This document shows positions 1-64,000 of a DNA stretch of 64,000 nucleotides, piece by piece. The stretch's first letter is position 1. Each line of letters starts with the position of its first letter. The notes beneath the pieces were generated by a model, which saw only the letters and a list, made by a program, of their open reading frames with translations, was not told the DNA's origin and did no database searches. Both the position numbers and the translations under genes were made by a program. This stretch comes from a virus: positions 1 through 64,000 of the IMG/VR virus record IMGVR_UViG_3300023110_001943; one strand, written 5' to 3'.

Positions 1-155
1 GAGATGGTTTTAGACAATCAATGTTTGATTTTTTTGATGACCAAGTTCAAAGAGGATGGAAACTGATTAATGAACCCACTTTAATGTAGGTTTTTGTAAT
101 CAGTATATATTTATAAACAGTACCAATTAAGGTACACAAAAACAAAAATTAAATT

Positions 156-551
156 ATGAAAACTATTTTAGTTATTTTAGGAATTGGAGTTATCGCCGCT
201 GGTGTAATCTATTTTCTAATCAAAAAGGGAAAAATCAAAGATTCTGATGGTGATTTTATTCCAGACGTAGTCGAAGATAAAGTAGACGAAGTTAAAGGAA
301 AAGTTCAGAAAAAAGTAAAAGCAGTTAAAACAAGAGTTAAAAATGTCAAAGATGAAATCGAAGATGTAGTTGATGAAATCGAAGATGTTTTTCAAGCAAT
401 CAAAGGTAAAGTTACTAAATCAAAACTAAACTCGATGACAAAAGACCAATTAGTAAATGCTGCTAAACAAGACCATGGTGTTGAATTAGATGGGTCTGTA
501 AAAAAATCAACATTAGTAAATAAAGTTTACTCACTTTACAATAAAAAATAA
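156..551 (+). CDS. Membrane-anchored protein with coiled coil and C-terminal Rho_N/HeH-like helical domain
   Basis: N-terminal hydrophobic helix, DSDGDFIPD Ca-loop-like motif, C-terminal LNSMTKDQLV...KKSTLV pattern. Confidence 0.5.
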   Translation: MKTILVILGIGVIAAGVIYFLIKKGKIKDSDGDFIPDVVEDKVDEVKGKVQKKVKAVKTRVKNVKDEIEDVVDEIEDVFQAIKGKVTKSKLNSMTKDQLVNAAKQDHGVELDGSVKKSTLVNKVYSLYNKK

Positions 552-560
552 GGAGTTAAA

Positions 561-1382
561 TTGGATTTAAAATCTTTACTTACCGAAGCAATAGTTGTCG
601 ATTCAATGTATGATATCGAAGATGAACTATTGAACATAAAAGAAACTATTATCGAACAGATGATTATTGAGGGTGTTGATGACCCTGGTATACTCAAATG
701 TGTTTTCATGGCAGGTGGACCTGGTTCAGGTAAATCATTCACCGCCATGGAAATCTTCGGTATTGATAAGAAACTTAAATCTTCTTTCTCTACGTTTGGT
801 TTAAAATCAGTAAATTCAGATTCAGCATTTGAAGCAGGATTGAAAAAACATGGTATTAATCCAAAAGATTTGGCAAGAATCGAAAAAGAAGAACCAGAAC
901 TTTGGGATAAAATTACAAAAACTCCTGGTGGTATCAGAGATAAAGCAAAACAACTTACTAAGAAACAGAAATCATTTTATGAAGCAGGTAGGTTGGGTAT
1001 GATTATCGATGGTACTGGTCATGAGTATGGTAAGATTGCGAAGAATAAGAAATACGCTGAATCATTGGGTTACGATACTTACATGGTATTCGTAAACACA
1101 TCTTTAGAAGTTGCAAAGGAGAGAAACCAAGCAAGAGATAGAGTATTACCTGATGATTTATTAGAAAAATCATGGAGTGATGTTCAGAACAATTTAGGTA
1201 AATTCCAAAATCTATTTGGAGGTAACTTTAGAATTGTAGATAATACAGTTTATAGACCTATCTCAAAAGAAGTTCAAAAGGCGGTAAATACATTTGTTAG
1301 AAAACCTGTTTATAATAAGATAGGACAAAAATGGATTGAAACCGCAAGAGCTCTAAAGAAAAATAACCTCATTAAAAAATAA
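561..1382 (+). CDS. P-loop kinase, zeta-toxin/AAA_33-like
   Basis: GGPGSGKS Walker A, IIDGTG, RNQAR lid motif; TTG start preceded by AAGGAG. Confidence 0.7.
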   Translation: MDLKSLLTEAIVVDSMYDIEDELLNIKETIIEQMIIEGVDDPGILKCVFMAGGPGSGKSFTAMEIFGIDKKLKSSFSTFGLKSVNSDSAFEAGLKKHGINPKDLARIEKEEPELWDKITKTPGGIRDKAKQLTKKQKSFYEAGRLGMIIDGTGHEYGKIAKNKKYAESLGYDTYMVFVNTSLEVAKERNQARDRVLPDDLLEKSWSDVQNNLGKFQNLFGGNFRIVDNTVYRPISKEVQKAVNTFVRKPVYNKIGQKWIETARALKKNNLIKK

Positions 1383-1403
1383 GGTAAATAAAAAATAAAT
1401 AAA

Positions 1404-2609
1404 GTGGTTACACTCTTCGTAAAAGAAATAAGATTATTCTTATTTGTGTTTCGTTTAGCATACCCTTATATCAATTGGGTAAAATATGTTGATTTTAATC
1501 ACATAATGCAACGAGCATCATTTAAATTTAAGTACAAATCTCAAGAATACAAAGTAGAATTCTTACAACCAACAGGTAATGAAATAGGACCTGATGATAA
1601 ATTTGTTGTTTGTGATAATGATGCAATGTGTTTTCCAACTGAAAATTTCAATGATATTAAACGATTTAAAAAATCAAATGTATTTTCTTTGTATATTGAA
1701 GGTGAGGCGTATCATATAAATGAAAATATAGATGCTTATTTAAAGAATGGTTATCAAATGATAACATCATTTTTACCTTCTAAACTATTTCCAGATAAAA
1801 AAGATAAGAAAAGATTTAATGATAAAGAAAATGTTTTAAATTCTTATTTTTCAGGTATTGTAGGATTTACAAGTAGACAAGACTTTTTTCTAAATCAATA
1901 CATAGGAGAACAACAAATTATACCTTTAGGAGAAACCTCTGATATTTGTTTCTATTCAAGATTGGGTTATAAGGAATGGCGAGATGTGTGCACTTTAGAA
2001 TTTAGGGATATACTAAAAAATAGTGAACTTAGTATAAATGAAATAAATTCTTTTAGAGAATTAAATGATGATGAAGAAATTAACAATCCATCAAAAGATG
2101 AGTTAGATTCTTATTACATAAATCAGTTAATAGAAGCTAAATCTTTTTTACATTATTTGTATTTCTTTGATATGTTTGATTCTAAATTACATTTGGTATA
2201 TGAAACATCACTCGAAGAACCTTTTATTTTTACAACTGAAAAAATATATAAAGAACTTGTATTTGGTTTTCCTTTTTATTGTGTTCAACCAACAACAACT
2301 CGTGATTATCTAAAAGAACTTGGATTTTATTCTTTTGACATGGATGACTGGGGCTCATTCTACAATCATTCACAAATTGATTTTCAAAAAAAATTAGATA
2401 AAGAATTTCATTTGAACATACCACATACAGAAGAAATCAATAGGTTTTTAAATTTTATAAATCATATTTCAAAAATGAATAAATCTGAATTCAAAGATTT
2501 CATATTAAAGTACAAACCTAAATTTGATAATAACAGAAAAATTTGGAATAGCTACATAACCGAAGAAAGTAAACCAAGAGAAGAAATTTTAGATTTTATA
2601 TTAAAATGA
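1404..2609 (+). CDS. TEK-motif protein (GT10/GT-B glycosyltransferase-like C-terminal domain)
   Basis: VYET...FTTEKIYK...FPF...LKELGF; true start probably the ATG near 1506. Confidence 0.5.
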   Translation: MVTLFVKEIRLFLFVFRLAYPYINWVKYVDFNHIMQRASFKFKYKSQEYKVEFLQPTGNEIGPDDKFVVCDNDAMCFPTENFNDIKRFKKSNVFSLYIEGEAYHINENIDAYLKNGYQMITSFLPSKLFPDKKDKKRFNDKENVLNSYFSGIVGFTSRQDFFLNQYIGEQQIIPLGETSDICFYSRLGYKEWRDVCTLEFRDILKNSELSINEINSFRELNDDEEINNPSKDELDSYYINQLIEAKSFLHYLYFFDMFDSKLHLVYETSLEEPFIFTTEKIYKELVFGFPFYCVQPTTTRDYLKELGFYSFDMDDWGSFYNHSQIDFQKKLDKEFHLNIPHTEEINRFLNFINHISKMNKSEFKDFILKYKPKFDNNRKIWNSYITEESKPREEILDFILK

Positions 2610-3427
2610 AAGGTATAGTATTTGCAGGATGTTCGTTTACTTGGGGTGAGGGATTAGAACTCTATTCTAATTACTCAAGTATTAACATAAATTCAATTAA
2701 AAGATACTCATATAATTTTCCTGATTTGGGTTATTTTATGCCTAACTCACATTTAAAATTTATAGAATCAAATAGATTTAGTAGATTGGTATCGCATCAT
2801 TTTGGTACTTTTGATTTGGTTACAGAAAAAAATGGTGGAAATCATTCTACGATGTTAACTCATATAAAAAAATCATTATTAGATTATGGTGATGATATTG
2901 GATTGATAGTTGTACAATTAACAGAATACCTTAGAGGATTAAAAGTGCATGATAATTGTAATGATGAATGTTGTTCAAAAGATTTGGTAAGAATGGTAGA
3001 AGATTATTATGCATTTAAAAGTGGAGATAAGGATGAAGATAAAAAATACTATCACGATATCATAGAAAAAAATATAGAAGAAGAGCCTGATTATTTTTTA
3101 AAATCACTTGGAAAATCAGAACTTAATAAATTCATAAAAAATTTAGAAGAAATTAACAATGAAACTAAAATTCCAATAAAATTTATAGGTTCATGGTTGG
3201 AATCTAACTTACCAATTGAGAATGATTTTTATGATAATAACTTAATAACAATAAACTATAAAGATAAAGAATATAAAACAATAGCAGATTTATTATCTGA
3301 CCATAATAGCGAATTAATAATTGCAAATGAATTAGAATGGTCAAATAATTGGCACCCAAATTTAAAATTTCAAAAAGTAATAGCAAAAAATATTATAAAT
3401 TATATAGAAAAAAATAACCTTTTGTAA
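2606..3427 (+). CDS. SGNH/GDSL-like esterase or acyltransferase
   Basis: GCSFTWGEG block I, GGN block II, C-terminal WHPN. Confidence 0.7.
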   Translation: MKGIVFAGCSFTWGEGLELYSNYSSININSIKRYSYNFPDLGYFMPNSHLKFIESNRFSRLVSHHFGTFDLVTEKNGGNHSTMLTHIKKSLLDYGDDIGLIVVQLTEYLRGLKVHDNCNDECCSKDLVRMVEDYYAFKSGDKDEDKKYYHDIIEKNIEEEPDYFLKSLGKSELNKFIKNLEEINNETKIPIKFIGSWLESNLPIENDFYDNNLITINYKDKEYKTIADLLSDHNSELIIANELEWSNNWHPNLKFQKVIAKNIINYIEKNNLL

Positions 3428-3501
3428 TTTTTATTATATTTAATCACATATAAAACAGAATAATATTCGTTTTTTATATTTAAAAACATATAGTAAAATA
3501 A

Positions 3502-3663
3502 ATGGCAAACTTATCTGAAGAAATAGGAAGAATTTGTAATATTTTAGAAGATGCAATCGAAGAACAGGATTGGAATCTTGTAAAAAAAATGACAGAAGAA
3601 CTCGATGGTATCTATGAAAGATTAGATAGACAAGAAAGTGGGTTCGGATATGATTACGAATAA
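3502..3663 (+). CDS. Small acidic helical protein (53 aa), not in ORF track
   Basis: ATG 3502 to TAA 3663, MANLSEEIGRICNILEDAIEEQDW..., fills the intergenic gap. Confidence 0.6.
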   Translation: MANLSEEIGRICNILEDAIEEQDWNLVKKMTEELDGIYERLDRQESGFGYDYE

Positions 3664-4060
3664 AACAAAAAATATGATTATACCAATAGATGTAAAACCC
3701 CCAAAAAGAGTAGAAAAACTATGGGGCCATGAACTTTGGATTCATAATGATGAAGATTATTGTGGAAAGTTATTAGTGTTTCCAAAAGAAGGTTCACATT
3801 TTTCTATGCATTATCATCTTAAGAAAAAAGAAACTTGGTATGTACAATCGGGTTCATTTCAATTCAATTGGATTGATGTAGAAAATGGACAACACGATAG
3901 TAGAATCATTAAGGTAGGAGATTCAGTATTAATTAATAGAGGATTACCTCATCAACTTATAGCATTAGAAGATAACTCAACAATATTTGAGGTATCAACA
4001 GAACACTTTGATGAGGATTCATATAGAATATACAGAAACACACCCAATGATTTACTATGA
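3638..4060 (+). CDS. Cupin, sugar isomerase-like (mannose-6-P isomerase type)
   Basis: EKLWGHE...YCGKLL...SMHYH..K.ETWYV...PHQL cupin motifs; likely start ATG 3674. Confidence 0.75.
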   Translation: MGSDMITNKTKNMIIPIDVKPPKRVEKLWGHELWIHNDEDYCGKLLVFPKEGSHFSMHYHLKKKETWYVQSGSFQFNWIDVENGQHDSRIIKVGDSVLINRGLPHQLIALEDNSTIFEVSTEHFDEDSYRIYRNTPNDLL

Positions 4061-4800
4061 ATAAAAATTTACTAATTACATTTGGATGTTCAATGACTGA
4101 GGGATATGGTCTTTATTTAGATGATATGCCATTGGAAAAACCGTGGTTACATTTAGATAATTTTCATGAAAAAGGATGGCCTAACAAACTTGCAAAAAAA
4201 TTAAAATTTGATAAATGTTTAAATTTTGGTGTAGCAGGTGCAGGAATCTCTCATCAATGTTCTTTATTTTTAGATTCAATTAGTATTTTAGAAAAACAAT
4301 ATAAAGGTTGGGATATACATATAATATTCCAAACTGCTGCATCTTGTAGAATATCTACATATAGAAATGGTGAACTTTGTCAAATAGGAAAGGGTTTTGG
4401 TGATAACGAATGGATGAATTTGTATTCAGAAATTCAATTAAGTTCAGATTTACCTATGACAGATGAACTTTTATATCATAGACCTTATATTGAATCATTT
4501 ATATCAATATGTAAATTAAAAAACATTAAATATGCTTTATTTGGATTTGACGAATTAGAATACGAATTATTAAAAAAAATAGTATCGGATAATTCTAATT
4601 TTTTAGAAGTTTATAATATAAAACAAGAAGAACAGTCAATAGATGGTGGTCATCCAAATGAGATTGGACACCAAAATATATCGAATCATATATTTGATAA
4701 ACTTCCAAACTCATGGAAAAACGGAACATCCGAAACCTTTGAATGGAGTTATATTGGAGAGTCAATGAAATTAAAACATAATTATGACAAAATTCACTAA
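4057..4800 (+). CDS. SGNH/GDSL-like protein
   Basis: GCSMTEG, NFGVAGAG, DGGHPN. Confidence 0.7.
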   Translation: MNKNLLITFGCSMTEGYGLYLDDMPLEKPWLHLDNFHEKGWPNKLAKKLKFDKCLNFGVAGAGISHQCSLFLDSISILEKQYKGWDIHIIFQTAASCRISTYRNGELCQIGKGFGDNEWMNLYSEIQLSSDLPMTDELLYHRPYIESFISICKLKNIKYALFGFDELEYELLKKIVSDNSNFLEVYNIKQEEQSIDGGHPNEIGHQNISNHIFDKLPNSWKNGTSETFEWSYIGESMKLKHNYDKIH

Positions 4801-4924
4801 AACATTTCCAAAATCCTACAACAACAAGGTAATGATTCAATCAATGGAAGAGCAAGGATGGAAGCTCAAATCTGTTGAAAGAGGACAACCTATAATGGAA
4901 ATGATTATCCCAAAAATTTCTTAA
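4784..4924 (+). CDS. Small hypothetical protein (46 aa)
   Basis: Open frame MTKFTKTFPKSY... ending just before a promoter. Confidence 0.4.
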   Translation: MTKFTKTFPKSYNNKVMIQSMEEQGWKLKSVERGQPIMEMIIPKIS

Positions 4925-4940
4925 AAATAATTCACTTTTT

Positions 4941-4985
4941 GCTTGGATTTCTCGTTTATTTTTCGTATATTTACTATGTAAATGA
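4941..4985 (+). promoter_or_regulatory. Bacteroidota sigma70-type early promoter
   Basis: GCTTGG...TTTCGTATATTTACTATGTAAATGA. Confidence 0.8.
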
Positions 4986-4995
4986 TTGATAAGTT

Positions 4996-5211
4996 ATGAT
5001 AGTAAAAAAACAAAAAACAAACGGAATTGAAATCGATTTGACTGGACCACAAGGTAATGCGTATTTCTTGTTAGGAACAGCTAAAAAACTTGCTAACCAA
5101 CTTGGTTTGGATGGTAAACAAATTACCAAAGAAATGATGAATGGTGATTATGAAAACCTACTGCAAGTATTTGATAACAATTTCGGTTCAATAGTAACTT
5201 TATACAGATAA
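4996..5211 (+). CDS. Small conserved phage hypothetical protein
   Basis: IDLTGPQGNAYFLLG motif, directly downstream of a promoter. Confidence 0.7.
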   Translation: MIVKKQKTNGIEIDLTGPQGNAYFLLGTAKKLANQLGLDGKQITKEMMNGDYENLLQVFDNNFGSIVTLYR

Positions 5212-5335
5212 TATGAGTAAATCAATATACCAAATAACGCACAAAGATACTTTAGTAAGATATTTAATGAGTAGAGATAGAGAAATCAAAAAACTCAAAA
5301 AAGAAATAGAAACCTTAAAAAATAATTGATAAAAA

Positions 5336-5380
5336 GCTTGTATATATGAAATATTTTTCGTATATTTACAATGTAAATGA
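5336..5380 (+). promoter_or_regulatory. Early promoter for the vWA gene
   Basis: GCTTG...TTTTCGTATATTTACAATGTAAATGA. Confidence 0.8.
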
Positions 5381-5395
5381 TTAAAACTTTAAAAC

Positions 5396-7504
5396 ATGAG
5401 TAAATACAATAATTCTTCTTACTGGCTTCAAGATTGGGATGATGATGATATCGTAATCGATACGATGACAGATGTAGAGAAAAAATCCCATGACCTCTAC
5501 AAACTTGCTTCTTCTAAGAGAGCAATTTCTAACTTCGTAAACATTGTAACCAATGATTCTATCCCTGTGATATTCAATACGAGGGGTAATTCTTATACTG
5601 ATGGTAAATCGGTAGTTATTGGAGCAAATATTGTTGAACCAAAAGATTTTGATATTTCAGTTGGACTGGCTCTTCACGAAGGTTCACATATCAAACTTTC
5701 CGATTTTAGATTACTTCAAGATATTTACAACTTGATTCCTACTCATATTACTGAGGGGGCTATCAAAAAAGGTATTAACAATCCAACATCGATTATTAAG
5801 GATATTTGGAATGTTGTTGAAGATAGGAGAATTGATAGATATGTATTTGATTCCGCTCCTGGTTATAGAGATTATTACAGAGCCATGTACGATAAGTACT
5901 TCAATGATAAGTTAATTGATAAGGCACTTCTTTCGGATGAATATACTGAAGAGACTGTTGATTCTTATATGTTCAGAATCGTCAACCTTCACAATAAAAA
6001 TACTGACCTTTCTGTGTTGAAAGGATTGAGAGAAATTTACAAAGTAATTGGTTTGGGTACTATTTCAAGATTAAAAACAACTCAAGATACATTTGATGTT
6101 GCTTTGAAAGTTTTCCAAATCATTCTCCAATCACTACCTTCTTTATCAGATGGTGAGGGTGCTGGGTCTGGTAATGGTGACCAGAACGAAGATAACCAAC
6201 CTCAGAATTCTGAAGGCAATGGTGGTGGTTCTGATAGTGGAACTATGAGTGATGAGGAATTTGAAGATTTCTCAAATAATATTCTTAACGGCCAATCACC
6301 AATGGGTGGTGGTGATGAGAATCCAACTGGTGGTAATGGAATGAATATTGAAAACCTACCAGATAATATGGATGGTGGTTCACCAAGTTCATCTGATTCA
6401 AAAGAAACTGATAAAGTTCAACTTACTGATAGACAAAAAGAACTTCTTTCAAAAAAGATTGAAAAACAAAAAAAGTTCATGGATGGTGATATCAGAAAGA
6501 AAACTGTTTCTAAGAAAGACCAACAAAATGTAGAAGCTCTTAATGAGAGTGGCTCTGAGATGAGAGCAGTTGGTCAAAATATTGATAATGGTTGGGGTAA
6601 TGTTCAAAAAGGTATTGAATGTATTGTAGTTAAGAAACTTACTAAAAACCTTTTCGAATCAGAAATGTTCCCAATGACTCATAATAACTATTGGATGAGT
6701 AAAAGTGATTCAAGTCCTGTTAGAATGTACCACCAAGAATCTGTTGATAAAGGTATTAAACTTGGAACTATGTTAGGTAAAAAACTTCAAGTTAGAGGTG
6801 AAGATAGAAGTACTGTTTTCAACAGACAGAAGATTGGTAAAATCGATAAGAGAATGATTTCTTCTTTAGGATTTGGTAACGAAAATGTTTTCCAATTTAC
6901 TGAGTTAGATTCTTACAAAAAAGCTAACCTACATATTTCAGTAGATGCTAGTGGTTCTATGAATGGTTCTAAGTGGGAACAAACAATGACTAATGTGGTT
7001 GCTCTTTGTAAGGCAGTTGATATGATTCAAAACCTTACAATCCAAGTTTCATTCAGAGGTTGTTCTCAAGGTAAACCTTATATTGTGATGGCTTATGATT
7101 CAAGAACCGAAAAGTTTTCTAAAGTAAAACAAATGTTTGGTGGATTGAATACTTTTGGTACAACACCTGAAGGATTATGTTTCGAGGCTATTATGAAAGA
7201 ATTTTTACCTGTAAACAATGATATGGATTCTTACTTCTTAAATCTTTCAGATGGTGAACCTTACTTTAGTGGACATGGTTTCTACTACTCTGGTCAAACT
7301 GCTGTAAACCACACAAGAAAAATGGTTAAGATGATTGAAAGTATGGGAATCAAAACATTATCTTACTTTATCTCAGATAGTTACTATGGTGATACTACCA
7401 TGAAACAATTTAAAGATATGTATGGTAAAGGTGCTTCGATGATTGATGTTACAAATGTTAATCAAATCACCAAAACAATGAACAAATTATTTTTACAAAA
7501 ATAA
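5396..7504 (+). CDS. vWA (MIDAS) domain protein with N-terminal HExxH metallopeptidase-like domain, CobT-like
   Basis: HEGSH and EDRRI in N-terminus, acidic G/N-rich linker, VDASGSM MIDAS, GTTPEG, LSDGEP. Confidence 0.85.
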   Translation: MSKYNNSSYWLQDWDDDDIVIDTMTDVEKKSHDLYKLASSKRAISNFVNIVTNDSIPVIFNTRGNSYTDGKSVVIGANIVEPKDFDISVGLALHEGSHIKLSDFRLLQDIYNLIPTHITEGAIKKGINNPTSIIKDIWNVVEDRRIDRYVFDSAPGYRDYYRAMYDKYFNDKLIDKALLSDEYTEETVDSYMFRIVNLHNKNTDLSVLKGLREIYKVIGLGTISRLKTTQDTFDVALKVFQIILQSLPSLSDGEGAGSGNGDQNEDNQPQNSEGNGGGSDSGTMSDEEFEDFSNNILNGQSPMGGGDENPTGGNGMNIENLPDNMDGGSPSSSDSKETDKVQLTDRQKELLSKKIEKQKKFMDGDIRKKTVSKKDQQNVEALNESGSEMRAVGQNIDNGWGNVQKGIECIVVKKLTKNLFESEMFPMTHNNYWMSKSDSSPVRMYHQESVDKGIKLGTMLGKKLQVRGEDRSTVFNRQKIGKIDKRMISSLGFGNENVFQFTELDSYKKANLHISVDASGSMNGSKWEQTMTNVVALCKAVDMIQNLTIQVSFRGCSQGKPYIVMAYDSRTEKFSKVKQMFGGLNTFGTTPEGLCFEAIMKEFLPVNNDMDSYFLNLSDGEPYFSGHGFYYSGQTAVNHTRKMVKMIESMGIKTLSYFISDSYYGDTTMKQFKDMYGKGASMIDVTNVNQITKTMNKLFLQK

Positions 7505-7514
7505 ATGAAAAAAA

Positions 7515-7560
7515 GCTTGTGTATATGAAAAATATTTCGTATATTTACATAGTAAATGAG
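7515..7560 (+). promoter_or_regulatory. Early promoter for the AAA+ ATPase gene
   Basis: GCTTG...TTTCGTATATTTACATAGTAAATGAG. Confidence 0.8.
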
Positions 7561-7592
7561 ATAATAATTAATAAACCTTAAAACAGAAAATT

Positions 7593-8807
7593 ATGACAGA
7601 TTTTAAAACTGGTTACGTTCCGAATGAAGTTTACAAAGTAGAAACCTTTGGTAATACATTCAAATTAATCGATACTCAAGGTAACAAAGTTGGTACTTTG
7701 GGTGCAACCACTTCCACAAGGAAGGGTGCTTATAATGAGGGTAAAGCCCTCCAAGCCTATATCAATAAGAATGGTAAGAAAACATTCAGAAAAGTTGATA
7801 TGGATGTTTACAATTCGTTGGTAATTCCAATGAATACTGATAATGGTGGTGTTCAGTTCGAAGATAATACTGACCACACTGCAATTAAAGATTTTATTCA
7901 CAAAGGTTCTGTTAATCTAAAACCAACTGAATTGGTGATGACCGAATTGAAGTGGAAATATCTAATCAGGTCAGCTGTTAGAGCTAAGAATATCATGATG
8001 ACCGGTCCGGCTGGTTGTGGTAAAACAATGGCCGCCAAAGCGTTGGTGAAGGCTCTTGATAGACCAGATTTCTACTTTAACTTGGGTGCTACTCAAGACC
8101 CAAGAGCTACTCTGATTGGTAATACTCACTTTGATAAAAACAAAGGCACGTTCTTCTCAGAATCTGCTTTTGTGAAGGCAATCAAAACTCCAAATGCTGT
8201 AATTCTAATGGATGAGTTATCAAGAGCTCACCCTGATGCGTGGAATATCTTAATGACTGTTCTCGATGGTGGACAAAGATACCTCAGATTAGATGAGGCT
8301 GAGGGTTCTCCAATTGTGAAAGTTGCTGATGGTGTAACATTCATCGCAACCGCTAACATTGGTAATGAATATACTTCAACAAGAGTAATGGATAGGGCAA
8401 TCCTCGATAGATTCGTTACTATTGAAATGGATGTTCTAACCGATGACCAAGAATTTGGATTACTAAAATATATGTTTCCAGAAGTAAACGAAGATGACCT
8501 CAAGGCAGTTGCTGAGATTGCTCACCACACAAGAACTCAGGCTATGAGTGATAGTGGTAAGGTTACTTCAATGGTATCCACAAGAGCATCTGTTGAGATG
8601 GCTGGGTTACTTTACGATGGTTTCGATTTGTTCGAATCGGCTGAAATTTCAATCTTTCCATTCTTCTCACAAGATGGTGGTGTTGATTCCGAAAGAACTT
8701 ATATTAAACAACTCGTTCAAAAGTATGTGAAGGACGAGAACGGTGAGGACCTCTTCAATGAGGTAGACCAAGAAAAAAATTCGGAAGATGATATTCCGAT
8801 GTTTTAA
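7593..8807 (+). CDS. MoxR/CobS-family AAA+ ATPase
   Basis: GPAGCGKT Walker A, ILMDELSR Walker B, ATAN sensor, DRAILDRF Arg finger, STRA. Confidence 0.9.
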   Translation: MTDFKTGYVPNEVYKVETFGNTFKLIDTQGNKVGTLGATTSTRKGAYNEGKALQAYINKNGKKTFRKVDMDVYNSLVIPMNTDNGGVQFEDNTDHTAIKDFIHKGSVNLKPTELVMTELKWKYLIRSAVRAKNIMMTGPAGCGKTMAAKALVKALDRPDFYFNLGATQDPRATLIGNTHFDKNKGTFFSESAFVKAIKTPNAVILMDELSRAHPDAWNILMTVLDGGQRYLRLDEAEGSPIVKVADGVTFIATANIGNEYTSTRVMDRAILDRFVTIEMDVLTDDQEFGLLKYMFPEVNEDDLKAVAEIAHHTRTQAMSDSGKVTSMVSTRASVEMAGLLYDGFDLFESAEISIFPFFSQDGGVDSERTYIKQLVQKYVKDENGEDLFNEVDQEKNSEDDIPMF

Positions 8808-8830
8808 GGTTAATCATTTACACTAAACGA

Positions 8831-8855
8831 AGGGGGCTACGGCCCCCTAAGTTTT
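8831..8855 (+). terminator. Intrinsic terminator
   Basis: AGGGGGC-TACG-GCCCCCT stem followed by AAGTTTT. Confidence 0.7.
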
Positions 8856-8868
8856 AATTAGAAAATTA

Positions 8869-9591
8869 ATGGATTTAGCTATATTAGTAGATATAATAAA
8901 AGAAACAAAATCAAATTGGAGATTTATATTTGAATCACCACTATATGATGAAATAAAATTCACACCAGGTCAATTGGTTCAATTGGTAGCAAAACCATAT
9001 GGACCATCTGAAGGAGTAGATTCTATACAAAGAAATTACTCAGTTGCATCTTGGCCAAATGGAAGTAATAAATTTGAACTTATTATCACTTATCTAAAGG
9101 GTGGTAAAATGAGTGAGTATTTGTTTAACGAAGCAAAAATTGGTGATGAATTTGCATACAAAGGACCAATGGGAATATTCACATTACCAGAAAAACTAAC
9201 AGATAGAGATATATTCTTTGTAGCAACTGGTTCTGGTGTATCTCCTTTTCGTTCTATGTTAGGATACATAGCAGAACATAATATTCCAACCAAAAATATA
9301 AAGTTATTTTTTGGAACTCGAACTAAAGAAGATATTCCTTACTTTGAGGAAATGAAAAAATACGAAGAGATTATTCCTAATTTTGAATTCGTACCTTGTT
9401 TATCTCGTGAAAAATGGGAAGGGTTTAATGGATATGTTCATGGAGCATACCTACCAGAACTTACAATCTTAGATGAGAAACCACTTGTATATTTTTGTGG
9501 TTGGGATAAGATGATTTCAGAAGGTAGAGATTATCTTAACGATTTAGGATTTGAAATGATGAAAGATATCAGAGTAGAAATATTTGGATAA
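8869..9591 (+). CDS. FAD/NAD(P)-binding ferredoxin reductase-type oxidoreductase
   Basis: RNYSVAS, GKMS, GPMG, ATGSGVSP, FCG motifs. Confidence 0.85.
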   Translation: MDLAILVDIIKETKSNWRFIFESPLYDEIKFTPGQLVQLVAKPYGPSEGVDSIQRNYSVASWPNGSNKFELIITYLKGGKMSEYLFNEAKIGDEFAYKGPMGIFTLPEKLTDRDIFFVATGSGVSPFRSMLGYIAEHNIPTKNIKLFFGTRTKEDIPYFEEMKKYEEIIPNFEFVPCLSREKWEGFNGYVHGAYLPELTILDEKPLVYFCGWDKMISEGRDYLNDLGFEMMKDIRVEIFG

Positions 9592-9612
9592 TTCAAAAAA
9601 ATTTTGTATATT
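9583..9612 (+). promoter_or_regulatory. Degenerate early promoter
   Basis: TTTGG...TTTTGTATATTAG. Confidence 0.5.
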
Positions 9613-9632
9613 AGAAATATAAATTTTAAAAT

Positions 9633-9893
9633 ATGAGTGATAGAGAAATTATGAATGCAAAACAAGGTGTACCAATGTGGTGGAAACCAGGTATCGCCTT
9701 CTTAAGAGAAGATTGGATAAATCATAGAGATTTAAAACACTTCTCAAACAAAAAATGTACAGATAGAAAATGTACTTGTGATAACCCCAAGTTAGTTAAT
9801 CTATGGGAACATGACTCTTGTGTAAGAGGCAGAATTGATACAGATATTTGTGTTAAATGTAATGAAGTAAATTCTTTTAGTATTATAAGATGA
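9633..9893 (+). CDS. Cys-rich hypothetical protein
   Basis: ORF downstream of promoter, CxC and CxxC motifs. Confidence 0.55.
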   Translation: MSDREIMNAKQGVPMWWKPGIAFLREDWINHRDLKHFSNKKCTDRKCTCDNPKLVNLWEHDSCVRGRIDTDICVKCNEVNSFSIIR

Positions 9894-10165
9894 GTATAGT
9901 AGATTCGATTTGGAACTGTAATGTATGTGGTGCATCTAATGCAGGATATCGAAAAACTTGTGGTAGATGTGAAGAACTTGAGGAAAGAAAAAAGAATCAT
10001 CCTAAAGTTCAACTTTTAAATATTTTAAAAGTATTAAAAGAAGATTTTGAGATGTTACAAGATGGTTCTTGGGATTTGAATTATTCAGATGGGTCAGAGA
10101 TACAAGCATCTTTGGATAATATTAACAAAGCAATTGATATTGTAGATAATAATTTATATGAGTAA
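9890..10165 (+). CDS. Hypothetical protein with RanBP2-like zinc ribbon
   Basis: WNCNVCGASN...CGRC. Confidence 0.55.
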   Translation: MSIVDSIWNCNVCGASNAGYRKTCGRCEELEERKKNHPKVQLLNILKVLKEDFEMLQDGSWDLNYSDGSEIQASLDNINKAIDIVDNNLYE

Positions 10166-10272
10166 AAAAGAAGATTGGTTAGAAACTTTGGTAAAAAAAT
10201 ATTCCATACCAAAGGAAGATAAAACAGAAAAAAGAGGAATATTGACAGAAACACAATTAAAGAATTTAAAAA

Positions 10273-10569
10273 ATGGGAAAAGTTAAAGAACAATTGATTA
10301 ACGAAATGGAAATGGCTCATCTTACTAATCAAATGGCAGATTCTGATTATGGATACCAAGAATGGTTGGAATCGGATGAGTTTGTGGAATATGTAAATCG
10401 AGAACTCGATACAACTAAACCACAATATTCTGAATCTGATATCATGGGAGCAACTCGATATGCATCTAAATCTATTATTTTAGACCCAAGTGAAGTAGGT
10501 AAAGAAGTTTATGATATGTTGTTTTCAGAAAAGATAGAAGAATATTTAAGTTTGCATACACATAGATAA
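10273..10569 (+). CDS. Hypothetical protein
   Basis: ORF coupled to apt by stop/start overlap. Confidence 0.6.
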   Translation: MGKVKEQLINEMEMAHLTNQMADSDYGYQEWLESDEFVEYVNRELDTTKPQYSESDIMGATRYASKSIILDPSEVGKEVYDMLFSEKIEEYLSLHTHR

Positions 10570-11069
10570 TGAACTACAAAGATTACATTGAAAACATACC
10601 TAATTTTCCAATAGACGGTATTATTTACAGAGATATACAACCATTACTTGCAGATGGATTTGTTTTAGATTTAGCCATCAAAGAAATGGGAGAACTTATT
10701 GGTGAGGATAATTTACCACAATATTGGGTAGGAATTGAATCAAGAGGTTTCTTATTTGCTTCAGCACTCGCAGTTGAATTTGGTGGTGGAGTAAGAATGA
10801 TTCGTAAAAAAGGAAAACTTCCAAACAACAGAAAGTTTTCGGTATCTTATGGATTAGAGTATGGTAAGGATGAATTAGAAATAGCATACATTCCTCAACA
10901 TGATTTAGGAACTTGTGTTATTGTGGATGATGTATATGCAACAGGTGGTACAATGGAAGCTGGTGTGAACTTATCTCAGATGGTTGGTTTGAAAGTTGTA
11001 GATAAACTTGCTCTTGTTGATATTGGAATCAAAAAAGACCACGATGTAAAATGTTTAATAACGTATTAA
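10569..11069 (+). CDS. apt: Adenine phosphoribosyltransferase
   Basis: PNFP...RDI, GIESRGF, IRKKGKLP, LEYG, VDDVYATGGT PRPP-binding motif. Confidence 0.92.
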   Translation: MNYKDYIENIPNFPIDGIIYRDIQPLLADGFVLDLAIKEMGELIGEDNLPQYWVGIESRGFLFASALAVEFGGGVRMIRKKGKLPNNRKFSVSYGLEYGKDELEIAYIPQHDLGTCVIVDDVYATGGTMEAGVNLSQMVGLKVVDKLALVDIGIKKDHDVKCLITY

Positions 11070-11641
11070 TGAGTAAGATAATATTAGTATCAGCCACACC
11101 TTTAGAACATGGTGGGTTGAAAGATATTAATGGTGTACCAATTTTCCAAGTGGGAATTGGTAAAACTAATGCTGCGATGAACATGACCGAAATCATTCTC
11201 AAAGAGAAACCTGATTTGGTTGTAAACTTTGGTTCTTGTGGTAATCTCCAAAATTACAAAGTTGGTGAAGTTATTGAAGTTGGTGAAACTTACAACAACA
11301 TTGATGTAAGACCATTTGCAGAATATGGATGTACACCAGAAAATAATATATGTGAAATTAAACTTTCAGATAGTGGAATCAAATGTTTCTCAACAGACCA
11401 GATTTATGATAATACACGAACCGATTATGCTCACAAGTATTTACAGATGATTGCTAATTGTGATATCGTAGATATGGAATGCTATCCACTTGCATATGTT
11501 TGTAAAAAATATGGAGTAGAGTTTAAATCTTACAAATGGGTGAGTGATGATGGTGATATTGATAAGTGGGAAGAAAATGCATCAATTGGTTTCCAAAATT
11601 TTAGAGAACAATTTTTACAATTTCATTTTAGTGAATATTAG
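11051..11641 (+). CDS. MTA/SAH nucleosidase-like protein (PNP_UDP_1 family)
   Basis: GIGKTNA, NFGSCG, VDME, KWVSD; likely start ATG 11069. Confidence 0.8.
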   Translation: MFNNVLMSKIILVSATPLEHGGLKDINGVPIFQVGIGKTNAAMNMTEIILKEKPDLVVNFGSCGNLQNYKVGEVIEVGETYNNIDVRPFAEYGCTPENNICEIKLSDSGIKCFSTDQIYDNTRTDYAHKYLQMIANCDIVDMECYPLAYVCKKYGVEFKSYKWVSDDGDIDKWEENASIGFQNFREQFLQFHFSEY

Positions 11642-11675
11642 GATAATTCAAAATAATTTCGTATATTTGTAAATA
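11638..11675 (+). promoter_or_regulatory. Early promoter
   Basis: TTAGG...TTTCGTATATTTGTAAAT. Confidence 0.7.
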
Positions 11676-11693
11676 ATACTAAAATATAAAACT

Positions 11694-12182
11694 ATGGGAT
11701 ATAATCCATTTCGATATTATACAGAAGGAAAGTATAGAAAAAAGCCTTTAAAATCTAAATCACCACTACTATTAAAAATAAGAAATGGTGATTTCGAATA
11801 CTCACCTTATTTCTTAGAAGCAAAAGATAACGAAAAGTTATATGATAAGATGTATAATGAATACATTGATAATTCACACTCAAATGATATTAATTCTATA
11901 AAACATGAAGCTCACCAACATGCTAAGATGAAAAGAATCAAGGCACAAAAGTTGATGGAAGTTGGTATAGTTGAAGAACAAACAAGATTACATCAATTAA
12001 GAAAAGAATTAGAATTGGAATTTGGAAAAGATTTGTGGGAAAAGGCAAATGAAAGACAAAGAGGAAAGGGTACAACTGAAGATTTATATTGGTGGTATAA
12101 GAAACAAGTAGGTATGGGAACAACACCATCGGAGATGGCAATTCAGTTAGGTAGAAAAACAACAAATGGCTTAAGACCATGA
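11694..12182 (+). CDS. Hypothetical protein
   Basis: 162-aa ORF downstream of promoter. Confidence 0.65.
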   Translation: MGYNPFRYYTEGKYRKKPLKSKSPLLLKIRNGDFEYSPYFLEAKDNEKLYDKMYNEYIDNSHSNDINSIKHEAHQHAKMKRIKAQKLMEVGIVEEQTRLHQLRKELELEFGKDLWEKANERQRGKGTTEDLYWWYKKQVGMGTTPSEMAIQLGRKTTNGLRP

Positions 12183-13036
12183 TTAAAAAGATTTATTGTT
12201 TCGGTACTTCTCATACTAAAGGGGCAGGATTTCATCTACCTCAGGCTAAATCTATATATAAAAATGTAGTAAAATATCCATCTATGGAAACTTGTTCATG
12301 GCCTGGTATACTAAAAACATATGTGGATGATATTGAAGTAATAAATTTATCAGAAGCTGGTGCTGGTAATGAGAGAATGTATCGATTGGTTTTTGATTTA
12401 TTATCAGACCCAAACTTTAAAAAAGAAGAAACTTTACTTTTATTAGAGATGAGCTCTCTTGGTAGAAAAGAATATTATTCCAATACTATAAATGATTATG
12501 TAATTTGTAATTATGTTTCAACTCATCCACCAGGTAATAACTTTGATGTTGTGTGGAAATACTATGAAAATGAAAAGCTTTTACCAAAACATATAAAAAA
12601 AATATATGCAGATTTTTTGGTAGAAACTGTAAATTTTGATGATTTATTACAAAAATTACAAATGAATTTATTATTTTTCATAAATTTTTTAGATTCACAC
12701 AATATAAAATATGAATTCATCAACTTTGATGATATATTTTCACCAAATCAAAGAAATTCTTTTGATATAAAACTAAAAACAGTAAAATATAACATAGAAG
12801 GAGAAGAAACTTTGTGTTTTTATAATAATAGTAAATTTTTATTTGAACATGAAACTAATGGGATGATTAATGACCTACATCAAGGATATTGGATAACAGA
12901 AATAACTGCAAAAACTATTTTTAACCATTTGGTAAGAAAAAAATATATTGAAAAAGATATAAAAGAAATAAAATCAACACATTCTGATTTTTTACAATTT
13001 AAGAAGAACTTAAATTTTGATAAAAATCTAATATAA
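12179..13036 (+). CDS. SGNH/GDSL-like protein
   Basis: FGTSHTKG, SWPG, GAGNE, DLHQG. Confidence 0.7.
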   Translation: MIKKIYCFGTSHTKGAGFHLPQAKSIYKNVVKYPSMETCSWPGILKTYVDDIEVINLSEAGAGNERMYRLVFDLLSDPNFKKEETLLLLEMSSLGRKEYYSNTINDYVICNYVSTHPPGNNFDVVWKYYENEKLLPKHIKKIYADFLVETVNFDDLLQKLQMNLLFFINFLDSHNIKYEFINFDDIFSPNQRNSFDIKLKTVKYNIEGEETLCFYNNSKFLFEHETNGMINDLHQGYWITEITAKTIFNHLVRKKYIEKDIKEIKSTHSDFLQFKKNLNFDKNLI

Positions 13037-13055
13037 CTGATATATATATAATAGT

Positions 13056-13277
13056 ATGGAAACATTTAGGTTTGACCTTACAGTCAACGATATAGAAACA
13101 AATAAACACTTCAGAGAAGAAATGAAAAAAGTTCTCCGAGTTATCAAATCAATGAGTAATCGAGAGCATATTCCTGCTACTCGAAAATATATTGATTTAT
13201 GGTATAAATCTAAAGGAGAAAATCACAAAAATTTAATTGAAATATATTTTAAATCAAAGTCAAACGAGGTAAAATAA
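13056..13277 (+). CDS. Hypothetical protein
   Basis: ORF within a packed operon. Confidence 0.55.
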   Translation: METFRFDLTVNDIETNKHFREEMKKVLRVIKSMSNREHIPATRKYIDLWYKSKGENHKNLIEIYFKSKSNEVK

Positions 13278-13278
13278 T

Positions 13279-13554
13279 ATGCGTATGGAAATCGTTCAAA
13301 ATAGATATGGAAACGATAGGGTTATTGAAAAAATTTCACCAACAAAACTTAGAATAATGGGTGAATCTATAATTTCAAGAGGTTCACAAGATGAAAATGG
13401 AAACCAAACAATGTTTGATTTCGAAGGTGGCCCTTGTTTAAATTTGGGAGGTAAAATTCAATTTGGAAAGACAGATTGGATAATTACAAAAATTACACCA
13501 GAAGAATCTAAAATGGAAAATTTCGCTTCTGTAATAGTTGAAGTAAAACTATGA
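13279..13554 (+). CDS. Hypothetical phage protein
   Basis: NRYG...FDFEGGP motif, packed operon. Confidence 0.6.
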   Translation: MRMEIVQNRYGNDRVIEKISPTKLRIMGESIISRGSQDENGNQTMFDFEGGPCLNLGGKIQFGKTDWIITKITPEESKMENFASVIVEVKL

Positions 13555-13877
13555 CAGAAGAAAAAAGAATATTAACTATACACATCGGAGATACTGATAT
13601 CTATGAGTGGACAATGGGTAAAGGTAAAAGAACTTTAATGCCTGAACTACTTGTTGGATGTGAAGAACTTTTGTACAATGATTTAGATGAGGTTAAATGT
13701 GTTAGAGTAGAAGCTCAAATCAGAAAACAGAAAAAGGCTTTTGATTTTAGTGTTCAAAGAAAAAGTGTAGAAGATACTTTAGATAAAATTCTTCAATGGG
13801 CTCTTTATGAAGAAGAATATGAAATTTGCGAAAGAGTAAAAAAATTAAATGAATATTTAGAAAATAATCAGTTTTGA
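13551..13877 (+). CDS. Protein with C-terminal UVR-like motif
   Basis: ALYEEEYEICERVKKL. Confidence 0.55.
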   Translation: MTEEKRILTIHIGDTDIYEWTMGKGKRTLMPELLVGCEELLYNDLDEVKCVRVEAQIRKQKKAFDFSVQRKSVEDTLDKILQWALYEEEYEICERVKKLNEYLENNQF

Positions 13878-14614
13878 GAATATTAGTTATAGGAGATAGT
13901 TGTACCGATGTATTCATATATGGGATGTGCTCGAGGTTAAGTCCTGAGGCACCTATCCCTGTTTTTGAACCCACAAAAACAATTACCAATCAAGGTATGG
14001 CTGGTAATGTTGTTGCTAATCTAAATAAACTTGGTGTTCAAAAAGTTGAACTTATAACTAATTACGAACAAATTACCAAAACTCGATATGTTGAGTACAA
14101 ATCGAACCAGATGTTACTCAGAGTTGATTCTAATGATTCAGTCCAAAATTCATTTGATGTTAAAAAAGTAGATTTTGAATCATATGATGCCATTGTAGTT
14201 GCAGATTATGATAAAGGATTTCTTACAAATGAAGATATTAAGAAGATTGGTAAGAAAGCAAAATTATCTTTTATTGATACTAAGAAAACTATTGATTTAG
14301 AAAACTTCAAAGGATACACTTTCGTAAAGATGAACGAAGTTGAATGGGAAAGATGTGAAAGATACGGAGCAAAATACGAAGAGTGGAAAGATAATCTTAT
14401 CGTTACTATGTCCGAAAGAGGATGTATGTATAAAGAAAAAAGATATTCAGTTGATACTTCTATTGAGGTTAGGGATTTGAGTGGTGCAGGTGATACTTGG
14501 ATGGCATCATTTGCTTACAAATACACAGAAAATTCAGATGTAGATGAATCAATAAAATTTGCCAATGATAATGCAACCTTAGTTGTTCAAAAAAGAGGTG
14601 TATCAACAATATAG
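13874..14614 (+). CDS. HldE/RfaE-type sugar-phosphate kinase domain (PfkB family)
   Basis: RLSPEAPIPV, GMAGNV, TKTR, DYDKG, GAGD. Confidence 0.85.
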   Translation: MRILVIGDSCTDVFIYGMCSRLSPEAPIPVFEPTKTITNQGMAGNVVANLNKLGVQKVELITNYEQITKTRYVEYKSNQMLLRVDSNDSVQNSFDVKKVDFESYDAIVVADYDKGFLTNEDIKKIGKKAKLSFIDTKKTIDLENFKGYTFVKMNEVEWERCERYGAKYEEWKDNLIVTMSERGCMYKEKRYSVDTSIEVRDLSGAGDTWMASFAYKYTENSDVDESIKFANDNATLVVQKRGVSTI

Positions 14615-15275
14615 TAAAATGGGAACAAGGGTAAATTATAAAATAAATAAAATTCCTGAATTAAAGTTATATAAAAATAAAATTATAACAAATCCAACAG
14701 GTGAAAAAGAATCTGGTGTTCCTTATCAGTATAATGATTTTGGTTATCGTTCTACTAACAGCTATTCAGAATTACTCAATCGAGGATATAATATCGTTTG
14801 TATAGGTAGTTCCTTTACATTTGGATTGGGAGTAGAATATGAAGATATCTGGCCTAATAAATTATCAAATCTAATGAAAAAAGAAGTTATTAATTTAGGC
14901 TGGCCTGGTGGTTCACATAAATATATTATATGGCAACTACTAAATGTTTTAAACAATGTCCAAACAGAAAATATATTTGTTGAGATTCCACCAAAAGGTA
15001 GAACTTTAGACCTTACAGAAAAGTACTTTGAAAATGATAATAACTTAGAAGGATATAATCAAAATAGAACAGAGTTTATATTAAATGAGGCGGATAATGA
15101 TGATTTATTGTTAAAAAGCCTATGTAAAGCAAATAATGTTAATTATATAGAATGTTATGAATTTGGAGAGCCATGGGAAACAAAGTGGTTACCTCTTGCA
15201 AAAGATGGTGGACATTTCGGACCAAAGTGGCATGAATTCATAGCAAATCACTTTTATAAAAAAATACAAAAATGA
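14583..15275 (+). CDS. SGNH/GDSL-like protein
   Basis: YNDFGYRS, GSSFTFG, NLGWPGGS, DGGHFG; likely start 14619. Confidence 0.7.
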   Translation: MFKKEVYQQYSKMGTRVNYKINKIPELKLYKNKIITNPTGEKESGVPYQYNDFGYRSTNSYSELLNRGYNIVCIGSSFTFGLGVEYEDIWPNKLSNLMKKEVINLGWPGGSHKYIIWQLLNVLNNVQTENIFVEIPPKGRTLDLTEKYFENDNNLEGYNQNRTEFILNEADNDDLLLKSLCKANNVNYIECYEFGEPWETKWLPLAKDGGHFGPKWHEFIANHFYKKIQK

Positions 15276-15670
15276 GAAAGTTTTTACCAACATTAGGAGA
15301 ATTAATTGATAGGTTATCAATTGTTCAGTTGAAAGAAGTTAAGATTCCTCAACACAAAGAGGAGTATGCAAAAGAAATATCAGACATTGTACATGATATT
15401 AATGAAATTCTCAAAGAGAAAGATAGAGTTGATGGAGAATTTATTAGAGCGGTTGTAGTTGTATCACAAATGAATGCTCATATTTGGTACAATGAAGATA
15501 ATGCAAGAAATGGTGTAGATGTTGGTAACAAGTTATTACTTACTCATGGATTAAATGGAATCAGAAACACTGCAAAAAATAAAATCCAAGAATTGGATGG
15601 TGGTAGGAAAGATTACAAAATCGATTGTATTGCAGCAGAATTTAAAGATTGGGAAGTATCGTGGGAGTAG
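15272..15670 (+). CDS. Helical hypothetical protein of the kind found in sugar-biosynthesis clusters
   Basis: GELIDRLSI...IWYNED...NGIRN pattern. Confidence 0.6.
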   Translation: MRKFLPTLGELIDRLSIVQLKEVKIPQHKEEYAKEISDIVHDINEILKEKDRVDGEFIRAVVVVSQMNAHIWYNEDNARNGVDVGNKLLLTHGLNGIRNTAKNKIQELDGGRKDYKIDCIAAEFKDWEVSWE

Positions 15671-15873
15671 TAGAAACTAAAAAAAGAACTTTGTTTAAAA
15701 CCATAAGTTGGAGAGTAGTAGCAATACTAAACTCTTTTTTGGTTTTAACTGTAAATGTAACAGATTCTAATTTTTGGAATGCTATTTACATGAATATTAC
15801 AGGATTTATTATATACTATGTATTTGATAGAATATGGTCAAAAATTAATTATGGAAGATATACTGAAAAATAG
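15649..15873 (+). CDS. DUF2061-like small membrane protein
   Basis: ETKKRTLFKTISWR...YYVFDRIW. Confidence 0.7.
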   Translation: MGSIVGVVETKKRTLFKTISWRVVAILNSFLVLTVNVTDSNFWNAIYMNITGFIIYYVFDRIWSKINYGRYTEK

Positions 15874-16654
15874 TACTTTTTTAACAAGTGGTTGTAGTTT
15901 CTCGGCAGAACCATTTTCTTGGCCAAATCTAATTGGTGATAATGTTCGTAATTTAGCCGAACATGGTGCTGGAAATACCTATATTCGTAGACAAATCCAA
16001 AAAGAAGTTTTACAAAATCCTAACAAATACAATTTTGCAATAGTGCAATGGTCTACAATTGATAGATGGGATTATCCATTTCTAATTAAATCAAAAGATG
16101 ATACAGATGTAATTAGAATGCAAGATGAAGATGTTGTTGGAAAAATTGGATATGTGAGAATGGGTACGAATTATAATGATAAATCTAAATATTTTTACGA
16201 TAACTATTATTCAATTTATGGACAACTCTTAGAAACATTAGAAAATATTTACTTTACTCAGTTATTTTTTGAGAATAATAAAATTCCCTATTTAATGTTT
16301 ACCATAGCAAATCTAATGACAACCGATGTATCATTTGATATGATACGAAACATAGATAAAATAAATGGTGATTTGATGAAACAACGAGTATCAACAATAC
16401 AACCAGAAAATGTAATAGAAACATTCATATCAACAGATACATTGAATTTGTTAATTAAAAAAATAAATTGGAAGAGATTCATTTGGACAACTAATTATAA
16501 GGTAGATGGGATTGGTGACGGGTTTACTGAATATTTAATATCAAAAGGACAACAATTTGGATATGCAGAAAACACACATCCTGATGAAGAACAAAATAAA
16601 ATGATTTTTGATGAATTAATAAAACCAAGAATTGTAAAGGAGTTATTGATATGA
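15818..16654 (+). CDS. SGNH/GDSL-like protein
   Basis: SGCSFS, SWP, GAGN, QWS, THPD; likely start 15851. Confidence 0.7.
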   Translation: MYLIEYGQKLIMEDILKNSTFLTSGCSFSAEPFSWPNLIGDNVRNLAEHGAGNTYIRRQIQKEVLQNPNKYNFAIVQWSTIDRWDYPFLIKSKDDTDVIRMQDEDVVGKIGYVRMGTNYNDKSKYFYDNYYSIYGQLLETLENIYFTQLFFENNKIPYLMFTIANLMTTDVSFDMIRNIDKINGDLMKQRVSTIQPENVIETFISTDTLNLLIKKINWKRFIWTTNYKVDGIGDGFTEYLISKGQQFGYAENTHPDEEQNKMIFDELIKPRIVKELLI

Positions 16655-17430
16655 TAGCAAAAAAACAAGAGTGGGAAAGTAATAAAAAAGAATGGGGTTT
16701 TGGTAGAATCAAAATCGATAATTTTTTAGATGAAAAAACAACACATGATTTGTATCATGAATGTATGAATGCACCCAAAGGTGGTTGGACTGTTTTTACT
16801 CGTGCTGGTTCAAGAATGGAAGAGTTTAATGATTTGATTTCACTACCAACTGCACATAGGGTAACTTATGATATTATGCATAGTGGTGAGTTTCTCTATG
16901 AGTTAGAACAAATGACTGGGATTGTTGGATTATTACCAGACCCACACTTGGTTGGTGCAGGATACTCAATCATTAGAAATGGTGAAACACTTGGTTGTCA
17001 TTATGATTTCAATTGGAATGATAGAATAAGATTACACAGAAAACTAACTTCACTATTATATATTACACCAGATTGGAAAGATGAGTGGGGTGGCCATATT
17101 CAATACTACGATGATAATGTGGATATCAATCCAAAATCAAATCTTATAGAATCAATATCACCAAAATTTAATCGATTGGTTATCAATGAAAATATAAAAA
17201 ATGGACCGTATCATAGAGTTAGTGGCGTAGATGCACCAGAAGATAAACCAAGATGTGCTATTAGATTCTTTTATTATATTTCTACATCAGAACCAATGAA
17301 AGATGACCCACCTCATAGAAGTACTTACAAAACAAACGAATATTCACACCATAAATTACACGAAGAGGAAAATTGGGATGGACATTTTGTAGGACAGGGT
17401 GGTGAAGATTATGGATACAAACCAAAATAG
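16651..17430 (+). CDS. 2OG-Fe(II) oxygenase
   Basis: HYD...WGG...PKFNR...YH...R facial triad pattern. Confidence 0.8.
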   Translation: MIAKKQEWESNKKEWGFGRIKIDNFLDEKTTHDLYHECMNAPKGGWTVFTRAGSRMEEFNDLISLPTAHRVTYDIMHSGEFLYELEQMTGIVGLLPDPHLVGAGYSIIRNGETLGCHYDFNWNDRIRLHRKLTSLLYITPDWKDEWGGHIQYYDDNVDINPKSNLIESISPKFNRLVINENIKNGPYHRVSGVDAPEDKPRCAIRFFYYISTSEPMKDDPPHRSTYKTNEYSHHKLHEEENWDGHFVGQGGEDYGYKPK

Positions 17431-18381
17431 ATGAAATACATATTAACATCAGGTTGTTCTTTTACAAAAAATGCAAGGTTTTCGGCCGGTTCTCTTGGTG
17501 ATAATAAACCACCGAGATATAGTTGGCCCGAAGGCCTACAAAAAGAACTTGGTGATTCATATAAAGTTATGAATCTTGGTTCTGCAACCAATGATAATGT
17601 TAGTATCATCAGAATACTTTATTATTGGATAAACAAGTTAAATGATAAGGGGATAAAATATGAGGATATGACAATTGGAATACAATGGTCAGATTTACAC
17701 AGAGAGGCCTTTTATTTTAAAAAAGATATTTCAAGTAAAAAATTATTCGAAACACAACACACCTTATCATATGTTACTGATAATGAGAGAGATGGGTTTT
17801 TCTTTTTAACAGGTGGGTTTGCACCACCAGAGGATGAAAATATTTGGGAGCACTTCGAAGGTACAAAATTCAGAGAATTAATTGGAATGTATTCCTTAGA
17901 AATAACTTCAAATAATTTTATAAATCAAACACTACATTGGTTAGAAGCTTGGTCTCATTTTGAAATGTTTTGTGAAAAGAATAAAATAAAAACATTTTAT
18001 TTATCCATGAGAAATAACTATTCAAAAAATGTATATGAAAGAGGGTTTGAGGTACATGATGGTTCGATAGGTGGACCTGATGGTGCAGATGATATAAATT
18101 GGATGTTAGAAAATCCTATGTTATATCCATATGTAAAAAACTTACCAATTGAAACCAAATCATATTTTCATAAAAACTATTGTGGTTTATATGAATGGAC
18201 ATGGGATGCAATAAAAAGATATCCTGATATAAATCCATATCAGGAACTCGAAAATAGTGATAGTTTTAAAATGGAACTATTTCATAATAAAAATATGTAT
18301 GGTCATCCTTCAGCTGAAATGATGGAGATATTTGCAAAAGAAGAATTAAAACCTTTTTTAGATGAAAGAATATTTGATTAA
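17431..18381 (+). CDS. SGNH/GDSL-like protein
   Basis: SGCSFT, SWP, NLG..TNDN, QWS, GHPS. Confidence 0.7.
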   Translation: MKYILTSGCSFTKNARFSAGSLGDNKPPRYSWPEGLQKELGDSYKVMNLGSATNDNVSIIRILYYWINKLNDKGIKYEDMTIGIQWSDLHREAFYFKKDISSKKLFETQHTLSYVTDNERDGFFFLTGGFAPPEDENIWEHFEGTKFRELIGMYSLEITSNNFINQTLHWLEAWSHFEMFCEKNKIKTFYLSMRNNYSKNVYERGFEVHDGSIGGPDGADDINWMLENPMLYPYVKNLPIETKSYFHKNYCGLYEWTWDAIKRYPDINPYQELENSDSFKMELFHNKNMYGHPSAEMMEIFAKEELKPFLDERIFD

Positions 18382-19000
18382 CGATTCTTGGGATTGGGTA
18401 ACTCATTTTGAGAAAGAAGTTTCAGATTATTGTGGTTATGAGTATGGAATCGCTTGTGATTCCAATTCCAATGCTATTAGATTGGTTCTCCACTATTTAG
18501 GCATAGTTAATACTGATATTACTATCCCTTCTAAAACTTATGTATCAGTTCCCAATCAAATTATCCTAAGCGGTAATACACCAAAGTTTGAGGATATTGA
18601 ATGGGATGGATTGTATCCATTGGGTGATACTAAAATCATAGATGCCGCTACTGCACTATTCAAAGATATGAGTAGAGGATATGAAGATAAGTACATGATA
18701 CTATCCTTCCACTTAAAGAAAATCTTAAACATTGGTCAAGGTGGGATGATACTTACCAACGATGAGAAATTTAATGAGTGGGCAAGACCAATGATTTACG
18801 ATGGTAGACATAAAGATAGGATGTACGATGATGATGAATTCGAATGTGTAGGTTGGCATATGTACATGGCACCAGAAGAAGCAAAAAAAGGATTGGAAAT
18901 TTTCAATTCGGATAGAATTCAAGATTACAACGAATCTGTTGGTGGCAGTTGGAAATATAATGATTTAAGAGGTCAGAAAATATATAGAGATTATGTATGA
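18362..19000 (+). CDS. DegT/DnrJ/EryC1/StrS-like PLP-dependent sugar aminotransferase (compact)
   Basis: FEKEV..YCG, IDAA, SFHLKKILNIGQGGMILT (catalytic Lys motif). Confidence 0.8.
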   Translation: MKEYLINDSWDWVTHFEKEVSDYCGYEYGIACDSNSNAIRLVLHYLGIVNTDITIPSKTYVSVPNQIILSGNTPKFEDIEWDGLYPLGDTKIIDAATALFKDMSRGYEDKYMILSFHLKKILNIGQGGMILTNDEKFNEWARPMIYDGRHKDRMYDDDEFECVGWHMYMAPEEAKKGLEIFNSDRIQDYNESVGGSWKYNDLRGQKIYRDYV

Positions 19001-19817
19001 TTTAATCACCTCAGGATGTTCATTCACTAAACAAAGTTTTTTAAATAAAACTATATCTAAGTACGATTTTAATTCGTACTCATGGCCAGAGTGGATTGAG
19101 CATGATAAAGGATTAACGGTATTGAATTTAGGAAATCAAACAAACGATAACATTTCAATATGTAGAACTATATTACATTATTTAGATGAAATAAATCCAA
19201 AAATGGTTTTCATACAATGGAGTGCTGAAAGTAGATATCCTTTTTTTATTGGTGATTTTGAAGAAAATGAAATGCATACATTAAACTATGTTAAAAAAGA
19301 TGGATATTCATTTGGTTTGACGGGTAGTGGTGTTGGTGATAATTTAAAAGTTGGAAACCACAACAATTTTAGTAGATTAAGTACTGATTTTCTCACACTA
19401 AATGATAGACCAATAAATCAAGTTTTACATTGGTTTGAAATCTGGTCATTTTTAATTAGTGAATTTCACAAGAGAGGAATCAATAGAAAATATTTTTCAA
19501 TGGAAAGAATAGATTATGATTTTTATTTAAGCAATCCTCTATTCAAATCATATAAAAATCAAATACAAAACGAGTTAGAGATATATAATTCAGATATTTT
19601 ATCAGCAATTGATTATTGTAATGAGTTATATAAAAACGAAAATAAATTAAAAGATTATTTATTAGAGGGAATGGAATGTGTAATTTTTACAGAGTTATAC
19701 AAAGAAAATCCATCCAAAGATTTTTTTGAATTAGAATTAAAAAAAGGAAACAGGGTTGGTGGTCATCCATCTTCGGTAATTTATAGAAAGTTTATCAATG
19801 AAGAGTTATTTTTATAA
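18993..19817 (+). CDS. SGNH/GDSL-like protein (close paralog of 17431)
   Basis: SGCSFT, SWP, NLG..TNDN, QWS, HTL.YV, GHPS. Confidence 0.7.
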   Translation: MYDLITSGCSFTKQSFLNKTISKYDFNSYSWPEWIEHDKGLTVLNLGNQTNDNISICRTILHYLDEINPKMVFIQWSAESRYPFFIGDFEENEMHTLNYVKKDGYSFGLTGSGVGDNLKVGNHNNFSRLSTDFLTLNDRPINQVLHWFEIWSFLISEFHKRGINRKYFSMERIDYDFYLSNPLFKSYKNQIQNELEIYNSDILSAIDYCNELYKNENKLKDYLLEGMECVIFTELYKENPSKDFFELELKKGNRVGGHPSSVIYRKFINEELFL

Positions 19818-20865
19818 TCAACTTATACATTTTGATTTTATGCAACATCGATTCAAATCACCAATCAACGATGGTTCGGATGTTCTCGCATCGGCTATAA
19901 ATCAATGTATATTATCCTCTGAAGATTTAAAAAAATCTATAACGATTCAAAATACCATAAAGAGTATTTACGAAGAATTTGAAAAAATAAAAAAAGAACA
20001 CAAAGATAAAATTTGGGTTTGGGATGAAAATTACGAACACTATGAAATGGATGAAATATTTAAATTTCTTAATCAACTTTGGAAAGATTTAGATATTAAA
20101 AAAGAATTGTTGGTAATTACTTCAGATATTCATGGAGATTATTCAGATATATTTCCCTATGGTGATTATTATTTCACACTTCATAATATGTTACTTCATT
20201 ATAGGAGAACTGATTTTGTAAATTACTATCCACCTATATCTAAAAATAAAATATTCATACAAGGTGGTTCTGCAAGAGAAGATAGAACTTATATTGCAGA
20301 ACAATTAAAAGAATTTATACCAGAAGAATTTTACATTTCAACCATTTCAGAAAATCCTTACAATCAAGGAGCAGATAAAAGTGGGAAAATGAGATATACA
20401 TACGAAGAAATGTTTAAACTAATTCATGATTCAAATATTATGTTTGTAAATGAAACTATAAGACCACCTGGTTCATACTTCTTAGAAACTTTTGAAGGAA
20501 AATCAACAGGATACACAGAAAAAACAGGAAATGCAATACTTTTTAAAAAACCCTTTTTATCTAACTCAAATCCATATTCATTACACAATCTAAGAGAAAT
20601 GGGATTTAAAACTTTTGGTGATTTTTGGAATGAGAGTTATGATTATGAATTAAATCAAAAAAATAGAATTCATTTAATAATGGAAAATGTAAAGTGGTTA
20701 TCCCAAATAGGAGATGGTGGTTTTTTTAAATTACATAGAAAATTAAGAGATATTACTGAACATAATTACAAACATTTAATTAATACAATGAATCAGTATG
20801 ATGGTTATAAACTATTCAAGCCAGATGAATTTAACTTTAAAATCCCCAAAAAAAGCTTATTATGA
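19798..20865 (+). CDS. TEK-motif protein (GT10-like)
   Basis: VNET...YTEKT...KPF...LREMGFKTF. Confidence 0.55.
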   Translation: MKSYFYNQLIHFDFMQHRFKSPINDGSDVLASAINQCILSSEDLKKSITIQNTIKSIYEEFEKIKKEHKDKIWVWDENYEHYEMDEIFKFLNQLWKDLDIKKELLVITSDIHGDYSDIFPYGDYYFTLHNMLLHYRRTDFVNYYPPISKNKIFIQGGSAREDRTYIAEQLKEFIPEEFYISTISENPYNQGADKSGKMRYTYEEMFKLIHDSNIMFVNETIRPPGSYFLETFEGKSTGYTEKTGNAILFKKPFLSNSNPYSLHNLREMGFKTFGDFWNESYDYELNQKNRIHLIMENVKWLSQIGDGGFFKLHRKLRDITEHNYKHLINTMNQYDGYKLFKPDEFNFKIPKKSLL

Positions 20866-21590
20866 AACCAATCTTATACACAAATGGAGATTCAGTAGTT
20901 TGGGGAGCTGAATTAGAAAATAAACAAAGAGAAAGATTTTCTAATTTAATTTCTGGTAAACTTGGTATGATTGACTGTAATAACGCATCCTCTGGAGTAT
21001 CAAACGATTATATATACAGACAAACTATGAGAGATGTTTGTTATTGGTTAGAAACACAAAAATGTTGGAGTGAAGAATCGGGTTGGGTAAAATCAGATGA
21101 GCTCGTTGTTATTATTGGTTGGACTTCACCAACAAGATTTGAATGGTGGAATGGAAAAGAATATCAACAAGAGAGATTGTGGGTAGGATATGATAAGTGG
21201 GGTGATAAAGATAAAGATAGAACAACCGAAGATGTATTTGTCTTAAATCAAACGGAAGATATACCATCTTATATCAGAACTTTTAATCATATTATAGGAT
21301 TGGGAGCGTTTTTAGATTTTCATGAAATACCATACATTTTTTCAAATGTTTTTTATGAATACAATCTTAACTTAGATGTTCAGACTAAAATAGATGAGTT
21401 TGGTAGAGAAGAAAATCAAATAGTTTTAAATTCTTTATGGGAACAACTTCCACACGATTTCAAAGAATTTACTTTATATAATTATATTAAAGAGAATGGT
21501 GGTGAGTTTTTACCAAGAAAGCATCCAAATAAAAACTCACACAAAATTATATCAGAATTGTTATTGAAAAAAATATATGGATTTATCTAA
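20862..21590 (+). CDS. SGNH/GDSL-like protein
   Basis: NGDSVVWG, GVSN, IGWT, KHPN. Confidence 0.7.
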   Translation: MKPILYTNGDSVVWGAELENKQRERFSNLISGKLGMIDCNNASSGVSNDYIYRQTMRDVCYWLETQKCWSEESGWVKSDELVVIIGWTSPTRFEWWNGKEYQQERLWVGYDKWGDKDKDRTTEDVFVLNQTEDIPSYIRTFNHIIGLGAFLDFHEIPYIFSNVFYEYNLNLDVQTKIDEFGREENQIVLNSLWEQLPHDFKEFTLYNYIKENGGEFLPRKHPNKNSHKIISELLLKKIYGFI

Positions 21591-22914
21591 ATTTAAACAT
21601 ATTGTTACGAGTGGTTGTAGTTATGGAATGATGGCGGGTTCTATATCAAATCCTGTTTGTTCTAATGCATCAGTAAAATCTGTTTTGGAAGGAATGGATA
21701 CAAAACGAACTTCTAATTTAAAACAACTATTCGGACAAGATTTATCAAAAACTTACTTTGTAACAAAGGGAGATGTAATCGTTTGGGATTTTGCTGTTAG
21801 AAGTCAATCTTCAGAGTGGATTGCAGACTCACTTGAACGAGCCCTTGATTTTCTACTTGATAAAGGAGTACCTTCTGAAAATATCTATTGTTTTGCAGAG
21901 TGGACGCAATGGGATAGAATATCAATAGATAAATTTGATTGGTTAGATATGAAAGATGAGGATTTTAATATTCAATCAGAAAGAGAAAACTTTGGGTTAT
22001 CTTTTCCAATGCATTTACGAGAAGGAGAACTATTTGAGGTACGAGAATATTCAAAAGAATTGCACCAATATCTTTTTGAAATGGGAATGGGTACTTCAAA
22101 TGGAAATATAGGAAAAATATTAGATAGGTTTTATTTAACACCAACACATACTCATCCAGATGATATGTTATCAGAAAAGGCCAAAAAGTGGCATGAACTG
22201 GCAATGGAACATGAGTTATCAGTACCAATAGAAACTAAAATTATTAATTATTTAAACAATATAATTAGAACTCAAAATTTTTGTAAATTAAATAATATAA
22301 AATATAATTTTGTTTTCATGCAAGAATCATTAAGTGTTTGGTATAGAGATATCGAAACCACTACACTTAAACATTTGTATGATGATTATTCTCATAAATT
22401 TATGTTCGCTAGAGATAATAAGTTAGTAAAAAATTTACAATACAATCCTATTGCAGATAAGAAAACAAATATTGAAGAAGTTTATTTACCTGCAAAAAGT
22501 AAAATTAAACAAATTGATTTTGATAATATTTGGTTTTATAAAAATGAAAAGTTTGAAAGAGGTGGTATTGATGAGTGGGCGATAGATACATTTGGACATG
22601 GATGTATGATTAGTGATTATCATGTTGATTTAATATTAAATAATAAACTTAATGAGATTGGTATTACCGAAGTAATAACAGCTCATGGATATCATCCAGC
22701 AACTGAACTTTATAAGTTAATTTGGAATGAATCTGCATTCAATTGTAACTTCTTCAAAATGGATGAGGAATATATTAACAAACTTACAGATATGATTTGG
22801 CAAGATTTGAATTATGAGAGAGTTAGTAAGAATTGTTTACTAATATCTAAAAAAGAATTAGAAAGGTTATTTAAATTACAAAATTCAAATCTTGTACCAG
22901 ATAATTTAATATAA
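21577..22914 (+). CDS. Large SGNH/GDSL-like protein
   Basis: SGCSYG, EWT, GGIDEW, YHPA. Confidence 0.6.
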   Translation: MDLSKFKHIVTSGCSYGMMAGSISNPVCSNASVKSVLEGMDTKRTSNLKQLFGQDLSKTYFVTKGDVIVWDFAVRSQSSEWIADSLERALDFLLDKGVPSENIYCFAEWTQWDRISIDKFDWLDMKDEDFNIQSERENFGLSFPMHLREGELFEVREYSKELHQYLFEMGMGTSNGNIGKILDRFYLTPTHTHPDDMLSEKAKKWHELAMEHELSVPIETKIINYLNNIIRTQNFCKLNNIKYNFVFMQESLSVWYRDIETTTLKHLYDDYSHKFMFARDNKLVKNLQYNPIADKKTNIEEVYLPAKSKIKQIDFDNIWFYKNEKFERGGIDEWAIDTFGHGCMISDYHVDLILNNKLNEIGITEVITAHGYHPATELYKLIWNESAFNCNFFKMDEEYINKLTDMIWQDLNYERVSKNCLLISKKELERLFKLQNSNLVPDNLI

Positions 22915-23324
22915 TGGGACCAGAAGAATTTTTTCATAGAAATAGGTTAATAAACGAAAACGAACTTTTCGAGATGCGAGTTAAATCTCTTGATTGGATG
23001 TTGGGTTGTTATAAAAATGGTACTATTAGAAGAAGAACAATAATGAATCTAATACCACTTGAAAATTTATATTCTTTACTTAAACATATGGAAGAAATCG
23101 AGAGGTACGAAGATTGTGTAATAATAAAAGATGTAATTGATATAATATACGAACAAACTAAACAAGTAAAAATGAGTACAAAAAGACAAAGAGAGATAAT
23201 TGGATTATTAGAATCCACTATAAAATCAGAGCAAGATAAAGTAGGTGGTGGTAATTCAGAAATTATTGAAAAGTTAGAAAAAAAGTTAAATCAAGTTAAA
23301 GATTGGAGACCAAAAGATGAGTAG
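22914..23324 (+). CDS. Protein with UVR-like motif
   Basis: MEEIERYEDCVIIKD. Confidence 0.55.
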   Translation: MGPEEFFHRNRLINENELFEMRVKSLDWMLGCYKNGTIRRRTIMNLIPLENLYSLLKHMEEIERYEDCVIIKDVIDIIYEQTKQVKMSTKRQREIIGLLESTIKSEQDKVGGGNSEIIEKLEKKLNQVKDWRPKDE

Positions 23325-23440
23325 TAAATTTTTCGGAAATAAACACGATAATCAAAATGGTTCGAGAGGAAAACAAAAGAGTAATATGCAAGGAAATCGA
23401 ACCAACAGCAAAAGGAATCAGGGTGTAAAGAAATCAGGTC

Positions 23441-24094
23441 GTGGTAGATAAATCAAATTTATGGATTTTTGGAGACTCTTTCTCTGCACCTTTCTATCAT
23501 AAGAAAAACAAATCATGGTCGGAAGCGTATAGTAAATACTTGGGTTATTATCCGTCTTGTTTTGGTGAATTACTTGCCAAAGAATTGAACATGAATTTAA
23601 AGAACGAGGCAGAACCTGGTATTGGAAATGAATCTATTATTGATAGGATTATCTTAAATTTAGGTAATATTAAAGAAGATGATATTGTAATAATAGGATG
23701 GTCATCACCAACAAGATGGCGGTATGTTGAAAATAATGAATGGCGTGATGTAGTTTCACCAGAGGATGAATCTAATGCATTAAAAGAATCTACAATAAAA
23801 GAAATCAGTATAAATAGAATGGACCTATTATATGAATCAGAGCTATGTAATAGAGCGGAACTTGTAGATAAAGTTTTGGGTTCTCCTAATAAAAGATTTG
23901 TATATCATTGGATATGGTATGCAATCAAACAATATAACTTAATACATAGAATTAGAGGTGAGAGAATCAAAGATGAAACCAAAGGAGAACTCGATGATAA
24001 TCACTTCAGTGCAAAATCACATAAAATAATGGTGAAGAAAATTATTAACGAATTTGAAATATGGAAAGCAATTAACGATTCGAACCCCCTTTAG
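23441..24094 (+). CDS. SGNH/GDSL-like protein
   Basis: FGDSFS, GIGNE, IGWS, DNHFS. Confidence 0.7.
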   Translation: MVDKSNLWIFGDSFSAPFYHKKNKSWSEAYSKYLGYYPSCFGELLAKELNMNLKNEAEPGIGNESIIDRIILNLGNIKEDDIVIIGWSSPTRWRYVENNEWRDVVSPEDESNALKESTIKEISINRMDLLYESELCNRAELVDKVLGSPNKRFVYHWIWYAIKQYNLIHRIRGERIKDETKGELDDNHFSAKSHKIMVKKIINEFEIWKAINDSNPL

Positions 24095-24312
24095 AACATT
24101 ATGGAAAAGACCCAATACATTTATTATAACGAAGCATGGAATGATGACCCAAGAGATGAGGACCATGAAGATTTTGTAGATACTTATATAGAACCAAAAG
24201 AAGATACTACCTATTACGATGATTATGAGGATTATGGGAACTAATTCCTTTCGTTCTTTTGTCGTGGGGGGTTCGATGAGTCGCCAAAGAAAATTTTTCA
24301 CCCTATTTTTTA

Positions 24313-24516
24313 TTGATAGTAGTATTTATAGACATAACAAATAACATAAGAATTAAACAAATGAAATATCACTTAAACATACGAGAACAAAGAAAAAACA
24401 AAGATAATTGTTGTGGTGGTAATGGACCGAATTGTAAATGTTCATCGAATACGAACCAAAAAAACTCAATGGTAGAATTTTTCAAAACAATGAAATCAAA
24501 TTTTGTAGAAAAATGA
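24313..24516 (+). CDS. Small Cys-rich protein
   Basis: CCGG...CKC; likely start ATG 24361. Confidence 0.45.
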   Translation: MIVVFIDITNNIRIKQMKYHLNIREQRKNKDNCCGGNGPNCKCSSNTNQKNSMVEFFKTMKSNFVEK

Positions 24517-24767
24517 AATCACTCTCTAATTTTTTGATAGTACTTACCATATGGATTGGTATGTTAGTTATAATAGGATTAAGCATCCACAAACATTGGG
24601 GTTCTCCTTATGGTGTTTGGATTCCTCTTGCATTCTTAGCACTTTCGTTTAGAGAAATAACCAAGCTTGGTACAAGTAATAATTCCAATAAAGATTCAGC
24701 ACCTCGTACTCCTTATGATATAACACAAGAAGATATAGATAAGGATATACATGAGGGAAGGGAATGA
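24438..24767 (+). CDS. Small two-TM membrane protein
   Basis: Two hydrophobic helices; likely start 24513. Confidence 0.5.
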   Translation: MFIEYEPKKLNGRIFQNNEIKFCRKMKSLSNFLIVLTIWIGMLVIIGLSIHKHWGSPYGVWIPLAFLALSFREITKLGTSNNSNKDSAPRTPYDITQEDIDKDIHEGRE

Positions 24768-24769
24768 GT

Positions 24770-25270
24770 AGCTCACTATCACCCTATATCTAATACTCCC
24801 TTAGTACTCCCACAATCCCCAAGTTCCCAAAGTACCCCTACTCCCCTACTCAATAGTACGAGGTTGAAAACTTCGATTTAAGAGGTCTGAGAATGAATCC
24901 GTACCCCAATATGACACCATAGGAGATATAACCTTAGAAATCACCCCATGAAGTGTAGAAAGGTTCTACGCACCCCATTACTCCTTACTGGTGTATATTT
25001 TCACACCCTATATCATAATGTGATATATAATACTTTCCACTTTTTACCACTTAATACCACTCTATCACTATACTGGAGAGGCTCATGTTCGTGTGTGGAC
25101 AGGCCTTTTTTTCTCCCACGCGTAATATGACACTCTGTCATGTCCACCCCAAATCCCCAATTTTCGAGCATGAGATTCCGCTCATCGGTATGTAAGACAA
25201 AATGTCATGTTAATAACTTTTTGGGGTGTTGATAACTTTTCGAGCTCGTTTGACAAATTGTCATGTCATT
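24770..25270. other. Non-coding control region, candidate replication origin or genome terminus/packaging site
   Basis: Longest gene-free stretch; periodic C tracts, 10-bp-phased CCAC, two TGTT(A/G)ATAACTTTT repeats, three TGACA-N3-TGTCA-type palindromes. Confidence 0.45.
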
Positions 25271-25414
25271 TATTTGGAAATGTGAAAAAAATTTCGTATA
25301 TTGTAAGGGTGCGGAGGGTGGGTGAGTATCTGCTCATTAAAAAAAAGATGCAAAAAAGTGAAGAAAATGCTTGGATATATGGAAATTTTTTCGTATATTT
25401 ACTATGTAAATGAG
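25251..25414 (+). repeat. 164-bp diverged direct repeat, copy 1 (operator, promoter, G-rich leader, promoter)
   Basis: Colinear and same length as 26053-26216. Confidence 0.75.
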
Positions 25415-25444
25415 ATTAATTAAAACAAATAAAACTTTAAAATT

Positions 25445-25660
25445 ATGTTAGTAGTATTAGAATCAGTAGGAAGTGTGTTTGACACTGAAAAAGGAATCAT
25501 CTACCCTCAGTTAGAAGATGGTGGTTATGATAAAGAATTTGCTATCTCCATAGATGAGGAGGAAGTTGCTTCTGATTGGTGGGATGCTTTATCTGAAGAG
25601 GATTTCAAAGTAGTTAAGTATGGTGTATCATTAGGTAAACAGAATGAGTATGTTAAATAA
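25445..25660 (+). CDS. Small acidic early protein
   Basis: ORF directly downstream of strong promoter. Confidence 0.65.
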   Translation: MLVVLESVGSVFDTEKGIIYPQLEDGGYDKEFAISIDEEEVASDWWDALSEEDFKVVKYGVSLGKQNEYVK

Positions 25661-25788
25661 GTTATATAAGAAGTACCAGCAATGGATTGATTTAGTAGGA
25701 GGTTTTGCATTTATTGTAGGACTTTTCTATATGTTCTATGTTAGTTTATGGATATTTTGTCCTTGTGGGTAAAAAAAGTTAATAAAAG

Positions 25789-25830
25789 ACTTGGTCAATT
25801 CAAATATTTTTCGTATATTTGTATTGTAAG
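25789..25830 (+). promoter_or_regulatory. Early promoter driving a putative sRNA
   Basis: ACTTGG...TTTTCGTATATTTGTATTGTAAG. Confidence 0.75.
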
Positions 25831-26045
25831 TTGAGGTTCTGATTGAGATATTACTCTAAGAACCGATTGAAATAACGAAGTAAGTCTTTATAGGTGATGA
25901 AAGATACTCGAGCATTCGTATTCTGTTGAGGTTAGGGGTTTCCTCAACATATAAAAAGAGAGACCCACACACTCTCTCCTATCCTAAGTGTTCATCCGAA
26001 CCACCCACCGTGAAGAATTGGTCTCTCACTCGGTGGGTTTTTTTT
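25830..26045 (+). ncRNA. Putative structured small RNA (about 215 nt)
   Basis: Bounded by promoter and terminator, no credible ORF, several hairpins. Confidence 0.5.
26003..26045 (+). terminator. Intrinsic terminator
   Basis: ACCCACCG...CGGTGGGT stem plus T8. Confidence 0.75.
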
Positions 26046-26052
26046 GTCTTTA

Positions 26053-26216
26053 TGACAAATTGTCATACAAATAATTTGGTCATGTCCCAAAAATTTCGTA
26101 TCTTTAGGGTGGTTGTGGGTGGGAGTTATAGTTGAGGTTCGAAAAATAAATGCAAAATAATTAAGAAAATGCTTGGATATGTCAAATATTATTCGTATAT
26201 TTACTATGTAAATGAG
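26053..26216 (+). repeat. 164-bp diverged direct repeat, copy 2
   Basis: Colinear with 25251-25414. Confidence 0.75.
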
Positions 26217-26850
26217 TGATAATATAAACCTTAAAAGAATGAAAAATAAAGTAAAAATCTCGATTCAAGGAAATCAGTTCCTAATCCCTTCAGACTCAGT
26301 AAGTTACGATAAGTACAACAACAACGAACCTTATATCTATATGAGGGCTAAGTTGTGTGCTTCGATAATCAAACAATTTGTAAAGAAAGAATTTCCTAAC
26401 CTCGTGGTATCTGCTACCTCTGAGACATATAGTGGTGGTTCTTCTGTGAGAGTATCTGTTTGTAATAAAGATGGTTCTTCTATAAACGAATCAGATTTCA
26501 AAAGAATCTCTAATTGGAAATACATCTTACAAGGTGGTTCTTTCAATGGTATGTATGATATCTACGAATACAGAGAAGATTCTCCAACTACCGATAGTGG
26601 TACTGCTTTAAAGTACTTCCCTTCTTACATCTTTATAGATAACAAACCAGGTTGGGGTACTAAAGAATATTGGATAAACGAGTGGAACGAGTGGTGTAAG
26701 AAAACCGATATAGGTTATACTCCTACCGATGATGAGAAAGTATGGATTGATAACGTTGTGAATAAGTACGGTGGTTGGTTAGGATATAATAAGCAATTCA
26801 TGAGTAAGACAGTACTTAAGAACATCGACTCTATAATGGGTTGTGTATAA
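26212..26850 (+). CDS. LPD29-like (large polyvalent protein-associated) domain protein
   Basis: KKEFP...SETYSGGSSVRV...FNGMYDIYEY. Confidence 0.55.
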   Translation: MSDNINLKRMKNKVKISIQGNQFLIPSDSVSYDKYNNNEPYIYMRAKLCASIIKQFVKKEFPNLVVSATSETYSGGSSVRVSVCNKDGSSINESDFKRISNWKYILQGGSFNGMYDIYEYREDSPTTDSGTALKYFPSYIFIDNKPGWGTKEYWINEWNEWCKKTDIGYTPTDDEKVWIDNVVNKYGGWLGYNKQFMSKTVLKNIDSIMGCV

Positions 26851-26928
26851 TAAAAAAACATTTGTGGTAAGTGAACTAATAATAAGACTAGCTCACCTAC
26901 CCATATATAAGACTAAATAAATAATAAT

Positions 26929-27180
26929 ATGTACAAACACAGAAACTGTATCATAGAAGATACACCATCAGATAAGTACCCTACTATGGTTACTATAACT
27001 AAGACACCTAAGTTGAGGTCTTACTTTCAAGATAGAAGATACCTGACACTAAAACATGCACACACCGCGATAGAACTCTTCGAGAGTGAGAGGTTGATAA
27101 ATTCTAAGGAGAAGTATGTGAAATCTCAACTCGAAGAAGTAGTTGTGCTTTCTGAAAACGAGACCGGTGGGGAGGGGTAG
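26929..27180 (+). CDS. Hypothetical protein
   Basis: 83-aa ORF with AT-rich leader. Confidence 0.55.
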   Translation: MYKHRNCIIEDTPSDKYPTMVTITKTPKLRSYFQDRRYLTLKHAHTAIELFESERLINSKEKYVKSQLEEVVVLSENETGGEG

Positions 27181-27227
27181 TACCCTTCAAAGGTTTCTTG
27201 TAACTGGGAGCGAATGACTTTGTGAGA

Positions 27228-27267
27228 GGAGGCTCGGAGTGGTTTTTCTATCGGCCTCCATTTTTTT
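27228..27267 (+). terminator. Possible intrinsic terminator
   Basis: GGAGGC...GCCTCC plus T7, with a large loop. Confidence 0.45.
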
Positions 27268-27367
27268 CCCCATAGGAAAAAATAGGTTAGTACCTACATA
27301 TAGGTAGCATGATATATGAAAAGGAAGTTAAAATAAAAAGTGAGCATCCTCGTGGGGATGTACACAT

Positions 27368-27438
27368 GGACAGTTGGCCGAGTGGTGAGGTGGAGGATTG
27401 CAAATCCTTATACATAGGTTCGAATCCTATACTGTCCT
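27368..27438 (+). tRNA. tRNA-Cys(GCA)
   Basis: GGACAGT/ACTGTCC acceptor stem, TTGCAAA anticodon loop, TTCGAAT T loop. Confidence 0.92.
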
Positions 27439-27440
27439 CT

Positions 27441-27572
27441 ATGAAGAACGAGGTTAAAAATTTTTTAAAAGAATGGCTTAAATTAAATACCCGTCCTATT
27501 ACATGGTGGGTTATCCTTATATGGACTTTTGTATTCTGGTCTTTTGTATTTAGATTAGTAGGTCTTATATAA
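27441..27572 (+). CDS. Small membrane protein
   Basis: ATG immediately after tRNA-Cys, single hydrophobic helix. Confidence 0.5.
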   Translation: MKNEVKNFLKEWLKLNTRPITWWVILIWTFVFWSFVFRLVGLI

Positions 27573-27675
27573 GGGTTATTATCTATACTACTACTACTTA
27601 TACCTATATGTGAGCTGATAGTATTAGTATTACAGGTACCGATAAAATCGAGGTTTATAAATTTAAAATAAAAAT

Positions 27676-28083
27676 ATGAAAAACAAGTTAGATATTATAG
27701 ATTGGTTCTTAGTTATAGCATTGGGGTTCTACCTATTCATGGGTACTATGACAACTTATGGACAAGAACTAAAAGGAATTACTATTGATAAATCTCAGAT
27801 TGTAACTATTACATTCGAAGATGGTTCAAGAGATAAACTTTATCAAAATACTGATAATGGAGTTGAATTGGTTTATGTTCCAAAGGGTGAGTTGAAACTT
27901 ACACCAAAGGAATATGAACGATTTGTTAAACTAATTAAAAAGGCTTCTAAAAAAACGAATTCAGAATACAAAGAAGATAAGTATATTATCAACTCGTATT
28001 CTTGGTCTGATGATTCAGTATATTTTGTGAATAACAAAAATAACATCGGTGAGTTGTTTATAGAAGATATAGATAAGTTATGA
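27676..28083 (+). CDS. Exported or membrane-anchored hypothetical protein
   Basis: N-terminal hydrophobic signal-like segment. Confidence 0.6.
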   Translation: MKNKLDIIDWFLVIALGFYLFMGTMTTYGQELKGITIDKSQIVTITFEDGSRDKLYQNTDNGVELVYVPKGELKLTPKEYERFVKLIKKASKKTNSEYKEDKYIINSYSWSDDSVYFVNNKNNIGELFIEDIDKL

Positions 28084-28325
28084 ATTGGGAAGCAATAGTT
28101 GGATTTACAATATTAGGAATAGTCATCTTTATTAAACAGTTCGGAATTGACCTTTTAGAGAAAACTAAGGGATGGAAACGAAACCAAGCAAAAGGTGATG
28201 AAAGATGGAAATGGGCAACTACTCCACCTTACTTTACTTTTCAAAAGATTGTGTATTGGATAACAGTAGTAATAGTATTATCAATTACTCTTTACTTAGG
28301 ATTCAAATTAGAAATGATGATGTAA
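28080..28325 (+). CDS. Two-TM membrane protein
   Basis: Two hydrophobic helices. Confidence 0.55.
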   Translation: MNWEAIVGFTILGIVIFIKQFGIDLLEKTKGWKRNQAKGDERWKWATTPPYFTFQKIVYWITVVIVLSITLYLGFKLEMMM

Positions 28326-28328
28326 AAA

Positions 28329-28363
28329 TTTGGATATCTCGAATTTTTTTCGTATATTTGTAA
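28329..28363 (+). promoter_or_regulatory. Early promoter
   Basis: TTTGG...TTTTCGTATATTTGTAA. Confidence 0.75.
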
Positions 28364-28367
28364 CAAT

Positions 28368-28598
28368 ATGAAATTAGACCAACAATGGTGGAAAGAATAT
28401 AATGATACTCCACGAAAGATTATGGAACGAGAATTAGCTAAATATGGTGGTGACCATAAGAAGTTTCTCGATAATGTAATGTGGGATACTCCACCTCCAC
28501 CTAAGACTGAAGAAGAAAAGTTAGAAGAAAGAAAACAAAGAGAGTGGGAATCGCATCCCTTTAAAGATTTTATAGATAAAGATTCAATATTATTATGA
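28368..28598 (+). CDS. Hypothetical protein
   Basis: ORF immediately downstream of promoter. Confidence 0.55.
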   Translation: MKLDQQWWKEYNDTPRKIMERELAKYGGDHKKFLDNVMWDTPPPPKTEEEKLEERKQREWESHPFKDFIDKDSILL

Positions 28599-28972
28599 AC
28601 GAAAAGAAATTAGAATTTAGAGATTGGAAAGATATCTTATCCGAGATGGATGAGTATCAGTTAGATAATTTAAGTTTTGCAATGAAACACATAGATATGA
28701 GATTAGATACAAAACAAGAAGTAACTTTGGGTAGAATATTACATTGGCTTAAAGTAATTAGAGATGCTGGTACTATGGAAGGTGGGATAAGATTAGGTAA
28801 TCTAAGTTATGGAACTAAAGATTTACCATTATATAGGATTTCATTTTTAATTAAAAATATTGAATCAATTATCCAATCAGGAATATATAATGATGAACAG
28901 CAAGATTGGTTAAATGGGTTACACCAATGGTATAAAGATAACGATAGTAATTTAAAAAATTCGTATAGTTAA
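28595..28972 (+). CDS. Hypothetical protein, Y..LN..Y paralog family
   Basis: C-terminal SIIQSGIYNDEQQDWLNGLHQWY. Confidence 0.6.
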   Translation: MNEKKLEFRDWKDILSEMDEYQLDNLSFAMKHIDMRLDTKQEVTLGRILHWLKVIRDAGTMEGGIRLGNLSYGTKDLPLYRISFLIKNIESIIQSGIYNDEQQDWLNGLHQWYKDNDSNLKNSYS

Positions 28973-28982
28973 TAATAACATT

Positions 28983-29726
28983 ATGGATAATAGAATTGTA
29001 AAACTATACGGATTAAATCATTCAGGTTCCCACTACTTAGCTTGGTTACTAAATGAAAATTTTAGTAACATGGTAATACTACATTCACATACAGGATGGA
29101 ATCATGGATATAGGGTTTTTGAATTTGAATGGGATGCTACCAAGTGGAACACAGACCCTTATTTTGATGGAGATATAAACGAACACGCAACAGTATTAAA
29201 ATCAGAATTATTAAACTCTGGGAAACCTGTAACTCATTATGAAGATGATATAAGAAAATTATATGAATCCAAAGAACTTCCTATGTTTATATTAGTAAGA
29301 AACCCATATACTTGGTTATACTCATATTGTGTAAAACATTTTAGAGATGGTGGAGGTAGAAACTTACAACGAGGTATGCAGTTATGGTCTAATATTAATA
29401 GAGACTATCGTGATATGCCATGGCCAAAGGAACATTATATTAAATATGAAAAACTAAGAGATGATACAGAATTTGAATTAAAAAGAATATCTGAATTTTT
29501 AGATAAACCATTTAAGAAAGATACCATCATAGATACTGAACAAAACGCTGTAGAATTATCTCAAGGTAATAATACAAATCGAAAATTTAAAAAAACAAAC
29601 GAAGCTGATTATACAAATATAATTAATTCAATATGTAAGCACGAAGGCATAACTCATCAACAATTTTCTATAATGTTTAATGATATGATTGCTAAGGATG
29701 TTTTGGATTGGTACAATAAACTTTAA
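28983..29726 (+). CDS. Sulfotransferase-like P-loop protein
   Basis: GLNHSGSHYL (5'-PSB-like), VRNPY.WL.S (3'-PB), IKYEKL. Confidence 0.7.
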   Translation: MDNRIVKLYGLNHSGSHYLAWLLNENFSNMVILHSHTGWNHGYRVFEFEWDATKWNTDPYFDGDINEHATVLKSELLNSGKPVTHYEDDIRKLYESKELPMFILVRNPYTWLYSYCVKHFRDGGGRNLQRGMQLWSNINRDYRDMPWPKEHYIKYEKLRDDTEFELKRISEFLDKPFKKDTIIDTEQNAVELSQGNNTNRKFKKTNEADYTNIINSICKHEGITHQQFSIMFNDMIAKDVLDWYNKL

Positions 29727-29856
29727 ACTATGTTACAAATTATAAACACTTACTTAATCATAGGTCTAATATGGTTATTACTTCATGAAGTAGTTGGAAT
29801 GAAAATGGATAATGGTATGAGAATTAGATTATGGTTATTATGGCCATTTACTTTAA

Positions 29857-39026: not shown

Positions 39027-39155
39027 AAGACCGACACTGTCTTAGTGTCTTAAGTAGTAGGTTATTATATTTCTTTTTAACCTTGTTCTTTTAAGTTGTC
39101 TGGAGTTGCTGCAGTTATAACTATAAGATTTTTGAAAAAATAAATTAAAAAAGTT

Positions 39156-40055
39156 ATGAACAATTTATCAACAATACAATTAGAGTTATTTCTGAAAAAG
39201 AAATATGTTCATATTTTTCCACAAACTGAAGATGTTTCTAAATCGATAGATAGGATTAAACTATACGCAAAGAATCAAAACGATTTTCTTATTTATGTTT
39301 TTAAAGAGATTATCCCTTTCCAAGAGTATTTCGAAAAGATTGAAAACCTCGTACAATCTCTACCAAACAATATATGGATAATGAGTTCAACGGCCTCACC
39401 CCATCCCTTATGTGTAAATCCTTTATTAAACACATTAATGTTCAAGGATGATAAGATATTAAATGATATTGATAAAGAAGGAAATGATTGGGTATTATAC
39501 TTTGATAAAAAACTTTTAACACCTTGTGAGAAAATATTCGATTCTATATTATCGGTGGTTAGACCAAATAAGCAAAGAGAATATTTGTTTAATAATATAA
39601 AACCAAACACACTTCATATTCAACGATACTATAATAATAATACGAGTAATATATATCCTACTTGGTCTGAATTAACACAAGAATATCTTAGAACTTATCT
39701 TGCTTGTGTAGTAGAAACGAACTACCCATCTACTACTTCATTTAATTGTATTACCGAAAAAACTTTACTTTCGTTTTTTTGTAGATGCATCCCCCTCGTT
39801 CTTGGAAAAAAACATATTGTAAGAGATTTAAAAGATATGGGATTTTGGATTTCAAATGAATCATTAGGATTTGGAGATGCCGATAACTATGAAGATGATG
39901 ATATGAAGAAAGTTGATTATTATATTAAGTGTATTGAACGAATCAATAATATTGATGTAAAAGAATTTTACTACGATAATATAGAAAATATCAATAATAA
40001 CCAAAAAATAATTTCAGAAATTTATTCAAAAAAACTTACAAAAAGACTTGTGTAA
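39156..40055 (+). CDS. TEK-motif protein (GT10-like)
   Basis: VVET...ITEKT...IP.VLG...LKDMGF. Confidence 0.55.
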   Translation: MNNLSTIQLELFLKKKYVHIFPQTEDVSKSIDRIKLYAKNQNDFLIYVFKEIIPFQEYFEKIENLVQSLPNNIWIMSSTASPHPLCVNPLLNTLMFKDDKILNDIDKEGNDWVLYFDKKLLTPCEKIFDSILSVVRPNKQREYLFNNIKPNTLHIQRYYNNNTSNIYPTWSELTQEYLRTYLACVVETNYPSTTSFNCITEKTLLSFFCRCIPLVLGKKHIVRDLKDMGFWISNESLGFGDADNYEDDDMKKVDYYIKCIERINNIDVKEFYYDNIENINNNQKIISEIYSKKLTKRLV

Positions 40056-40090
40056 TTCAAATATTTTTCGTATATTTACTATGTAAATGA
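40046..40090 (+). promoter_or_regulatory. Early promoter
   Basis: ACTTG...TTTTCGTATATTTACTATGTAAATGA. Confidence 0.8.
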
Positions 40091-40262
40091 GAGTTAAGAT
40101 ATGAAAAACTTAAAAGAATTATCAAGAGAAGAATTAGAAGAAGTATTACTTAACAAGAATTTTATTGGTGATTTTGAATCAATTAGTTCAATGATGAATC
40201 CAAAAGTTCTTTATACTGTACTTAACAAAATTCAAAAAATAAATAACATTAAACTTTAAAAC

Positions 40263-40571
40263 ATGAAAACAAAATTTGAAATCTGGCTTGAAAAAGTTAA
40301 CAAAGAACGAAAGGAGTATTGGGATACGAATTTCAATTACAAGGATTATACTCCCCTTATTGTTAAGAAGGGTAAGAAGTATATGAAACTTATTGATGGA
40401 ACTTCTGTTTGGGGATTCATCTCTATGTTTGAAGGAGAATATAAAGGTATTCCAATTAAGGAAGGTGATTTAATGAAACCAGCTTCTTGGAACTCACCAG
40501 CTAAACACTCACGAGGTAATATCTTCGATGGTACTGATAAGTGGGAATACTACGGACCAAAATATTTATAA
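40263..40571 (+). CDS. Conserved phage early protein
   Basis: GKKY.KL...SVWGF...GDLMKPASWNSPAKH.RGNI. Confidence 0.7.
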   Translation: MKTKFEIWLEKVNKERKEYWDTNFNYKDYTPLIVKKGKKYMKLIDGTSVWGFISMFEGEYKGIPIKEGDLMKPASWNSPAKHSRGNIFDGTDKWEYYGPKYL

Positions 40572-40590
40572 AACTTAAAAGATAAAAGAT

Positions 40591-40818
40591 ATGACAATTA
40601 AAGAGTATTACATGAACAATTACCCACAAGATGAGTTGGGTGTAGAACTAAATGAGAACGCAACTTTCGTAGGATTACTAAATTGTTTGTATGAAGGTAA
40701 TGATGTTTATGATTACATTGGTGAGGGTGATAGTTTAGTAAGAGAAAGATTATTCTCAGAATTAGCAAACCAACTAAACACGAGTTACGATTATGTTTAT
40801 AACTTGTGGTTAAATTAA
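40591..40818 (+). CDS. Small acidic hypothetical protein
   Basis: ORF in an early cassette. Confidence 0.6.
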   Translation: MTIKEYYMNNYPQDELGVELNENATFVGLLNCLYEGNDVYDYIGEGDSLVRERLFSELANQLNTSYDYVYNLWLN

Positions 40819-40824
40819 AATATA

Positions 40825-41184
40825 ATGAACGAAAATTTTAACTTTAAACTCCTATTCTTAGGAGTTTTACTTACCTTTGCAGGTCAAATATCCGTATGGT
40901 TTCAACACAACTATCAGTTTGTAAACCCAAAATACAAACCAGAATGGTGGGGTTGGTATGTTATGGCAATACCAATCACTTGGTTGTTCTTAAAAGGAAC
41001 TCAATATGGTGTAACTGCATTTGATGGACAAGTATGGCCTAATAGATTCTTAGGATTTATACTTGGTATTATAAGTTATGTTTATTTAACAAACCACTTT
41101 TTAAATGAACCTGTAACTTGGAAAATAGGAGCACAACTTTTTTTGTGTTTCGGAATAATACTAATACAAGTTTTTTGGAAATGA
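40825..41184 (+). CDS. Four-TM small transporter-like (DMT/SMR) protein
   Basis: Four hydrophobic helices, FLNEPV.WK. Confidence 0.55.
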   Translation: MNENFNFKLLFLGVLLTFAGQISVWFQHNYQFVNPKYKPEWWGWYVMAIPITWLFLKGTQYGVTAFDGQVWPNRFLGFILGIISYVYLTNHFLNEPVTWKIGAQLFLCFGIILIQVFWK

Positions 41185-41399
41185 ACGAAATAGATTTACA
41201 TGGATTTACACATACCGAAGCTTTATTTGCAGCAGAGAACTTCGTTCTAACCCAATCACAAGACCCAATGTTTCAATGTAGAATCATTGTAGGTAATTCA
41301 TCACATATGCAAAACCTAATAACAGGTATGTTAGATATGCATAAATTTAGATGGTATATCCCAAGTTGGAATGTTGGTGAAATAATTGTTTCAAATTAA
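41181..41399 (+). CDS. Stand-alone Smr domain protein
   Basis: IDLHG...IIVG.S; start taken at ATG 41181. Confidence 0.7.
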   Translation: MNEIDLHGFTHTEALFAAENFVLTQSQDPMFQCRIIVGNSSHMQNLITGMLDMHKFRWYIPSWNVGEIIVSN

Positions 41400-41898
41400 A
41401 TACATGAACTACATCAAAGATACATTATCGGAAAAAGAATTAAATTTTTTATTAGAACAACTTGATACAACAAAAGTTCTTACTGGTGAAGAACTAAATC
41501 CATTTAAAAAGGCACATCCATATGTTTTGAATAACCAAAGTGGATTATATCCAAACACCTTTACAGTTTATGATACAAATAATGAAACATTTAATAATTG
41601 GATATTTAATAAGTTTTCAAAAAATGAATTAGTTGAATCTATATACTCAATGGAGTATGGTAAAGAAGCCTTTTCAAAAAAGCATAAAGATTATTTAAGA
41701 AAGGTTTGTATTATATTAATAAATGATGATTTTGATGGTGGTAGATTTTTAATAGAAGATACAGATATAAACTTAAATAATTTAGGTGATTATGTTATAT
41801 TGGATGGCCAAAAATACAAACATGAAGTTACAAAAATAACAAGAGGATTACGAAAGGTTTTAGTTATCTTCTTTAGACCAAAACAAAACTTATTATAA
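41386..41898 (+). CDS. 2OG-Fe(II) oxygenase
   Basis: HKD...DFDGG...HEV..I..G.R. Confidence 0.75.
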   Translation: MFQIKYMNYIKDTLSEKELNFLLEQLDTTKVLTGEELNPFKKAHPYVLNNQSGLYPNTFTVYDTNNETFNNWIFNKFSKNELVESIYSMEYGKEAFSKKHKDYLRKVCIILINDDFDGGRFLIEDTDINLNNLGDYVILDGQKYKHEVTKITRGLRKVLVIFFRPKQNLL

Positions 41899-41902
41899 AA
41901 AA

Positions 41903-41936
41903 TTTGGATAATTCAAAAAAATTTCGTATATTTGTA
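41903..41936 (+). promoter_or_regulatory. Early promoter
   Basis: TTTGG...TTTCGTATATTTGTAA. Confidence 0.75.
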
Positions 41937-41960
41937 AAAATAAATTTAAATTAAATAATT

Positions 41961-42341
41961 ATGAGCGAAAAATTTTATGTAAGAAGGTGTGAGAAATACA
42001 CCTTATGGGAAGCAACAGAAGAACCGATTGAGGTTGATGTTGACAAACTAAGAAAATGTGAACCTCCTTATGAGGGAAATACATCAGAAGAACTTTGGGA
42101 CTATTTAGAAGCGAATATCTACAATTGGGATAACCAAGATGAGTTCATTGAAACTAATAAAGAAGTTTATGGTGAAGATGAATTACAAGACCTTTTATTA
42201 GAAGATGGATATCACGATAGAAAAATCTATTCTGATACAAGAGAAAAGTATGGAGATGATTGGGTAGAACTTGGACACAAAAACGAAGAGTATAGAAAAA
42301 CAGGTGGATTCCAATCTCTACATGATAATGGTAATTGGTAA
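41961..42341 (+). CDS. Acidic hypothetical protein
   Basis: ORF downstream of promoter. Confidence 0.6.
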   Translation: MSEKFYVRRCEKYTLWEATEEPIEVDVDKLRKCEPPYEGNTSEELWDYLEANIYNWDNQDEFIETNKEVYGEDELQDLLLEDGYHDRKIYSDTREKYGDDWVELGHKNEEYRKTGGFQSLHDNGNW

Positions 42342-42512
42342 GTTATGAATATAGATAATATAAAAAACAGTTCAGAGTATATCTTAAATTCTTTGAACAC
42401 TTATAAGTTAGAAGATATCTCTGATGGTATGTTAAAAACTTATTTAATTCATGCAACAGGTATTGCAAACGAAATAGCAAAAGAACTTAATAATAGACAA
42501 TACAAATAAGTT

Positions 42513-43085
42513 ATGGCAATGGAAATGGAATCCTATGTGAGAATTCACAATGGAGATAAAAAAGTAGCTGAAAAATTAAAAGAGATATTTGGTAATGGGG
42601 ATTCATCAATTCCTCTTATCAATAATCTTTATGGTACAAACTATACTTGGGATATAGACCTAAGTCGAGAAGAAAACCAAGAGGCTGAAAACACTTGGCC
42701 TGATTGGGATTGGATGCAAGAGAATGTTGGTTCTAAATGGATTCAATGTGAATTTGATTACGATGATAATCCTGAAAACATTCACTTAGTTTTAACAACA
42801 GCATACTCAGTACCACAAGGTTATCTTAAAAAACTTTCTGAAGTACTTATTGATATCAAAGAAGATTGTTATATCACAGGTACATACGAAGAAGAATCAT
42901 ATGAACCAATGGGTGCTTTCCTTTATGGAAAACTTTGGGATGATATTGAAGATTACGATGATGTAATCGACCAAGATAAAATGTGGGAAGATGATTTCTA
43001 TATGGAAAAGGTTAGAGAAGAAGTTGAACAAATGAGAGTAGATATTGAAAAAGTTTATCTTGAAGATTTAGAAGAAAACGAATAA
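42513..43085 (+). CDS. Acidic hypothetical protein (YubB/DUF1281-like)
   Basis: WDW..ENVGSKW...TAYS.P pattern. Confidence 0.5.
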   Translation: MAMEMESYVRIHNGDKKVAEKLKEIFGNGDSSIPLINNLYGTNYTWDIDLSREENQEAENTWPDWDWMQENVGSKWIQCEFDYDDNPENIHLVLTTAYSVPQGYLKKLSEVLIDIKEDCYITGTYEEESYEPMGAFLYGKLWDDIEDYDDVIDQDKMWEDDFYMEKVREEVEQMRVDIEKVYLEDLEENE

Positions 43086-43273
43086 TGAAAAAACTAATAT
43101 ATAAAATTACAGAAGATGATAAACAATATTCTTTAGAGTTTATCACCGATAGAACTCCTGAATGGACAGAGCAACAATATACAAGACATCGTATTAATTG
43201 TAAAATGGAATTAATTTCAAATGAAACCACAGAAGAAAAAGAACCACTATCAAGAGAAGTTAGATTGGGATGA
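43085..43273 (+). CDS. Small hypothetical protein
   Basis: Translationally coupled ORF. Confidence 0.5.
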   Translation: MKKLIYKITEDDKQYSLEFITDRTPEWTEQQYTRHRINCKMELISNETTEEKEPLSREVRLG

Positions 43274-43392
43274 TATGACGTATGGTGAGGCATCTCATCA
43301 TATTGGTAAAAAAACTACCGAGAAAGTTCATAAATCCAAAAAAGATTATTCTCGAAAAGGTAAGTATAAAAAAAGATGGGATTCTTATTTAG

Positions 43393-44181
43393 ATGATGAA
43401 TAACATAATAGTAACTGGATGCTCTTACTCCACAAAAGCTGGAGTACGTTCTTCTTATGTGGATTTATTAAAATTACATTTAAAAAATACAAATGTAACA
43501 AACCTTGCATGGCCAGGTCAGTCTAATGATACTATTATTAGAAATGTTAAAGAACAAATACGAGATGGAGTAACCGATACTTTATTTATTTGTCAATTAA
43601 CTCATCTTCATCGAATATCTCAGTTTTGTCATATAAACCAAAAGTGGTTAGATTTCCAACCAGCCTATGTTAATACACAACCATTACTAAAGGATGATAA
43701 ATTACATTTCGAAATAATATTTTGGTATAAAGAAAAAAATAGACCACCTATCGGTAAAGGAAATTTTGGAGCAGTTGGGATATATGGAGCCACCAAACAT
43801 GCTGATTTAGATTTATCGGATGATATAACAAAGGAGTTATTGGATTGGTATGAAAAATATCTTTTTTATTTATATGATGATTCCAATGCATTTGTTCAAT
43901 TAAATCATAAAATAGATGAATTATCTAAACAAGTATTAGATAGTGGAAATGAAATACTTTATTTATATTGGCCAGAAGTTTTATATGATTCAACTTTATT
44001 TGATGATAATAACTTCTTATCGATTGATGGTGAGTATTCTATGTTAAAATGGTCAACTAAAAATAAATTAACCCAAAAATCAGATTCACACCTATCCACC
44101 GAAGGACATTATAAATTACTAAATAATATCATAAGTTATATAACAAAGACATCTTCCAATATACCAGTACCAATAATCTAA
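43393..44181 (+). CDS. SGNH/GDSL-like protein
   Basis: TGCSYS, NLAWPGQSN, QLT, DSHLS. Confidence 0.7.
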   Translation: MMNNIIVTGCSYSTKAGVRSSYVDLLKLHLKNTNVTNLAWPGQSNDTIIRNVKEQIRDGVTDTLFICQLTHLHRISQFCHINQKWLDFQPAYVNTQPLLKDDKLHFEIIFWYKEKNRPPIGKGNFGAVGIYGATKHADLDLSDDITKELLDWYEKYLFYLYDDSNAFVQLNHKIDELSKQVLDSGNEILYLYWPEVLYDSTLFDDNNFLSIDGEYSMLKWSTKNKLTQKSDSHLSTEGHYKLLNNIISYITKTSSNIPVPII

Positions 44182-44205
44182 GTTATATATACTTATATAC
44201 TGAAA

Positions 44206-44279
44206 GGGGGATTAGCTCAGCTGGCTAGAGCATCTGATTTGCATTCAGAAGGTCATCGGTTCGACTCCGATATCCTCCA
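44206..44279 (+). tRNA. tRNA-Ala(TGC)
   Basis: Cloverleaf, TTTGCAT loop, G3:U70 identity pair. Confidence 0.94.
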
Positions 44280-44298
44280 CAACTGCCAGGCAAGCGTT

Positions 44299-44370
44299 GG
44301 CCCGTTCGTCTATCGGCTAGGACACCACCCTTTCACGGTGGAGAGAGGGGTTCGATTCCCCTACGGGCTA
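44299..44370 (+). tRNA. tRNA-Glu(TTC)
   Basis: Cloverleaf, CTTTCAC loop. Confidence 0.93.
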
Positions 44371-44420
44371 CTAACTATCGTTCATTGAAATATTGTTTAA
44401 TTTAATAAAGAAAGAAAATT

Positions 44421-44783
44421 ATGGAAACACTTTATATTGTTATAGGTGCATTCTCATCGATTTTTGTGTTCCTATTGGGGTACTCGGTGAGTGGTGTATT
44501 TAATGGTAAGAAAAAAGTAGATGACTTGGAAAAGTACATCGAAAGTACTGATATGAGAATATCAGAAGTAGAACGAGAATTAAGTCAAAGACTTGATAAA
44601 GAAATCGAAGATACACATCAAACATTTAGAGATGTAGAAATCGATTTAAGAAGTCAGTTAGATTCGAGACTGGATAAACTTACGAATCAAATTATAAAAA
44701 AGATTCCACCTACCAACGAAGAGTTGATAGAACGAATCAAAAAAATGGAAGAAGAATCTTATAGATTAAGAATGAATCTATAA
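44421..44783 (+). CDS. Membrane-anchored coiled-coil protein embedded in tRNA cluster
   Basis: N-terminal TM, heptad pattern, LDSRLDKL. Confidence 0.65.
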   Translation: METLYIVIGAFSSIFVFLLGYSVSGVFNGKKKVDDLEKYIESTDMRISEVERELSQRLDKEIEDTHQTFRDVEIDLRSQLDSRLDKLTNQIIKKIPPTNEELIERIKKMEEESYRLRMNL

Positions 44784-44804
44784 GTAAATTAGAACGATAG
44801 TTTC

Positions 44805-44878
44805 GCCTCCATAGCTCAGTTGGCTAGAGCAGCTGATTTGTAATCAGCAGGTCGTGGGTTCAAGTCCCTCTGGAGGCT
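44805..44878 (+). tRNA. tRNA-Thr(TGT)
   Basis: Cloverleaf, TTTGTAA loop. Confidence 0.93.
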
Positions 44879-44890
44879 CAACATAATTTA

Positions 44891-44975
44891 GGAAGGATGG
44901 CAGAGTGGTCGATTGCACTGGTCTTGAAAACCAGCGAGGGTAACACCTCCGAGAGTTCGAATCTCTCTCCTTCCG
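44891..44975 (+). tRNA. tRNA-Ser(TGA)
   Basis: Cloverleaf with long variable arm, CTTGAAA loop. Confidence 0.93.
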
Positions 44976-44979
44976 CTTT

Positions 44980-45053
44980 GGTCTGGTAGTTCAGCTGGTT
45001 AGAATACATGCCTGTCACGCATGGGGTCGCGAGTTCGAGTCTCGTCCAGACCG
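44980..45053 (+). tRNA. tRNA-Asp(GTC)
   Basis: Cloverleaf, CTGTCAC loop. Confidence 0.93.
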
Positions 45054-45221
45054 CGAAACAAAAATAAATTATTATGAAAGATTTTTACATGGGTATCTTA
45101 TTATTTATATTGCTTGCATGGGGTATCTCTGTGGGTACACCATTAAACTTTATGGAATCATTTGGTACTGTATTTATTATGGTTCTTATAAAGAATTTAT
45201 ATGATGAATTAAAAAATTAAA

Positions 45222-45428
45222 ATGCCAAGATTTCCATCTTATAAAAGACCTATTGATTATATCAATAACACTCCTTACTTAATTCACGCGGTCTATCCAA
45301 TTGATAGGGTAAAAAATGCACCAATGATAAAAGAGTGGTTGGGGGTTGATACCGCATTCAAGAGTAATAGAGATGGTACTTATATATTTTGTGAAGAGAT
45401 AAAGGAAGCAAATTGGGAACAAATATAA
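45222..45428 (+). CDS. Small hypothetical protein
   Basis: ORF in operon. Confidence 0.55.
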   Translation: MPRFPSYKRPIDYINNTPYLIHAVYPIDRVKNAPMIKEWLGVDTAFKSNRDGTYIFCEEIKEANWEQI

Positions 45429-45437
45429 TTATATAAT

Positions 45438-45893
45438 ATGAGATGGGTACAATATTTTAGAGAACTGGCACATACAGTCAAAAAGAAATCCAAAGATGAA
45501 AACACACAAATAGGTGCTGTTATTGTTGGTAAGGATAAAGAAATTGTATCTACTGGATATAACTCTTTTCCACGAGGATTGGATGATAGTATTAAAGAAA
45601 GACAAGAACGACCTGAGAAATACTTTTGGTTCGAACATGGAGAAAGAAATGCAATCTATAATGCAGCAAGAATAGGAGTATCAACTAAAGGTTGCACAAT
45701 GTATCTAAGTTGTGGTATTCCATGTTGTGATTGTGCTCGTGGAATTATCAATGCAGGTATCACAAGAATCTTTTGTGAACGAGGTACAACTACAAAAGGA
45801 AATCATTGGGAAGAAAACTACGAAAGAAGTTGGAAGATGTTAGAAGAAGCTGGAGTAAATATTCAGTTTTATGATGATGAATTTTTAGGATAA
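45438..45893 (+). CDS. dCMP deaminase
   Basis: STGYN, HGERNA, PCCDCARGII zinc motifs. Confidence 0.9.
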   Translation: MRWVQYFRELAHTVKKKSKDENTQIGAVIVGKDKEIVSTGYNSFPRGLDDSIKERQERPEKYFWFEHGERNAIYNAARIGVSTKGCTMYLSCGIPCCDCARGIINAGITRIFCERGTTTKGNHWEENYERSWKMLEEAGVNIQFYDDEFLG

Positions 45894-45925
45894 CTATATT
45901 TATACGATACAAGGAGGTTGTATCA

Positions 45926-46090
45926 ATGGGATTCACAAGCGAAGAATATTCAGAAGAATTATTATATAAATCACATTCATTAGGAATTAAGGATGAATTG
46001 TGGAAAGTAGTTGAGCAACTCAGAAAAGATGACCCCTTTCTTACCATACACGAAGCAATAGAAAAAGCCTACTACACACTTACTAACTAA
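45926..46090 (+). CDS. Small protein (54 aa) with perfect Shine-Dalgarno
   Basis: AAGGAGGT 7 nt before ATG; MGFTSEEYSEELLYKSH... Confidence 0.65.
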   Translation: MGFTSEEYSEELLYKSHSLGIKDELWKVVEQLRKDDPFLTIHEAIEKAYYTLTN

Positions 46091-46126
46091 TCGTATTCCT
46101 TAATATTTATATAAAAGGAATAATTT

Positions 46127-47257
46127 ATGTCTGTATCTCAATACTTACAAGAAAAAGGAAAACCAACTCGTAGAATTGTTGGAGGATTCGCTGGTGGTAC
46201 TCGTGAGGTTACTTATTTTGATTTAAATCCAAGAGAAAGACAGGATTATAATAGATGGCTAAATTTAAAACAAACAAACGCTTCTCAGATTAAACAAGGT
46301 TCTTTTACAAGTGCACTTTTTGGAAGAGGTGGTACGAATGTAAGTAGTGTAAATATTGCACCACCTGATTTATCATTCTCTACTTTTTTAAAAGAAAAAG
46401 GATATAAGAATTATGTAAGAACCGGCTTGTTTAGAAGAAAAAGAGCTAAAACAATAGGAAGAGCATCTTCCAAAGAAAAACGAGAATATGAATCTTGGAA
46501 GGCAGATAAACAATTCAAGTATAACAGAAAAGTAAAAGAAGCGGCAGAAAATAACGTTCGCTCAGCTGGAGGTTCTAATTCTTTTAATTTCGAAACCGCT
46601 AATATTGAAATCAAATCAACCCCATCACAAAGAGAGTTAGATAATAAAAAAAGATTAGAACAGATTGAAAGAATAGAAGCTGTAGATTTAAGTTTAGATT
46701 TAGGAAATTATATTGGTGATAAGACTTTAGAAGAAAGGTATCCTGGTTTAGTACAATCTATTGCTGAACAAGTAGTATCATATGGAAACACATTTAGAGC
46801 CGATGAAGAATATGCGGAAGTTGTAGTAACAAATACTATAAACAATGCTTTAGAAGTTGCTAATCACATTAATTGGTTAATCACTCCACCAAATAATATA
46901 ACCGATGTTGAACTAAGAAGTATAGATGAAATGGGAAGTTGGTCAGTACAAACAACAGAATCAGTAGGTCTTGGTACAAAATCAGATGGCACATTAAACT
47001 TAAATTTAAAAGAAGGTGAAAAACCTAAAGAAGTACCACAAAAAATATTTCCACGAGAATTATTTTCACCTATTTTAGAAATTAAAAAAGATGCTAAACT
47101 TATTGAAAAAACAAAAACACTTCCATTCGATGTTCGAAGTGGTATTGTTGGGTCTGAATTTTTAAATGTTAGTAGTAGATTTAGAACAACATCTCCAAAC
47201 CAATCACTTGATAACTCAGATGGTTTTAGAATAAAACGAACTCAAAGAATAAAATAA
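46127..47257 (+). CDS. Hypothetical protein with basic N-terminal half
   Basis: 376-aa ORF preceded by TATTTATA motif. Confidence 0.65.
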   Translation: MSVSQYLQEKGKPTRRIVGGFAGGTREVTYFDLNPRERQDYNRWLNLKQTNASQIKQGSFTSALFGRGGTNVSSVNIAPPDLSFSTFLKEKGYKNYVRTGLFRRKRAKTIGRASSKEKREYESWKADKQFKYNRKVKEAAENNVRSAGGSNSFNFETANIEIKSTPSQRELDNKKRLEQIERIEAVDLSLDLGNYIGDKTLEERYPGLVQSIAEQVVSYGNTFRADEEYAEVVVTNTINNALEVANHINWLITPPNNITDVELRSIDEMGSWSVQTTESVGLGTKSDGTLNLNLKEGEKPKEVPQKIFPRELFSPILEIKKDAKLIEKTKTLPFDVRSGIVGSEFLNVSSRFRTTSPNQSLDNSDGFRIKRTQRIK

Positions 47258-47261
47258 GATT

Positions 47262-47615
47262 ATGATTGCAAGAACATATTCTACCGTAGATTGGAGAAAA
47301 TATTTATTGGAAGAATCTAGTCCAAGAGTAAAAACCTTTTTAGATAGTAGAGGGCTTGAGGTATTTAATCAGATTTGTTCATCTATAAATCAAGCTGTAA
47401 TTCATAATAGAGATAAAGTAGTAATGTTAATACATCCAAATGCTGGTAATGTTATATTGATTAACCGAAGTGAGTATATGGAAGTATATAACATAGCAAT
47501 GAAATGGTTTGAAAAAAATGAACACTATGAAATGTGTTCTACACTAAAATCTTGGAAAGATAACTTAAATAGCAAAAAGAAGTTTGCTAAAGAAAATATT
47601 AAAAGTTTTATTTAG
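47262..47615 (+). CDS. Protein with C-terminal UVR-like motif
   Basis: FEKNEHYEMCSTLK. Confidence 0.55.
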   Translation: MIARTYSTVDWRKYLLEESSPRVKTFLDSRGLEVFNQICSSINQAVIHNRDKVVMLIHPNAGNVILINRSEYMEVYNIAMKWFEKNEHYEMCSTLKSWKDNLNSKKKFAKENIKSFI

Positions 47616-47648
47616 TATATTTATATAAAAGAAAAAAGAAGGCCAAAT

Positions 47649-49556
47649 ATGAAAGGTACATTTATATCTGCAGACTTTGTTGAAGATTCTAACGGAAATA
47701 TAAAATTCTTAGAATTCAATACAGATACAGCTGCAACTCAGGCATTATTGAGTAACAACCCTTGGGTTAATCTAATAGAACTAATAAGTGGGTCTGCACT
47801 AACAGGTCAAGAAATTACAAAGTTTCATGTAATACACAAACCTTCGGTTCATCAAAATATTGTAAATAATCTATCACAATCATTAGCAGAATCTGCATCT
47901 CATATAACAAGTTTTACGGAACATCGAGAAGAACTTGAAACAATATATCCTACCAATGTTACTGATGCTGATGATACTTTTATTTTAAGAATAGCCTATG
48001 ATGAAAACGCGATATTAGATTCTACATATTGTAAGGATGGTACTAACGCTTTACGATTGTTTAATGAAAATAATGATTTAGATTCGGCAGTACCTTATTA
48101 TTATTCAAGTTCTACTGAAATTATAAACTCACTTAACATAACTTTAAATCCAAATAATTATCCTGATTTTGCTATTAAATCAAACAACCCAACAGATTCA
48201 GTTAATTTTTTTAAAGCAGGTCCAGTATTATCAGGTAGTACTTATGTTTCATCTTCAGAGTTTACTGGTGAAAGAATATCAAATTTTACTTCAAGTTTTT
48301 TTGAAGGCCTTCAAAATGAAAATACAGTTATAATGAACTATCTGTATCCATCGGAAACCGATACCGATGGTACAGTATCTTCGCTACGAACATATCATAT
48401 TACTTATGGAAATACTTTAAGTAGTATTCATCTTGGTGGATATCGTGTGTATGCACCACTTTCATTACCAACTGGTAGTCAAATAGATTGGAACGAAAGT
48501 ACGAGTTCCATAGTTGAATTAGGTAAAAAACATTATCATGAATTTTCAACATCTAATATCAAAGAAAATGCATTTATGAAACCAGGTGTATTTGAAACAG
48601 AAAAAATAGTATCATCGAGTGGTGAAACAATTGATGTTGAATTTATATATGAAAATTATAGTGGTTCAAATATAGAACTAAAAACAATATTCATTAGTGG
48701 GTCACCTGACACAGATTCACCAAGTGAGTATCTATCTTGGTATCATGGTGGAAACGAATTACCAAGTGGTTCTTTTGTAACCTCATCTAATGTTGTAAGT
48801 GTTATACGAAATACCGCAGTAGATTTTACATTAGTTGGTATAAATATTTCAGGTAGTAGTGAAATTCAATATCTTTCACCTATTAGTAATGTACTTGTAT
48901 ATGAATCATCTTCAAATGAAACAAAGTTCTTACCAGTAAAGCAAATTAGGTCTAAAGATGAACCAGGATATTTTGCATATGGTACTGATGGTACTCTTAG
49001 AAAAATTATAGATAATGAATATATAGTTTTAAACAACAACACTACTGGTAGCTTCTATTCCGTTGATGTAGAAACTAATGATTATTATTTTGTGAGTGAT
49101 TTTGCAAGTGTAGCGTTAGGAATACACAACAACTTTTGCTTTGTTGCTGGAACGGAAGTTTTACTTTCAAATAACGATGTTAAAAATATTGAAGATTTAC
49201 AAGAAGGTGATGAAGTACTATCATTTGATGTTGAAAATAATAAAACAGCAATATCAACAGTTGGAAAGATTAGTTCACAAGAGGCAAATCAGGTAGTGAG
49301 ATTAACGATAAATAATGAAAAAGTAATAGTATGTACCCCAGAACACCCATTCTATGTAGTTGGTAAGGGGTATCAAAAGGCTAAAGATTTAGATTTTGGA
49401 TTTGATTTATTAGATTCAAACGGAAATTCTCAATTTATATCTACGGTTGAGATATTGGATGAAACTCGCATGGTGTATAATTTACATAATGTAGAACCAT
49501 ATAAAAACTTTTTTGTAGATAATTTATTAGTACATAACAAACCAGGACCAACATAA
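47649..49556 (+). CDS. ATP-grasp-like protein with two tandem Hint (intein-like) domains
   Basis: ADF..D.NG..KFLEFNTDT at N-terminus; Hint1 about G313-N494 ending VDVE..DYYFV...IHN; Hint2 C497-N630 with CFVAGT, TPEH, VYNL..VHN. Confidence 0.8.
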   Translation: MKGTFISADFVEDSNGNIKFLEFNTDTAATQALLSNNPWVNLIELISGSALTGQEITKFHVIHKPSVHQNIVNNLSQSLAESASHITSFTEHREELETIYPTNVTDADDTFILRIAYDENAILDSTYCKDGTNALRLFNENNDLDSAVPYYYSSSTEIINSLNITLNPNNYPDFAIKSNNPTDSVNFFKAGPVLSGSTYVSSSEFTGERISNFTSSFFEGLQNENTVIMNYLYPSETDTDGTVSSLRTYHITYGNTLSSIHLGGYRVYAPLSLPTGSQIDWNESTSSIVELGKKHYHEFSTSNIKENAFMKPGVFETEKIVSSSGETIDVEFIYENYSGSNIELKTIFISGSPDTDSPSEYLSWYHGGNELPSGSFVTSSNVVSVIRNTAVDFTLVGINISGSSEIQYLSPISNVLVYESSSNETKFLPVKQIRSKDEPGYFAYGTDGTLRKIIDNEYIVLNNNTTGSFYSVDVETNDYYFVSDFASVALGIHNNFCFVAGTEVLLSNNDVKNIEDLQEGDEVLSFDVENNKTAISTVGKISSQEANQVVRLTINNEKVIVCTPEHPFYVVGKGYQKAKDLDFGFDLLDSNGNSQFISTVEILDETRMVYNLHNVEPYKNFFVDNLLVHNKPGPT

Positions 49557-49559
49557 GAT

Positions 49560-49715
49560 ATGACAGATTTAGAATTACAAAATAAAATATATAGAAAAAA
49601 ATTAATAGGAACATCTTCGGTTGAAGTAGAAAGAAGTATAACTGATGATAAACTATCCGCTGCTAATACTATTGTAACAAATTTATTGGGATATATTTTA
49701 GCCAAACATTCTTAA
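49560..49715 (+). CDS. Small protein (51 aa) co-transcribed with the Hint protein
   Basis: ATG 3 nt after Hint-gene stop; MTDLELQNKIYRKKLIG...LAKHS. Confidence 0.6.
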   Translation: MTDLELQNKIYRKKLIGTSSVEVERSITDDKLSAANTIVTNLLGYILAKHS

Positions 49716-49749
49716 TACTTTATATTTATATTCGTAAAGATGTTACTTT

Positions 49750-50280
49750 ATGGATATAAATAAAATTGTTCAATTAAGGCTACTTAAAGAAGATTTCAAG
49801 AAACTCCCCTTCTCAGAAAACTACACTACTTTATTTGTAGATAAATCTAATTACCAAAAATTCATTTTGGAACTACTTCGCGTATCAGATTTGATGCATG
49901 AAGATTTTGAATGGAAAGGTATTCCAAACGAAGATACACTTCACCGAAGATTTAATCACAACTCACATTGTTTATTTTGGATTTATAATGATGAGCCTAT
50001 CGGATGGGCTTGGTCTAATTATAATGTTACACCATTATGGGAAGAATCTATCCAAGAATTATCAGAAGGTGAAATATACGGAGGTGGTGCATTCTTATCT
50101 CGTAGAGTAAAAAGACCTCCAAACTCTGGTCTTATATTCTATAACTTAACATTTGATTATTGGTTAAACGAAATGAATAATGATTGTATATTACAATACT
50201 CTGATGATTGGAATCGGGTATCATCAATCATGAGTTACAAAAATGGTTTTAAAAACTATAACTTTATAAAGGAAGAATAA
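49750..50280 (+). CDS. GNAT-fold-like protein
   Basis: PIGWAW beta strand, DDWNRVS...KNGF C-terminal GNAT-type motif. Confidence 0.5.
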   Translation: MDINKIVQLRLLKEDFKKLPFSENYTTLFVDKSNYQKFILELLRVSDLMHEDFEWKGIPNEDTLHRRFNHNSHCLFWIYNDEPIGWAWSNYNVTPLWEESIQELSEGEIYGGGAFLSRRVKRPPNSGLIFYNLTFDYWLNEMNNDCILQYSDDWNRVSSIMSYKNGFKNYNFIKEE

Positions 50281-50942
50281 TGGCAGAGAACATTTCAAAA
50301 ACCCCACCAAGGGGTAAAATCAAATTTGATATCACATTATCAGAAGAACAAAAACATGCTAAAACGGCAATCTTATATCATCCATATAATTTTGTTTTGG
50401 GTAAAGCTGGTAGTGGTAAAACACTCCTAGCGGTACAGATTGCATTAGATATGTTTTTTACAAGACAAATAAATAAAATCATTATAACAAGACCAACAGT
50501 ATCAAATGAAGATAATGGATATCTACCAGGTTCACTTACAGAAAAGATGGAGCCTTGGTTAGTTCCAATTCGTTCTAACATGAGAAAGGTTTATAACAAA
50601 CCTGCTATATTACAAAAAATGGAATCGAATGAAGATATTGAATTAGTATCACTATCACATTTTAGAGGAAGAACATTTGATAATTCGGCGGTAATTGTAG
50701 ATGAGTTTCAAAACTTAACTAAACAACAACTTGGAATGGTGTTAGGTAGATTGGGTAAAGGTTCTACAATGATGTTATGTGGAGACCCACAGCAGATTGA
50801 TTTAAAGTTTGGTAATGATTCTGCAATACATGAAGTTCCTAAATTAAAAGGTTCTCAATATGTTTATTCTGTTAATCTTTTAGATAATCACAGACACGAA
50901 GCATTAGATGAGTTATTAAACTTATTACAACAATATGCCTAA
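50280..50942 (+). CDS. phoH: PhoH-like ATPase
   Basis: GKAGSGKT, ITRP, GYLPG, RGRTF, DEFQN, GDPQQ. Confidence 0.93.
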   Translation: MAENISKTPPRGKIKFDITLSEEQKHAKTAILYHPYNFVLGKAGSGKTLLAVQIALDMFFTRQINKIIITRPTVSNEDNGYLPGSLTEKMEPWLVPIRSNMRKVYNKPAILQKMESNEDIELVSLSHFRGRTFDNSAVIVDEFQNLTKQQLGMVLGRLGKGSTMMLCGDPQQIDLKFGNDSAIHEVPKLKGSQYVYSVNLLDNHRHEALDELLNLLQQYA

Positions 50943-51558
50943 ACCAAGATTATTTATATGTGGTGATTCTTTTGTGGATTGGGATATTCCTACATACCAT
51001 TGGACTGATTATTTAAAAGAACACTATGATGTAATTATACTTGGAGAACGAGGTTCTGATAACATATCAATAATATTTCAGCTAGGAAACTTACCACAAT
51101 ATAAAGATGGTGATAGGATAATAATATATTGGTCAGACCCATCACGAATACAAAAACTTTATTGGGGAAAACATAAACCAAAAAGAAAAGGTAGATGGTG
51201 GGATTACTCTCATCTATTTGAAAAGGATAGAATACCTACTTTAGAAAAAATGAAAGTAGATAGAACTATTGGTTGGGAAACCGATGGTTTAGGTAATGAA
51301 GTGAAATTTATAAAAAAATTAAAAGATTTATTATCTCAATATAAACCAATATACGTTACCTGGAATTCTTTTTTTCATGAACATACAAAAGAGGTTACTG
51401 AATTAATTCAAGTTTCTTCTTTACAAGATGAGGTTGGTAATGGTGAAACTGTGGGAGATTGGCATCCTGGAGAAAAAGGTTGTTATGATATTTATAAAAT
51501 ACTTTTAAATAAGTTAGGTGATGAAGTGCCATTACCATTTAAAAATAATTTGTTATGA
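50935..51558 (+). CDS. SGNH/GDSL-like protein
   Basis: CGDSF, GSDN, YWS, DWHPG. Confidence 0.7.
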   Translation: MPKPRLFICGDSFVDWDIPTYHWTDYLKEHYDVIILGERGSDNISIIFQLGNLPQYKDGDRIIIYWSDPSRIQKLYWGKHKPKRKGRWWDYSHLFEKDRIPTLEKMKVDRTIGWETDGLGNEVKFIKKLKDLLSQYKPIYVTWNSFFHEHTKEVTELIQVSSLQDEVGNGETVGDWHPGEKGCYDIYKILLNKLGDEVPLPFKNNLL

Positions 51559-52175
51559 AAAGGTGTTGGTTCTTCGGTGATTCTTTTACTCGTGGTGATA
51601 TGTGTTATGAGGGTGATACTTACTACAATATGACATATCATGTAGGATGTAAAAGATGGACTGAAATTGTATCTGATTATTTAAATATGAAAGAAGAGAA
51701 TTGGGCTTGGGGAGGTAACTCCAATTTACATATACTATATGATTTGATTAGAAATGTAAATATCTTTGAAAAAAATGAGTGGGTAATTGTAGGAGATACG
51801 CGGCCAAATAGATTAATATCATTTAAAGAAAATGGTGATATACGAAATCAAATTAATGACCCACACTTTGGTTATAAAAAAGGAGATAAAGTAGTACTTG
51901 ATTATATACTTGAAGAAATTATTCCTAATGAAAAATATTATCAAGATTATTATGAAACTATGTTTTTAGAAATATTAAAATCTTTAGAAAAACGAGGGGT
52001 TAATACTTTATTTTGGAAACATACAGATTTTTGGTATCCCAACCCTAAATTAGAAAGTATTCAACAACATACTAATTATAAAATAAAAGATTTACATTAT
52101 TCTTGGAATGCTCATGCTAAAAAGGCTGAAATTATAATTTCAAAAATTAATAAAGAGGAAAAACAAATTTTATGA
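51555..52175 (+). CDS. SGNH/GDSL-like protein
   Basis: FGDSFTRG, GNSN, DLHYS. Confidence 0.7.
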   Translation: MKRCWFFGDSFTRGDMCYEGDTYYNMTYHVGCKRWTEIVSDYLNMKEENWAWGGNSNLHILYDLIRNVNIFEKNEWVIVGDTRPNRLISFKENGDIRNQINDPHFGYKKGDKVVLDYILEEIIPNEKYYQDYYETMFLEILKSLEKRGVNTLFWKHTDFWYPNPKLESIQQHTNYKIKDLHYSWNAHAKKAEIIISKINKEEKQIL

Positions 52176-52645
52176 AATTTTTAAAAATACTTTCAGAGAA
52201 ACGTTGTATAGAATATGTTAAGTATTTTGATAATTACAACTACGATGATGTACAGGTAACTGGCTCAAAAATTATTAGAAACTATCCTTTAGTTATGGAG
52301 TTATGTAAAGAATTAAAACCAATTATAGAAAAAAATATTACTTTTGATTTAGAACCAATACAAGGATGGATACGAAAGTATGTGAAGGGTAATATACTAC
52401 ATAGACATTGGGATGGTAAGGCAGATTGTGCTTTTAGTATTATGTTAAAACAATCCGATGAAAAAGAAAATCCATTACTTATATATTATGAAGATGTACC
52501 TGAAAGTATAATATTAGATGTTGGTGATGGTTATTTTTTTGAAGGAGGTACGATAGAACATGAACGACCAACCATACAATCGGATTATTTATATGGAATG
52601 TATCTTGGGTATCGAAAAATAAAAAGAGAAACAAAATTATTATGA
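52172..52645 (+). CDS. 2OG-Fe(II) oxygenase
   Basis: RKY..G..L.RHWD...GDG..F.G...HER. Confidence 0.75.
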   Translation: MKFLKILSEKRCIEYVKYFDNYNYDDVQVTGSKIIRNYPLVMELCKELKPIIEKNITFDLEPIQGWIRKYVKGNILHRHWDGKADCAFSIMLKQSDEKENPLLIYYEDVPESIILDVGDGYFFEGGTIEHERPTIQSDYLYGMYLGYRKIKRETKLL

Positions 52646-53667
52646 AAAATGATTTTATATGTAGTACTCCATTTAAGTATTCAGAAATAACTAACGATGG
52701 TCAGTTTTTATGTTGTCCTGGATGGTTGCCTGTAAATGTAAAAGATTCCGATAACTTTAAACAAAACTTTTATAATAAAAAATCTAAAGAAATCAGAGAA
52801 TCAATATTGGATGGTTCTTATAAATTTTGTAAAGAAAATCTTTGTCCCCATCTATCTTCATTTAACAAAGGAAATCTGCCATCTGCCTTTAAACCAAAAA
52901 CAAATCCTATATTTAAAAACCCAAAACTAAATTGGTTAACATTTGGATTTGATTTATCGTGTAATCTTGGATGTCCATCTTGTAGAAGTGAATTTATAAA
53001 CTTTGTAGGAGAACAAAGAATACAAATGGATAAGATAATGGATAATATAATAGAACAACTTGGTTCTGAATTAACAGGTCTTTCTATTTGTGGTGGAGCA
53101 GAACCTTTCTTTTCTAAAACAATGATGAGGTTTATGAGGGAGTTTGATGCAAGTAAGTTTCCTAAACTTAAAAAAATTCACCTACATACAAATGGTACTT
53201 TGTGGAATAAAAATTCATGGAAGGCAATAACACCAATTCATAAATACATCAGTACTTGTGAGATATCAATGGATGCTGGTACGAAAGAAGTTTACAATAT
53301 TGTTAGGTTAGGTGGTGATTGGGATAAGTTAATGAACAATATAGATTTTATTTTAACAATACCTACTATTAAATCAATTAGATTTTCTTTTGTAGTTCAA
53401 CAAAGAAACTATAAAGATATGGAAAACTTTTATAAACTTATTCATTTTAAGATGAAAGATAGTGATAAAACTTTTGAAATATTTTTTAATCCTATTGTAG
53501 AATGGGGAGAATTTGAACAACAAAATAATTTTAAAGAGCAAGAAATCCACAACCCATCTCATTCAGAATATTCTCAGTTCATAGAAGAATTAATGAAGGT
53601 ACATAGAAAACCAAATGTATCACATTCATTTCATGATAAAATTACTACAAAAAAAGTTTTAATTTAA
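52642..53667 (+). CDS. Radical SAM enzyme with N-terminal twitch/SPASM-like Cys cluster
   Basis: CNLGCPSC, GGAEPF, TNG, SMDA; N-terminal C...CC...C..C. Confidence 0.85.
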   Translation: MKNDFICSTPFKYSEITNDGQFLCCPGWLPVNVKDSDNFKQNFYNKKSKEIRESILDGSYKFCKENLCPHLSSFNKGNLPSAFKPKTNPIFKNPKLNWLTFGFDLSCNLGCPSCRSEFINFVGEQRIQMDKIMDNIIEQLGSELTGLSICGGAEPFFSKTMMRFMREFDASKFPKLKKIHLHTNGTLWNKNSWKAITPIHKYISTCEISMDAGTKEVYNIVRLGGDWDKLMNNIDFILTIPTIKSIRFSFVVQQRNYKDMENFYKLIHFKMKDSDKTFEIFFNPIVEWGEFEQQNNFKEQEIHNPSHSEYSQFIEELMKVHRKPNVSHSFHDKITTKKVLI

Positions 53668-53687
53668 TTAAAAATAATTCACTTTTT

Positions 53688-53732
53688 GCTTGGATATTTC
53701 ATATTTTTTTCGTATATTTACTATGTAAATGA
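53688..53732 (+). promoter_or_regulatory. Early promoter (near-copy of the 4941 cassette head)
   Basis: GCTTGG...TTTCGTATATTTACTATGTAAATGA. Confidence 0.8.
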
Positions 53733-53902
53733 GTGATAAGATATGAAAGTAAAAGATTTAAAAAAGTTATTAGAGAATATGAATGGGGATTTACCTGTTG
53801 TATTCAAAGTAGATGGTTTCAATTTTAGAGAAGTTGAGACTGGTAAGATTAGTTACATTAGAAGAAAAGTAATTTTAGAATAATAATAAACCTTAAAACA
53901 AT

Positions 53903-54121
53903 ATGAAAACACTTTTAGAAAGATTGAAGCCTAAGATTGTTAAAAATTTATACAATCAAGAAAAAGATTATCCAATTACAGTTGGAGACTTACTAAAAAA
54001 GTTAAACGAGAGTGTTGCAGTTACTGAATTAACATTGGGTGAACTCAATAACTTATCGAGTTTTTCACCGAATCCAACAATTAAGATTCTCGATTTATAT
54101 AATATGTTTGAAAACTTATAA
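53903..54121 (+). CDS. Small early hypothetical protein
   Basis: MKTLLERLKP, AAACCTTAAA leader. Confidence 0.6.
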   Translation: MKTLLERLKPKIVKNLYNQEKDYPITVGDLLKKLNESVAVTELTLGELNNLSSFSPNPTIKILDLYNMFENL

Positions 54122-54317
54122 AACCTTAAATTTAAAATTATGATAAAAACAATTAAATCCAAATTATTAACTTACCTTTTCAAAGATTGGGTAATGAATG
54201 AAACAGATTTAGAAACCCTTAAAGTATCTAAGAACTTTATTAAAAAAAGAGAAATAGAAATTACAGGTCATGTACCAGTTTTAGGATTTAGGTCTCACCT
54301 TCAACAAGAAGATTAGT

Positions 54318-55556
54318 ATGAAAAAAATATTTTTATTAATATCTTTGCTATTAATTGGATGTAGTAAAGAAGAGTTGATTTTTTCAAATTCTGCTGGTAT
54401 TGATATTGATGATGTAGAAGTTGAACCACCACAAGCTCCACCGCCGTTTGAAATATATGGAACATCTTTTGAAACCCATGAATATAATAATGGATATTAT
54501 AGTTTACATACAACTAAACTACCAGATGACCCATGGCTTATTGTTGGCATAACATATGTTGATTTTAATAAAGATGGTTATGTTGATATAGTTGGTAAAG
54601 ATGAATATAACCCATCTGTTTTAAAATTATACACAAATCAAGGGGATGGCACCTACGAGGTATCTATACTTCCCTCTGAAAATGGATTTCCTTTTGATGA
54701 AGTAGGACCTCGAAAGGTAATATCAGCAGATGTTAACAATGATGGTGAATTAGATATTATAGTTGGGTTAGCACCAGATGATTTTGAAAACCCAAGAGGA
54801 TTGTATATTTTTGAAAATAAAGGGAATGGTGAAAGTTTTTATGGCCATACTATAATAAGTGGAGAACATGATTGGATTCATGCTGTATCTGCGGGTGATA
54901 TAAATAACGATGGTTTTATTGATATCTTTATGGGTGGCCTGAATTATGTATTTCTTGGAAATGGAGATTTCACTTTTACTAAAAAAGATTTACCAAACTA
55001 TATCAATAATGCGGTTTCATGTGAACTTGTTGATATAAATCAAGATGGTTTACTTGATGTACTACTTGGTTCACATAAACCAAGTTATGACCCATCAGCA
55101 GTTTGGGGTAAGTTTGGAAATTCACATTCAATACATTACGGTACAGGTGATGATAATCTTTTCTCTGAGGAATATGTTTTACAATCTAATTATGATGGTA
55201 CTAACATTACACTTGATTTTACTGTTATTGATTTTGATAATGATGGTGATTTGGATTTATTTGCTAATAGTAATTTTGATTATGGCAGTAAGTATGTTAT
55301 TCAATATTATGAAAACAACGGCTACATGAATTTTATTAATAAATCTTATGATGTATTTGAAAACGAATGTAACTTAGTTCCCAATCATAATGATATTGAT
55401 TGGATTAAATTTATTGATATGGATGATGATGGTATTAAAGAACTTATGGTAGAGGCTGCTAATTGGGATAAAACAGGTGGAGAATATTTAGAACCAAATT
55501 TTAATGGTTTTCAATTAAATGAAAATGGTAAATTTATTAGAAAAATGTTTAAATAA
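54318..55556 (+). CDS. FG-GAP/VCBS-repeat lipoprotein (beta-propeller)
   Basis: LLIGC lipobox, repeated D.N.DG..D motifs. Confidence 0.8.
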   Translation: MKKIFLLISLLLIGCSKEELIFSNSAGIDIDDVEVEPPQAPPPFEIYGTSFETHEYNNGYYSLHTTKLPDDPWLIVGITYVDFNKDGYVDIVGKDEYNPSVLKLYTNQGDGTYEVSILPSENGFPFDEVGPRKVISADVNNDGELDIIVGLAPDDFENPRGLYIFENKGNGESFYGHTIISGEHDWIHAVSAGDINNDGFIDIFMGGLNYVFLGNGDFTFTKKDLPNYINNAVSCELVDINQDGLLDVLLGSHKPSYDPSAVWGKFGNSHSIHYGTGDDNLFSEEYVLQSNYDGTNITLDFTVIDFDNDGDLDLFANSNFDYGSKYVIQYYENNGYMNFINKSYDVFENECNLVPNHNDIDWIKFIDMDDDGIKELMVEAANWDKTGGEYLEPNFNGFQLNENGKFIRKMFK

Positions 55557-55557
55557 A

Positions 55558-55600
55558 TTAGGATATATGAAAAAAATTTCGTATATTTACATTGTAAATA
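55558..55600 (+). promoter_or_regulatory. Early promoter
   Basis: TTAGG...TTTCGTATATTTACATTGTAAAT. Confidence 0.75.
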
Positions 55601-55606
55601 AGTGAT

Positions 55607-56095
55607 ATGACAGATAAGAAAAAGATAGTTTACATCGATATGGATGGAGTCTTAGTTGACTTCGGTAAAGCAATTGATGATTGGTTTCAAAACCATCCAC
55701 ACTTAGAAGATAGATACAAAACATTTCCAGACCACATACAAGGTTTATTCAGAATAGCTCCACCAATAAAAGGAGCTATCGAAGCTGTTAAGAAACTACA
55801 TGAAAGTGGTAAGTATGAATTGTTCATTGCTACTTCTGCTCCTTGGGGTAATCCACAATCAAATACTGATAAAAGATTTTGGATAGAAGATTACTTCGGT
55901 GATATCTTTCACAAAAGAATGTTTATTACTCACAGAAAAGATTTACTGATGGGTGATTACTTAATCGATGATAGATTGAAGAATGGTGCTGGGGATTTCA
56001 AAGGTAAACTATTGAGATTTGGATACGATTGGGAAAACGATAACAAACCAAATGAGTTTCCTACTTGGGATAGTATTTTAGATTATTTATTATGA
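55607..56095 (+). CDS. 5'(3')-deoxyribonucleotidase (HAD family)
   Basis: DMDGVLVDF, TSAPW, K, LIDD. Confidence 0.88.
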   Translation: MTDKKKIVYIDMDGVLVDFGKAIDDWFQNHPHLEDRYKTFPDHIQGLFRIAPPIKGAIEAVKKLHESGKYELFIATSAPWGNPQSNTDKRFWIEDYFGDIFHKRMFITHRKDLLMGDYLIDDRLKNGAGDFKGKLLRFGYDWENDNKPNEFPTWDSILDYLL

Positions 56096-56532
56096 TGAAC
56101 AAATTATTTGATTATTTAGTTGTTATATTTTTGGTATTGGTAATGATAATGGCTGCCTCATGTACCACTCCAACTGAAGATGATGAATTTTTTGGTATAC
56201 CTGAAATGGAACTTGATGGTAGATTACCAATAGATACAAATGGTTATTATCATTTGGAACTAAATTCTTCAACAAATCAAACAATACATACAATTGGTGG
56301 TAAAGTAACCAACACATATGAACCAAGTAAAGTAACATGGGGAAGTAATTTGTTTTGGGAATTTAATGGAGAACTCGTACCCACGATAAATGGTTCTTCT
56401 TATGTTCAAGATAATGGAGATATTAATACTGTTATTGCACCCATCTTTAGTATGAGAAATGATACATTAGTAGTTCAAGCAGAACTTAATGAATGGAATA
56501 TCATACAAACAATTAAGATTGTATTAGATTAA
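56092..56532 (+). CDS. Lipoprotein
   Basis: Hydrophobic N-terminus ending AASC. Confidence 0.6.
   Translation: MMNKLFDYLVVIFLVLVMIMAASCTTPTEDDEFFGIPEMELDGRLPIDTNGYYHLELNSSTNQTIHTIGGKVTNTYEPSKVTWGSNLFWEFNGELVPTINGSSYVQDNGDINTVIAPIFSMRNDTLVVQAELNEWNIIQTIKIVLD

Positions 56533-64000: not shown

What the first reader, a model, noticed from the sequence alone, without database searches (positions are those of the whole stretch)
47649..50280. ATP-grasp-like protein with two tandem Hint domains bracketing tiny peptides, plus small ORF and GNAT-like gene
Seen: Hint2 (C497-N630) is complete, with CFVAGT block A, TPEH block B and VYNL...VHN, followed only by KPGPT. The +1 residue is Lys, not Cys/Ser/Thr, as in BIL-type Hint domains. 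Directly upstream is a second, degenerate Hint (about G313-N494). Its start GVFETEKIVSSSGETIDVEFI aligns without gaps to CFVAGTEVLLSNNDVKNIEDL but has Gly instead of Cys1 and lacks TxxH, while it keeps the C-terminal FYSVDVETNDYYFV...IHN motif. Only NF separates the two Hints. The N-terminus ADFVEDSNGNIKFLEFNTDT resembles the D...KLLEYNADT motif of glutathionylspermidine-synthetase-type ATP-grasp ligases. Established: Hint domains perform N-S acyl shift at Cys1 and Asn cyclisation at HN. Inference: Hint1 cleaves only at its C-terminus, and Hint2 then carries an activated NF thioester that could be ligated to KPGPT or to an external acceptor. This would be an autoprocessing device for making or attaching a micro-peptide, possibly with the 51-aa ORF (49560) and GNAT-like enzyme (49750).
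Basis: partly seen in the sequence, partly recalled or inferred. Interest (0 to 1): 0.85.

Follow-up and report, generated by a model that had tools for sequence, protein, structure and literature searches.

The report
Phage ATP-grasp ligase with self-cleaving Hint tail
A large marine phage encodes a probable ATP-dependent ligase fused to a half-disabled and an intact self-cleaving Hint domain and always paired with a tiny partner protein, a gene pair I found described nowhere, but the "tiny peptide factory" idea fails because the peptides are not conserved.

Summary

**What is confirmed in the 635-aa ORF (47649-49556)**
- Residues 1-~300 model as a circularly permuted ATP-grasp of the glutathione-synthetase/GspS/YgiC type (Z 8.2-9.7). 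D9, E22 and N24 are invariant.
- Residues 313-494 model as a Hint fold (Z 17.6). G313 sits at the Cys1 position and there is no TxxH. The terminal Asn is kept in 268/268 relatives and His-Asn in 265/268.
- Residues 497-630 are a complete A-type BIL-like Hint.

**What is not conserved**
- NF and KPGPT are incidental. The linker is 0-12 aa of any sequence.
- The commonest tail is a single Lys.
- Relatives carry 0-4 canonical Hints, and these swap between cores as cassettes.
- In distant relatives, Hint1's HN is followed directly by 6-Cys peptides or an S74-like domain.

**Neighbours**
- The 51-aa ORF follows directly in 52/52 loci and in all 3 divergent loci checked.
- It is predicted to bind the core (ipSAE 0.80, best control 0.00).
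- The GNAT-like gene is not a fixed neighbour (16/52 loci).

**Best reading:** a two-subunit phage ligase whose C-terminal Hints trim themselves off. The substrate is unknown. The scan noted this same stretch before, on this DNA only.

The parts
47649..49556 (+). Whole gene: 635-aa ATP-grasp / Hint1 / BIL-Hint precursor
   Evidence: ORF. More than 265 full-length homologues in marine metagenomes and viral contigs. All start MKGT at residue 1.
47649..48548 (+). N-domain (aa 1-~300): circularly permuted ATP-grasp, glutathione-synthetase/GspS/YgiC-like
   Evidence: AF2 pLDDT 88.7. VIA Z 9.7 to 5oeu, 9.0 to YgiC 7uka, 8.6 to GspS 2io7, 8.4 to Cp1B 9cjn. Foldseek E 5e-6 to 1e-3 to the same set. Invariant S7, D9, E22, N24, T25, D26, K64, R114, Y117, D118, D124, D173, K177.
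48585..49130 (+). Hint1 (aa 313-494): Hint fold without Cys1 (G313) and without TxxH; invariant E475, D478, H493, N494
   Evidence: AF2 pLDDT 85.3. VIA Z 17.6. Foldseek. hhalign to Hint2 E 2.1e-6. HN census 265/268, Asn 268/268.
49131..49136 (+). Linker Asn495-Phe496 between the Hint1 HN and Cys1 of Hint2
   Evidence: Not conserved: 0-12 aa in the family; NF in 2 of 170.
49137..49538 (+). Hint2 (aa 497-630): complete A-type BIL-like Hint (C497, T563xxH566, H629-N630)
   Evidence: Pfam PT-HINT 1.8e-17. PDB profile hit 2lwy 5.6e-23. Behaves as a swappable cassette.
49539..49553 (+). Tail KPGPT; only the +1 basic residue is conserved
   Evidence: +1 is K in 160 and R in 82 of 265 canonical Hints. 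The tail is 'K' alone in 97 proteins.
49560..49715 (+). 51-aa partner protein (invariant Tyr11 in a YK/YR motif; C-terminal K-x-K-H-x); start codon 3 nt after the stop of the big gene
   Evidence: Directly downstream in 52/52 loci and in three divergent loci. Alignment A8. Predicted complex ipSAE 0.80 against best control 0.00.

Best explanation
The gene pair 47649-49556 plus 49560-49715 most likely encodes a two-subunit ATP-dependent carboxylate-amine ligase of a large marine phage. Its catalytic subunit is made as a precursor with self-removing Hint modules at its C-terminus.

Shown (by computation):
- The core is a permuted ATP-grasp domain plus a Hint-fold domain (Hint1).
- Hint1 has lost the N-terminal nucleophile but keeps the C-terminal His-Asn.
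- A complete BIL-type Hint follows it.
- The 51-aa protein always accompanies the core. It is predicted to clamp its C-terminal helix on the ATP-grasp sheet and its YK strand on Hint1.

Inferred:
1. Hint2 makes a thioester at F496-C497, which is hydrolysed, and its Asn630 cyclises. Hint2 thereby cuts itself out.
2. Hint1's Asn494 can cyclise and cut off whatever lies downstream.
3. The mature enzyme is core 1-494/496 plus the small subunit. NF and KPGPT are by-products.
4. The canonical Hints are exchangeable, intein-like cassettes parked behind the core, not part of the ligase chemistry.

The ligase substrate is unknown.
For: Fold and motifs of the three domains.

Active-site-type conservation:
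- D9/E22/N24 align to the D-x12-E-x-N of YgiC and are invariant in 47-71 sequences.
- Canonical Hints keep Cys1 in 271/278 and HN in 265/278.
- Hint1 keeps Asn in 268/268.

The core is the constant unit:
- Architectures range from N+Hint1 alone to four added Hints.
- Forms without a canonical Hint end HN plus 1-10 aa, with a K/R within 1-6 residues.

Cassette behaviour:
- P0002's core is 83% identical to the window's, but its Hint only 30%.
- That same Hint is 93% identical to the Hint of P0014, whose core is 46% identical to P0002's.
- 72 pairs have Hints >=80% identical and cores <=50% identical.
- Copies within one protein are only ~30% identical.

Partner:
- Adjacent in 52/52 loci, and in 3/3 divergent loci.
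- ipSAE 0.80/0.82/0.79 against best control 0.00. That mark was reached by 58 of 80 solved complexes and 2 of 110 mismatched pairs. Run agreement is at least 87%; partner pLDDT is at least 81.

Family range:
- Essentially virus-only: 339 cluster representatives among 1.84 billion.
- 1 hit in 185,579 prokaryote genomes, on a 2.8-kb MAG contig.
Against: - No biochemical result exists; all cleavage and ligase steps rest on motifs and predicted folds.
- If Hint1 cuts efficiently by itself, selection to keep the canonical Hints catalytically intact is unexplained. They may therefore do something useful.
- Fold similarity of the N-domain is moderate (Z <10, TM ~0.4). Pfam GSP_synth is below its cut-off (13.4 against 29.3 bits), and the ATP-binding lysines were not mapped.
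- The Arg of the R-x-D motif of YgiC/GspS is absent (S7-A8-D9).
- Some distant relatives carry a Peptidase_S74-like tail-fibre chaperone, which could mean a virion-structural role.
Confidence: 0.5

Rival explanations
1. Productive thioester use. The BIL-type Hint(s) do more than remove themselves. The thioester at the core's C-terminus is attacked by a specific nucleophile, as cholesterol attacks in Hedgehog. Alternatively, it is attacked by the freed alpha-amine of the +1 Lys, as in A-type BIL splicing. Either way the ligase core becomes covalently attached to a target, or is rejoined to the Lys tail.
For: - The catalytic residues of the canonical Hints are kept across hundreds of divergent copies, although Hint1 could in principle discard them.
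- The +1 residue is basic in 242/265.
- Spliced products (HN + 0-3 aa + K) would resemble the C-termini of Hint-less relatives, such as HNK and HNAK....
- BIL domains are known to auto-cleave at either end (review PMC7765530).
Against: - Copy number varies from 0 to 4 and cassettes swap freely, which is unexpected for a tuned attachment device.
- No sterol-recognition-like or acceptor-binding region follows the Hint.
- The review read states that A-type BILs cleave but do not ligate their flanks.
Confidence: 0.2
2. Cargo-release platform. Hint1 is a dedicated asparagine-lyase that releases whatever is encoded after its HN, and the ATP-grasp acts on that cargo. In this phage the cargo happens to be a BIL Hint. 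In distant relatives it is a 6-Cys peptide.
For: - In the divergent branch, HN is followed directly by 29-34-aa tails with 6 Cys (P0241, P0254, P0255, P0262, P0263), by longer Cys-rich tails, or by an S74-like domain.
- The terminal Asn is kept in 268/268.
- The same small partner gene follows in those loci.
Against: - For this window the 'cargo' would be a Hint domain plus five residues, with no obvious use.
- No evidence links the ATP-grasp to the tail.
- The Cys-rich tails could instead be metal-binding or structural modules that stay attached.
Confidence: 0.15
3. One reading: Hint1 and Hint2 bracket NF, so that an activated NF thioester is ligated to KPGPT or to an external acceptor. This would make or attach a micro-peptide, helped by the GNAT-like enzyme.
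For: The chemistry is possible in principle: Cys1 thioester, Asn cyclisation at both HN sites, and motifs present.
Against: - Linker and tail are not conserved in length or sequence: 0 aa in 27 relatives; NF in 2; the tail is a single K in 97.
- Hint number varies from 0 to 4.
- The GNAT-like gene is absent from 36/52 loci.
Confidence: 0.03
4. The N-domain and Hint1 are non-catalytic relics serving as a structural (possibly virion) protein. HN is kept for folding only.
For: - S74-like tail-fibre chaperone modules occur in some relatives (below the Pfam cut-off).
- GSP_synth is below its cut-off, and the Arg of R-x-D is missing.
Against: - A string of charged residues is invariant (D9, E22, N24, K64, R114, D118, D124, D173, K177) over sequences only 32-42% identical. 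This is typical of an active site.
- HN is lost in Hint families that do not cyclise Asn (Hedgehog, B-type BIL; established knowledge).
Confidence: 0.1

Closest known systems
A-type bacterial intein-like (BIL) domains / PT-HINT (e.g. C. thermocellum BIL, PDB 2lwy; Tetrahymena BUBL BIL2, PDB 6tmm/6y75)
   Same: Hint2 has Cys1, TxxH, C-terminal HN and a non-nucleophilic +1 residue. Its best sequence and fold matches are these BIL domains. Like BILs, it sits in a variable, recombining part of a protein (PMC7765530).
   Different: It sits at the extreme C-terminus with only 1-6 residues after it. It occurs in arrays of 0-4, behind a second Hint that has lost its N-terminal chemistry, and in phage genomes rather than in bacterial secreted proteins or ciliate ubiquitin-like loci.
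Glutathionylspermidine synthetase family and eukaryotic glutathione synthetase (circularly permuted ATP-grasp: E. coli GspS 2io7, YgiC 7uka, human GS 2hgs, fungal Cp1B 9cjn)
   Same: The predicted fold and permuted strand order match. The D-x12/13-E-x-N-x-D-T motif sits at the start of the domain. These relatives are carboxylate-amine ligases. YgiC is annotated as a peptide-spermidine ligase, and Cp1B joins an acid to an amino acid (PMC12568646).
   Different: About 95 residues shorter at the N-terminus than YgiC, so the protein begins at the Mg-binding hairpin. No Arg in R-x-D. Below the Pfam threshold. Fused to Hint domains and paired with a ~47-aa protein that may supply the missing part in trans (inference).
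Hedgehog C-terminal autoprocessing domain
   Same: A C-terminal Hint whose thioester frees an N-terminal functional domain. Hint1 matches 1at0 at Z 15.3.
   Different: No sterol-recognition region. HN and Asn cyclisation motifs are present, which Hedgehog lacks. Two Hints stand in series.
Small-protein partners of ATP-grasp ligases (LysW with LysX/ArgX; ribosomal protein S6 with RimK)
   Same: A ~50-aa protein encoded next to an ATP-grasp and predicted to dock on it. ArgX-LysW 3vpb is the best classical ATP-grasp match, Z 6.3.
   Different: There is no acidic C-terminal acceptor; the tail is K-x-K-H-x. The predicted contacts do not name the catalytic residues D9, E22 or N24, which suggests a structural subunit rather than a carrier. 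A residue not named by the tool is uncertain, not shown absent.

Membership tests
Hint superfamily, A-type BIL-like (Hint2, aa 497-630) | Sequence match to Hint/BIL models above the curated threshold | tested here: met
   PT-HINT 64.3 bits (cut-off 27.7) and Intein_splicing 49.3 (35.8). 2lwy E 5.6e-23.
Hint superfamily, A-type BIL-like (Hint2) | N-terminal Cys/Ser, block B TxxH, C-terminal His-Asn, and a +1 residue that is not Cys/Ser/Thr | tested here: met
   C497, T563-P-E-H566, H629-N630, K631. Family: Cys1 271/278, HN 265/278, +1 K/R 242/265.
Hint superfamily, A-type BIL-like (Hint2) | Self-cleavage activity | not testable with these tools
   Needs expression and mass spectrometry.
Intein (Hint2) | Inserted within a conserved host protein, followed by a +1 Cys/Ser/Thr, with the exteins ligated | tested here: not met
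   +1 is Lys. The C-extein is 5 aa here and 1 aa in most relatives.
Hint fold (Hint1, aa 313-494) | Hint horseshoe fold | tested here: met
   On a predicted model: VIA Z 17.6, rmsd 1.8 A over 142 aa, and all 33 hits are Hint folds. Foldseek E 1.2e-7. hhalign E 2.1e-6.
Hint fold (Hint1) | N-terminal nucleophile (Cys/Ser) and block B TxxH | tested here: not met
   G313 sits at position 1 and is not conserved. No His at block B.
Hint fold (Hint1) | C-terminal His-Asn for Asn cyclisation | tested here: met
   HN in 265/268 and Asn in 268/268. E475 and D478 are invariant in block F.
ATP-grasp, GspS / eukaryotic glutathione synthetase type (aa 1-300) | Permuted ATP-grasp fold | tested here: met
   On a predicted model: the top 11 VIA hits (Z 7.1-9.7) and the top Foldseek hits are all of this group. 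Classical ATP-grasps align only from residue ~55, at Z 5-6.
ATP-grasp, GspS type | Pfam GSP_synth (PF03738) above the gathering score | tested here: not met
   13.4 bits against 29.3, E 0.0021, residues 5-98 only. No hit at E<=1 in hmmscan.
ATP-grasp, GspS type | Mg-binding Asp ... Glu-x-Asn motif | tested here: met
   D9, E22 and N24 are invariant. They align to YgiC D102, E115 and N117 (the alignment is weak overall, Prob 6.5%).
ATP-grasp, GspS type | ATP-binding lysines / Gly-rich loop, and ligase activity | tested here: inconclusive
   K64, K177 and K189 are conserved, but they were not mapped onto a solved active site. Activity is not testable here.
GNAT acetyltransferase (neighbour 49750-50280) | Pfam Acetyltransf_1 above its cut-off | tested here: not met
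   12.7 bits against 20.7, E 0.16. Atlas features score 0.93-0.94 to GNAT clusters, which is only a lead.
Peptidase_S74 chaperone (only in distant relatives P0251, P0209, P0238) | Pfam PF13884 above its cut-off | tested here: inconclusive
   21.6, 18.0 and 17.2 bits against a cut-off of 22. The SD..LKKNI and GVIAQ motifs are visible.

The most novel reading that the evidence does not exclude
Hint1 is a single-purpose asparagine-lyase 'release valve' built into a phage ATP-grasp enzyme. The family would then be a platform that makes ribosomal cargo as a C-terminal fusion to its own maturase and frees it by Asn cyclisation. The cargo is 6-Cys peptides in relatives and exchangeable BIL Hints here. 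The ATP-grasp, together with the 47-aa partner, would modify or ligate the cargo. That would be a new route to phage-made peptides, with the precursor fused to its enzyme.
Probability: 0.15. Interest if true: 0.85.

Novelty: new variant of a known kind. Interest (0 to 1): 0.62.

Why it matters
- **A natural test case for Hint chemistry.** Hint1 has lost Cys1 and TxxH but keeps its terminal Asn in every one of 268 relatives. It could show C-terminal-only (asparagine-lyase) chemistry at work.
- **Mobile Hints without homing.** BIL-type Hints appear to behave as exchangeable cassettes at a protein's C-terminus in phages, with no homing endonuclease. This bears on how intein-like elements spread.
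- **A family found described nowhere.** The permuted ATP-grasp with an obligate ~47-aa partner has 339 cluster representatives among 1.84 billion proteins and is almost exclusively viral. It is common in large marine phages, and its substrate could reveal a new phage modification or takeover reaction.
- **Possible tools.** Self-cleaving modules that tolerate any downstream sequence are also useful for protein engineering.

Tried and rejected
- **Micro-peptide product (NF, KPGPT):** rejected by the census of 175 relatives.
- **GNAT-like gene, 117-aa, 376-aa, PhoH and dCMP deaminase genes as fixed partners:** present in only 9-17 of 52 loci within about 6 kb. A local syntenic block exists only among the closer relatives.
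- **Class 3 intein reading of Hint1 (block F nucleophile):** the position after the conserved Tyr of block F is variable and there is no WCT pattern.
- **Recent tandem duplication of the Hints:** rejected. Copies within one protein are a median 30% and at most 51% identical.
- **Named families for the N-domain:** PHROGs and NCBIfam hit only the Hint2 part. tblastn against named phages found only Hint-domain matches. BFVD Foldseek gave nothing below E 0.1.
- **hhalign of the N-domain against a single YgiC sequence:** weak (Prob 6.5%) beyond the first motif, so no residue-level map of the ATP site was obtained.
- **Literature:** searches for ATP-grasp plus Hint in phages found no description of this architecture.
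- **T4 Gp23 capsid family:** not found in the 141-kb record, but the control search also rang nowhere, so this says nothing.
Full report
**1. Setting**

The window is part of an IMG/VR virus record of 141,496 bp, estimated ~76% complete. It has ~30% G+C, nearly all genes on the + strand, and 10 tRNA genes. It also carries PhoH, dCMP deaminase, UvdE, radical SAM and many tailoring enzymes. This is a large marine phage.

The ORF 47649-49556 encodes 635 aa.

Yes, on all three domain calls.

*Hint2 (aa 497-630)*
- It passes Pfam PT-HINT (64.3 bits, cut-off 27.7), Intein_splicing and Hint.
- A family profile hits the C. thermocellum bacterial intein-like domain 2lwy at E 5.6e-23, and the Tetrahymena BUBL BIL2 domain at 8e-23.
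- C497, T563-P-E-H566 and H629-N630 are present. Then come K631-P-G-P-T and the stop codon.

*Hint1 (aa 313-494)*
- An AF2 model of residues 286-496, built on 71 aligned sequences, has pLDDT 85.3.
- VIA-align gives Z 17.6 (rmsd 1.8 A, 142 aa) to BIL2 6tmm and Z 17.2 to 2lwy.
- Every one of the 33 chains with Z>=2 is a Hint fold. Foldseek agrees.
- Model residue 28 (= G313) aligns with residue 1 of inteins and with Cys258 of Hedgehog.
- Profile-profile hhalign of the Hint1 and Hint2 columns gives E 2.1e-6, with G313 on C497 and HN on HN.
- Hint1 carries a ~25-aa insertion (SGSPDTD...LPSGS) and has no His at block B.

*N-domain (aa 1-~300)*
- The AF2 model of residues 1-312 has pLDDT 88.7.
- The best VIA matches are a glutathione-synthetase-like protein 5oeu (Z 9.7), E. 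coli YgiC (9.0), T. brucei GS (8.7), E. coli GspS (8.6) and the fungal ligase Cp1B (8.4).
- All of these are circularly permuted ATP-grasps. Classical ATP-grasps (ArgX, RimK, Ddl, TTLL) follow at Z 5-6 and align only from residue ~55, as expected for a permutation. Foldseek gives the same list at E 5e-6 to 1e-3.
- The similarity is moderate (TM ~0.4). Pfam GSP_synth reaches only 13.4 bits on residues 5-98.
- The motif S-A-D9-F...L-E22-F-N24-T-D-T aligns with S-R-L-D-L...L-E-N-N-A-D-T of YgiC.
- S7, D9, E22, N24, T25, D26, K64, R114, Y117, D118, D124, D173 and K177 are invariant in 47 sequences that are 32-42% identical to the window's.

**3. The family**

There are more than 265 full-length relatives in marine metagenomes, and 80 loci on viral contigs of up to 326 kb.

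An exhaustive profile search with the N-domain alone finds only 339 cluster representatives among 1.84 billion. The domain always starts at residue 1, with MKGT.

Only one 2.8-kb contig in 185,579 prokaryote genomes has it. No named phage has more than the Hint part.

**4. What varies and what does not**

Census of 175 distinct proteins:

| Feature | Result |
|---|---|
| Core + no canonical Hint | 4 |
| Core + 1 canonical Hint | 63 |
| Core + 2 | 101 (100, plus one whose N-domain matched in two pieces) |
| Core + 3 | 6 |
| Core + 4 | 1 |
| Linker, Hint1-HN to Cys1 | 0 aa (27), 1 aa (10), 2 aa (92, mostly AP), up to 12 aa |
| NF as linker | 2 |
| +1 residue after canonical Hint | K (160) or R (82) of 265 |
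| Tail after last HN | 'K' alone in 97; KPGPT in 2 |

- So the two "tiny peptides" of the finding are incidental.
- Hint1's terminal Asn is present in 268/268 proteins with a complete Hint1, and His-Asn in 265/268.
- Forms without a canonical Hint end in HN plus 1-10 residues, for example HNK and HNAK...

*A more distant branch.* The same core and HN are followed directly by one of three things:
- 29-34-aa tails with six Cys;
- longer Cys-rich tails;
- a domain resembling the Peptidase_S74 tail-fibre chaperone (17-21.6 bits, cut-off 22).

**5. The canonical Hints are cassettes**

- P0002's core is 83% identical to the window's core, but its Hint is only 30% identical.
- That same Hint is 93% identical to the Hint of P0014, whose core is 46% identical to P0002's.
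- 72 pairs have Hints >=80% identical and cores <=50% identical.
- The clade of P0027 and the clade of P0066 have cores 88-89% identical, but Hints 37% identical.
- Copies within one protein are old and different (median 30% identity, maximum 51%).
- This is the behaviour described for BIL domains, which sit in variable regions subject to genetic rearrangement (PMC7765530). No homing endonuclease is present.

**6. Neighbours**

*The small ORF*
- A 44-55-aa ORF follows directly in 52/52 loci, with a gap usually under 25 nt and 3 nt here.
- Three loci of the divergent branch also have it, with ORFs of 37-49 aa.
- Its Tyr11 (YK/YR motif) is invariant and His50 nearly so. The C-terminus is K-x-K-H-x.

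*Predicted binding*
- A co-fold of the 635-aa protein with the 51-aa protein scores ipSAE 0.80/0.82/0.79, against a best control of 0.00.
- That mark was reached by 58 of 80 solved complexes and 2 of 110 mismatched pairs.
- The runs agree in at least 87% of contacts, and partner pLDDT is at least 81.
- The partner's C-terminal helix (aa 31-50) lies on residues 8-23, 122-146 and 246-271 of the ATP-grasp. Its YK strand (aa 9-18) pairs with residues 455-467 of Hint1.
- The contact list names residues 8, 10 and 23 on the catalytic hairpin, but not D9, E22 or N24. A residue not named by the tool is uncertain, not shown absent.
- This points to a structural subunit rather than a substrate. It may stand in for the ~95 N-terminal residues that YgiC has and this protein lacks (inference).
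- This is a model's confidence, not a measurement.

*Other genes*
- The GNAT-like ORF 49750-50280 lies within 6 kb in only 16/52 loci, at varying positions.
- Pfam does not support the GNAT call (E 0.16). Atlas features lean that way (0.93-0.94).

**7. Mechanism**

*Shown by computation:* the architecture, the conservation pattern, the cassette exchange, the universal partner and its predicted docking.

*Inferred:*
1. The BIL-type Hint makes a thioester at F496-C497 and cyclises N630, excising itself.
2. Hint1, which cannot act at its own N-terminus, cyclises N494 and sheds whatever follows.
3. The mature enzyme is core plus partner. It is a carboxylate-amine ligase like its structural relatives: YgiC is annotated as a peptide-spermidine ligase, and Cp1B joins an acid to an amino acid (PMC12568646).

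*The open tension.* If Hint1 sheds everything, it is unclear why the canonical Hints stay catalytically intact. This keeps two rivals alive:
- productive use of the thioester, whether Hedgehog-like attachment or BIL-type rejoining to the +1 Lys;
- a cargo-release platform, suggested by the Cys-rich tails of distant relatives.

**8. Novelty**

Each domain type is known. The combination is not described in the papers searched. It comprises:
- a permuted ATP-grasp;
- a Hint that keeps only its C-terminal chemistry;
- 0-4 swappable BIL Hints;
- an obligate ~47-aa partner.

It has no Pfam, PHROG or NCBIfam model for its core. I class it as a new variant of known kinds.

The scan had noted this same stretch before, on this genome only.

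Noticed in passing
P0257, P0242, P0234, P0241, P0254, P0255, P0262, P0263 (relatives; loci L088, L090): Distant relatives have the same ATP-grasp + Hint1 core. Their HN is followed at once by a Cys-rich tail of about 24-34 aa; five of them have exactly six Cys. Some relatives have longer Cys-rich tails. These could be released peptides.
   Followed up: partly
P0251, P0209, P0238, P0258 (relatives; locus L089): C-terminal region with SD..LKKNI ... GVIAQ ... motifs resembling the Peptidase_S74 intramolecular chaperone of phage tail fibres. The region follows the Hint1 HN directly in P0209 and lies after a Cys-rich stretch in the others. Pfam gives 17-21.6 bits for P0251, P0209 and P0238 (cut-off 22) and no hit for P0258.
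   Followed up: partly
P0252 (302 aa relative): N-domain that seems fused directly to a C-terminus resembling the small partner protein (...ILNEFFRVIKTKHR). It is either a natural deletion/fusion or an assembly or gene-calling artefact.
   Followed up: no
window 47262-47615 (+): 117-aa protein directly upstream, with no family hit. It is conserved next to the gene in the closer relatives (17/52 loci), with invariant W11 and W82.
   Followed up: partly
window 27368-27439, 33572-34046, 44206-45054: Ten tRNA genes in three groups (Cys; Leu-Arg-Lys-Met; Ala-Glu ... Thr-Ser-Asp). ORFs listed at 44239-44388 and 44878-45018 overlap tRNA genes, so they are probably not protein-coding genes.
   Followed up: no
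L065, L078 (relatives): The first canonical Hint lacks Cys1 (...GFIGDTEI) and its terminal HN, so some cassettes are decaying.
   Followed up: no
L092 (CAYNGR010000277.1): The only hit in the prokaryote genome set is a 2.8-kb contig binned with an uncultured Cyanobium MAG. It is probably a phage contig and gives at most a weak host hint for that relative.
   Followed up: no
window 50935-51558, 51555-52175, 43393-44181: Several paralogous ~200-260-aa proteins have no Pfam hit at E<=0.001. A homologue of the 207-aa one occurs near the Hint gene in 23/52 loci.
   Followed up: no
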